Shown here piece by piece: positions 1 to 64,000 of a stretch of 64,000 nucleotides of DNA. The DNA is from Diadema antillarum (taxonomy: Eukaryota): the NCBI RefSeq assembly GCF_040938485.1, contig NW_027270903.1, positions 7,006,001 through 7,070,000 of the forward strand, given 5' to 3'. Position 1 is the first letter of the stretch, and every line of letters starts with the position of its first letter. The notes beneath the pieces were generated by a model. It was not told the origin of the DNA, ran no database searches, and saw only the letters and a program-made list of their open reading frames with translations. A program made the translations under genes and the position numbers.

Positions 1-174
1 AAATTGGTAGCCCCACCCCCTCGCACATTCAGACTGTTGTTGTTGTTTTCTTTGTTTTTGTGTTTAATGTAAATATTTTCATTGCTAATGATTGTGTTCA
101 CTTGTTGAAATATTTAGTTGGGGACTACCATAATTTTGTGCTATTTGTGCATACAGTATGTAGGTACACTAGTG

Positions 175-706
175 TATAGTGAGGTGCCCGCACCTCGTCA
201 GGGGCCCAAATACCGTCACCCCGCTTAAATTGTTTTGAGCGCACTAAACAAAAATGTATGCCCGGGACTGTGTTCTGTACGCTTGAAACTTGGCAGGGCT
301 ACCACAACCAAGCAAATTGTGGTGAAAACCGAACAGTTTTTCGCGAAAATCTGAAATTTTCATAGGGCTATAGGAATACGTGTTATAAGTCACCCGCACG
401 CATCTTTTACGTGTATGTCTATGGGAACATCACGGTCACCCGCACACGTCTTTTACGTGCTAAGTCTATGGGAGAGCGGGTGACGAGTTGCGGGCCCCTT
501 CCTTAGCGCGCAACTTTTTCGCATCGTTTGCGTTTGATGACGATAGCTGCAAATTTTCAATATCGATCAGTGAACTTGTGATTCCATTGGAATTTTCAGC
601 ATTTTTCCTGTATGTGATTTGGATTTCAAAGAATTTAAGTGGCGACATGTGATTCAAATATGGGCAAACATTAACTATGACGAGGTGCGGGTCACCCAAG
701 TATACC
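175..706. mobile_element. Probable MITE with ~25-bp imperfect terminal inverted repeats and internal GTCACCCGCAC repeats
   Basis: Left end gtatagtgaggtgcccgcacctcgtca (~175-200) matches the reverse complement of tgacgaggtgcgggtcacccaagtatac (~679-706); gtcacccgcac...cttttacgtg is duplicated at ~389 and ~435. Confidence 0.5.
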
Positions 707-783
707 TCTATCTATTAATTGTCCAACGTGATTTACTATTCATCATGATTTTCATGTGCATTACTTCTACTTCTGGTAGTATA

Positions 784-997
784 CTGTAAAACGAGGAATG
801 TTCGCATGCATGTTAATATCGCGACTTTTGCGAGAGCCAAGTTTTGCAAAATTAAAATGCATGTGAAAGTTCTTGTCTACACTATACGCATTGAATGTTT
901 AATAGAGGCAACTCGACACGGAAATATTGTGCCACGAAAAAGGCCGTCAGCTCCAATTCGCGAAGATTTCATGCCGCAAAAGTATCGTGTTTAACAG
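784..997. mobile_element. TA-flanked CTG(T)...(A)CAG MITE of a CGCG-rich family (related copies at ~16004-16244, ~19580-19740, ~22330-22460, ~43000-43215, 43336-43851, 50141-50367, ~51040-51240)
   Basis: ta|ctgtaaaacga ... tcgtgtttaacag|ta; shared internal ttcgcgaattt / gcaaaattaaaatgca / aaggccgtcagctccaattcgcgaa motifs across copies. Confidence 0.65.
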
Positions 998-1088
998 TAA
1001 TAAATTTGTTAACTTTGTTCCGTCTGCAATGTACATCGATACCTACTTTTGTTTTCAAAAGCACTATTGTAAATATTCCCTGTAATCT

Positions 1089-2125
1089 TTTTTATGCCTC
1101 CGCCAACGAAGTGGCCGGAGGCATTATGTTTTCGAGTCGTCCGTCCGTCCGTACGTACGTCCGTCCGTCCGTACGTACGTACGTCCATACGTACGTCCGT
1201 ACGTACGTATGTCCGTCCCGTTTTGTTTTTGTCGATATCTCAAGAACCGTGTGGTGGTTTTACATCAAACTTGGTATGAGGGTATATCCTGGGGGGATAA
1301 TACTTTGTTTGGATTTTAGGGTCAAAGGTCACAGGTTATTTTGTGAAAAAAAAGGTTGAAAATTCATGTTTTTCTCCATATCTCGCAAATGGTTCAAGGT
1401 ATCTTCATGGAACTTAGTATTATGCTTGTTCCAATGGGCAGTAATTATCTAGGGAAGTTGGGGGTCATGGTTCAAAGGTCAGAAGGTCAAAGGTCAAGTT
1501 CAACTCCTCAAAATATCACTACTTTCCTTATATTTATGCAATGCCTGAAGGGTTTTGTTTTTTTTAACTTGATGTATACATGTATTACCAAATATATATT
1601 CTGTGGGAAGTTTCTTGCCAAAAGGTCAAAGGTCAAAAGGTCAAAGGTCAAGTGAAAGTGCTGAATTGCACTTTTTCCTCCATGTCTCAAAAGTAACTCA
1701 AGGTATCATCATGAAACTTACGTATTTATGCATGTTCAACCTAACAGTGATTCTATTTGGAACTGTGAGGTCAAAGGTCAAAGGCCAGGTTTAGATAATG
1801 CTATTTTTCCATTTGATACTGAAATCATACTTTTTTTCAATACCTTGAAAATTACTCAATGCATAAACTTATAAAAGGGTCAAAAGTCAAGTAAAAATCA
1901 TCAGTTCCCCAAATACCTGCACTCTGACATTTTACTCATTCATCCAATTGAACCTAGTTGTAGGAAAGTGAACATTCAGCATATTTGTGTCAAACCTGTC
2001 ATTTTAATATTTTGCCAATTGTGTGAAACTGTCATCACACATTGTCAAGACATTGTACTATAGATCTATTAGGAGAACCATGCATTATGGCGGAGGCATA
2101 TCAGTCGCCGTAGCGATATATCTAG
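1089..2125 (+). mobile_element. Helentron-associated non-autonomous element (HINE/DINE-1-like)
   Basis: Subterminal IR tatgcctccgcca (1093) / tggcggaggcata (~2088), 5' hairpin, (CCGT/ACGT)n microsatellite at 1141-1215, internal (AAAGGTC)n-like repeats, 3' hairpin tcgc-cgta-gcga and CTAG end in a T-rich site. Confidence 0.75.
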
Positions 2126-2261
2126 TTTTTTTTTGCTATGTTTATTGTCAGTGTACTTGCTGTAAGTGTTCTCCATTATTGTGATCATCGTTACTTCTTC
2201 ATCTGCTATTGCTATCTGATGATCATCTTTCTTTTAATACTGAACAATTTATTCCCTGCAG

Positions 2262-2352
2262 GGTTTCAGGCAGTATAGTACTCCCATTGGTCTCAAGGCA
2301 GAGGTCAAAGTTGACTTGGTCATCATTGGGTCAGTCGCCGTCTCGCCAACAG
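2262..2352 (+). CDS. MTHFSD: Methenyltetrahydrofolate synthetase domain-containing protein, penultimate coding exon (upstream exons not seen in window)
   Basis: ctgcag|GGT...ACAG|gtcagt; translates GFRQYSTPIGLKAEVKVDLVIIGSVAVSPT, matching the recalled MTHFSD motif PIGL...VDLVVVGSVAVS; phase 1 joins the next exon. Confidence 0.9.
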
Positions 2353-2384
2353 GTCAGTTTCGGTGTGCAGAGGTGAAACCCTTT

Positions 2385-2715
2385 GGCCGGAATTCACGTA
2401 GGTGGTACAAATTAAACCATGGTTTAAACCATGGACAAAAACCATAAAGCGCCAAGTGTCGCATGGAATATTTCGTTACAAAATCAGTAATTTCGTTGAT
2501 GAAATGATTATTTTGTATTAAAACGAAATGACAACATTTCGTAACTAAATGAACAGTTCGTCCACAAAATGATAATTTCGTTAACGAAACGGTCATTTTG
2601 CCGATGAAATGACCAATTTCGTAATGAAATATTCCATGCGACACTTGGCGCTCCATGGTTTTTGTCCATGGTTTAAACCATGGTTTCATTTGTACCACCT
2701 TCGTGAATTCGGGCC
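2385..2715. mobile_element. PIF/Harbinger (Tourist-like) MITE; second copy at 15466-15770
   Basis: ~60-bp TIR ggcc(c/g)gaattcacg..ggtggtacaaat(g/t)aaaccatggtttaaaccatggacaaaaaccat; TSD ttt/ttt here and taa/taa at 15463-15465 and 15771-15773. Confidence 0.8.
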
Positions 2716-3144
2716 TTTGAGTGCTTTTATAGTGCTGATTGACACAGAAAATCTCACTGCATTGTACACACTGTCCACAGTCCCCAGCACAGGTCTCACC
2801 ATTTCCAAAAGGCAGGATATGCTAATGGAGAGTAAGATCAAGAAGTGTTTCAATGTGTTGTGTACAGGGGGGAATAATTCTGATAAACTTTGAATGAATT
2901 GGAAAGTTATGACCATATCATACATTGTGTTACCTAAAAACCATGACAATTACATGTACCTTGTTTTATTAAGTCTCTCACTATATCAGGGTACAAAAAT
3001 ACAGAAATATAAAAGAGTTATGGACTAGCAGAATCACCTTTTCATGAAAGGTTTTTGTTATATAGAACATCTTTATAGTGAGGGTCCTCTGTTAATATCC
3101 AGTGTATACCCTTTGACCCTTCCTTACTACTTCCCGTTCTCTAG

Positions 3145-3902
3145 GCCTTCGAATTGGTAAAGGTGAAGGCTATGCCGACATGGAGTTTGCCATGATGTCT
3201 TCCATGGGAGCTGTGACCCAGGAGACGGTTGTCGTGACGACGGTACACGACTGCCAAGTGTTGGACGACATGCCTGAACACCTGTTTGGTGAGCATGACC
3301 TCAGCGTGGACTATATCCTGACCCCAACGCAGACCATTCAGTGTGACAACCAGCGGGTCAAGCCAAAGGGCATAGCCTGGCATCTCCTGTCGAAAGAGAA
3401 ATTCTCCGAGATACCGATCCTCCGAATCTTGAGGAAGGAGGAGGCTGAAAGGGGTGTGGATGTCAGGCTGAAGGAAGAAGTGCAACATGTTCAAGAAGGA
3501 GGGGTGGTAGACTCTGACCAAGCATTTTGTGCAGATGACCCACATGACCTGTCTGCTACCAAGGAGAAGACTTCCTCACGAACAGCTGGAAGAGAGTCTA
3601 GTGAACCAAGGGGTCGATCTGAAAGACTGAAAAGTTCCCATCAACAGTACAGTCATGAAACCAGACAGGATGAGAAGAAAAGAGGGCTTAAATCATATCA
3701 CAGCAGTGACCGTTTCACTGACCATGATGATTTAGGGATAAGTGTCAGCAATGGGGATGGTGAAGACAGAGGAGGTCATAATAGACTGTCAGGTCAAAGG
3801 TCAAAGGGCTCAAAGTCTGCCAGTGGACGGAGACGGGACTTGGGTGGGATGTTTGCATGGAATCAGCCAGGAGGAAACAGTCGGGGAGGAGGTTGGAGAT
3901 GA
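3145..3902 (+). CDS. MTHFSD: MTHFSD terminal coding exon
   Basis: ctctag|GC CTT CGA ATT GGT AAA GGT GAA GGC TAT GCC GAC = [48 protein letters not shown], diagnostic of MTHFSD; ends in a low-complexity R/G/S tail with TGA at 3900-3902. Confidence 0.92.
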
Positions 3903-3917
3903 GGTGACCCTCTCACG

Positions 3918-4385
3918 AGAGAGCTGAGTTTACCTTCATCAAAAGGAGATGACTTTACCCTCCTTGAAGGGAATGGGTGGTTGCCTCCTCTAAACAAATG
4001 GAGGTAAATTTACCTTCTTCAAAAGGAGATGAGTTTTCCCTTTCAATGGGAAATGAGGTTGGGATATAGATTAACCTTCGTCAAATGAGGTTAAATGAAG
4101 CAGACTTTTTCCTCCCCAAATGGATACAAGTTTACCTTCATCGTAGGGAGATGACTTTATCCTCCTCAAAAGGAGGAGAGGTTGCCTCCTCCAAACGAAA
4201 TAAATGGATATAAGTTTACCCTCTTCAAAGGGAGATGAAGTTGGCCCCTGAAAGGGAGATGAGTTTCAATACCCTCCTCAAATGAGGCTGAATTTTCCCT
4301 CCTCAAATGATGAGTTTACCGTCATCAAGGGGAACTGAGGTTGGCCCGTTCAAAGGGAGAGTAACGGTAGTTTACCCACCTCACT
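3918..4385 (+). repeat. Degenerate ~25-bp tandem repeat in the presumed MTHFSD 3' UTR
   Basis: Recurrent (ga)gatgagtttacc(c/t)tc(a/c)tcaaa(a/g)g-like units starting just after the stop codon. Confidence 0.6.
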
Positions 4386-5108
4386 TCTAAATTATCCATT
4401 GAAGTCAAGTACCTTGGTATGTTTAACCCCTAACCCTAAGTAGGCCGGTCTATGTATGTAGGTTATAGCCACCACCCCCCCCCCCCCCCCCCCTTCCAGA
4501 TCACCATAAAAGTCGGTACACCCATTGCCTGCTGCACAATCTACAAAAATTTGTTGTCGACTCTGTTCTGAGCATCAAAATATGTTACCAATATACTTGA
4601 TAAATAAAAACAAAAATAAGCATGCTTTTACCAAATTTGATATAAAACACAACTTGCATAATTGCAATTGCGCATGAATTCACATTTCTTAGCAATTTTT
4701 GGTTCAACACAGAAAGTGAAATGTATTTATGCTTCACTCTTAAATTACAGTGTACCATGAAATGAGAGGATTTACATTATAATCACTACTTTTATGTTAT
4801 GTATTCAAGTTTGTTATTCAGGTTTATAATCCCCATATGCTTGAGTATTTGTGTAAGTTCTCAAGGTCAGTGTTATGGTCAAGCTAACAGTGTACTGTAC
4901 ACTAACGTTCTTGGTGTCTTTTTTTCTCACAATCATTGTTAAACAGGAATATCTTGTTCAAATCAGGACCTGAAATGCATTACAATTACCTTGTTACATC
5001 AGGATTCTCACTATTATCAAATATTGTATTAATTTCTGTAGGTTTCTTACTGTATGTCCAAATTTGATAAAACTTCTATAACTCTGTTCACCTAACTTAA
5101 ATCATTAA

Positions 5109-5193
5109 CCCATTGAAGACGAGTCCCGAGTATACTCGGACAGATGTCTATGGGAAATGCCTGTTGTAGCGAAATCAGTCTGTCCTCAACGGG
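5109..5193. mobile_element. 85-bp TTAA-flanked piggyBac-like mini-MITE (other copies ~17613-17691 interrupted, ~61360-61444 inverted, ~62703-62757 partial)
   Basis: ttaa|cccattgaagacgagtcccgagtatactcgg ... gtcctcaacggg|ttaa; CCC...GGG termini. Confidence 0.75.
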
Positions 5194-6419
5194 TTAAAGT
5201 CCACTTGTTGAATTGTAGAGGTGTTATGGATTTTATCACTGGATGAGGTCTCTGCTTAATTGGCCACCAATTTTACCTTGCTGTAATTGGTACCTCGCTG
5301 TAAATGTACGAAAGATGAGGCGGGGTGAGTCAAGCTGTGGAAAATCAGGAATGCCAAAGATTGTTGTAAGCCAGCTTATTGTTTTAACTGGTTTCTCTGC
5401 AGCCTGTAACACATTACTCCAAAGTCTGGAGAGTCTGCCAAATCTATACTGATCAATTTTATACACCCTCAGTTAGGGAGCAAATACCATGAAATGCAGG
5501 GGGGGGGGGGGGCACCAAGTGCGCCCCTCTTTTATTTTTTTTGTTAAAAAAAAAAAAAATGGGGGTGCATGCCCCCCCACCCTTTCATTTTGCAAAGGCG
5601 CCTCCCCTTTGTGGAATTCCTGGATCCGCCCCTGATAATGGGCATGTAGGCAATTTGGTACAACATGCTGCTAAACATTGAGTATATCAAGCAGTTCCCA
5701 GCCTTTTTGCAGGCCTTCTTACTTTAATATTTGAGACTACCACTGTAGGGTACTAACATGACAGAGAGCAGAGTGGTCCGCGTCTGAGTCCAAATCTGTC
5801 ACAGTGTCAACCCTCGTCTCACTGTTAGTCTTGAATAAAATGTGAAAGTGCAATTTATAAACCCATGTGGCCTTTTCTTCAAGGCTTGTCAGTTCATAGA
5901 TTTTTTTATCAATACCAAGGTATGACAATCCTCACAGTGTTAACACTTTCATTTGAACACACTTGGGTAGTAGTTTGCCTGCAGAAGGGAAACAGTTTAT
6001 ATTATTTACACCAAGTGATTATTGATTCAAATAATTGAAAAGCATGTTTTCAAGAACCTGTGACATCGTAACAAAGAAAAGTTTATATGATTATTCATTA
6101 AAATCATTGGCTGAAATACAAAAGTTACCCATAATAATTTTTGTGTTTGTGCGTGTTGTTTTTGGATGTGCATAAATGTTCATCTATGGGAATTTGATGT
6201 ATGTGAGAGGTGTTAATATTGAACATGAATGTCACTAAATAGAAGGGATGCTATTAGGAAGGCACATTTGCATCAATAATGAATTTTATTAAGAGGGTTA
6301 TATATAATATGTTGATAGAGTAGTATCGACTGAAAGAAAGATTGTTACAAATTTTATCACAAACCAAGGAGAGTGCCACAGAGAGGAAATGAAATAATGT
6401 TTTATCCTATTAACTTTAA

Positions 6420-6850
6420 AGGAATGGTACAGTATTGGTGGAGATGAAAATTGGCGAGATTTTGTGAGATACCCCCCCCCCCAAAAAAAAAAAAAAAAAA
6501 AAACACTTGTGAAATAGCACAGAGCATACCATTTGAAGAGGAATTCACAGTTTATTTGATGAAAATTGGGTTTGGAATAGCTGAAAGATCCAAAAACAAA
6601 GTAAAACAAAATGATCGTACAGTAAAAAATGTGGGTCCCACACTTTATTAGGATCACTCTTGATCTGTTTTGGATATCTCAGTCATTTCAAAATCAATTT
6701 TCATCAAATAAACGTTGAAATCCTCATGGAATTACAAGTATGTGTAGTCATGCTCTTTCATATTTCATTAGAGGTTCTCACTATCTCACCAAAAAAAAAA
6801 AATGATAAAAACCTTAAGTTAAGTCTCCACCAAAACGATATACGATCCCT
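6420..6850. mobile_element. Kolobok-like MITE with TTAA TSD (related degenerate copies ~12424-12778, ~48370-48770, ~48850-49170)
   Basis: ttaa|aggaatggtacagtattggtggag ... ctccaccaaaacgatatacgatccct|ttaa; AG...CT termini. Confidence 0.65.
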
Positions 6851-8120
6851 TTAAATGTGGTTGCTTGGAAACAAGATTGATAGCTCAACAAAATGGCATA
6901 CCATGGTAAATATTCTTTTATTTTCGAAGTGATAAATTATGCCAAATAAACTCATAACAGCAACAAAAGCAAAAACCAACAGCATAATTAAGCAACAGTC
7001 ATGTCATATCCGATTTTGAAAGAAAAAAAATCAACAACTTTCATTGTCTTTAACTTGTCAAATGTACAACCTAGTGAGATGTGACTTTTTTCAAATATGT
7101 GGAAAGCTAGGAAATCTGAAAATTACAAAGATTAGTTCAGCTATTACAGATTATCATTATTTTGTACGATATACATGTGTTTGTAATACAAAATGCCTAC
7201 CTTTTCTTTCCTTTTTAAGTAGAACTATAATGATGCATGAATGGATGTTGGGGCAGTATCAATTGAAATAATGCTTGGTAAAAGCAATAGAAGATATTAT
7301 GAGTGGTTCTACATTTTAAAAGAATCGGAATTCGAGTAATCTCAGAAGCAACGGGTTATTTTAAAATATTTTTGTTCATTAATTTGTATTCCTTCCTGGC
7401 TCTCTCTTCCCCTCCCCCCTCTCTAGTCTTTGTCTTCTTTCAATCCTCAGTGCCCCGTCTAGCTGGCTCTTTGTTTATACTGTATAGTGGACTCCCATTA
7501 TAAGGAAGTTCTCGGGACCAGCAGTTTTCTTTCGGTATATCAAAAATTTGTCATACCAATCAAATAAACAATAAACATACACCATGTGGAGAATGTTGCT
7601 GGATGAATTTTTACATGTACTTCGTTGTATAACCGTGGAATTTCATTTTAACTGTGTTCGTTATAAACGGGAGTGCACTGTACCGACGATATTACTGTAC
7701 GCGGACGAAGGACCTACTACTATACTCAGGCCAGGGGAGATTAATAAACTATCTATTCAAACCTGAAATTAATAAAGTAATGCAATGTATCGACATAATA
7801 AGCACTGATATAATCAGTAATCAGTAGCAAAAGCCATGACCGAAGACATGGGCATACAGCTATATTATTCAGGATCCATCTTGGATTCGAACCTGATGCG
7901 GGGTGGGATAGCTTATTATGAGCCCTCTAAATTTGCCCTCAACAGATCTATCAATCATTCAGTACCCCTAGTCCATTAGAAAAGAAAAACAAAACAAAAC
8001 GGAGGAAGTGACCACGAAAAAACAACACCGTAAAAATTCCACTGGACTATTTGCTGATTCGTTCATTATTATTCCTCCTTTTTCTCATACCGGGACAAGC
8101 TTTTAGACCAGGGGGCATTC

Positions 8121-8248
8121 ATGAAGCATTTTGGTCGGACATTTTTCTGACAAACTGTTACAAGGTACTGAAATCCTTGCATCTGATTGGCTGAGAGCGA
8201 AGATGTCCGACAACTTTGTCGGACAAAATGCTTCATGAAATGCCCCCA
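8121..8248. mobile_element. Short palindromic MITE (relatives ~21565-21700, ~50890-51030, ~53865-54030)
   Basis: gggggcattcatgaagcattttg ... caaaatgcttcatgaaatgccccc inverted termini. Confidence 0.6.
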
Positions 8249-8559
8249 CTACTGTTTTCTCCCCTTTCCATCTCTTCTTTTTCTTTATTTTTCACCTCCT
8301 TTTTCTTCTTCTCCTTATTCTTCTTACTTTCTTTCTCTTCTTTTTTCCTTCTTTATTTTCTTCTCCTTCTATGCTTTCTTTCTTCGCTATCATTCCCTCC
8401 ATCAGTCTTCATCTTCCTCCGACCTCCCCGTTTATCTACTCCTCGCACCTCATCCTCCCCATCCTCCGGCAAAGCAAAGTTTGAGGGCAGCATTTATGAA
8501 ATTAATCCCAATGATATACCAAAGTAGTGGTGCGCTACTATCTCCCATGTAACGCTCTC

Positions 8560-8872
8560 CCTCACCACGCACCGAAGTTACCAATAGCACCACGCGCACA
8601 CAGAAGACACGCGCGCTCTGTGTGCGTATGTAATACGTTTGTGAAATGCTCTGTGGCAGTCATCGAATCCATGATCCAGTCGACTCGCACATATCACAGT
8701 ACAGTACAGTAAATGCGTATTTAGGTACAATACGCACGTGTACGAATCATTTATATGTACGCACGCACACATTAAAATTGAAGAACATATCTTAGCCTGT
8801 GGTCATCGAAGTCGAGACCTGTGTTTGTCTTGTGGCCAGCTTTTTCTCTGTTTTCGAAATATTGAGATTAAG
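8560..8872 (+). promoter_or_regulatory. Candidate promoter and non-coding first exon of BRD10
   Basis: CpG-rich CGCGC/GCGTA region followed by aag|gtaaat donor-like site at 8872/8873; the coding exon has an acceptor at 11374 just before its ATG, so an upstream UTR exon is required. Confidence 0.35.
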
Positions 8873-10043
8873 GTAAATATTTTCATGAATATATTTGTCA
8901 TCATGTAGAAAAGTTAATAATTTCTGAAGTCTACATCAGCTGTGTTCTTCGTTATTTCCCACGAAAATGAAATGAAATTTTGCCGGTATTGCGCCGAATG
9001 TGTGTATGTGCGCGCGTGTCTTATCATTGAAAGCTCGGATGTGATGTGTATTGTCTATGGCGGGTTAGAAAGTTGAGTGGAAAGAGGAGGTTGTTGCTCT
9101 CTTGATTTTGGCCGGGTGTAGCGGGCTAATCATCATCCTTTGCACCGGTCATGTCAAAAGTGTGTGTTCCAAAGTTTAAGTGACCGCGCGATTTTCGAAG
9201 AGCACCATGATTCTAGTCTAGATGGTCTAGATAAATGAATATACTTCAACCTATGCTTGTTGAGAAATTCTTCTGTACATCTGTCATTCACTGGTAGACT
9301 AACAAAAGTTAGATTAGACTAAATCTAGTCTTACTCTTAATTTTGTGGCAATTGTGCATGTCTGGCGTTTGGTTTTTAGTGTATGATAAAGTGGTTAGCA
9401 TAGCATTATTAATAGCAGGTTACAAAACCAAGCTGAAAAGTGAAATCGACAGCTGGACATTTATGATTATGAAAAACTTAGCTTTGTATTTAATTGTAAT
9501 TGTGGCTGCATTCAAATCGAGATCTGTAATTAACTCTCTAGTAGATGTATGGTAGTAGATCTAGAACACCTACTAGATCTGGTGAAAAAGTATGACATTT
9601 GATGAACATTTTTAGATTATGAGATTTCTCCATAGCATGAATTTTTCCCGAGTAAAGTTGCCTCTGACATTCAATGCATTGATGTCTATAGTATAGGTCT
9701 AGGTAGACAGAAAGATCCGTCTGTCCGGAGGACTCTTTTGTATTTTGCCATTAACGCCGTCCTCCGTAGACAGACGGAAGGTTGTAGTACCCATTGCTGT
9801 GTGGATGTTCTTAACCACTGTCTCTATGGAAAATTGGGTGAGGTACCTCACCCTTCTCGATTGCGTCTAATTCACGGCCCTAGGTCGGCAAATTTATGCT
9901 TGAATAGTTAAATCAACTATTCAAGAATAGACTACACTCACCAGATTAATGAATAATCCAATATTTCGGTCGAATTTTCAACGCAAAACACACATCAACC
10001 AGCCCGTCGCGTCGTCACGTTCAAATTGTAGAAACATACAGTA

Positions 10044-10141
10044 TGAATCTATTAGCCAATCACATGCGAGGTAGTTTCTACGTGTTTTTTTTACTTAATA
10101 AAGTACCTCGCATGTGATTGGTTTACAGATTCAAAATGGCG
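10044..10141. promoter_or_regulatory. Inverted pair of CCAAT-containing motifs followed by a YY1-like AAAATGGCG
   Basis: ccaatcacatgcgaggta (10056-10073) is a perfect inverted repeat of tacctcgcatgtgattgg (10104-10121); caaaatggcg at ~10132-10141. Confidence 0.45.
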
Positions 10142-11382
10142 ACCTACTGCTAGCGAACGGCGATGTTGCGATATATATGGATAACATTTCTGCATTATAA
10201 CCGCGTTACTGTGAGTATTTCGATTGCAAAATGTGAGAAATTAACCCCAAACATTGCTGCATAATGTGTCATGTCATGTCAAACTTGTTTGAATGTAAAA
10301 AAGCTGTCTGAAATTTGGTTTATCGTAACGTTTGATCTGTGCGCTACTGCCACACAGGAGCTGGCATCATTGACTTCGGTCTGTATACGGAGGGGATCCG
10401 TGAAGCCAGACGCAGTCTCCGCGGAACATTCCCCGACGGACAGATACAGACCGATCTTTCGGTCAAAGGTCTAGGTAGACGAGATCTTCAGCCTGCTTTT
10501 TTAATTTTTGCGAAACTTGGCTCTCGCGAATTTGCAAAATTAAAATGCATGCGAACATTTCGCGTTTCACACTTTATGTATGGTAGGTCTAGCTACAGTA
10601 AGAGACTAACAGTACTAAGTAATAATGTTACACTACAGCAGCGTACAGGCAGGGTCACTTCCGAGCAACATCTTTGTTATAGAGTCTACCGTGGTAGTGG
10701 TATTGCTAATATTGTCGCATGGTGTTTGTTAGAACGTATAGAACCTAGATATTCAACTCATAGTTTTTTAGTTGCTCTGGAATCAGTGAACTTGTAGATG
10801 CTGATAATGGAGGGGGGGGGGCAAGTATTATTGGTCTGGACAAAATTTAGAAGAACGGATGCATCAAGTGTAAGTTTGATGCCAAATTCCACGCCAGGTG
10901 GCTATATTATGGGGTCATGACCAAGACCCAGCCAACCTAAAAAGTGTTGAATTTATCTTTGTACAACCTAACCAGGCCAGATTTATTTATCATTATAGTG
11001 GTATTTTCTAGGTCTTTTCCCTCTTTTCTCACAGGATAGTTCAATATCTTTTTTTTTTCTTTTTTTCTTTTTTAAATATTAAACTGCACTGACAGCAGAA
11101 CTTCAATTTTCAGCAAAGTTTGTCTCTCTGCTGCTATGGGTTGATGCTTGTGACAGAGAGCTCTGCCAATATACTTTATGTTGTCAATAAATGACCTGAT
11201 GTTAATGAGAATTCAGAAGACTTCCGTTGCTTGGAATTGGTGATACTGGCATATTTCAACGCTCAGAACTTACGGGTAACTGTTTTTGATTTGTTTTTGT
11301 TTATGTGTGAGTTTTTCTTTTCTTTTTTCATTTTGTCATTCATTTGCTGTTGTGTTTTTTCCATCACCTGTTAGGACCCACA

Positions 11383-11545
11383 ATGGACCAGTCTGACCAG
11401 GCTATGGACTCGGCGAGTGAAGCTGATGAGATAGAATCGGATTCTGTTTCCATGGAGACCGATGAGGAAGATGAGGAAGATGACAGTTCCTCCATGGATC
11501 AGGATCAGCCTGAGCAGTCCGAGAGTACGGCCGAAAGATCAGGTG
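11383..11545 (+). CDS. BRD10: BRD10/KIAA2026 orthologue, coding exon 1 (acidic N-terminus)
   Basis: ttag| acceptor at 11374, ATG 11383, MDQSDQAMDSASEADE..; donor G|gtaggt phase 1 fits exon 2 (an in-phase alternative donor lies at 11542). Confidence 0.7.
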
Positions 11546-11612
11546 GTAGGTAGAGCCTGGATACCTGTAGGCAGAAACCATGGTAGAATACTGGAAAAGA
11601 CTTCCTTTAAAT

Positions 11613-12354
11613 GTGACCCGCTACAACAAAATGGTCCTAAAGTCGCGCACGGTCGAAGCCGTGAAAATCGAGTTTGAAGTCAGAGCATCAAAATTGGTCA
11701 AAACTTAAGATTTTCTGAATTTGACATATTATTAGAGTCGGACATGTCTTCTATCATCTGTCAAATTTTTGAAGGAAAATGATTAAAGGAAAGACCAAAA
11801 AATAGCGTTTTTCTGGGCCATGTTTTTTTGCCGTTTCAACGAAGCAGAAACGGGTTCAAACATTTGGATTGAGCGCCACACGTAGGCTCCGCCCCTAACA
11901 ACAACCAGAGTGATCTCATTGGTCAGTTTGCTGCTTGCCGCTAACCGAAGCGTGAAGCTCGCACACTGTTCAGTCGACTGGTGCGTGCTAGCGGGGTGCG
12001 CTATGCATCCTGGTCACTGATTGGTCGGTGAGGAGACCGCCGACGCTGTGTTTGAATGAGCATTTCGGGGGTTGCTAGGGCTTACCTTCTATTGTCCGTT
12101 GGTGAATACTGACTTGCGTGTCCCTTGATCGTGATTGCTTCGCAAGGAGAACTTTAAGGGCGCTTTTCTCGAAACAGTGATTTCCCAGACGTCTCGATAT
12201 GCTCTCTTTTAAACATCGATATCTCCGCAGGCGATTATTTTTATAAGATGTGTTATATATCAATTTAAAGCAGAATGATTAGGGAATTGTGTCATGCAAT
12301 TTTCAAATAATCGACCGTGCCCGACTTTAGGACCATTTTGTTGTAGCGGGTCAC
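11613..12354. mobile_element. MITE with 44-bp TIR and 4-bp AAAT TSD (Sola-like)
   Basis: aaat|gtgacccgctacaacaaaatggtcctaaagtcg(c/g)gcacggtcga ... tcgaccgtgcccgactttaggaccattttgttgtagcgggtcac|aaat, one mismatch. Confidence 0.8.
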
Positions 12355-13961
12355 AAATGTCCCCACCTTCTCCTAATTTTGCCACACCACATCACCCTAC
12401 ACTGCCCTTCCCTTGCTAGCTTAAAGAGATGGTGTAATATTGGTTGATAACTTTTAACAAGTTATATACCAAGAAATCACCCTTTAAGTGGAATTCAAAG
12501 TTTATTAGAAAACTGGTTTTGGAATGGCTGAGATAACCTAATACAAAGTAAAACAAAACTTTCCTAATAAAGGATGGGTCCCACCTTTTATTACAATTGC
12601 TCTGTTTTATATATATCTCAGCCATATCAAAACCTATTTTCATCAAATAAAAGTTTAATCCATCTTGGAGTTATCATGCTCTTTCATAACTCAAAAGAGG
12701 TTTGTCATTATTTCACTAAAACATGTTAGAAATCTGGAGTTAGGTCTAAACCAAAAACTACTGGATACGATCCCTTTCAAATTTGTTGGATCTCTGGATC
12801 TGGATTGATTAAGCTGAAAAACTCTGGATAGAGAGTCACTCAGCGCTGTGATGTGATGTGCAGCTAATCACAAGCGAGGTGACGGGCACTAGAGCACGTC
12901 TTTGAGTAAGAATTAGAATTTTGAATCTGCAGGGATACAGACACATTTGGAAAGTGGTGGGAATACTGTGCACCTGTGCATAAGCTGGCAAGGGTAGGGT
13001 AGTGAAGTGTTATGGCAAAATTGGTGAGAAGAGCATGAGGAAGTATTTCCAAATTTTGATGTGGAGACTTAACAACCTTATGATGATCACACAAGACAAA
13101 ACCTCTCCAATTTCTATGTCTGTATGAATTTACCACTTCTGGAATTACTGATAGTGATAGAGAACCTTTGTTAACAGTTCATGGACATGAAGACATTATG
13201 GCAAAAGAGGACCCAGGTCTCAAAATATTCTTGTGACAGTCCAGTTTTGTTGTCTGCAAGAACTGATTTTATTTTGTTAATTATCTTTTTCTTTTTGTTT
13301 TTGAGAATTGGTCTTCTCCTATCCTGAAGTTGTTGTTTCATTTGAACATTTTTTCCCCCCTCTGTTTTGTTTCTGTTTGATTGTTCACTCGATTCTCTTT
13401 TTTTCCCTTTTTTGTATTAATTATTATTGTTATGTATTTATTTATTATTTTTTTTTTTTTTTTTGCTGATTTTAAGGGGAAGTCCTGTGGCATAGTGGAT
13501 AGACTTACTTTTAAATGAGAGATCTTTGCCTGAAAGGTACATCTTTGTACAAGATGTTTTATCCACACTGGTCCTCTGTGTCCATGTATTGAAATAAGAC
13601 CTTGCAATGCTTTTGTAAGCAAACAAACTAATACTAACCAACTATTAAAAACAAATAAGCAGGCAAAAAGCAGTCATTATAAGAATAGTAATAATAGAAG
13701 GACCCTTGAATAGGGAAAGCAGTATTGAAAAAGTAGATGTTGCCTTTGACAATGCTGCACACTGGCACTGGTTTGACGGTCCCTGACCAGTAAAAATCAC
13801 TATCGGACCAGTAACTTTTCGGGAAAGGACCAGTAAAATTATCGAAATACTGGGTACCTACTGGTCCGACTGGTCCGACCAGTAGAAAAAATAAGTTAGT
13901 GTGCAGCCCTGCCTTTGATACATTTTATGAGACCAAGTTATCCTCAATTTCTGTTTGACAG

Positions 13962-14071
13962 GTGCCCAGTTCCATCAGAAGCCTGTACATTTGAAAATCA
14001 CATACCACAATGACGAAGAGGACAGCTGTAGCAGCTCCCAGACTACAGAAACGGAGAAACCACAGAAAAAG
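13962..14071 (+). CDS. BRD10: BRD10 coding exon 2
   Basis: gacag|..AAG|gtact; (G)AQFHQKPVHLKITYHNDEEDSCSSSQTTETEKPQKK; phases 1 to 0 fit both neighbours. Confidence 0.7.
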
Positions 14072-14675
14072 GTACTAATCGCTCGCTACTTGCCCTGTAC
14101 TCATTGCAAGAGATGACACTGTTGCCTCCAGGACCAGTATCGTGTTGAGATATTGCTAGTAAAAATGTTGATGTGTCTGATGCGCTGTTCTTCATTCATT
14201 GATATGAGTATGAAAACATACAACTTGTAGTTTTCATCAGAAAGGGATTATGTGAACCCATGTAGGCCTACCAAAGGGCAAGCGGCATGCTGGTTTGGAG
14301 CTGGCTGAAATGTACTTTTGTAGGGAAATTGCCTATAATTTGTGTGGAAAGCAGGCAAACCCTTTCTTTCATGTGGATTTCATTCAGTAGGGTTCCAAAA
14401 GTACAATGCCCTTTTTTCCTGCTCATTTTGTTTTTTTGTCTATAATATGAAATATACATGTAGTCACTCCTGTTGCATTTTGGATTGTTTAATTTCATTT
14501 AAGGTTGAAGACGCATCACATCCAGCAGACCAAAAAATAAAGGTAAGAGTGAGTACAAAGGGATAAAGGTTCATGTACAAATATGGGAAAGTAGGAGAAA
14601 TCCAAGAAGAAGTTTTGCTTCAGTTGAAAAATAGCTATGTATGATCTCTTTAATATTTCAAATATTGTGTGACAG

Positions 14676-14880
14676 CGGACATCAGGTGATGACCCCACAG
14701 CTGTGGCCATCCTTCGTCGCCAGCCGCTGGATCTGCAGCACGGTTACCGCATCCTTCTTGACCTGATGAGTGACCGCTGCTACTCGTTTGCCTGGCCATT
14801 CATCGAGGAGGTTGACCCGGTCAAGCTTAACCTCCCAGATTACCACGATAGGATCAAGAAACCAATGTGGCTGGGAAAGA
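14676..14880 (+). CDS. BRD10: BRD10 coding exon 3 (bromodomain N-half)
   Basis: [52 protein letters not shown]; donor A|gtgagt. Confidence 0.92.
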
Positions 14881-15018
14881 GTGAGTTCTATCAACGATCT
14901 CATCTTCCTTAGTAGATTGGTAGTCTAGTGGTTATGATGCCTGCCTAGCAATCAGGAGTCCATGGGTTTTATCCCACCTAATGTCTGTCATTTTATCATG
15001 ATTATTCTCAAACATTAA

Positions 15019-15361
15019 AGGGGATGACTAGTAACTGATCAATGGGAATCAGTGGGAATGCTTGGGGATGATTGTTTCAATCCTTGTGGGATTCATTTAA
15101 GAGTACATTATATATCTATTGTTGTGTGAAAACTATTTGCTTCAGAATGGTCTCATATTCAAGTAATGTGCAGTTTAATGCCCCGTCACTGTACAGGCAT
15201 GCTAACCTTGAAACATTAAACTGCACATTACTTGAATATGAGACCATTCTGAAGCAAATAGTTTTCACACAACAATATGTAATGTACTCTTAAATGAATC
15301 TCACACGGATTGAAACAATCATCCCCCAGCATTCCCACTGATCAGTTACTAGCCATCCCCT
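15019..15361. mobile_element. Kolobok-like MITE with TTAA TSD; second copy at 44069-44429
   Basis: ttaa|aggggatgactagtaactgatc ... gatcagttactagccatcccct|ttaa; homologous interior in both copies. Confidence 0.75.
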
Positions 15362-16286
15362 TTAATTAATTGGTGTTTATTCACTTTGATGAGGAGCAAT
15401 TTGTTAATCTGCTGCAATATGTGTGCCCATGATTTTCAACATTATAGCTACTGCTTAAACACTAAGGCCCGAATTCAAAAAGGTGGTACAAATGAAACCA
15501 TGGTTTAAACCATGGACAAAAACCATGGAGCACCAAGTGCCGCACAGAATATTTTGTTGCGAAATTGGTAATTTCGTCAACAAAATGACCGTTTCGTTAA
15601 CGAAATTATCATTTTGTGGACGAAATGTTCATTTTGTTACAAAATAATAATTTCATCGACGAAATTACTGATTTCGTAACGAAATATTCCATGCGACACT
15701 TGATGCTCCATGGTTTTTGTCCATGGTTTAAACCATGGTTTCATTTGTACCACCTTCGTGAATTCGGGCCTAAATGATCAGTGTTCATTTACATTGCTGA
15801 AGGGTAATTTGTCCATCAGTTGTTCTAGTCTTTGTTGTTCAACACAATCAAACTTTACTAATACCAGAACACAACATGCACCATGCACTAGGCGAGGACA
15901 CACTAGCCTCACCCTTAGCATGAACACAGTGCTCAAATGATGAACTTTTCCGATGATGTCATAATAGCTTGCGTTGGTAGAGGAATGCGATGACGGTCGT
16001 ATACTGCATACAGCAAATATTTCGCGAGGTTTTTATTTTTGCGAATTTCGCGAGTCAGCTGCTATTCGCGAAATTAAAAATAGATTTTGACTCTAATGCC
16101 GATATGAATGTGACTTACGCGTATACACTGTACATTTGTCTGTTCAGCACAGGACCCCATGACCGCGAATTTAACCACTCGTGAAATTGTCAGGAAGTCC
16201 TGATTTGCGAAAATTTAGACTCGCCGAATATATGGCGTATACAGTATTCAATTCTTTCTTTTCCTTCCTTTTGACCTCATTCTCAG

Positions 16287-16455
16287 TCGAGGAAAAGTTT
16301 GAGGAGTGCGCTTACCCCTCCATCACCGAGTTCGTGGCCGACGTGCGTCTGATCCTGGAGAACTGTTACCGCTACAACGGCCTCAGTCACCCAGTCTCGC
16401 GGCAGGCCGAGACGCTGGAGGCGCATTTTGAGCGCAAGCTGGGTCTTCTCTCAAG
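16287..16455 (+). CDS. BRD10: BRD10 coding exon 4 (bromodomain C-half)
   Basis: ctcag|TC..AG|gtaggg; IEEKFEECAYPSITEFVADVRLILENCYRYNGLSHPVSRQAETLEAHFERKLGLLSR resembles recalled KIAA2026 ITEFVADFRLMLETCY..EQKLALLSR. Confidence 0.92.
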
Positions 16456-17142
16456 GTAGGGTTCACTTGTCACCGCTAGGGCCTCATTCATTTGATTGTG
16501 ATGTAATATTCTATAGTCAACATTAGAAGCCAGTCAATACTGTAAAAGATACAAATTTCTGCTGTGTAGAGATTTGGTGCTTCATAAGAAACTAATGAAA
16601 GAATAAAAACATCCAAAGTTTTAGGCTTGTTATAAGGTTACATTGTGTGACATTGTATGTTTTGATCACGCGGAATAAAAAACACGCTATATTCAGTTTA
16701 CCAGGCAGAGCGTGAAAATTCATGCGTTTACAGTTATTTTGAGCAAGTTATCCACAGTTAGTCTGTAATCATTACCTTCAAACAGGCTTGGTAGTAGACT
16801 ACTTCTGTAATCTCTTCAAATTCTATTCATGTGTTGTTCTCAAAAGATTGCCTTAACAACCACATAGCTTGCCAGAGGCTTGCTCAACCTAGCTAGCAAC
16901 TAATGATTGATGAATACTGGTGAATTCTTGCCTAGGAAACTAAATAGGAGGAACAAGTGAATGAAGTGGTTCATTACTGGGCTTCAGTTGCTTTAAGCAA
17001 CAAAGTTTGATGCTTATCACCAAATATGTACATTATTTTTGACTTCCCAATTAGCATTGTGTGTGGTGGAGTTCATGCATTTTGATTTGTTACTATTAAT
17101 CATTTTATCCATTCTATCGTTTTTTTCTTTGTTTTGATGCAG

Positions 17143-17195
17143 GCACATCAGAGAGAAAACATACATGTTTTCATCATCCGATTCCTCTTCATCAG
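17143..17195 (+). CDS. BRD10: BRD10 coding exon 5
   Basis: gcag|G CAC ATC AGA GAG AAA ACA (RHIREKT, cf. recalled human RHLREKT); donor G|gtaggg. Confidence 0.85.
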
Positions 17196-17695
17196 GTAGG
17201 GTTCACGGTAGTGTGTTACGATTTGTTTTACCATTGTACTCAATGTCCTGATGAAGTCTTCCAGACGACTGTAAACCTAATCGTATTGCTTAAAAATTTG
17301 AAACGTAACTTTGGTGCAAACCTTGAAAATTTGATATTTGATAAGATTCTGTCTGAACTTAAGAAATCAGAGAAAAGAAGATGAAAGTAAGGCAATTTGT
17401 GTACTTTTTTGAAAGATTTGACAAAACTCCTTCAAAAAACTCCTTAAACTTATGGGGTAGTTTTCTATTAAAACTGAATGTTGATTCTTAATTTCAAATT
17501 GATACAATCAATTTGACAGGAACAATTCTCTTAGAAACGAAACATGGATTGGAGAAATGAATAAATGTAAGCAAGAAGACCACCTTAGATGTTTTCAGAT
17601 AGTAACTATTTAACCCATTGAATACTAGTCCTGAGTATATTCTGGCAGGTGTCTATGGGAAATGTGCGCTATAGCAAAATCAGCTTGTTCTTTAA

Positions 17696-18254
17696 AGGAC
17701 AAGTTCACCTTCATGGACATGTGGGTTGAGTGAATGCTGCAATATAAGTAGAACACATCAGTGAGAGTTTGAGCAAAATCGGACAATCCGTTCAAAAGTT
17801 ATGAATTTTTGAAGTTTCTGCTCAGCCACGGCTGGATGACAAGACTACCATAGCTTGTGATGTCACATGTGTACAACGATATAAAGAAAGAATAAAGAAA
17901 ATTCAACATATTTTCATTTTTCTCGCATAACAAAAGAACACTCGACTTCTCTCTTTCAGAAGGCAGGGGGAATGATATTACCCTTAACATACGTCAGTAA
18001 CAAGTCGAAGAAATGTGCACTTTATTTAAAAAGTAAAGTTTTGTGAAATTCTCCTTTCATTTTCCTTATATCGTTGTACGCAAGTGACATCATATGCTCT
18101 AGTAGTCTTCTCATCCAGCAGTGACTGCGCAGATACTTTAAAAATTCGTAACTTTTGAACGAATTGTCTGATTTTCCTCAAACTTTCACTGATGTGTTCT
18201 ACGTATATTACTGCATTCTCTCAATCCTTATGTATATGAAGGTGGACTTGTCCT
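17696..18254. mobile_element. Kolobok-like MITE with TTAA TSD; second copy at 53135-53695
   Basis: ttaa|aggacaagttcaccttcat ... atgaaggtggacttgtcct|ttaa; the two copies are highly similar over their length. Confidence 0.85.
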
Positions 18255-18304
18255 TTAATGGGTTAGCCTCTTTTTCTCATCCTCTGTGGATCTTACTCCA
18301 TCAG

Positions 18305-18528
18305 GGAGGAGGCGTTTTAGCCAAAGGATTTTAGACAACAACGCCGCGTCGACGCCCGTCGCCAACATGGTGCGGCGGGACCTGGAGGACGAGGAGGAGA
18401 TGCTGCGGAAGCAGAAGATCATCGAGAGACGAGAGGAGCTGGAGCGACTGAACAAGAGAACGGAGGAGTGGGAGAAGGAGGAGCTCCTCAAGGAACCCTT
18501 CAGGACCCAGCTGAGGGCCATGTGGGAG
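18305..18528 (+). CDS. BRD10: BRD10 coding exon 6 (coiled coil leading into the DDT-like motif)
   Basis: catcag|GG AGG AGG..ATG TGG GAG|gtgagg; ..EEWEKEELLKEPFRTQLRAMWE. Confidence 0.88.
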
Positions 18529-19371
18529 GTGAGGCAGGGGGGGGGGGGGGGCCCAGCTGAGGGCCATGTGGGAGGTGAGGCAGGGGGGCGGGGTCTCGCC
18601 AGCTGAGGGCCATGTGGGAGGTGAGGCAGGGGGGCAGGGTCATATGAAATTGGATGTAGATACGTTGTTTTACCATCTCAAGGCCGATGAGAGGTTAGTC
18701 AAGGGCGGGCCTTGTAAATATGCATTCAGACCATGGGAGACGAATGTTCAACAGCCATCACCCTACCGGACCCAGACTTTGATTGATGAATATTCAACAG
18801 GAATAGATCCGATGGGAGGTCACTCATTTGACTTTGGGCCTTGTAAATTTGAATTCAGACCTTGGTTGATGAATATTCGACAGTAATTGATGGGAGATTA
18901 TGGGGGGGGGGGGGCTTGTAAATATGAATTCAGACCTTGGGAGATGAATATTCAGCAGTCATCAGTGGTTGGGTAGTTAGGGGAGGGCTTCGTTAATAAT
19001 TATGTATTCAGACGAGATCAACATGCATTTTTTGTCAATGTCCACTTTGTAGCATTTTGATGAAATAGTCCTTCTTCTAACTTTCCTTTGATCTCTTTGG
19101 AAAAGAAAGAAGGAAATCATTCTTTTATAAGTGAAGCTCACGACACCAGCTTGTGCGTACACTGCCATGATTTGTTTTTTATACCAGATTTAATCTTTCA
19201 CATCCATTGAACTCAACTGCATTACACACTACATTGACTATCCACGAACCTACTATTTACCATTCTACTATGTTACTACTTTGTTTTACTTTGTTTTTGT
19301 TACTCTTTTGCATCTGTTCACTCCTGTTTTTTGTTACAAGTTGTTGTTGTTGTTATCTGTCTTTTATCTAG

Positions 19372-19532
19372 ATTCCAGCCATAGGCCAGTTTCTCAAGCT
19401 CTGTGGACCAACGCTGCTGCTGCCAGAGTTCTCTCTCTGTGAACTAGAGAGGGCGTTCTTCCTCCCACAGTCCAGCCAGCTGCTTGCCTACATCTTCACC
19501 CACATGCTGACAACCAGGTTTTACAGGCCTAG
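19372..19532 (+). CDS. BRD10: BRD10 coding exon 7 (DDT-like)
   Basis: IPAIGQFLKLCGPTLLLPEFSLCELERAFFLPQ.. (recalled human MWEIPAIGHFLCLAQQILNLPEIVFYELERCLLMPQ); absent from the ORF track because no start codon precedes it. Confidence 0.9.
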
Positions 19533-20039
19533 GTGAGGAGTCTGGTATGGTGATCCCAGTTTGATTGACGTTCGCAGTACCGTAAAAGTGGACATTTTCG
19601 CGCATTTCATGCAAACAGAAACTAGGTGCAAAAATAAAAGCATTTGAATATTTTGGCTTCCCAAATGTTCCAGTAGTGATGTCTTGATTCTGCGGAAATT
19701 AGAACTCGCAAAACTCTTCTTACCAGGCTGAGCTCGAAAAATAAGTTGCACAAGAATATCCACTTGAACAGTTTCTTAGATTTAGCATGCAATAAGTATA
19801 CAAATATTGAATGGTCAAGAGTATGATACAAGTATTTTGTTTTGTTTTGTTTTTTGTTCTGAAGTATTTAAACAAATGAAACCTTCTCTCCTTTGCTCCA
19901 AATTGCTCTTGTGTTGTATCAGCTAAACGCGTTGAGCAGTCAGGGGAGTAGTTTGCATCTGATGAATCATCTACCAAATCAAAATAATAATTGTTTTGGA
20001 TATAAACTCCAAATTTTATTGTCCAAGAATGGAAATTCA

Positions 20040-20241
20040 TTGTGCCCAATTGATCGTGGGCCCGGCAGCCACTGAGCAGCGCCATATCGACGTTGCTCTA
20101 ACCTTATCAACTCTTGAACGGCAAACAGGGTAGCAGCAACTCCCATCTTTTAACGTCTTTTGGTATGACGCGGCCGGGGTTTGAAGCCACGACCTCCCGA
20201 CTGTGAGGGCAGCCGCTCTACTCACTGAGCCAACACATCGG
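20040..20241 (-). mobile_element. tRNA-derived SINE
   Basis: Minus strand reads tggctcagtgagtagagc (A box) ... ggcttcaaacccc (B box) then gtcataccaaagacgttaaaagatgg, resembling a core recalled from invertebrate SINEs. Confidence 0.7.
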
Positions 20242-20489
20242 TACATGTTTATCTATCTAACATCTTTGCATACACGCCTATAGGACAGTTAGGATATGAT
20301 TACATCTGACCTCACTCATATATTGTGTCTCGTTCCAATTTAAATGTTACAAATATATTTATATTTTAGGCCAATTTTTAATGAAATTTCTACAATTCTG
20401 CTTGTATGAATTTACTTTCTTTATCAAATTTCAATCAAGAGTTGAATTGCATTTGAAGTTTGAACTTTTATCGACTTTTGTTTTGACAG

Positions 20490-20598
20490 GATTGCTGGCA
20501 AGCAGCCGATGCCATACCCACTCTGGCAGGAAAGACTCAGGAAAAAGCTTGACGTCTGGTTTGCCCATTTCAAGGAAGAGGGCGCCACCACACAGACG
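20490..20598 (+). CDS. BRD10: BRD10 coding exon 8
   Basis: gacag|G ATT..ACG|gtaagt; IAGKQPMPYPLWQERLRKKLDVWF (cf. recalled LPYRTWEAALRQKVQQWY). Confidence 0.87.
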
Positions 20599-21981
20599 GT
20601 AAGTTGCGTACTCACATTACATAGCTGATGACTGGCAGGGGAGGGAACATACCGAATGTCCCACCCGAAGGGTTTGAAATGCTATTGAGGGAGGTTGTAA
20701 GTCCAGAGACGAAGTCGAGAGACTTACAGCCTCCCGAAATAGCATTTCAAACCCTGAGAGTGGAACGTTTGGTACATGTTCACGACAATAAAAGTCATCA
20801 TCTGTTATATTATATGGGTTAGTCAAATCACCAGCACAACGAACTTGATCGCTCGTGCAGACCCAAATTCACTGTGCGCGGGTCCTTCAAATCACACTTA
20901 CTTACGCATTACAATAATCGGTCATCTGCTTTTTCACATTGTGTGGAATAGGCAAATTTATCCCATCGATTGTGTGAAAAATATGATCGTTCAATCGTTT
21001 GGTATCGTTTGTCATTTGTTCCATGAAAATGTTTTTTCATGGGAGAACATTACAAAAATGTTCTGCCCATGGGGAAACATAACCAATGTGCCTCCATCAC
21101 GTGACTGTGTTTAGCCAGTCACTAACCGGTATTTGACTATTAAACCCATTTGATATTCTTCGATACTGCATTGACTGTGCACCTGTCTTTGGTTTAATGG
21201 CACGGAAACAAGCCACCAAATTCGGGGGAAACTTTCAAACATACCAAAATATTTGTTTCTTGTACCACAGATTCAATGAGTATTGTTTCCAAGACTGGAA
21301 ATCTTTGGATTTGATTGTTTCACAGAAATACATGTACTTTTCCCCCCTTCCACTGGTATCATTCTTGATCACAATTTAACCATTAGTTAGAATATGAAAA
21401 ATGAAAAAAATGAGATAAAAGCTTGAGTCCAGGTGATGTAGTTATAGCAGGGTTACCCGGTATTACTGTATGACCCTTTCCAGTGCTGTACCTAAGCACT
21501 GAACTGTACCCACATAAACACCCATTACTCACAAGGGCTATAGTCCATCACATATCGTGTTCCTGGGGGGCGTTTCATCAACGAGTTCGTCGGAGGTTTT
21601 CACCGACAAATTTGCTATCAGCCAATCAGACGCACGGATTTCAGTAGCTTTTAATAGTTGTCAGTGTAAATCACTGACAAAAAGTTTCATGAAACGGTCT
21701 ATTGGAACACGATCCCCCCCCCCACCCCATTGTGTGCTTTGAATGCTGATTGACACAGAAAACCCCATAGCATTGTACACACTGTCCAAAGTCCCTGGTA
21801 CAGAAAGAGTTATGAGCTTTATCCACTATAGCACAATACTCGTATTGATGAGCCAGGTCTAACATGCTTGTTCTTTGTTAGGTTAATAATTACGAAAAAA
21901 AAAAGGGAAAAAGAACTAAATTTGCATTTGCTCTTTTTATGTCTATTGTCCTACTCTCCACTTTTCTCATCACACCAACAG

Positions 21982-22119
21982 GTTGCCCGGCTACTCTACA
22001 TTCCAGTGCGGTTCTTTGAGGTGCTGGGCGAGACCAATCCCCTGGTGGGCCGCGAGTTCCATGACCTGTCGGTTTACGAGAGAGTCTGGGTCACCAAAGG
22101 CCTCTGTGACCACTTCTTT
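21982..22119 (+). CDS. BRD10: BRD10 coding exon 9 (WHIM1-like)
   Basis: IPVRFFEVLGETNPLVGREFHDLSVYERVWVTKGLCDHFF (cf. recalled FFKVLGEVNPLEEKPFHELPFYQKVWLLKGLCDF); donor |gtgagt. Confidence 0.9.
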
Positions 22120-22479
22120 GTGAGTGTGCCTCGTTGTACTTGTTTGCCCTCGACAAATCTTGGCTTAGCAGAGCAGGAATGGTCTGGGTAGTCTCATTTA
22201 AATTCATAATTCTTGCATGAAGTCCCACATGAGTCTGTATACCCATGGCTTTTTTACCATCGCTGTCTCTCAAACACGGAGTACTGGAAAGCAAGATGTA
22301 TTGGCGGCATGAATCTTTGTGAATTACCAAATGAATGGTATTCAATGTATATAGTGTGGACAAGAACTTTTGCATGCATTTTGATTTTGCGAATCTTGGC
22401 TCTTGTGCAATTTGCAAAATTAAAATGCTGTGAACATTCCTCTTTTTACATGACAGTAATCAGTAATTATTGACGTCTG

Positions 22480-22700
22480 TTTGTTCATTTTCCATCTGAG
22501 AAGATGGCTGGATAGCCCATATTCAGCTATGTTAAGCTGGTCTTCCATGGGGTCCAGTTGGACACGAGGCGGGACCACTTCACTGGGTTAAACACCCTGC
22601 TCTTTGCGATGAAAGAATGAAGCGGGATCTTTTATGTGCATGAGTTGTGACTCTCTCACACACAGGACCTCCATTTTATGTCTTATTCGAGGGACGGAGT
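22480..22700. mobile_element. SINE-like interspersed repeat fragment
   Basis: ggatcttttatgtgca..cacacaggacctccattttatgtcttattcgagggac resembles the reverse complement of a SINE segment recalled from invertebrates. Confidence 0.45.
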
Positions 22701-22852
22701 GTATTACCTCTTGCTAGAGAGGTGAAGGGAAATTTGTTGATCAGATGCATTAAAATAAACTTGACGCAAGGACTAGTAATGAAGAATAAATTCAATACCA
22801 ATAATTGCCAGAAAGGATATGAACCATCACTGGCTATTTGGCAATGGTTTAA

Positions 22853-23617
22853 CCCTAACCAGGCCGGGCTTTTTTGGGTGTTCTGTGGCCGTGGAGGGGT
22901 TGATTCAACCCCCCCCCCCCCCCCCCCGAGATCTTGGCTGTCGCTCGCGCAATCGCCATGAAAATTGGCACGTACATTACCTGTGGCGTAATCTACCAAA
23001 CTATAAAAAAAATGGAAATTTTCATCATAATGATTAATTATGTTAATATATGCATAAAATCATACTTTTTGCTTTAAATCAGAAATTAAAGCTCCTAGAA
23101 TCCTAATTTTTGGTGATAACATTCTTTTTAGCATTCCTAACAACGTACGTGAAAAAAAAATCTGGTATCAAAATCAATTGCTTATATATTGTTTTGTTCT
23201 GTGAATTTCTTATGTATTTCGTTGTTTTTTCGACCTTTTGTTTTATCATTTTTTTTCTCAAAATTTATGACAGAACCTATTTCAAGCATAATTATGCTAA
23301 AATTAATTTGTTTCAGCCTATGAAAGTGAAAATAATCATATCTTTATGAATATGAAGAGAAAACTCCATTTGCCTAGACTTTATACACAAAATCACGTTT
23401 TTGAGCCATTTTCGGTCTGACAGGCATGTATAAAAGGTCGCGCAGCTTCATAACAGTATGCGCGATTTTCGCGAAAATGGTGTCAAAAGATGCGCAAGAC
23501 TTGAAAGTAAAAAGTCAGCAAACAGCGCGGTCAAAAAATTTCGCGCGACGGAGTAGTCGCAAAAAATGTCGAGGGGGGGTTGATTCAACCCCCCCCCCCC
23601 CCCCGGCCTTTTTAGGG
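22853..23617. mobile_element. piggyBac-like MITE (TTAA TSD)
   Basis: ttaa|ccctaaccaggccggg ... cccggcctttttaggg|ttaa; subterminal ggggggttgattcaaccccc palindromes at both ends. Confidence 0.85.
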
Positions 23618-24092
23618 TTAAACTTCGGGGGCATTCAAACAATCCCTATTAACTGCGAAGTGGTCTCTTTAGGGGATCTGTGAATACAGATTGTATGTGT
23701 GAAGGTCGTGCATGGTTTGGTGCAGATGATGTCATCTGTGTTGAAAATGAGGATGGGGAGAGCTATTTTTTACCAGGTCTCCTGGAAAATATAATCATCA
23801 TGCCTGAATTTGAGTGAATCAATGATGTCAGTTTTTTACCAGGTCTTCTAGAAAATATAGACATGATGCCTGAATTTGAATGAATTAATGATGTCTATTT
23901 TTTACCAGGTCTTTTAGAAAATATAGCCATCATGCTCAAATTTGAATATTTATTAAGTAAACCGACCCGATCTGGTGCATGTTGAGATTTCAGGATGTCA
24001 CGGAAGACACGTTGCTTTGAATCCATTTTTTACCTGCCCCATTCTTTTTCATTACCTTTTTTTATTAATTTATTTTTCCCGCTGCTCTCCAG

Positions 24093-24272
24093 GAGACGGA
24101 CCTAGACGCATACTCTGGTATAGTAGAAGAGACATTCCCTGAGGACCAGCGTCCTAAGGTGCTGGGGCAGGACGCCGAGAAGTGGACGTTCCTTTGTTTC
24201 CCCCACTTCATGGATACTGACCTGAGAATCTACAGACAGGCTCGCTTCAAGGAGGACAAACAGAAACATAAG
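24093..24272 (+). CDS. BRD10: BRD10 coding exon 10 (WHIM2-like LGxD motif)
   Basis: ETDLDAYSGIVEETFPEDQRPKVLGQDAEKWTFLCFPHFMDTDLRIYRQ (cf. recalled ILGYDYLENAYVHFPQFCGADVRIYKQ); donor |gtaagg. Confidence 0.9.
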
Positions 24273-37226: not shown

Positions 37227-40200
37227 TATAAGCACAATGAGCCTAAGGACGCAGTACCTTTAAGGGTGGGTACTTTTTGCATCGCGCAGCTGACTGTGTC
37301 ATCTAGTAAAAACTCTCTTTTCATAGGCCAGTGGCGGTTGATGTTACTTGACAAGTAACGGGCGTTACTCGCCCTTGGGTAAGTGGGCAAGTGCGTTGAT
37401 ACAGCAATCTGAGTAGACTCCTTGGAAGTAAGCTGGTCAGCGACTCATGCCATTCATTTATCACTGATTGATTGAGCCATACACAAGAGTAGTACAAAGG
37501 AGAATGGCTTGAGGCTTTATGACGGAGTGTACTGCTAAATTCATCTGTCTTAAATAGCAGATACGTGTTTCTGTCGAAAATCTATGTATAGCAATCTTCC
37601 ATTGGGTCCCAAATAACAAGTTTCGGAGGGTTGGTGTTGAATCTTTTTATCACAAGTGTGTTCCGTGAGATTTGATTCTACATGGCCACTGTGTGCAGAT
37701 TGCTCAATTTTGAAGCAGTTTGTTTTCATTGTTTTATTTTGTTTGTTTGTTTTATTTGTTTCTTAAATAGTGGATCACAATGCTTATTGAGTCATTTGCA
37801 GTAGGCATCTGGATTTTGCTCTTTGCTTTATAGCGGTTCAGCTTTGTTTTCTTCATTTATCTATTGTCTTTTACAGTGTTTTTTTTTTTTTTATTTGGTA
37901 ATGCCTCAAAGAGTTTCCTTATTACCTGGAGCCCTCTTAAGTTAATTAAACTGTTCAAGTTGCGTCCGGGAGTAGTCTCAATGATTATCGTTCTATGGCA
38001 AAAAGCTGACAGTGTTCATGACAGCACGCACAGTTAGTGAGTTATGGAGAATTGTACTAACCGGTAATTGCTTTTCTAATAGCATGTTGCACCAGCTTAT
38101 ATTCATTTCATTAATGCATGATGGTTGTAAGTGTACATGTATACACAAATGCAACATTTATCATTGCCCAAAGCTTTGAATTTGCTATCTATAATCATAC
38201 ATTGAAATCAATTAATTTGCAGTAAGTTACATAATATCTGTCTGTGTTACGTTACATTTTGCTGTATTTCTCAAATTCTATGTTTTGTTGGTTTTTTGTT
38301 TTTTGGTTATTCTGTGCTCATGTTTTCAGATGTCATATGTTTCTTATGAATTGGAATGCATTGTCATATGTATGTGGTTTTGTTATTTTTGGCAGGTGCA
38401 AACTGTTTCATCAGTAGCAGTGACATTGCCATCATCCATGACAAATGATGTTGCATCAGCCACCAGCAGTATCTTGCCTGGTGGTGTGACTGTTGTACCG
38501 AGTAAAGCCGTTCCTCAGGTATCAGTACAGACCTCTTCATCCACTCAACAAGGTGTAGTCCTCGGTGCCAAGCGTGTAAATGACCCGTTAGGGCAAAGTG
38601 CAGTGACAGGTGGTATCGCCGGTGGTGTTACTGGCAGTACCACCAGTGGTGTTACCGGCGGTGCCACTGCTAATGCAACCTCAACCAAGATGCTGGTTCT
38701 GCCGACCAACCTCAAGGTGAACAGTAACAACAAGCAGTGGAAACTGGTGTATGTGCAGAAGCCCGGCACCAGCCGGCCGGAGCTCCACCTCCAGCAGTGT
38801 TCCACAGACGGTTCCCCTCAGGTGCTGATACCGGTCGCTGGCACCAACCAAACCACGGGTGCGGCGGCGCCAGTTGTGACAGCCCAGAAGGCGAGTCCTG
38901 GTGCAAGCATGCAGCTGCAAATGGTGCCACAGAGTCCCAACAAAGTGACTGTCAAGGCTGTCCATTCTGTATAAGCACAATGAGCCTAAGGACGCAGTAC
39001 CTTTAAGGGTGGGTACTTTTTGCATCGCGCAGCTGACTGTGTCATCTAGTAAAAACTCTCTTTTCATAGGCCAGTGGCGGTTGATGTTACTTGACAAGTA
39101 ACGGGCGTTACTCGCCCTTGGGTAAGTGGGCAAGTGCGTTGATACAGCAATCTGAGTAGACTCCTTGGAAGTAAGCTGGTCAGCGACTCATGCCATTCAT
39201 TTATCACTGATTGATTGAGCCATACACAAGAGTAGTACAAAGGAGAATGGCTTGAGGCTTTATGACGGAGTGTACTGCTAAATTCATCTGTCTTAAATAG
39301 CAGATACGTGTTTCTGTCGAAAATCTATGTATAGCAATCTTCCATTGGGTCCCAAATAACAAGTTTCGGAGGGTTGGTGTTGAATCTTTTTATCACAAGT
39401 GTGTTCCGTGAGATTTGATTCTACATGGCCACTGTGTGCAGATTGCTCAATTTTGAAGCAGTTTGTTTTCATTGTTTTATTTTGTTTGTTTGTTTTATTT
39501 GTTTCTTAAATAGTGGATCACAATGCTTATTGAGTCATTTGCAGTAGGCATCTGGATTTTGCTCTTTGCTTTATAGCGGTTCAGCTTTGTTTTCTTCATT
39601 TATCTATTGTCTTTTACAGTGTTTTTTTTTTTTTTATTTGGTAATGCCTCAAAGAGTTTCCTTATTACCTGGAGCCCTCTTAAGTTAATTAAACTGTTCA
39701 AGTTGCGTCCGGGAGTAGTCTCAATGATTATCGTTCTATGGCAAAAAGCTGACAGTGTTCATGACAGCACGCACAGTTAGTGAGTTATGGAGAATTGTAC
39801 TAACCGGTAATTGCTTTTCTAATAGCATGTTGCACCAGCTTATATTCATTTCATTAATGCATGATGGTTGTAAGTGTACATGTATACACAAATGCAACAT
39901 TTATCATTGCCCAAAGCTTTGAATTTGCTATCTATAATCATACATTGAAATCAATTAATTTGCAGTAAGTTACATAATATCTGTCTGTGTTACGTTACAT
40001 TTTGCTGTATTTCTCAAATTCTATGTTTTGTTGGTTTTTTGTTTTTTGGTTATTCTGTGCTCATGTTTTCAGATGTCATATGTTTCTTATGAATTGGAAT
40101 GCATTGTCATATGTATGTGGTTTTGTTATTTTTGGCAGGTGCAAACTGTTTCATCAGTAGCAGTGACATTGCCATCATCCATGACAAATGATGTTGCATC

Positions 40201-40714
40201 AGCCACCAGCAGTATCTTGCCTGGTGGTGTGACTGTTGTACCGAGTAAAGCCGTTCCTCAGGTATCAGTACAGACCTCTTCATCCACTCAACAAGGTGTA
40301 GTCCTCGGTGCCAAGCGTGTAAATGACCCGTTAGGGCAAAGTGCAGTGACAGGTGGTATCGCCGGTGGTGTTACTGGCAGTACCACCAGTGGTGTTACCG
40401 GCGGTGCCACTGCTAATGCAACCTCAACCAAGATGCTGGTTCTGCCGACCAACCTCAAGGTGAACAGTAACAACAAGCAGTGGAAACTGGTGTATGTGCA
40501 GAAGCCCGGCACCAGCCGGCCGGAGCTCCACCTCCAGCAGTGTTCCACAGACGGTTCCCCTCAGGTGCTGATACCGGTCGCTGGCACCAACCAAACCACG
40601 GGTGCGGCGGCGCCAGTTGTGACAGCCCAGAAGGCGAGTCCTGGTGCAAGCATGCAGCTGCAAATGGTGCCACAGAGTCCCAACAAAGTGACTGTCAAGG
40701 CTGTCCATTCTGTA
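37227..40714 (+). repeat. Direct tandem duplication, unit 1743 bp (37227-38971 and 38970-40714)
   Basis: Both ends map at offset 1743 with TA microhomology at the junction; spot-checked stretches, including a T14 run, are identical. Confidence 0.93.
38396..38974 (+). CDS. BRD10: Truncated duplicate of the BRD10 terminal exon (192 aa, then TAA created at the duplication junction)
   Basis: Same acceptor tttggcag|GTG as 40139; reads ..KAVHSV* instead of ..KAVHSVDAPQ.. Confidence 0.6.
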   Translation: MQTVSSVAVTLPSSMTNDVASATSSILPGGVTVVPSKAVPQVSVQTSSSTQQGVVLGAKRVNDPLGQSAVTGGIAGGVTGSTTSGVTGGATANATSTKMLVLPTNLKVNSNNKQWKLVYVQKPGTSRPELHLQQCSTDGSPQVLIPVAGTNQTTGAAAPVVTAQKASPGASMQLQMVPQSPNKVTVKAVHSV

Positions 40715-41125
40715 GATGCGCCACAAGCACCGACTTCAACAATGCACATGGTTTCAGGAACCCCTGTGATGAATACACATGTGAGTAGTATGGGAGCTTC
40801 AGCACCGGCAGCGATCATAGTTTCCTCTGTAAAGCCGTCAACTCCGTCAAGGCCACAAGTTCAAGGAACTTCGCCCGGCAGAACGAACATGGTTCTACTC
40901 CAACAAAACTCAGTGCCTAGCCCTAATCTTGGGACAAACAGCACCACTTCCCCGACTGGAGAGCCTCCGGCTGGTGGTGATCCTCCTAATGTGGCGGTAA
41001 GCCCCCCAAATCCGCTGATGATGCAGACTCTCACACCCCCTGGCCTGGTGCTCCCAGCCCCGGAACCATCCATGCATCAGATTGTGGTGAAACGATCACA
41101 GAAGGATGTCAACATTAACCTCTGA
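40139..41125 (+). CDS. BRD10: BRD10 terminal coding exon 15
   Basis: tttggcag|GTG CAA ACT.. to TGA at 41123-41125; the 15-exon CDS totals 6822 nt = 2273 aa, similar to the ~2100-aa vertebrate protein. Confidence 0.8.
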   Translation: MQTVSSVAVTLPSSMTNDVASATSSILPGGVTVVPSKAVPQVSVQTSSSTQQGVVLGAKRVNDPLGQSAVTGGIAGGVTGSTTSGVTGGATANATSTKMLVLPTNLKVNSNNKQWKLVYVQKPGTSRPELHLQQCSTDGSPQVLIPVAGTNQTTGAAAPVVTAQKASPGASMQLQMVPQSPNKVTVKAVHSVDAPQAPTSTMHMVSGTPVMNTHVSSMGASAPAAIIVSSVKPSTPSRPQVQGTSPGRTNMVLLQQNSVPSPNLGTNSTTSPTGEPPAGGDPPNVAVSPPNPLMMQTLTPPGLVLPAPEPSMHQIVVKRSQKDVNINL

Positions 41126-42596
41126 CAAAATGACATGGTCGTAACCCTCTCCCTCACATTTCTCTTTGTTCCTTTTGTATACTGAGACTTCATGACATGC
41201 ATCCTCCCTGAAGTACTACCAAGCTGTAGTGTGTGATGACTTGCTGTTGCTCAGACCCAAAACAACCCATTCAGCCAGCCTTGCTAATCACAAACACACA
41301 ACATGTACCTCAACCCATGTCTAGTACCAAGCCTTCATTTTATTGCCTACGACTGGTGTTGATGCACCTTTTTTCCTTGTAGTTTTCAATTGACAGTCTT
41401 GGATGTGTGATATCTTTGATATCAAATACAGCCGCTATATTTAAATAGACCATTATCATGAACTCTAGGAGTATTCTCATCCACTTTACGGAGATATTTC
41501 GCCAAAAGTTGTAATTTATTCTGGCTGAGAAATCGAAATAAGCCTTTAATTACAGGCAACTAATAACTAGGGTAGGCAAGTGTTCAGGAACTCCAGCTGG
41601 CAGATTGTAGTCATTTAAAGTGAATTTCCAATGACAGCTGCAAAAGCTGTTCATTCCACAAAGATATAATGCTGCAAATATTTGAACAGGCTTCTGATTT
41701 CTTACTCGAGAAGAAACATTGTCGTCATAGGCCTCTTGGGAATCCGTCTTGCATCGAGGTCTTCATTTTCTCCCATGAAGGAGAAGAGAGTAATGCAGTC
41801 ATATAGTGTTTGGGAAAATTATACTTTTACCTATTTAGCTTGGCAGAGAAAGACAGTTTTAAGGACATGGTCATCATCCTATATTCACCTGGTTGTTATA
41901 TAAGTACAGTCGGACCTCGATTATCCTGGCATCAATTATCTGGAATCTCTGTTATCCAAAACATCGACTAACTGGTATTTTTTTAATGTTCAGTGACAAA
42001 TCTCACTAAAAAACACCCCCCCCCCCAAAAAAAAAGAAGAAAAGAAACCAAAAAAAAACAACAAAACAAAACAAAAACAAAAACAACGTTTTTAACCATT
42101 ATCATGCCGAATTCCCAATGGGGCATATTCCAATCGTCCCAGCAGACTGTAATTTTTAAGTCAGTTCGTGAGACGATGTCAAAGGCTGGTGCTGTACTTA
42201 TCACTAGCACTTAGTGCACAGTAGTGGTTGCAGTACAATGTAGCCGCAGCATTCGACAAGTCGTGACATCAATCAGAGCAGACCCTGTGTGGCCAGATAA
42301 TCGAGGTCCTACTGTACTCAAAAGATGCCATGCTGTGAGTTTTAGCATGGTAAGCCATGCCAGGAGTTGATTCATGGCAATCACATGATAGGTCCTTCAT
42401 CTTTTGCCCCTATATGGCTGCCCTTATTACCAAGCAATTTCTGTGTTGAGTTAAGTTCGCCTATTAGGGTTTTCTGTTGCAATGTAACATACTGTCCTCT
42501 CAAAGGCCGTGATAATGACACACCGTTTGGTCAACGACACATTTTCAGTAATGCAAAAATGTGCTTTCACATTTCAGGGTTTTCTATGCATGTACA

Positions 42597-42638
42597 TGTG
42601 TGTGTGTGTGTGTGTATGTGTGTGTGTGTGTGTGTGTG

Positions 42639-42669
<31 letters not shown>
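42597..42669. repeat. (TG)n followed by (TCTG)n microsatellite
   Basis: Directly visible. Confidence 0.9.
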
Positions 42670-45600
42670 ATTTATGTCTTCAGAATCAGGTTAACATTAA
42701 TTGCAAGATCAAGGAGAATAGACTGATGCCAGCTGTATTCTACAAAGAATAAAAGTGGCATTGACTTTCATGATGGTAAATGTATGTGAGGTATAAGCAA
42801 AGAACTTCAGTGAGGAAGCCTACAACATATAGAAATTGTGTATGGCTTGGTTAGCATTGATTAAATGACATGCAGATCATGATAAGAGGGGAAAAATATG
42901 TTTGGGTGGTAGAAAGCTTAACAGTGCACCACATATTCTTTCATGGGTATGCTACGTGTATGTTGCCCTGAATAAGGCCTTACCACTCCTGATCTATCTG
43001 CAGGCATGAAACAAATGAGCAATTCCAAAACCAGTCATTTTTCGCGAATTGGAGCCGACGGCCTTTCTTGCGGCCTGACATTTTCGCGAACTGCCACTTG
43101 CATTCAATGCATATAGTGCAGACAAGAACGTTCGCGTGCATTTCAATTTCGCGAATCTTGGCGCTCGCGAAATTTGCGAGATTAAAATGTAGGCAAACAT
43201 TTCTCGTTTTACCCTAATCTGTATGTATCATAATACCGGCTACTTGATTCTTTTCATTCATAGCATTTTAAGTCTCAGATTATGTATATCTTGCTGTGGT
43301 GTATTTCAATAATGTGAATGATGAGGAATGGTCTACTGTATACGCTATATATTTCGCGGGGGTTTTATTTTCGCGAATTTCGCGAGTCGGGAGCTATTCG
43401 CGAAATTAACAACACGTGAAAATATTACCTTCCAAAATGAATCCCTTGCCTTGATGATACGAACATTTCAGTACTAGAATACCATGTCACGGCTTACCGA
43501 ACAGACCATACTGGCTTTAAGCTTGTTTACGCACGTCCACGTCTACTTACGAATACTGTAGAGAGCCAATCCATTATCGCAAGGGGACCACTCGTCAGAA
43601 ATCTAGCGCGATGGACTTAACCACTTCAAAAATGTTGAATTCTAACTTACTAGTTCGCAGAGTTTGGCAAGTCTTTTTCATGCAGTGTATAACTAGTATC
43701 ATTCTTATATGCTAGTAAGTTGAAAATTCACACTTTCTTTGCCACTTCATACTTTCTCTGGTCCCCCAATCGCGAATTTAACCACTCGCGAAAATGTGTG
43801 ACATCGGCAATTCGCGAAAATTTATGTACGCGAAAATTATAGCGTATACAGTATTTTCTCCATAGGAATGTCATATAGAAATGTCATAATGATGGCCTGA
43901 TGTCTTCAGGTTTCAACTGTAATAGCATTTTGTGTGGTTATTCTCTCTCATGCAAGTTTTTCCTTCCCTACAAAATTTCAGGTGTTGAGTGTCACCCATT
44001 GAATAAAAGGATAAAATCCCTCCTCTACCAGTACTATTAAGTGTCTGTAAGTTTTCTATTAATTTTAAAGGGGAAGGCTAGTAACTGATCAGTGGGAAAC
44101 AGTGCGAATGCCGAGGGATGATTGTTCCAATCCTTGTGGGATTCATTTAAGAGTACATTATATATCTATTCTTGTGTGGAAATTATTTACTTCAGAACTG
44201 TCTAATATTCAAGTAATATGCAGCTTAATGCCCCATCACTGACCAGGCACGCTAACCTGGATAGCATTAAGTTGCACATTTCTTTAATTGTATGAGACCA
44301 TTTTGAAGAAAATAATTTTCACACAACAATAGATATATAACCTACTCTTGAATGAATCCCATAAGGATTGGAACAATCATCTCCGAGCATTTCCACCAAT
44401 TCCCACAGACCAGTTACTAGCCTTCTCCTTTAAGTAAAATGCAACAATATACAGTAAAAGCTGTTATTATTATGGCATACAGATATTTTCGCGAATGAGG
44501 AGGTCACAAACATAATTATTCATGAGACGTTTTCACGAGTTGATTCTGAGGCTATGGTAGGTACGCTAATGCCTGTTCAGATATAATGCATTCAATATCA
44601 GGTGTGATTTCTTTTTTCCATATTGCAAATTTGCAGCTGAGAAGTGATGCCTGCGTATTAATTTCTCATGAAAATAGCAGCTTTTACATTACTTCAGACA
44701 CTTTTGAGAACCTACAGTGTATGTAAGACACTCATGTGGGACAACAGAGGAAAGAATGAGCCTAGTGTCTCATTTAGCAGTGGGAGAGGTTTTCTTATGG
44801 ATAGCAATTCTAGATCACATTCATCCTGTTTGTTCCGAGTATTCTGAACAGTATGTCAGTGTGTACAGAAGGTAAATTAATGGTTTTCAGTGCCAGCCTG
44901 CATTTAAAGTACAATGTACACAAAAGGTTTAAGACCCTGCAAGTTATTAGACAGGCGAGTTCCAAAATCTGATGTTACACGTCCAGGCTCAGAGAAGTCA
45001 AAGAAAGAGTTAGTGCAAGGGGCCTTGCTGTGGGAGAGTTTTAACTTGAGGCTGCTCGTCACACAGAAAACATATCTGTGAGGAGGTTGTTTTTTTTGTT
45101 TTTTTTGTTTTAAATGTATACTGCTGGCGGGGTGACAAGACCTTGTATCTGCAATTTTGGTGAAGATGACTTTTTTCAATTAATGGTCAAATAATGGGTC
45201 AAGTGATGTCCTGACCAAATCTGTCCTACTCCAAAAATGAAGCCATCACGGCACGTCAAAGGAAAGGCTATCCCATTTGCCACAGTGCTTTGGCCGCCAT
45301 GTTTTTTGGCTCTCCTGAACATTTGACATTTTGTAGATACGAGGTCTTGTCGCCCCAGCGAGGAATGGAGGTGATATTGACAGTAATTCACTTGATATTG
45401 CACACAAAATATACAGTCAATGAGCTAAGTTGACCTCGCCTTAGTTGACCCCGCCTACATTGAAAATTTGGTTCTAGGGAAATTCTACCCATATGAACAT
45501 GTTAATTTTGTATTTTGAAATTCACGTAAGTGGAGGGATATTTTCTAGGCCCTTTGGAGTTGACTTGATGAGGTTTACTGTATCACTTATCACTGCGTGT

Positions 45601-45819
45601 ATGTAAATTTTGTTCTTATAGAACTTTTGTTAATGAAGGCTGGGCAGAATTCAATGCAAGGGAATGGTGGCGGAAGGAATCTTCTTCTTCTTCTTCCTCT
45701 TAAGTTCTGATTAAGTCTGCCTCCTTCAATAGGCTGAAGATTCTTGCAGACTGTGCTGTTTACATTATAATATTTTATTTACAGATATTTACATCACATA
45801 ACAAATTTGAGGGAAATAA

Positions 45820-45975
45820 CTAGCCACTGTGATCAACCATTAGTCGGTTACACAATGATCCCACAGATGGCGCTGAAACAATTTCTGACGACAGGGAATT
45901 CCAGTTCCTTACAGTTCTTGGAAAGAATGAATGGCGATGCGATACAGCTCTCGAGTGTGTCTTGATTCCAGGAAG
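45820..45975 (-). mobile_element. 3' fragment of a CR1/L2-type non-LTR retrotransposon ORF2
   Basis: Translation ..HRHSFFPRTVRNWNSLSSEIVSAPS.. carries the SFFPRT..WN.L C-terminal motif of these LINEs. Confidence 0.7.
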
Positions 45976-46727
45976 CCCTTTAGTTCTTTCTGTGCCATGG
46001 ACGTTGGACAGTGTGTACAATGCTATGGGGTTTTCTGTGCCAATCAGCACTGAAGTACACAAAGGGTTCACTGCCCTGGGTCCATACAGTATGTATTATT
46101 GTACCATCAAATGTGTGTATCCTGTATATGTTACAGAGAGAGCTCTCTCCTAGCCATGTTATGTTTCTTACATAAGGGCTGCAAAAATAATATGGTACCT
46201 CTAACTTTATTACATGTACATTGTCCTAGGAAAAAGCAATATTGAGATATCTCGGAAGTACATGTAATTCACCATTGTGCTATGTCATGATGTGTTTCTG
46301 CACACTTGAGATGTTTGTACCATCAATGCTGTATTAAATGAAAGTTCCACTGAATCAAATCTTCACCAATTCCGAGATAATTATGATGGAAAAGAGTAAG
46401 AAGCAGAGAAGTTTGTAACTGTTACAAACTGTGGAACAGGTGAAATGTTGATGCAGATTACCCACAGGTGGGTAAATAGCTTCAATTCAGCAGTATAAAT
46501 TGCCTTTCTGTACAATTTTTGGTCAGTGTGGAGAAATTGCATCTCTCTTAATGGCTGTATTAATGCATTATATTTCCTAAATTAAGGGGTTTTATGTTCT
46601 TCTGCAAAAGTGCCATATTGTGTAAGAAAACAAGCAAACAAATTAAAATGAAATTCAGAGATCCTTCACCATACAAACATGAAATTCTAGTAGGCTTGCT
46701 TTCTATTTTTTTTTTCAATGGTACTTG

Positions 46728-46977
46728 TGAAGAGTTTGTTTGCAAAAACCGATAAGTCCATATTTGCCAAATGGAGATATTTGCGATTAAAGGTCAAGAA
46801 AAATAGAGAGAATAATAAGAACATCTATTTGCTTCTTTTGACCATAACTTCAAAAATGTACCTTTATATGTAGTGACCAATATATCATTTTAAAGGTATT
46901 ATTTTGTACTTCATGACAGGAACCGTACTTCAAATCTTCAAAAATGGACTTATTGGTTTTTGCAAACAAACTCTTCA
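46728..46977. mobile_element. MITE with TGAAGAGTTTGTT termini (family clustered again at 56443-57270)
   Basis: tgaagagtttgtttgcaaaaaccgataagtcca ... tggacttattggtttttgcaaacaaactcttca. Confidence 0.75.
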
Positions 46978-47795
46978 TGTATTTTTGTGTGTTCCTGCAC
47001 GATCACCTTGTTCATGAACTTTATGATGTGAATTCTGTAAGATTTTGTGCTTTGCTTTTTTTTAGGCAGCCCAAAGCAGCCTTCAACCATTCATGAATTT
47101 GAGGGAAAGAGAGCCTCCAATCTTGATGTATTACAATTTTATGCAAGTTTGAAGCCAACAATCTGCTCTCTGAGAATTTAACTCTTTATGTGCCATGGTG
47201 GAAACCCCCTGTGTGCCACATTATTCTGAGACACCAATGTAGTCATGCTTTGAAAAATCATTCTGTTTTTCAAATCAATGTAACTTTTGATTTATAGATT
47301 TCTGTTAGGCTGGACATGAAGTGAGCAAAGTTGTACGGAAAATGCCAAGCTTTGCTTCAATTAAAATTGTATGGCAAATCGATGATGTTTTTTCGTTCAA
47401 ATGACCGGTGGCTAAATTACAGTAAAGGCATGACTTTTGCACACAAAACTGTGACAGAAACTTAGAATTGACATGCAAATCAATTAGGGAAAACTGCTTG
47501 ACAGTCATTCACCACAAAATATGCAGGCTATAAGTGAGACGCACAAAAGCGCGAGAAAAGCTTTCATTGTCCTGTGGCATTTGACGATTTATCGATCGGT
47601 GTGGGCGGGTTAGTAGATTTGAGCAGAATATGCGAAGTTGGCACGCCATCGACTGAGTCACACGTGCGAACGTGGCACATAAAGAGTTAATATGGTTTCT
47701 TTTGTGGGTTTGTGATGCAAGGTCGTATATACACATACTGTCACCAGCATGGCCAAGTTTTGTTGTTGTTGGTTTTTTTTTTTGTCCATTGTTTT

Positions 47796-47827
<32 letters not shown>

Positions 47828-49729
47828 GGACTTTCTGTATACAATGTCCTCTCTTTTTACCTATAATGTAAAAAAAAAAAACCCTGATGATTGCACTCCC
47901 ATTCGAGTCGAGACCAAGGCCGATGGCACATGTATGAATAATGTCCTTGATATTAATGTGTGTGTTGTAGGAGTGAATTGTAAAAGTGTAAATATTCATT
48001 GAATTGTAATTTCCAAGGACAGTGTGGATGTCTCTCGATCGTCATCTGGCAACTGATGTTGGTAAACAGTGTGCCAAGCACTGAACGCTGTATATTTTCG
48101 ACTTTGTTATAAAATTAAAACCAAGAGGTATTCAGGACGAAAATTAGCTGTGTTTTTGTCTTTCTTGTCATGACTGTATTGTGCAGCTTTAATTCTAGTC
48201 TTGTGCCAAACACAGCAATGCATCAAATCAGTCACAGCCATTGGTGTGTAGTTATGTTGCAGAACGTTACAATTGCAACATACAGTAAAAGGACAGGTTC
48301 AATTACATTTTGTGTGTTTGTGGCTCTTCAAATCACCAGTGTCCTGTTGCCTAATGGGCCCACACTTTAAAGGGATAGTACAGTTTCAGTTGAGATGGGA
48401 CTTGAGGTTTCCAACTTGTTTTGATGCTGATTTTTTTTCTTATTAAATATGAAAGAGCATATAATTCTAAGAGAGATTCAAAGTTTATTTGATCAAAAGG
48501 GGTTTTGAAATGGCTGAGATGTACGAAACAAAGCAATTGTTAAGTGGAACCCTTCTTGTAATAGCATTGCCTTGTTTCGCTTCTTTTTGAATATCTCGGC
48601 CATTTCAAAACCGATTTTCATCAAGTAAACATTGAATTCTTTTTAGAATCGTATGCATTTTAGCATTTCATAAAGTGGTTTCTAAGTACACTGTATCTCA
48701 CAAAAAGATAAGTATCTGGCTAAAAGTTAAAGGTGAATTCTCACTTCAACCAATGCTATACATCCCTGTAAAGTGATGGTACAGTAATGCTTCACATGGA
48801 GCTGCAGTTTTCCAAGTTTTTGTGTGTTTGTGTTTGTAAGATAATGAGAAACCTCTTGTGAAATACATGCACTGCATGAATGAACATTAAGTTTTAGAGG
48901 AATTCAAAGTTTATTTGATGAAAACTGGTCCTGAAATGGATGAGATATCCACCCTGAGCAGTCCTAACAAAATCTGACAGTTCACAACTTTTATTTAATA
49001 GGATTGATTTGTTTTTGCCTTGTTTTTGGATATCTCGGTCATTCTATTATGGATTTTTATCAATTAAGTTTCATTTCTTGGTAGAATTTAATGCCCTTTT
49101 AACCTTTCATAGAGTGGTTTCTGAATAAAAATGTTATCTCGCAAAATGTTAAAAGTGGAATCCCCACCTCAACTAATACTATACCATCCTTTTAAAGCTT
49201 GACACTTGGTTTGTGTGCTGGCATTATTGCCATGACACACAAGAACCAGTTTAGCTTCCTGAGTATCATGGTGAGTCTTTAGTTTTAGGGTGTGAAGAGA
49301 AAAGTTGAATATGTTTATAGCAAACTGGTCTGCTGTAGTTACCATGACAACAGCCACATATCAGCCAATCAGCACATTGTATGAACAGTCACTACTTTGA
49401 TTCACACACAAGCACACACTACATACAGGTACTGTACACACACCTGTACACAGAAATTGGGAGAAACGATAGGAATGCATTAACAGTATGTGCTTGAAGT
49501 ACACATTACAATGCAGACCTTCACATGGGGATTATTTTTGCACTAGTATCTTGTAAAGGGAAAAGGTTGAAACTTTCCACACTGCACAAATTTCCACTTT
49601 CACAGAAGATCCAGTTTCAATCTCACTTTTGAAGAGAGCACAGTAAAACAGCCTAGTTTGCCACAAAGACACAGTAACAGGAAAGAAACAAACAGACAAT
49701 TTGGAATGAGAGATGCTTTGACCCAAGTC

Positions 49730-49735
49730 TTTATT
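49730..49735 (-). terminator. RPS11 polyadenylation signal AATAAA
   Basis: tttatt on + strand, ~35 nt downstream of the RPS11 stop. Confidence 0.7.
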
Positions 49736-49770
49736 TTACATTGCCCCCTTCAACGATTGATTCAACCTCC

Positions 49771-49897
49771 TCAGAACTTCTGGAACTGCTTCTTGGCGGA
49801 GCCGGGGGCCTGCGTGACCTTCAGGACGTTGAACCTGACCGTTTTGCTGAGAGGACGGCACTCGCCGACGGTCACGATATCGCCGATCTTGGCGTCT
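49771..49897 (-). CDS. RPS11: 40S ribosomal protein S11 (uS17), exon 4
   Basis: cag|A GAC GCC AAG..: [41 protein letters not shown]. Confidence 0.97.
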
Positions 49898-50399
49898 CTG
49901 TGTAAGGGGGGGGGGGGGGGGTGGGGAGAGAAATACATAAACATGGGTTGTAATGCAATCAAGTCATACACATTGCTAAAAGTTTGCAATGCAGAGCCCC
50001 TGTATCAAAACTAATCCTAATGAACACCTAAGAAGACAATTTGTTTGACATACAGCTACGGTATATGAAATATGAATGTGTATGCTTAGATTCATTTCCC
50101 TGGTCACTTAGGGGGCCCCGAGAGGCTGACGGGCAAACTACTGTATATGCCCAATATCTTACGAGGTTTTTATTTTCGCGAGTCAGCTGCTATTCGCGAA
50201 ATTAAAAACACCCGAATATATTGACTCTGATGCCAATATGAATGTGACGTACATGTACACATTTCTCCGTTCAGTACAGGACTCCTCGATCACAAATTTA
50301 ACCACTCGCAAAATTGTTGGGAAGTCCCGATTCGTGAAAATGTAGACTCGTGAAATGGTGTATGCAGTACAATAGGCATGACAGCTTTACGTCTCCTCA

Positions 50400-50512
50400 G
50401 GACTAAGCAATGAGGAGGACATGCCTTGCCTCAGGGCACATTGCGGCTGCAAGAGGACTTGAACCAGGAGCCCCATGATTGAGAGTCTAAGGTCTCATCC
50501 ACTGAGACACAC
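50400..50512 (-). mobile_element. tRNA-derived SINE fragment
   Basis: Minus strand: gtgtctcagtggatga (A box) .. ggttcaagtcc (B box) .. gtgccctgaggcaaggca core. Confidence 0.6.
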
Positions 50513-51256
50513 ACTGGCTCCTTGACAGCTTTAGCTTGAAGAGTTTGTAGAACATACTGAGACAGTGTAAGTTATGAGGCCTAAGGGGTTCCTTGTTATA
50601 AGGAGGTTGCCCACATCCTGATTCTACCACTAACAGGGGCGGATCCAGGGAGGTCCGCAACCGGCGCACGCCCCCCTTTTTTTGTTGAAACAAAAATAAA
50701 AAGAAAAAAATGGGGGGAGGGGTGCGTGCGCCCCCCCCCCCTCTTTAATTTTGTAAACACGCCCCCTCTTTACGGAATTCCTGGACCCGCCCCTGCACTA
50801 ATACCTTCTTACCAGCCAAAACACACACAAAAAAACAACAACAATACAAACAAAAGCATGATCTCATTTCAGAAAAAAAAAAAAAGTGTTTTGACAGCAA
50901 TTCTTGCTGGAATGGCAACTTCTTGTAGCAACAGCCAATCAGGAAGCAAAATTCTTGCCATTACCATAATGCTTACCACTGTTGCAGGAGTTGCTATTAT
51001 AGCAACTTTTAATGAAATGGTGCCCAGATAAATCGAAATCTACTGTATAACTAGAAATTTCTGCGTGTATGAAACTTTCTAAAATTTCGCAAGGAACCAC
51101 GATTTGCACATGAAAGGTTTCGTCTACACAAGGCATTGAATGCCAGTGTCAATTTGCAAAAGTTTAATGCTGCGAAAAAAAAGGCCCTCAGCTCCAATTT
51201 GGGAAAATTTCATGGAGAAAATATTTCTGGTTTCACAGTAAATGTCGTGAGGTTAC

Positions 51257-51462
51257 CTGAAGCAGGGGGAGAGATGGACCGACATCGTCTTGTGCCTCTT
51301 CTCAAATCGGTTGTACTTCTTGATGTAGTGCAGGTAGTCACGGCGAATCACGATCGTCCTCTGCATCTTCATCTTGGTGATGACCCCCGACAGGATTCGG
51401 CCACGGATGTGGACGTTGCCGGTGAAGGGACACTTCTTGTCGATGTAGTGACCATCCCGAGC
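51257..51462 (-). CDS. RPS11: RPS11 exon 3
   Basis: [69 protein letters not shown]; ctag| and AG|gtaacc. Confidence 0.97.
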
Positions 51463-51787
51463 CTAGGGCACAAACACAGATCATTGACCTTTGACTCACA
51501 CTGGAGTTTACACACTTGATTTTTGATGTGGGAGGTAAATTGCAAACAATATTTCATTTCCAATTGTACATGAAAGCGCCATACCTGAGCTATTAGTGCA
51601 AGCTCAACACAAACAAACACTAGACAAATATGCACACAAACACACTCGAGCTGCCTGAAGGTGTTAACGTTTTGCTTCCCAAAGGGTCACATATTCTGAA
51701 TGGAGACCACATCACAAACACACGTACTACTACTGGTACTCACACATGCAAACATACAGGACCACACACTCAAATTGCACTTTTGCA

Positions 51788-51876
51788 GGCCGCATCAGTC
51801 TAGTGCTTTGAAGCAGTGTCAACATCCCGTTGCCGGGTGATATGAAGACCATCGTGAGAAAACATCATCTGCAGCC
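51788..51876 (-). ncRNA. SNORD35: C/D box snoRNA, U35/SNORD35-type (guide for 28S rRNA 2'-O-methylation), in RPS11 intron 2
   Basis: Minus strand: terminal stem GGCTGCA/TGCGGCC, C box ATGATGT, guide TCTCACGATGGTCT (complementary to conserved LSU rRNA AGACCGUCGUGAGA), D box CTGA. Confidence 0.9.
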
Positions 51877-52640
51877 ACACTTTGGTTTCACTATTGTTGG
51901 CAAACTTGTTGCCTTCTAGTGAAAAGTGTTGGTAACTTTGCTGTAAAACACTGCATAAGTTTCTCTTCTAAATGCATGCATTCATCAGAAGCAGAGAAGC
52001 TTTGGAAGCTTTATGGAGTTCATGGCACTGCAGTTCCAACAGACATTTGTAAATCTTGGTTGAAATCTCTTGGAGCCTGGGTTCCAAAACTTTCCTTGGT
52101 AAATATTCGTAGAAACTCTAGCCATGATAAACCAGCTTAAATTTCACTGTACCTTTATAACAAGGGTTGTTCAAAACAAGTAGATGCTTTACTGACACCT
52201 CCCCAACATAGCAAGAAGTATGTAGCTGGATTCCACATATTGAAATCTAGTCAGTAGAGGCATGTAACACCGTGCTTTATGGTAGGTTTTCAGAGTGCTC
52301 ACAAAATTTCACTGGTAACCCTCAATACTTCCGAGTCCAGAGTGATTTGAAGGTTTGTTCTCCTATGATCATATCACAGCTAGCGACCTCTTAAAATATT
52401 TGGCACAGGGTGGTTAATTGCAAAGCAATAAACATCATCTTGTAGGTTTCTTCTTTTTTCGCGACTGAATTTTCTATTTCAGTAACTCATTTCTAATTTG
52501 TTTTATCAATTAATACTTAGTCAAGGTCCCATTATGCAAAAAGTAATGTTTTGCCTCATAAAATGTCAGCTAGTCACAGCTATGCTTCTTAGCCTGAACC
52601 AAAAGACTCTCTGGTCTGAGAGGGGCAAGCCACTACTCAC

Positions 52641-52763
52641 CTCAGCTGGGGTCTTGAACCCTAGACCAACATTGCGAACGAGGCGCTGAGCCTTCTTGTT
52701 GGACGCCAACAGTCGCTTGTTGTTCTGGAACACAGTTGGCTGCTTCTGATAAGCCCTCTCCGA
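52641..52763 (-). CDS. RPS11: RPS11 exon 2
   Basis: [41 protein letters not shown]; ctag| and |gtgagt. Confidence 0.96.
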
Positions 52764-52943
52764 CTAGAAGTTAAGAGGGAGACGAAAAGAAAAATAGATA
52801 TAGAAAAACGCTTCTGAAAAACAGTACAAAATGCTAAAGTTGAGAATCCAGATCAACAATGTAGACAGAAGGGGGGGGGGGTGGCAGAATCTCACTTTGT
52901 AGTACTGTTAATCTGATTCACAGAAACTCTTGCAAAATCACGA

Positions 52944-53036
52944 GTTTGCATCAGTGGAGTGCTAAACAGCATTGTCAGCATCCATTCCTCAAGGAGGGAA
53001 TATGAAGACCATCGTGAGAAAACATCACTTGCAAAC
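52944..53036 (-). ncRNA. SNORD35: Second U35/SNORD35-type C/D snoRNA, in RPS11 intron 1
   Basis: Perfect terminal stem GTTTGCA/TGCAAAC, C box GTGATGT, identical guide TTTTCTCACGATGGTCTTCATA, D box CTGA. Confidence 0.9.
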
Positions 53037-54508
53037 CCTAGATCAGTTTTATTGGTTCATTTTGATTTATTGGGTAGCTCCTCATTTACATCATTCATTA
53101 ATGTTACCGGTACCGTACTAAGTTTGTTTGTTAAAGGACAAGTTCACCTTCATAGACATGTGGGTTGAGTGAATGCAACAATATTTAAGTAGAACACATC
53201 AGTGGGAGTTTGAGCAAAATCGGACAATCCGTTCAAAAGTTAGGAATTTTTGAAGTTTCTGCTCAGTCACGGCTGGATGAAAAGACTACTATAGCTTGTG
53301 ATGTCACATGAGTACAACGATATAAAGAAAGAATAAAGAAAATTCAACATATTTCCATTTTTCTCACATAACAAAAGAACACTCGACTTCTCTCTTTCAG
53401 AAGGCAGGGGGAATAATATAACCCTTAACATACATCAGTAGCAAGTCGAAGAAATATGCACTTTATTCAAAAAATAAAGTTTTATGAAATTCTCTTTTTA
53501 TTTTCCTTGTATAGTTGTACGCAGGTGACATCATACACTGTAGTAGTCTTCCTTTCCAGCAGTGACTGCGCAGATACTTAAAATATTCGTAACTTTTGAA
53601 CGGATTGTTCAATTTTCCTCAAACTTTTACTGATGTGTTCTGCTTATATTGCTGCATTCTCTCAATTCTTATGTATATGAAGGTGGACTTGTCCTTTAAT
53701 GTCTTTTAATCTTTATCATACAGCCATAATTCTCACATTGTCGCACAGAGTTTGCTGGTTCATTATTTTTGCTACTTATAAGATAGTTGATGATGATAAT
53801 GATGATGGTGATGAAACAGCATTTACGTAGCATAATTCATCTGTAGAAACATCAAAGGCACCTGGGCCCCGTTTCATAAAAAGATGCTATACTAGCAACT
53901 CTTGCTGGAATGGCAATTGTCATGGTAATGACAAGAATCCAGCTTCCTGATTGGCTGTTGCTATGGGAAGTTGCCATTCCAGCAAGAGTTGCCATCCTAA
54001 CATCTTAAGTTTTATGAAATGGGACCCACAATGTGTCACCCATCATTCAGTTGCAGGGCCACACAGAGCTGCCAATGCTATCTCACAAGTTAATCATCAG
54101 TGCCAGAGTAGCTCAGACTCACATTTCACCCAATTCTGACTGTCAAAATCTGTGATAAACACATTTTCACGCTGAACACAATATAAAATCATAATTATGG
54201 ACAATTTCAAAGAAGTCTCCAAAATATATCAAACATTCTTGACACTCGAGCTTCTAACGGTTAGACAATGCTAGAACTAAGAGACAAGCCCAGAAGTTTC
54301 AAGATTTTCCAAATTCCAGTAGGCACACTCCCGATTTTATGTGCACATGTTACTTGTTAGTACAATGTTGATATATCAATCAGATCTATGAGTCCTATGA
54401 CTCATACACACCACCTGGATTACACCATTTAGATCAGTGGCTACGTTTAAATAGAGAATAAAGATTGTTCTTTACAACTAAAATTGGGAACAATGACGAT
54501 ACCAATAC

Positions 54509-54809
54509 CAGAGACTCCAACCCCAAGCACCTTCTGATCTGGAGATTCTCCCGCCCGAAACCCCTAGCAAACGGGAGACTCCAAGTTGATGTGTGCGAAG
54601 CGCGAAGTTCCTAGGATTCTAGATGTTCTCTGGTGCTATCTAAGGCTATTTTTTCAACATACGATAGAAATAAGTAAGAAATCCTTTCCACCGGGAGACA
54701 CAGAGCCAGGGCGGGAGAAATCAAATCTCAAACGGGAGAACGGGAGATTGTGCAAAAATGGGCTTTCGGCGGGAGACTCCCGTCGAAAACGGGAGAGTTG
54801 GAGTCTCTG
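54509..54809. mobile_element. MITE with CAG...CTG termini and apparent 6-bp TSD
   Basis: caatac|cagagactccaac ... gttggagtctctg|caatac; internal cgggaga repeats. Confidence 0.65.
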
Positions 54810-55598
54810 CAATACTCATCAATAGCAATGGCCAATGCCATGCCCCTTCCCCCTCCCATCACCCTGCAGTGTAGTGTCTTATCCAAACTCTCACTGTATG
54901 TAGCACGTACCGTCGGCGTCACTCGGCAGTTGTCTGCCTGCAAGTCAAGGACAGCAGCATGCGAGCCAAGGTAGCACAAGGTACCCCACACGACAGGCAG
55001 GGCGCTCTACACAGGCCACACCGTCCACCACAGCACTGCACAGGCACACACACTCACACCAAGGAGGTATGAATGATCCTCCTTGCTCACACTCACACAC
55101 ACGTACACACACTACACACACACAGCTAGCTAGCTCACATTACTCGTTGCAATCGACAATCGCAGTCACGCGCGCTATAAGACACAGCGACTGCCGTAAT
55201 TCATATTAATAATCCGTAATACAAATTGGAATTCAATGAGCCTTTTAGACTGAAAAGAAAGTAAATATGAGACCAAAAGAGGAGCATGTCAATTTCACGA
55301 AGTCCTCGTGCATATGCCCGTAGGTTTTCGGACGGAAATACCAATCTGTTTTATGTTCATAGCCTCTCGTGGAATTCGGCGACCGTACGGTCAGTCCCGC
55401 TGCTTTTCCAAGCGAACGGTGTCTCTTGTGAAAAAGGAGTGATATTTTACACTACGGAAACTACACTTATAGGACAAAGAATCGACTCTAAATGTTGGCA
55501 TAGTTATCATATTAGTTTGATCAATGACTATGTTTTCGATAGGGAGAGTGGATTTGCAGAATTATTGAAAAATTTTCATGCATGCTCGTCAAACACAC

Positions 55599-55610
55599 CT
55601 GATCGGCCAT
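55599..55610 (-). CDS. RPS11: RPS11 exon 1 coding part (MADQ)
   Basis: ATG GCC GAT CAG|gtgtgt; the four exons total 468 nt = 155 aa plus stop. Confidence 0.9.
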
Positions 55611-55630
55611 GTTGAAAGGTGAAAGAGAGT
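55611..55630 (-). promoter_or_regulatory. 5' terminal oligopyrimidine (TOP) leader of RPS11
   Basis: Minus strand ctctctttcacctttcaac immediately before the ATG; typical of ribosomal protein mRNAs. Confidence 0.75.
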
Positions 55631-56213
55631 GTGCGAGTGACAGAAGACCCACAATGCACTATCGATGTCCATTGAAAACTTCCGGGAAGTTTGGACGTAG
55701 ATGGCGCATAACCTCTTTGTCATTCAATCACTTTTCCTCTAAACGATGGATAAACTCAGGTACTTGACCTCACATTATGTCACACCCATGCAGATTGTAA
55801 CTTCAAACACAGACTCGATTATCTTAGCTCTATACAAAATGAAAACAGTTGTTTCTTTTTATCATTATGTAGGGCCTACTATACACTTGTTTCACTTTAG
55901 TCCCACTTACTCCAAAAATTGGCAAAGTTTTTTTTTCTCTCTCTCTTTCTTTCGTAATTATCTAATCTTGATCAGCATGCTAAAACTAAAACTAAAAAAA
56001 AAAAATGATAATAAATAAATAAATAGATAGATAAATAAACAAATGAATAAAATAAAGTTTCTTTATACACTCCCAAATAATCTGGACTCTGACAGTTTTC
56101 AATCTATGCCTATCTTGCCTAAGCATTACCATACATATGTCATATCACGTCTCATGCCTCAGGGGTAAACAGGCCTGTCAATTTTTCTCCTTTTTTTTTT
56201 ACACCTCAAAAAA

Positions 56214-56348
56214 NNNNNNNNNNNNNNNNNNNNNNNNNNNNNNNNNNNNNNNNNNNNNNNNNNNNNNNNNNNNNNNNNNNNNNNNNNNNNNNNNNNNNNN
56301 NNNNNNNNNNNNNNNNNNNNNNNNNNNNNNNNNNNNNNNNNNNNNNNN
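56214..56348. other. Assembly gap (135 N)
   Basis: Run of N. Confidence 1.
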
Positions 56349-59300
56349 GATTACGGATTTCCAACCACCAAGTCACATTTTGAGGTCTAATAATGAGAAA
56401 AATAATAACAATAACAGCAATAGTTTATCACATTGTATTATATGAAGAGTTTGTTTTGCACAAACTGATAAGTTCAAATTTGACAAATGGAGATATTTGC
56501 AATTAAAGTTAAAAAGAAATAAAGAGACTAATAACAAAATTGTTGCTTCTTTTGACCATAACTTCAAAAATGTACCTTGATAATTATAGTTACCAATATA
56601 TCATTTAAAAGGTATTATTTTGTACTTTATGACAGAGACCGTACTTCAAAATCTTATAAAATGGACTTATCATTTTTTTTTTTTTTGCGAACAAACTCTT
56701 CATATAAACCTAATATATGAAGAGTTTGTTCGCAAAAACCGATAAGTCCATTTTTGAAGATTTTGAAGTATGGTCTCTGTCATAAAGTACAAAATAATAC
56801 CTTTTAAATGATATATTGGTCACTACATAAAAGTACATTTTTGAAGTTATGGTCAAAAGAAACAAAAATTTTCTTATAATTCTCTTAGTCTCTTATCGGT
56901 TTTTGCATACAAACTCTTCATATATTGGTCACTACATATAAAGGTACATTTTTGAAGTTATGGTCAAAAGAAGCAAATACTTCATTATTATTGTCTTTAT
57001 TTTTCTTGACCTTTAATCGCAAATATCTCCATTTGGCAAATATGGACTTATCGTTTTTTGCGAACAAACTCTGGATATATTTTCTTTTTCAGAATAGGCC
57101 AAAATATCACATCTCTTCTTAGTGCACTGTATTCACAAGATGGCGTGAATCATAACTTGAAGAGTTTGTTCACAAAAACCGATAAGTACATATTTGCCAA
57201 ATGGAGATATTTGCGATCAAAGGTCAAGAGAATAATAAGAAAATGTTTGCTTCTTTTGACCATAACTTTTCATATGCTGCAATGGCAAGTGCTATGGTAA
57301 CACAAAGAATCAAGCCTCCTGATTGACCGTTAATTGCTATTGGGAAATTGTCATTCTAGCAATGTTGTTGTGTAGGCCTACTACTGTACTGTACAAGCTC
57401 TCAGGCAAAATTCTGGGCCCAGCTGACATAGTTACAAAGCTCAGGTCCTTGCATGTCGGTAGGCCTAACAGAATAGCTTTATAATCTCGCAGATGATTTT
57501 CTTTTTTTTTTAAATATAGATCCTTTCATTACAACCCTCATTCCTGTTAGTAATCTTAACTCAACAATAACTGAATGCTAATTGATACATACATTTATAG
57601 TTACTTTGATAATTTAAAAAAAAAAAATCAAAAACAAAACATCAATTGCTCTCTAACTATGGGTTTTTTGTCTGGCTTCGAAAGCTGTAAATTCAGTATT
57701 TTTCTTTCATTTATTGGCAATCGAGTGTCAGCTTCTTTCATCACACTGTCTGTGTGGCCTATAGGAAGATCTTTTTGACATTATTTTCATAAATGGCATC
57801 ATAGGAAATGATCGGAAAATACCCAAATGTTCTGTTCCCAGCTGTTTTCCCAATTATTACCTATGGTCCCTCTATGCACACTTTGATCTGGACTGTCCAA
57901 TCCTGTAATTTGTATTTATTTTAATAAATCACGGAGAGTATGTTTAGAAGCAAATGATTATTACAGTACAGAGGTAGGAATGTGCTTTGATTTATGTCAG
58001 TTGACTCCCTCTGTACAAATGTGTTTGTGAGATTGTAACTGCTGATTTATATTCTTAACAAACATGTCGGAAAAAAAGAAACCAGTGGGAGTCAAACCTG
58101 TCATCTACTGCTTTCCAGGCAGCAACATCACCACCAGGCTAGTCGATCTGCAGGCACAAACCCTTATTGGTCGAAAGGAGTCTGCGTCAAGAATACTACA
58201 CACACAACCCTGGCACTGTCCCATAGGCCCGGTCTGTGTTGTACCACGGAGGTGGACCTCCGCTGGTTGTAGCTTTTTCCAGTGTTGGGAGACTGAGGCA
58301 GCTCCAGACATGTGCCAGAGAGGGTGGTGCATGTAGTGCATGTAGTGTTGGCGCAGATTCCTTTACAATCAACAAAGGTTTGTGCCTGCAAACTACAACC
58401 CGGATATCTCTGGCTGCTGGTAGTGAGATGATGAACTTGGAACAAAGTACCCAAGATCCAAAATTCTGCCATTGTTATGTTAAATAATCCAAGGCAGACA
58501 AGGGTTATTGAATTTGTTTGAAATGTAGAACAGCAGTTACAGTATTGTACAATTTTACATGATACATTTGCAAAGAGGGAGACAATTGATAAAAATCATG
58601 GCACAAGACTATGTTTATTGTTATCATACAACATCTTACGCACACACACAATAAAGAACTACATGTACTGGTAAACTTTCACAATATCAGTCTGTAGCAA
58701 TATGATTTAATCAAATGTAATTTCACAAAATGAAGATTAACATGGACATTTTTTTGTCCAAATTCCAACAACAACTTAAAGGAACACCTTGGTTTACTGT
58801 CAGCATTATACATTGTACAGCTTTTTGAAAGAATTAAATGAAACTTCAGAAATTCATGCATTTGTACGTAGCAAGAATGAAGTCTGAGTATACATAAGAA
58901 AAAATGATCAATTTTCTTTTGCACATTCCAACAGACTTGAAAGAAAATAATGCAAGCATAACAGTTTATTTATCTGTTTACAAGCTTAACAACACTCTGA
59001 AAGAATTAAAATCAATGGTAGTAACTGGCAAGAATGATGCAATCTGCATGGATTTCAAACAAAATGAACCATTATCTGTAATTCCGACAAAGAACATATC
59101 AATGTCATGCTTCAGTACAATTATCAGAGTCATATCACTTTCAATTACATCCAGATTTTAATAACAAGAAAGTCAAAATGCTGAAACTGATAAGACATGA
59201 CTCTTTATCATGAAATTCAATGGAAATGTCTTGCAAACCTTACTATTTATTTACTTTAAAACGCCTGCATCAATTTCAGCATGAAGTCTTGTGGAATGAA

Positions 59301-59973
59301 ATAACCTGGTATGATAAATCAGATGTATATTTGTGTATGAGAACTCTTCGGTTGAAATGTGAATTTTCAGTGGATACAAAAGCTTCACTGAATAATACTA
59401 ATGAAACAGTTCCCTGTGATGAGACAGATATTATATTATGCAAACATCAATCTCTCTACAAACTGCTAAAGAATCTTGAGATTGGCAACATCAACACTAA
59501 AATGTCACTTTTCCTCATTCAAAATGACATCATTTGATTTCAGAAATGACAGTATGACTGTCAAGTTAGGAAGTAGCATGTGTGCTATTAATCAAAAGGG
59601 GGAGAATTGAGAAATATGATCTTCATTTCTTTGCATTATTTGAAAATAATAGAATTTACCATGGTATGTAGACTTGAAATACAAATTCATTACAGTAGAC
59701 TCCCGTTATAACAAAGTCCTCGAGACTGGCAGTTTTCTTTCATTATATCAAAATTTTGTTGTAACCAAACAAATAAACAATAAATACGTAGAGTAGATAA
59801 TTTTGCGGCCTGAATTTCTACTATTCCTACTATCACCAGGAATGCACCGTAACAATGACAATGTAAGGCTCGTCTGTGGGGTCTGCCATCTTCAAACATG
59901 TTTTAATACAAAAGTCCATCTGGTTGTTGGTCAAAATGATATGAGATGATTACCTGAATGGTGCAAGCCATAC

Positions 59974-60346
59974 ATTACCTCCGCCAAGGAAGGTGGAGGG
60001 TAAGTGATCATAAGCATCGGTTTGTCTGTTTGCAAAATAACTCAAAAAGTTGGGAACATATTTGAATGAAACTCGCAAGAAAAGTCAATGACACAAGGAA
60101 CAGGTGATCAAATTTTTTCCAGTGACCCAGGAATCTTTATGGATTTTTGGAGGATCTTTTGGCATATAAGGTCAATGCACAAGGGAGTTCTAGCTGCATG
60201 TTCTGAAGGTTTACATATGCGCACTAAAGCACGAGCTCTGCTGATGACGTAAACAAAAGGCTTCTATTTTGGGAAATTGCATGCATGCTTTGTGGAAATG
60301 AGTTGTTGGCTTGGTGGAGGTCTGCGCTCTCCGAGTGATTTTCTAA
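59974..60346 (+). mobile_element. Short HINE/Helentron-associated element
   Basis: attacctccgccaagg ... cttggtggaggtctgcgctctccgagtg..ttctaat: subterminal IR plus 3' hairpin. Confidence 0.65.
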
Positions 60347-60445
60347 TGGCTTCATTTTTACCCCCCAATTTTATGATTACAATTGACCCTGCCCCCCTTA
60401 CTCAACCCTTCTTTTTTCTTTTCTTTTTTTTTCTTGTTTAGGGGG

Positions 60446-60982
60446 TCAGGAATACAAGAACACTCCTTTGGATTTTCTGGGTCGTCCTGCAGGCTTCTTT
60501 CTCTTCACTGGTGGGGCTTCATCTACTTCGTCTGAATCAGAAGGTTGATGATTGTCCAGGTTGGCATGAGCACCAGGGTAGTAAGCTCTGTATTCCGCAG
60601 GGATGTTGGGGAGCCTCTTTGCAATGGACTCCTCTTTGTACCCAGGGATGGGTTTTTCCTCCAACATGGGCAGCCTGGGAGTCGCGCTGATGATATCTCC
60701 AAGTTCTGCTGTGGGCGGCAAACCTAGGAGTTCGGCCAAGATTGCCTCGCGAGTGGAGGCCACATCCGTGCAGAAGGTGTGCTCCAGTCCGCTCTCCTCC
60801 GTCACCAATGACTTGTACACCACTGCTCCTCCAGACACCTCAAAGCAGTAGTTCTCTGTGAATCCCAAAGGAAGTGGCTTCAGATGCTTCGCCAGGAAAT
60901 GTTCCCAGTCACGGAAGACTTTATTCCCAGCGTTGAAGAACTCAGCGTGCATCCCAGGTACTGAATTAAAGGCATCAACCAC
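60446..60982 (-). CDS. Sola-like transposase-derived protein, last coding exon
   Basis: tttcccag|GTG GTT GAT..; VVDAFNSV..FRDWEHFLAKHLKPLPLGFTENYCFE..IPAEYRAYYPG..KRKKPAGRPRK; stop at 60446-60448. Confidence 0.75.
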   Translation of the reverse strand: MVDAFNSVPGMHAEFFNAGNKVFRDWEHFLAKHLKPLPLGFTENYCFEVSGGAVVYKSLVTEESGLEHTFCTDVASTREAILAELLGLPPTAELGDIISATPRLPMLEEKPIPGYKEESIAKRLPNIPAEYRAYYPGAHANLDNHQPSDSDEVDEAPPVKRKKPAGRPRKSKGVFLYS

Positions 60983-61070
60983 CTGGGAAATATATGTAAA
61001 TTAGCAAAAAATTAAGAAGCATAAATATAAATGTGAAAGCAGGAAAAAGCCATAGCAACTACATTCTTAA

Positions 61071-61319
61071 CCCTATTCCCACTGGCAAAAAAAAAACCAC
61101 CAAAAAATATTTATGCATAAATTAGCATAAATTAACATAAAATACATAAATTAGAAATTGAAAAATCTAGTCTTGTAGATTACATTGGCCTCTACCTTAG
61201 TGCAAATTTTCGCGAGGATCGCGCGATCCATGACTGAGATCTGAAGGGGGGCCAGAAAGGCCCCCCCCCCCCCCACCCCCGTGGTCTCAAGTCCCTCAAA
61301 AAACCCGGTGGGATTAGGG
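61071..61319. mobile_element. piggyBac-like MITE (TTAA TSD) inside an intron of the transposase-like gene
   Basis: ttaa|ccctattcccactgg ... ccggtgggattaggg|ttaa. Confidence 0.75.
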
Positions 61320-61812
61320 TTAAACCACTTTGTGATATACACTGTACATGTATTTAACCCATTGAGGACGGACTAATTTTGCTACAACACGCTTTTCCCA
61401 ATTAGACACCTGCCAGAGTATACTCGGGACTCTTCCTCAACGGGTTAATAAATCTGGACCGCAACAGATGAAAATGACTTTGGGTGTACTCTTTACATTT
61501 TCATTACTTAGTCCTTTGTCAGAATGGACATAAAAAAATAAATTATTCAATTTTCATAAAATTCCTAACAATGTACTTCACTGAAAATAAAGTTAAAACA
61601 AGGAAACTTTTTTTTTATAACAAGCTACCTGGGACCATTAGAGTTTCTTTGATATAGCCATTTTTTGTTTGATGAGGGATTATTACAAAAGAATAATGAA
61701 GATATGAGAACTGCAAAATTGCCTCGTTATATCTTGTCAAATCCAACCTTGCCATATCGAGGCTCCACTGTCGAAAAGACTATTTTGTGAGATAATTTTC
61801 TGAAATAATCAC

Positions 61813-62327
61813 CTGATCTGGGATGAAAACATTCTTCTTGTACAATGCCCGCCGGCAGGAATCCATGGCCTGGTCTGGTTTCATGTGGCTGAGTCCAGGG
61901 AGCAGATAGAAGGTTGATACCCGATCGTACAAGAGGAGGCTCAGGAGACAGTCCAACATCAACGTACACTGAGTCTTGTTGCGTCCAGCACAATTGTCAA
62001 TAACTCTGATGACCATGGTTGGAGGGGGGACACCTGCATCCAGCAAGTTCCTCAGATATTGGCAGTGGTAGTACCAGCGCAGCGAACTCGTGGCATTGCC
62101 ATCCTTCCCTGCCGTTCTCTCGTCATAGAGCAAGACAGCGTTCTTCTTCCGGGTGACATCGCAGATGTTGAACATGTGGAGGTGCAAGTCTGAGTTGAAG
62201 TAGTTCACATTGGGAGTTGTTAGTTTATAAGATGGCAAGGGTATGGCTTGTCCGTAGTCTTCACAGAGAATGACAATCTTTCTTGCTTTCTCCGCTGTTG
62301 CTGAGGTGAAGCATTTGTGCTGGATGT
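61813..62327 (-). CDS. Sola-like transposase-derived protein, catalytic-core exon
   Basis: ctccag|AC..CAG|gtgatt; LCEDYGQ..YFNSDLHLHMFNICD..LYDERTAGKDGNATSSL..VIDNCAGRNK..LLPGLSHMKPDQ, the DNCxG(Q)NK / GHS..D pattern of Sola-type DDD transposases. Confidence 0.8.
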
Positions 62328-62984
62328 CTGGAGATGGAAGTAGTAAAATAATTGACATTAGTGAAGCAATGGCATAATTTAATATGAAGTTCACTTGTAC
62401 ATTTATTTATTTATTTATTGTAAGCAAGACATTAAAAAAAACAACAATGGCAAATTGAAGCCATAGTCCTAACATTTTCACCAAACATTGCAAAAACAGC
62501 AAGATTAAAAGAAAAATGGCTCCAAATTCATTATATCTTTATCAAGCATTGGGAAACAGCAAGATAAAAAGTAAACAAAAACCAAAAGAAAAAACTAAAA
62601 ATAAGGCAACAAATTCTAGGCCTACATCAAATGCAGCATCAGTAATGTACCTCTAGCCTGTGTCAGAATGAACCTGTCGAAGACAAGCTGATTTTGCTTT
62701 AACACGCATTTCCCATAGACACATGCCCGAGTATACTCGGGACTCGTCTTCAAAGAGATAATGATAGTAATAAATATGAACAAGGAGCTTCAAACAGACA
62801 GCCCTTGATAAGACATAACTTAGAAAATGAACATCTTCATATAAATTACTCCCTTGTAGTAAAAAATGAATGCCCACTTAATTATCACATTCAACACTTA
62901 CCATCATCTGTTTTTCATTCATGGCCTACCAAGTACGACTGTGATTTACTTAAATTACAAATTAGTCAATGGATCAACACTCAC

Positions 62985-63071
62985 TGGTATTGGGAGATGG
63001 ATGACCACAGTTTGCAGTAGAGCTGGCTTGATCGTCTTCTGTCCTGCCCTCGGCTTCAACGAGGATGAATC
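62985..63071 (-). CDS. Sola-like gene, small symmetric (phase 1-1) exon
   Basis: ctgcag|GA TTC ATC..ACC A|gtgagt; 87 nt; keeps the frame between neighbouring exons. Confidence 0.6.
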
Positions 63072-63801
63072 CTGCAGTTTATAGTTCATTTGAAATGGGA
63101 CAAGAAGGTTATATGGCAAAAATAATGAGAATACAAAATGTATGGTCTATGCATTAAAATGGGAAAGCCTTCCACCTTAGCTCCCACCCCCACTTATTTT
63201 GCCATAAAATGGTACCACTCTGCATTATCCAACCCTTGCTACATGTAGCTTTATACAAATGTGGTCGGGCATCACCGAGGCTAGTGAGGGACAGTGCGCA
63301 TCCATGAGTACAGCCAACAGTATTCATCATACTGTGTATAGTGGCACTGGAAGGGTAGTACCTGGTCTGTTGTGGACAAGGGGACAATATTTGTTGGGGA
63401 GAGGACATACAATTGTACAAAGAAGCCTTTCATAATTCTGAAAATTGTCTACCACAGTATTAAAACTATTTACATAAACGTGACAATCAGATGGCTGTGA
63501 TTGAATTTGCATTTTTGTTTTGGTGTTAAAGAGCAAACCAAGCGAAACTGCCTAGATGATCATCATCAATATCATCATTTTTATGATGCCGATTCATGAT
63601 ACCAACTCTAAATTTGTTTGCCAATAACCAAAAATGTTAATTTTGTTCAACTCATCCTTGTGTATCACAGCATTTACAGTATGAAATCAATATCAATGTA
63701 GTTACTAGACAATGTTTATATTGTTAATATTTATATGAAAAAACTGTGGTTAATTGTGATGCATCCTTAATTGCAGTAACTTGTTCTGACAGTAGGCCTA
63801 C

Positions 63802-64000
63802 CTGTCAAGGGTGTATTTTCCTGGTCATCAGGATCTACCACAAGTGATATAGTCTCTTCAATTGCACCGTCATTTGGGGCCCACGTCTTCTGGTATTGAG
63901 CTATAGCCGTGTTCATGTCTCGCCGCTGACGAACAGCATCATCGAGCCATGTTTCCTTTTGAAGCCTCAGCTCAGCCTTGCGTTCGTCGGACGTTGTGGG
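63802..64000 (-). CDS. Sola-like gene, upstream exon (open at the window edge)
   Basis: PTTSDERKAELRLQKETWLDDAVRQRRDMNTAIAQYQKTW..TPLT G|gtaggc; stop-free and phase-compatible. Confidence 0.7.

What the first reader, a model, noticed from the sequence alone, without database searches (positions are those of the whole stretch)
60446..64000. Intron-containing, open-frame Sola-like transposase gene: candidate domesticated transposase
Seen: four minus-strand exons (199+87+515+537 nt) join with GT-AG sites and matching phases into 445 uninterrupted codons, ending in a basic KRKKPAGRPRK tail; one intron carries an unrelated piggyBac-like MITE. Knowledge: the EDY / DNCxGQNK / GHS..D layout is that of Sola-type DDD transposases. 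As recalled, the whole layout (EDY, YFNS, YDER..GK, DNC, W...L.KH, IP..Y..YYP) closely resembles an oomycete (Phytophthora) hypothetical-protein family. Seen: the three putative catalytic Asp positions remain, but the flanking residues deviate (GRNK for GQNK, GLSH for GHSH). Inference: this is either a host-domesticated gene with altered catalysis or an intron-bearing autonomous element of a patchily distributed lineage (possible horizontal transfer). No terminal inverted repeat was recognised downstream.
Basis: partly seen in the sequence, partly recalled or inferred. Interest (0 to 1): 0.72.

Follow-up and report, generated by a model that had tools for sequence, protein, structure and literature searches.

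The report
Single-locus Sola-like transposase gene, sea urchin
This is a real, intact four-exon gene derived from a cut-and-paste transposase. It sits at one place in a sea-urchin genome, has the same exon layout as a gene in a distant sea urchin, and looks constrained, so it is a fair but unproven candidate for a transposase turned host gene.

Summary
The four minus-strand exons join with GT-AG sites. Exon 1 runs past the window end, giving a protein of 676-694 aa, and the protein collection holds the same model (P0185).

The protein belongs to the DUF7869 group, which has an RNase H-like fold and three conserved Asp.

The genome holds over 100 other DUF7869 matches, including a young 17.9-kb element with terminal inverted repeats. 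This gene occurs only twice, inside a duplicated block of more than 45 kb (probably two haplotypes). Its flanks are unique and no inverted repeats were found.

Lytechinus variegatus has a 664-aa gene with exons 2 and 3 of identical length (87 and 515 nt) and identical intron phases. dN/dS between the two is 0.22. Differences from three other sequencing runs are 14 synonymous to 7 non-synonymous.

The catalytic exon has evolved faster here. Three near-invariant residues are replaced, and a conserved C-terminal motif that resembles a PCNA-binding PIP box is missing.

I favour an immobilised, selectively retained transposase-derived gene (about 0.5). A low-copy transposon or a decaying relic remain open. 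RNA data, synteny and Repbase Sola profiles were not available. The Sola label itself is untested.

The parts
63802..64000 (-). Exon 1, the part inside the window. The exon continues to the ATG at window-equivalent 64747 (694 aa) or 64692 (676 aa, as in P0185). It encodes the helical N-terminal region, a Cys/His cluster and a long helix.
   Evidence: Open frame with stops in the other frames. ORF L003 2268-3248. 64% identity to L. variegatus P0004. 59% identity to S. purpuratus P0003.
63072..63801 (-). Intron 1 (GT..AG, phase 1).
   Evidence: Sequence. Same phase as in L. variegatus.
62985..63071 (-). Exon 2, 87 nt. It encodes a disordered acidic/Ser-rich linker.
   Evidence: Identical length (87 nt) in L. 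variegatus. pLDDT below 50 over residues 286-337 of the model.
62328..62984 (-). Intron 2 (GT..AG, phase 1). It holds a copy of the same miniature repeat family as intron 3.
   Evidence: family D2, pair I3. Very high contig depth at L013 2523-2910.
61813..62327 (-). Exon 3, 515 nt. It encodes the RNase H-like catalytic core with all three candidate catalytic Asp.
   Evidence: Translation. Weak DUF7869 match. 76% identity to P0004. 384 relatives. Identical exon length in L. variegatus.
62257..62259 (-). Codon GAC for Asp of the EDY motif (D350 of P0185). First candidate catalytic residue, at the end of strand beta-1.
   Evidence: Near-invariant column. Strand 344-351 in the model.
61996..61998 (-). 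Codon GAC for Asp of the DNC motif (D437). Second candidate catalytic residue, just after strand beta-4.
61972..61983 (-). Codons CGC AAC AAG ACT (R-N-K-T). The family has Q-N-K-S here, so these are the substitutions Q442R and S445T.
   Evidence: Near-invariant Q and S columns. L. variegatus has CAA and TCT at these codons.
61891..61893 (-). Codon CTC for Leu where the family has His (GHSH), giving H472L.
   Evidence: L. variegatus has CAC.
61873..61875 (-). Codon GAC for D478. Third candidate catalytic residue, at the start of the helix after strand beta-5.
60983..61812 (-). Intron 3 (GT..AG, phase 0). It holds a TTAA-flanked miniature inverted-repeat element (about 61350-61450) and another high-copy repeat.
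   Evidence: The junction is collinear with uninterrupted homologues P0002, P0005 and P0007.
60446..60982 (-). Exon 4, including the stop codon. It encodes the C-terminal domain and basic tail. One A/B copy difference lies at 60568 (His or Asp).
   Evidence: 64% identity to P0004. Copy difference.
60473..60505 (-). Basic tail KRKKPAGRPRK (AT-hook-like GRP core or nuclear localisation signal). The protein ends 9 residues later, without the family's following Q-x-S-I-x-x-F motif.
   Evidence: The AT-hook and PIP-box readings rest on my own knowledge of those consensus motifs.
59974..60345 (.). Unrelated old high-copy repeat, 100 nt downstream of the stop. It is not part of the gene. The sequence on either side of it is unique to the two copies.

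Best explanation
This is an immobilised, single-locus gene descended from a DUF7869 (Sola-like, DDD-type) cut-and-paste transposase, kept under purifying selection as a host gene.

Shown:
- It is a four-exon gene of 676-694 aa.
- The model gives a helical N-terminal region with a helix-turn-helix-like segment and a conserved Cys/His cluster. A disordered linker follows, then an RNase H-like core with three Asp, a C-terminal domain and a GRP basic tail.
- It occurs at one locus, with unique flanks and no terminal inverted repeats.
- Its exon structure is shared with a Lytechinus gene.

Inferred:
- It is transcribed and spliced as modelled.
- The protein enters the nucleus and binds DNA through the N-terminal module and the basic tail.
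- Its original cut-and-paste chemistry is weakened or altered. Three near-invariant core residues are replaced, and a C-terminal motif that resembles a PCNA-binding PIP box is missing.
- On this reading it now acts as a DNA-binding factor, for example a regulator or a repressor of related elements, rather than moving itself.
For: - Gene model. GT-AG junctions and matching phases. The collection's own model P0185 is identical. The exon 3/4 junction is collinear with uninterrupted homologues.
- Single locus. Exon 3 matches only C15:7.067 Mb and C15:8.108 Mb. The two copies are 99.7% identical over 5.8 kb. They lie inside a collinear block of more than 45 kb at about 96-98% identity.
- Flanks. 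The 180 nt upstream of the ATG and 100 nt downstream of the stop occur nowhere else. The adjacent repeats are unrelated high-copy families.
- No flanking inverted repeats.
- Contrast within the genome. Other DUF7869 ORFs sit in near-identical (99.3-99.8%) multi-copy 17.9-kb elements with 32-bp inverted ends.
- Shared structure. L. variegatus LOC121407545 has exons of 811/87/515/582 nt with phases 1, 1, 0. This gene has 891-946/87/515/537 nt with phases 1, 1, 0.
- Constraint. dN/dS is 0.22 against L. variegatus. Of 21 listed exon differences in runs X1-X3, 14 are synonymous. The binomial p is about 3e-4 at a neutral synonymous share of 0.28.
- Altered core. Tajima relative-rate test on exon 3: 18-20 changes unique to this gene against 3-8 in Lytechinus (p 0.001-0.02), while exon 4 is symmetric. 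The tree branch is 0.41 here against 0 for Lytechinus. Q442R, S445T and H472L fall on near-invariant columns. The Pfam score is 23 bits here, against 39.6 and 40.9 for relatives.
- Fold. The AlphaFold model (mean pLDDT 78.6) has RNase H-like topology. Foldseek matches retroviral integrase cores at probability 0.99.
Against: - No RNA run was available, so expression and splicing are untested.
- Orthology with the Lytechinus gene is not shown. Nothing in the 10 kb either side of that gene matches the 84 kb examined around this one.
- S. purpuratus has only a chimeric, partial model (P0003). It is 65% identical to Lytechinus over the aligned stretch, which seems low to me for a conserved orthologue.
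- Synonymous divergence from Lytechinus is uneven: pS is 0.66 in exon 1 but 0.40-0.48 in exons 3-4. That may mean a more recent common ancestor than the species split.
- Relatives at 50-60% identity occur in hagfish and in unnamed environmental eukaryotes. That is the pattern of a mobile family.
- Purifying selection between species is also expected of an active transposon lineage.
- The contigs of X1-X3 do not reach unique flanks, so their allelic status is inferred.
- Three deviations at conserved core columns also occur in 3 of the other 50 aligned relatives.
Confidence: 0.5

Rival explanations
1. It is an ordinary low-copy autonomous DUF7869/Sola-like transposon that carries introns. Its ends were not recognised because only one locus exists to compare. 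The Lytechinus gene is then another copy of the same element family, kept vertically as a transposon or passed horizontally.
For: - The family is patchy and mobile-looking: hagfish, lamprey, Phytophthora, a liverwort, an aphelid, a chrysophyte, a rotosphaerid and many short environmental contigs with uninterrupted ORFs.
- The three Asp and most conserved columns are kept.
- pS in exons 3-4 is below saturation.
- A 244-bp inverted pair (78% identical) flanks the Lytechinus gene at L024 9014-9257 and 15363-15596.
- The same genome holds active relatives.
Against: - Only one locus in 1.75 Gb, with unique flanks and no inverted repeats within 5 kb either side other than copies of a dispersed repeat.
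- No non-autonomous derivatives share its flanks.
- Differences between individuals at what appears to be this locus are mostly synonymous. Selection for mobility does not explain that at a fixed single copy.
- Near-invariant core residues and the C-terminal motif are lost.
- The Lytechinus inverted pair begins TTAAAGG, like a TTAA-inserting miniature element, and may be two unrelated insertions.
Confidence: 0.3
2. It is a dead relic. A copy that lost its ends is drifting towards a pseudogene, and the frame is still open only because inactivation was recent.
For: - Faster change in the catalytic exon.
- Five deviations at 47 conserved family columns, third most of 38 sequences.
- Pfam score below the family threshold.
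- Loss of the C-terminal motif.
- No expression data.
- The S. purpuratus relative is only a fragmentary model.
Against: - 676-694 codons over four exons are open, with all six splice sites intact.
- dN/dS is 0.22 overall and 0.28 even in exon 3.
- The 14:7 ratio of synonymous to non-synonymous differences departs from neutrality.
- Exon 4 has evolved at the same rate as in Lytechinus.
Confidence: 0.15

Closest known systems
Pfam DUF7869 (PF25273) proteins, e.g. Lytechinus variegatus LOC121407545 (XP_041454613.1) and Phytophthora rubi DUF7869 domain-containing proteins
   Same: Collinear over the whole length with the Lytechinus protein at 64/76/64% identity for exons 1, 3 and 4. Same exon structure. 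Same motif layout: ED[YF]G, DYFNS, YDER..GK, DNC.GQNKS, GHSHM..D and a GRP tail.
   Different: This protein scores 23 bits, under the curated 26-bit threshold. It has R, T and L where the family has Q, S and H. It lacks the C-terminal Q-x-S-I-x-x-F motif.
Sola superfamily of DDD transposons (Bao et al. 2009, Mol Biol Evol 26:983; Sola1-3), from my own knowledge: DDD transposase, inverted ends, 4-bp target-site duplications, patchy distribution
   Same: Three conserved Asp in an RNase H-like core. Patchy distribution, as the literature reports for Sola (PMC5751038). An earlier AI note calls the 18-kb DUF7869 element of this genome Sola1.
   Different: No ends or target-site duplication at this locus. 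No Sola reference sequence or profile could be compared here, so membership is untested.
The young 17.9-kb DUF7869 element of the same genome (e.g. G000:C40:1090628-1108493)
   Same: Same Pfam family (31 bits) and the same D..D.C.GQN..GH..M..D layout.
   Different: Only 22% identity over 130 aa to this gene. That element is multi-copy, 99.3-99.8% identical between copies, and bounded by 32-bp inverted repeats. This gene has none of these traits.
Domesticated transposases in general (RAG1 from Transib, THAP9 from P, PGBD5 from piggyBac, SETMAR from mariner, GIN1/2 from Ginger, HARBI1 from Harbinger), from my own knowledge
   Same: Single locus, no terminal repeats, introns, an open frame under purifying selection, and partial erosion of catalytic-core motifs while the DNA-binding parts are kept.
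   Different: Synteny across species, expression and any host function are not shown. I know of no host gene described as derived from this superfamily. One literature search for Sola with domestication terms returned only noise.
Retroviral integrase and DDE transposase catalytic cores (prototype foamy virus integrase, ASV integrase, IstA)
   Same: RNase H-like fold. Foldseek probability up to 0.99 and target-normalised TM score of about 0.5 for integrase cores.
   Different: About 10% sequence identity. No sequence-level match in the PDB. The third acidic residue is Asp, not Glu.

Membership tests
Pfam DUF7869 (PF25273) | HMM score at or above the curated gathering threshold (26 bits) | tested here: not met
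   22.1 bits for exon 3 alone and 23.0 bits for the whole protein P0185. Relatives P0004 and P0007 score 39.6 and 40.9 bits.
Pfam DUF7869 (PF25273) | Significant full-length homology to proteins that pass the threshold | tested here: met
   phmmer E 7e-85 to P0004, and 384 relatives at E <= 0.001. Most carry precomputed PF25273.
Sola superfamily (Sola1/2/3) | Significant similarity to reference Sola transposases (Repbase, or the Majorek et al. 2014 profiles E.10, E.12, E.13) | not testable with these tools
   No Repbase or Dfam protein library is on hand. Bao 2009 and Yuan & Wessler 2011 are not held.
Sola superfamily (Sola1/2/3) | DDD triad in an RNase H-like fold | tested here: met
   D350, D437 and D478 fall on near-invariant columns. 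In the model they lie at the end of beta-1, after beta-4 and in the helix after beta-5. Foldseek matches integrase cores. Catalysis itself was not tested.
Sola superfamily (Sola1/2/3) | Terminal inverted repeats and 4-bp target-site duplications | tested here: not met
   No inverted pair flanks the gene within 5 kb other than copies of a dispersed repeat. The flanks are unique.
Domesticated (host-retained) transposase | Single locus without transposon ends or derivatives | tested here: met
Domesticated (host-retained) transposase | Purifying selection on the coding sequence at the locus | tested here: met
   dN/dS is 0.22 against L. variegatus. 14 synonymous to 7 non-synonymous differences in runs X1-X3. 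Caveat: the listed differences are a subset, and the allelic status of the contigs is inferred.
Domesticated (host-retained) transposase | Orthologues at syntenic positions in other species | tested here: inconclusive
   Same exon lengths and phases in L. variegatus. No shared flanking gene lies within the 10 kb available on each side. S. purpuratus has only a partial model.
Domesticated (host-retained) transposase | Expression as a spliced mRNA | not testable with these tools
   No RNA run holds the stretch. X1-X3 are genomic contigs that also cover introns.

The most novel reading that the evidence does not exclude
Echinoids may carry a host gene domesticated from a Sola-like (DUF7869) DDD transposase, a superfamily from which I know of no described host gene. 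It would have been kept with the same four-exon structure since before Diadematoida and the Lytechinus lineage split. In the Diadema-type lineage its catalytic core and its motif resembling a PCNA-binding PIP box are being remodelled while the DNA-binding parts are kept.
Probability: 0.3. Interest if true: 0.65.

Novelty: new member of a known kind. Interest (0 to 1): 0.45.

Why it matters
Host genes made from transposases (RAG1, PGBD5, SETMAR and others) show how genomes recruit DNA-binding and DNA-cutting machinery. None, to my knowledge, is described from the Sola/DUF7869 group, whose biochemistry is itself unstudied.

This genome offers a natural comparison. It holds a fixed, single-locus, constrained copy with an altered core. 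It also holds young, mobile, distantly related DUF7869 elements.

If synteny and expression hold up, the gene would be a new domestication and a way into the biology of this transposase family. If they do not, it is an ordinary low-copy transposon remnant of little wider interest.

Tried and rejected
- RNA support. The run search found no RNA holder. The three runs laid are genomic contigs, so they say nothing on splicing.
- Hole over exon 4. L013 389-970 has zero depth in all three runs. The tool warns that holes prove nothing, so I drew no conclusion.
- Protein atlas.
- Timed-out search. The first word search with exon 1 timed out and was repeated.
- Sola membership. Bao et al. 2009 and Yuan & Wessler 2011 are not held. 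A search for DUF7869 in papers found nothing.
- PDB by sequence. Nothing relevant.
- Synteny. blastn and tblastx of the Lytechinus locus (10 kb either side) against 84 kb around this gene gave only the exons. Long ORFs of neighbouring genes have no Pfam family, so they were poor probes.
- Terminal repeats. The only inverted seeds between the flanks belong to a dispersed repeat of about 250 bp that also occurs elsewhere in the neighbourhood, so I rejected them as ends.
- Lytechinus inverted pair. It starts TTAAAGG and may be two miniature elements. This is unresolved.
- Downstream exon. I looked for a further exon carrying the missing C-terminal motif and found none convincing.
- Target-site duplication of the 17.9-kb element. 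Not evident from two or three copies.
- Exon versus intron conservation in X1-X3. Rejected as evidence. Intron 3 differs more than exon 3, but intron 1 shows fewer base differences than exon 1.
- Joined exon model. I never built the joined translation of my own exon model or sent it to any tool. Whole-protein steps used P0185, the collection's own model. Exons of the published Lytechinus model were joined only inside one script, to locate its splice sites.
Full report
**1. The observation**

Reading the minus strand confirms the four exons as reported:
- 63802-64000 (199 nt inside the window)
- 62985-63071 (87 nt)
- 61813-62327 (515 nt)
- 60446-60982 (537 nt with the stop)

All three introns are GT..AG, with phases 1, 1 and 0. 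The other frames of exon 1 are closed.

The window cuts the gene. In the assembly (the window is G000:C15:7006001-7070000) the exon 1 frame runs on to an ATG at window-equivalent 64747. A second ATG lies 18 codons later. The full product is therefore 694 or 676 aa, not 445.

The last word search returned P0185, a 676-aa protein recorded on a contig of exactly this contig's length and without source names. That marks it as a protein of this window's genome. It is identical to my exon model from the second ATG, including the two split codons. It differs only by the one residue that separates the two genomic copies.

Exon-by-exon references were used throughout, and whole-protein steps used P0185.

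**2. Copy number and surroundings**

Exon 3 matches only two places in the 1.75-Gb assembly. Both are on C15, 1.04 Mb apart, and both are 100% identical at the protein level. Over 5.8 kb the two copies are 99.7% identical. They show one exon difference (His or Asp at 60568) and a few intron and upstream differences.

They lie inside a collinear duplicated block that spans the whole 47 kb I fetched, at about 96-98% identity. Other families in this assembly also tend to appear as equal-scoring pairs. I therefore read the two copies as two haplotypes or a recent segmental duplication, that is, as one locus.

The 180 nt upstream of the ATG and the 100 nt downstream of the stop occur nowhere else. 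They are followed by an unrelated 250-bp miniature element (at least 820 candidate copies) and an old 372-bp repeat (at least 5,449 candidates).

No inverted pair flanks the gene. The only inverted seeds within 5 kb either side belong to a dispersed repeat seen at several other places nearby.

**3. The family**

Exon 3 alone gives a weak match to Pfam DUF7869 (22 bits; the threshold is 26). An exhaustive phmmer search found 384 relatives, 27 of them below E 1e-30. Most full-length relatives carry DUF7869.

Named relatives:
- Lytechinus variegatus LOC121407545: 664 aa, 76% identity in exon 3
- a Myxine glutinosa protein: 58%
- Petromyzon marinus
- Calypogeia fissa
- Amoeboaphelidium protococcarum
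- Lithocolla globosa
- Pedospumella encystans
- a partial Strongylocentrotus purpuratus model

The rest are short environmental contigs, often with uninterrupted ORFs.

Two alignments, of 51 core segments and of 38 long proteins, give the conserved layout. It comprises E-D-[YF]-G, D-Y-F-x-S, Y-D-E-R..G-K, S-L-R, D-N-C-x-G-Q-N-K-S, G-H-S-H-M..D, a CxxC pair in the N-terminal half, and a GRP basic tail.

An AlphaFold model of P0185 with that alignment has a mean pLDDT of 78.6. The core has RNase H-like topology. D350 ends beta-1, D437 follows beta-4, and D478 starts the helix after beta-5. Foldseek finds only RNase H-like proteins: retroviral integrase cores at probability 0.99, plus NurA, PIWI, terminase nuclease and IstA. 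The PDB holds no sequence relative.

The protein is therefore a DDD-type transposase-like enzyme by fold and motif. The name 'Sola' could not be tested, because no Sola reference was available.

**4. The same family is mobile in this genome, but this gene is not**

The assembly holds at least 103 other DUF7869 matches. I examined one group with 606-617-aa ORFs. It sits in elements of about 17.9 kb whose copies are 99.3-99.8% identical. The elements end in 32-bp inverted repeats.

That ORF passes the Pfam threshold and shares the motif layout. It is only 22% identical to this gene over 130 aa.

An earlier AI note calls an 18-kb element of this genome a young Sola1 transposon and names the species as Diadema antillarum. 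I confirmed the element but tested neither the label nor the species name.

**5. Comparison with Lytechinus**

The Lytechinus protein is collinear with exons 1, 3 and 4 at 64%, 76% and 64% identity. Its linker shows a short resemblance to exon 2 by eye, though BLASTP found no alignment for exon 2.

Its gene has exons of 811, 87, 515 and 582 nt with phases 1, 1 and 0. Exons 2 and 3 therefore have exactly the same lengths as here. Only the exons are alignable between the two loci.

By exon, against Lytechinus:

| Exon | dN/dS | pS |
|---|---|---|
| 1 | 0.13 | 0.66 |
| 3 | 0.28 | 0.40 |
| 4 | 0.32 | 0.48 |
| All three | 0.22 | 0.54 |

The low and uneven synonymous divergence is unexplained. It could mean horizontal transfer, recombination or synonymous constraint. 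It needs calibration against ordinary orthologues.

**6. Signs of constraint at the locus**

Three runs of one coded organism hold the gene as genomic contigs, 95-99% identical to the reference. Of the exon differences listed, 14 are synonymous and 7 are not. That departs from the neutral expectation, with p of about 3e-4 at a synonymous share of 0.28.

There are three caveats. The table shows only the best-supported differences. The contigs do not reach unique flanks. Introns do not uniformly differ more than exons.

All six splice sites and 676-694 codons are intact.

**7. Signs of change in function**

In the tree, this gene and the Lytechinus protein form a clade with 100/100 support. The terminal branch is 0.41 for this gene and 0 for Lytechinus.

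Tajima relative-rate tests with three outgroups:

| Exon | Changes unique to this gene | Changes unique to Lytechinus | p |
|---|---|---|---|
| 3 | 18-20 | 3-8 | 0.001-0.02 |
| 4 | 8-15 | 12-14 | not significant |
| 1 | 25 (longest outgroup, P0007) | 15 | not significant |

Three near-invariant residues are replaced: Q442R, S445T and H472L. Lytechinus keeps the family residues. This gene has 5 deviations at 47 conserved columns, third most of 38 sequences. Its Pfam score falls below threshold, while relatives pass.

In at least 22 of the 38 aligned proteins the GRP tail is followed by Q-x-S-I-x-x-[FY]-[FLM]. From my own knowledge this fits the PCNA-binding PIP-box consensus, a motif known from the pogo transposase. 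This gene ends 9 residues after GRPRK and lacks the motif, and I found no further exon carrying it.

**8. Verdict**

The most likely reading, at about 0.5, is an immobilised transposase-derived gene retained under selection with a remodelled core.

A low-copy intron-bearing transposon (0.3) and a young decaying relic (0.15) remain open. Expression, synteny and a dS calibration could not be obtained. The superfamily label is untested.

As it stands, this is a new member of a known kind, of moderate interest.

Noticed in passing
window 36655-64000 and on to G000:C15:7089997, versus G000:C15:8080001-8125171: A collinear duplicated block spanning the whole 47 kb fetched, at about 96-98% identity, lies 1.04 Mb away on the same contig. 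Many other families in this assembly also appear as equal-scoring pairs. This suggests uncollapsed haplotypes (false duplication) or a recent segmental duplication.
   Followed up: partly
G000:C40:1090628-1108493 (L033+L025); also C304 and C148: A young DUF7869-bearing element of about 17.9 kb. Copies are 99.3-99.8% identical. It has 32-bp inverted ends beginning TCGTCG, internal tandem repeats and a 606-617-aa ORF. No clear target-site duplication shows in the two or three copies examined.
   Followed up: partly
alignment A4, C-termini (e.g. P0011, P0189, P0199, P0211, P0047, P0217): In at least 22 of the 38 long relatives aligned, the GRP basic motif is followed 8-15 residues later by Q-x-S-I-x-x-[FY]-[FLM]. 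This fits the PCNA-binding PIP-box consensus. The motif is degenerate in Lytechinus and hagfish and absent from this gene.
   Followed up: partly
window 61350-61450 (intron 3) and 62680-62780 (intron 2): Two copies of one miniature repeat family, 85% alike over 47 nt. The intron 3 copy is flanked by TTAA and has short inverted ends. Both show very high depth in the genomic runs.
   Followed up: partly
window-equivalent 64927-65177 (L013 4927-5177): A 250-bp miniature element with inverted ends of about 50 bp sits 180 nt upstream of the ATG, in the likely promoter region. It has at least 820 candidate copies at 87-89% identity.
   Followed up: partly
L013 389-970 (window 60389-60970, exon 4): All three genomic runs show zero contig depth across nearly the whole of exon 4, although the rest of the gene is covered. 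The tool warns that holes prove nothing. It could be a filter, a divergent allele or a deletion in those individuals.
   Followed up: no
exons 1, 3 and 4 versus L024: Synonymous divergence from the Lytechinus gene differs sharply between exons: pS is 0.66 in exon 1, 0.40 in exon 3 and 0.48 in exon 4. By my estimate the exon 1 versus exon 3 difference is about 4 standard errors.
   Followed up: partly
L024 9014-9257 and 15363-15596 (L. variegatus locus): A 244-bp inverted pair, 78% identical and beginning TTAAAGG, brackets the Lytechinus gene together with a tandem array of 300-bp units. It is either two miniature elements or the ends of a 6.6-kb element. This bears directly on the transposon rival.
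   Followed up: partly
window 36655-41720: Copy A carries a local tandem duplication of about 1.7 kb relative to copy B. It duplicates a Ser/Thr/Gly-rich exon (ORFs at 38285-38974 and 40028-41125).
   Followed up: no
P0186 (502 aa, on a 313-kb ENA contig): This protein resembles the hagfish protein in sequence by eye (not compared directly) and has degenerate core motifs (DNREGQNKS, PGCSHM). Its source organism was not identified. If it comes from the hagfish or a close relative, the family would be multi-copy and decaying there.
   Followed up: no
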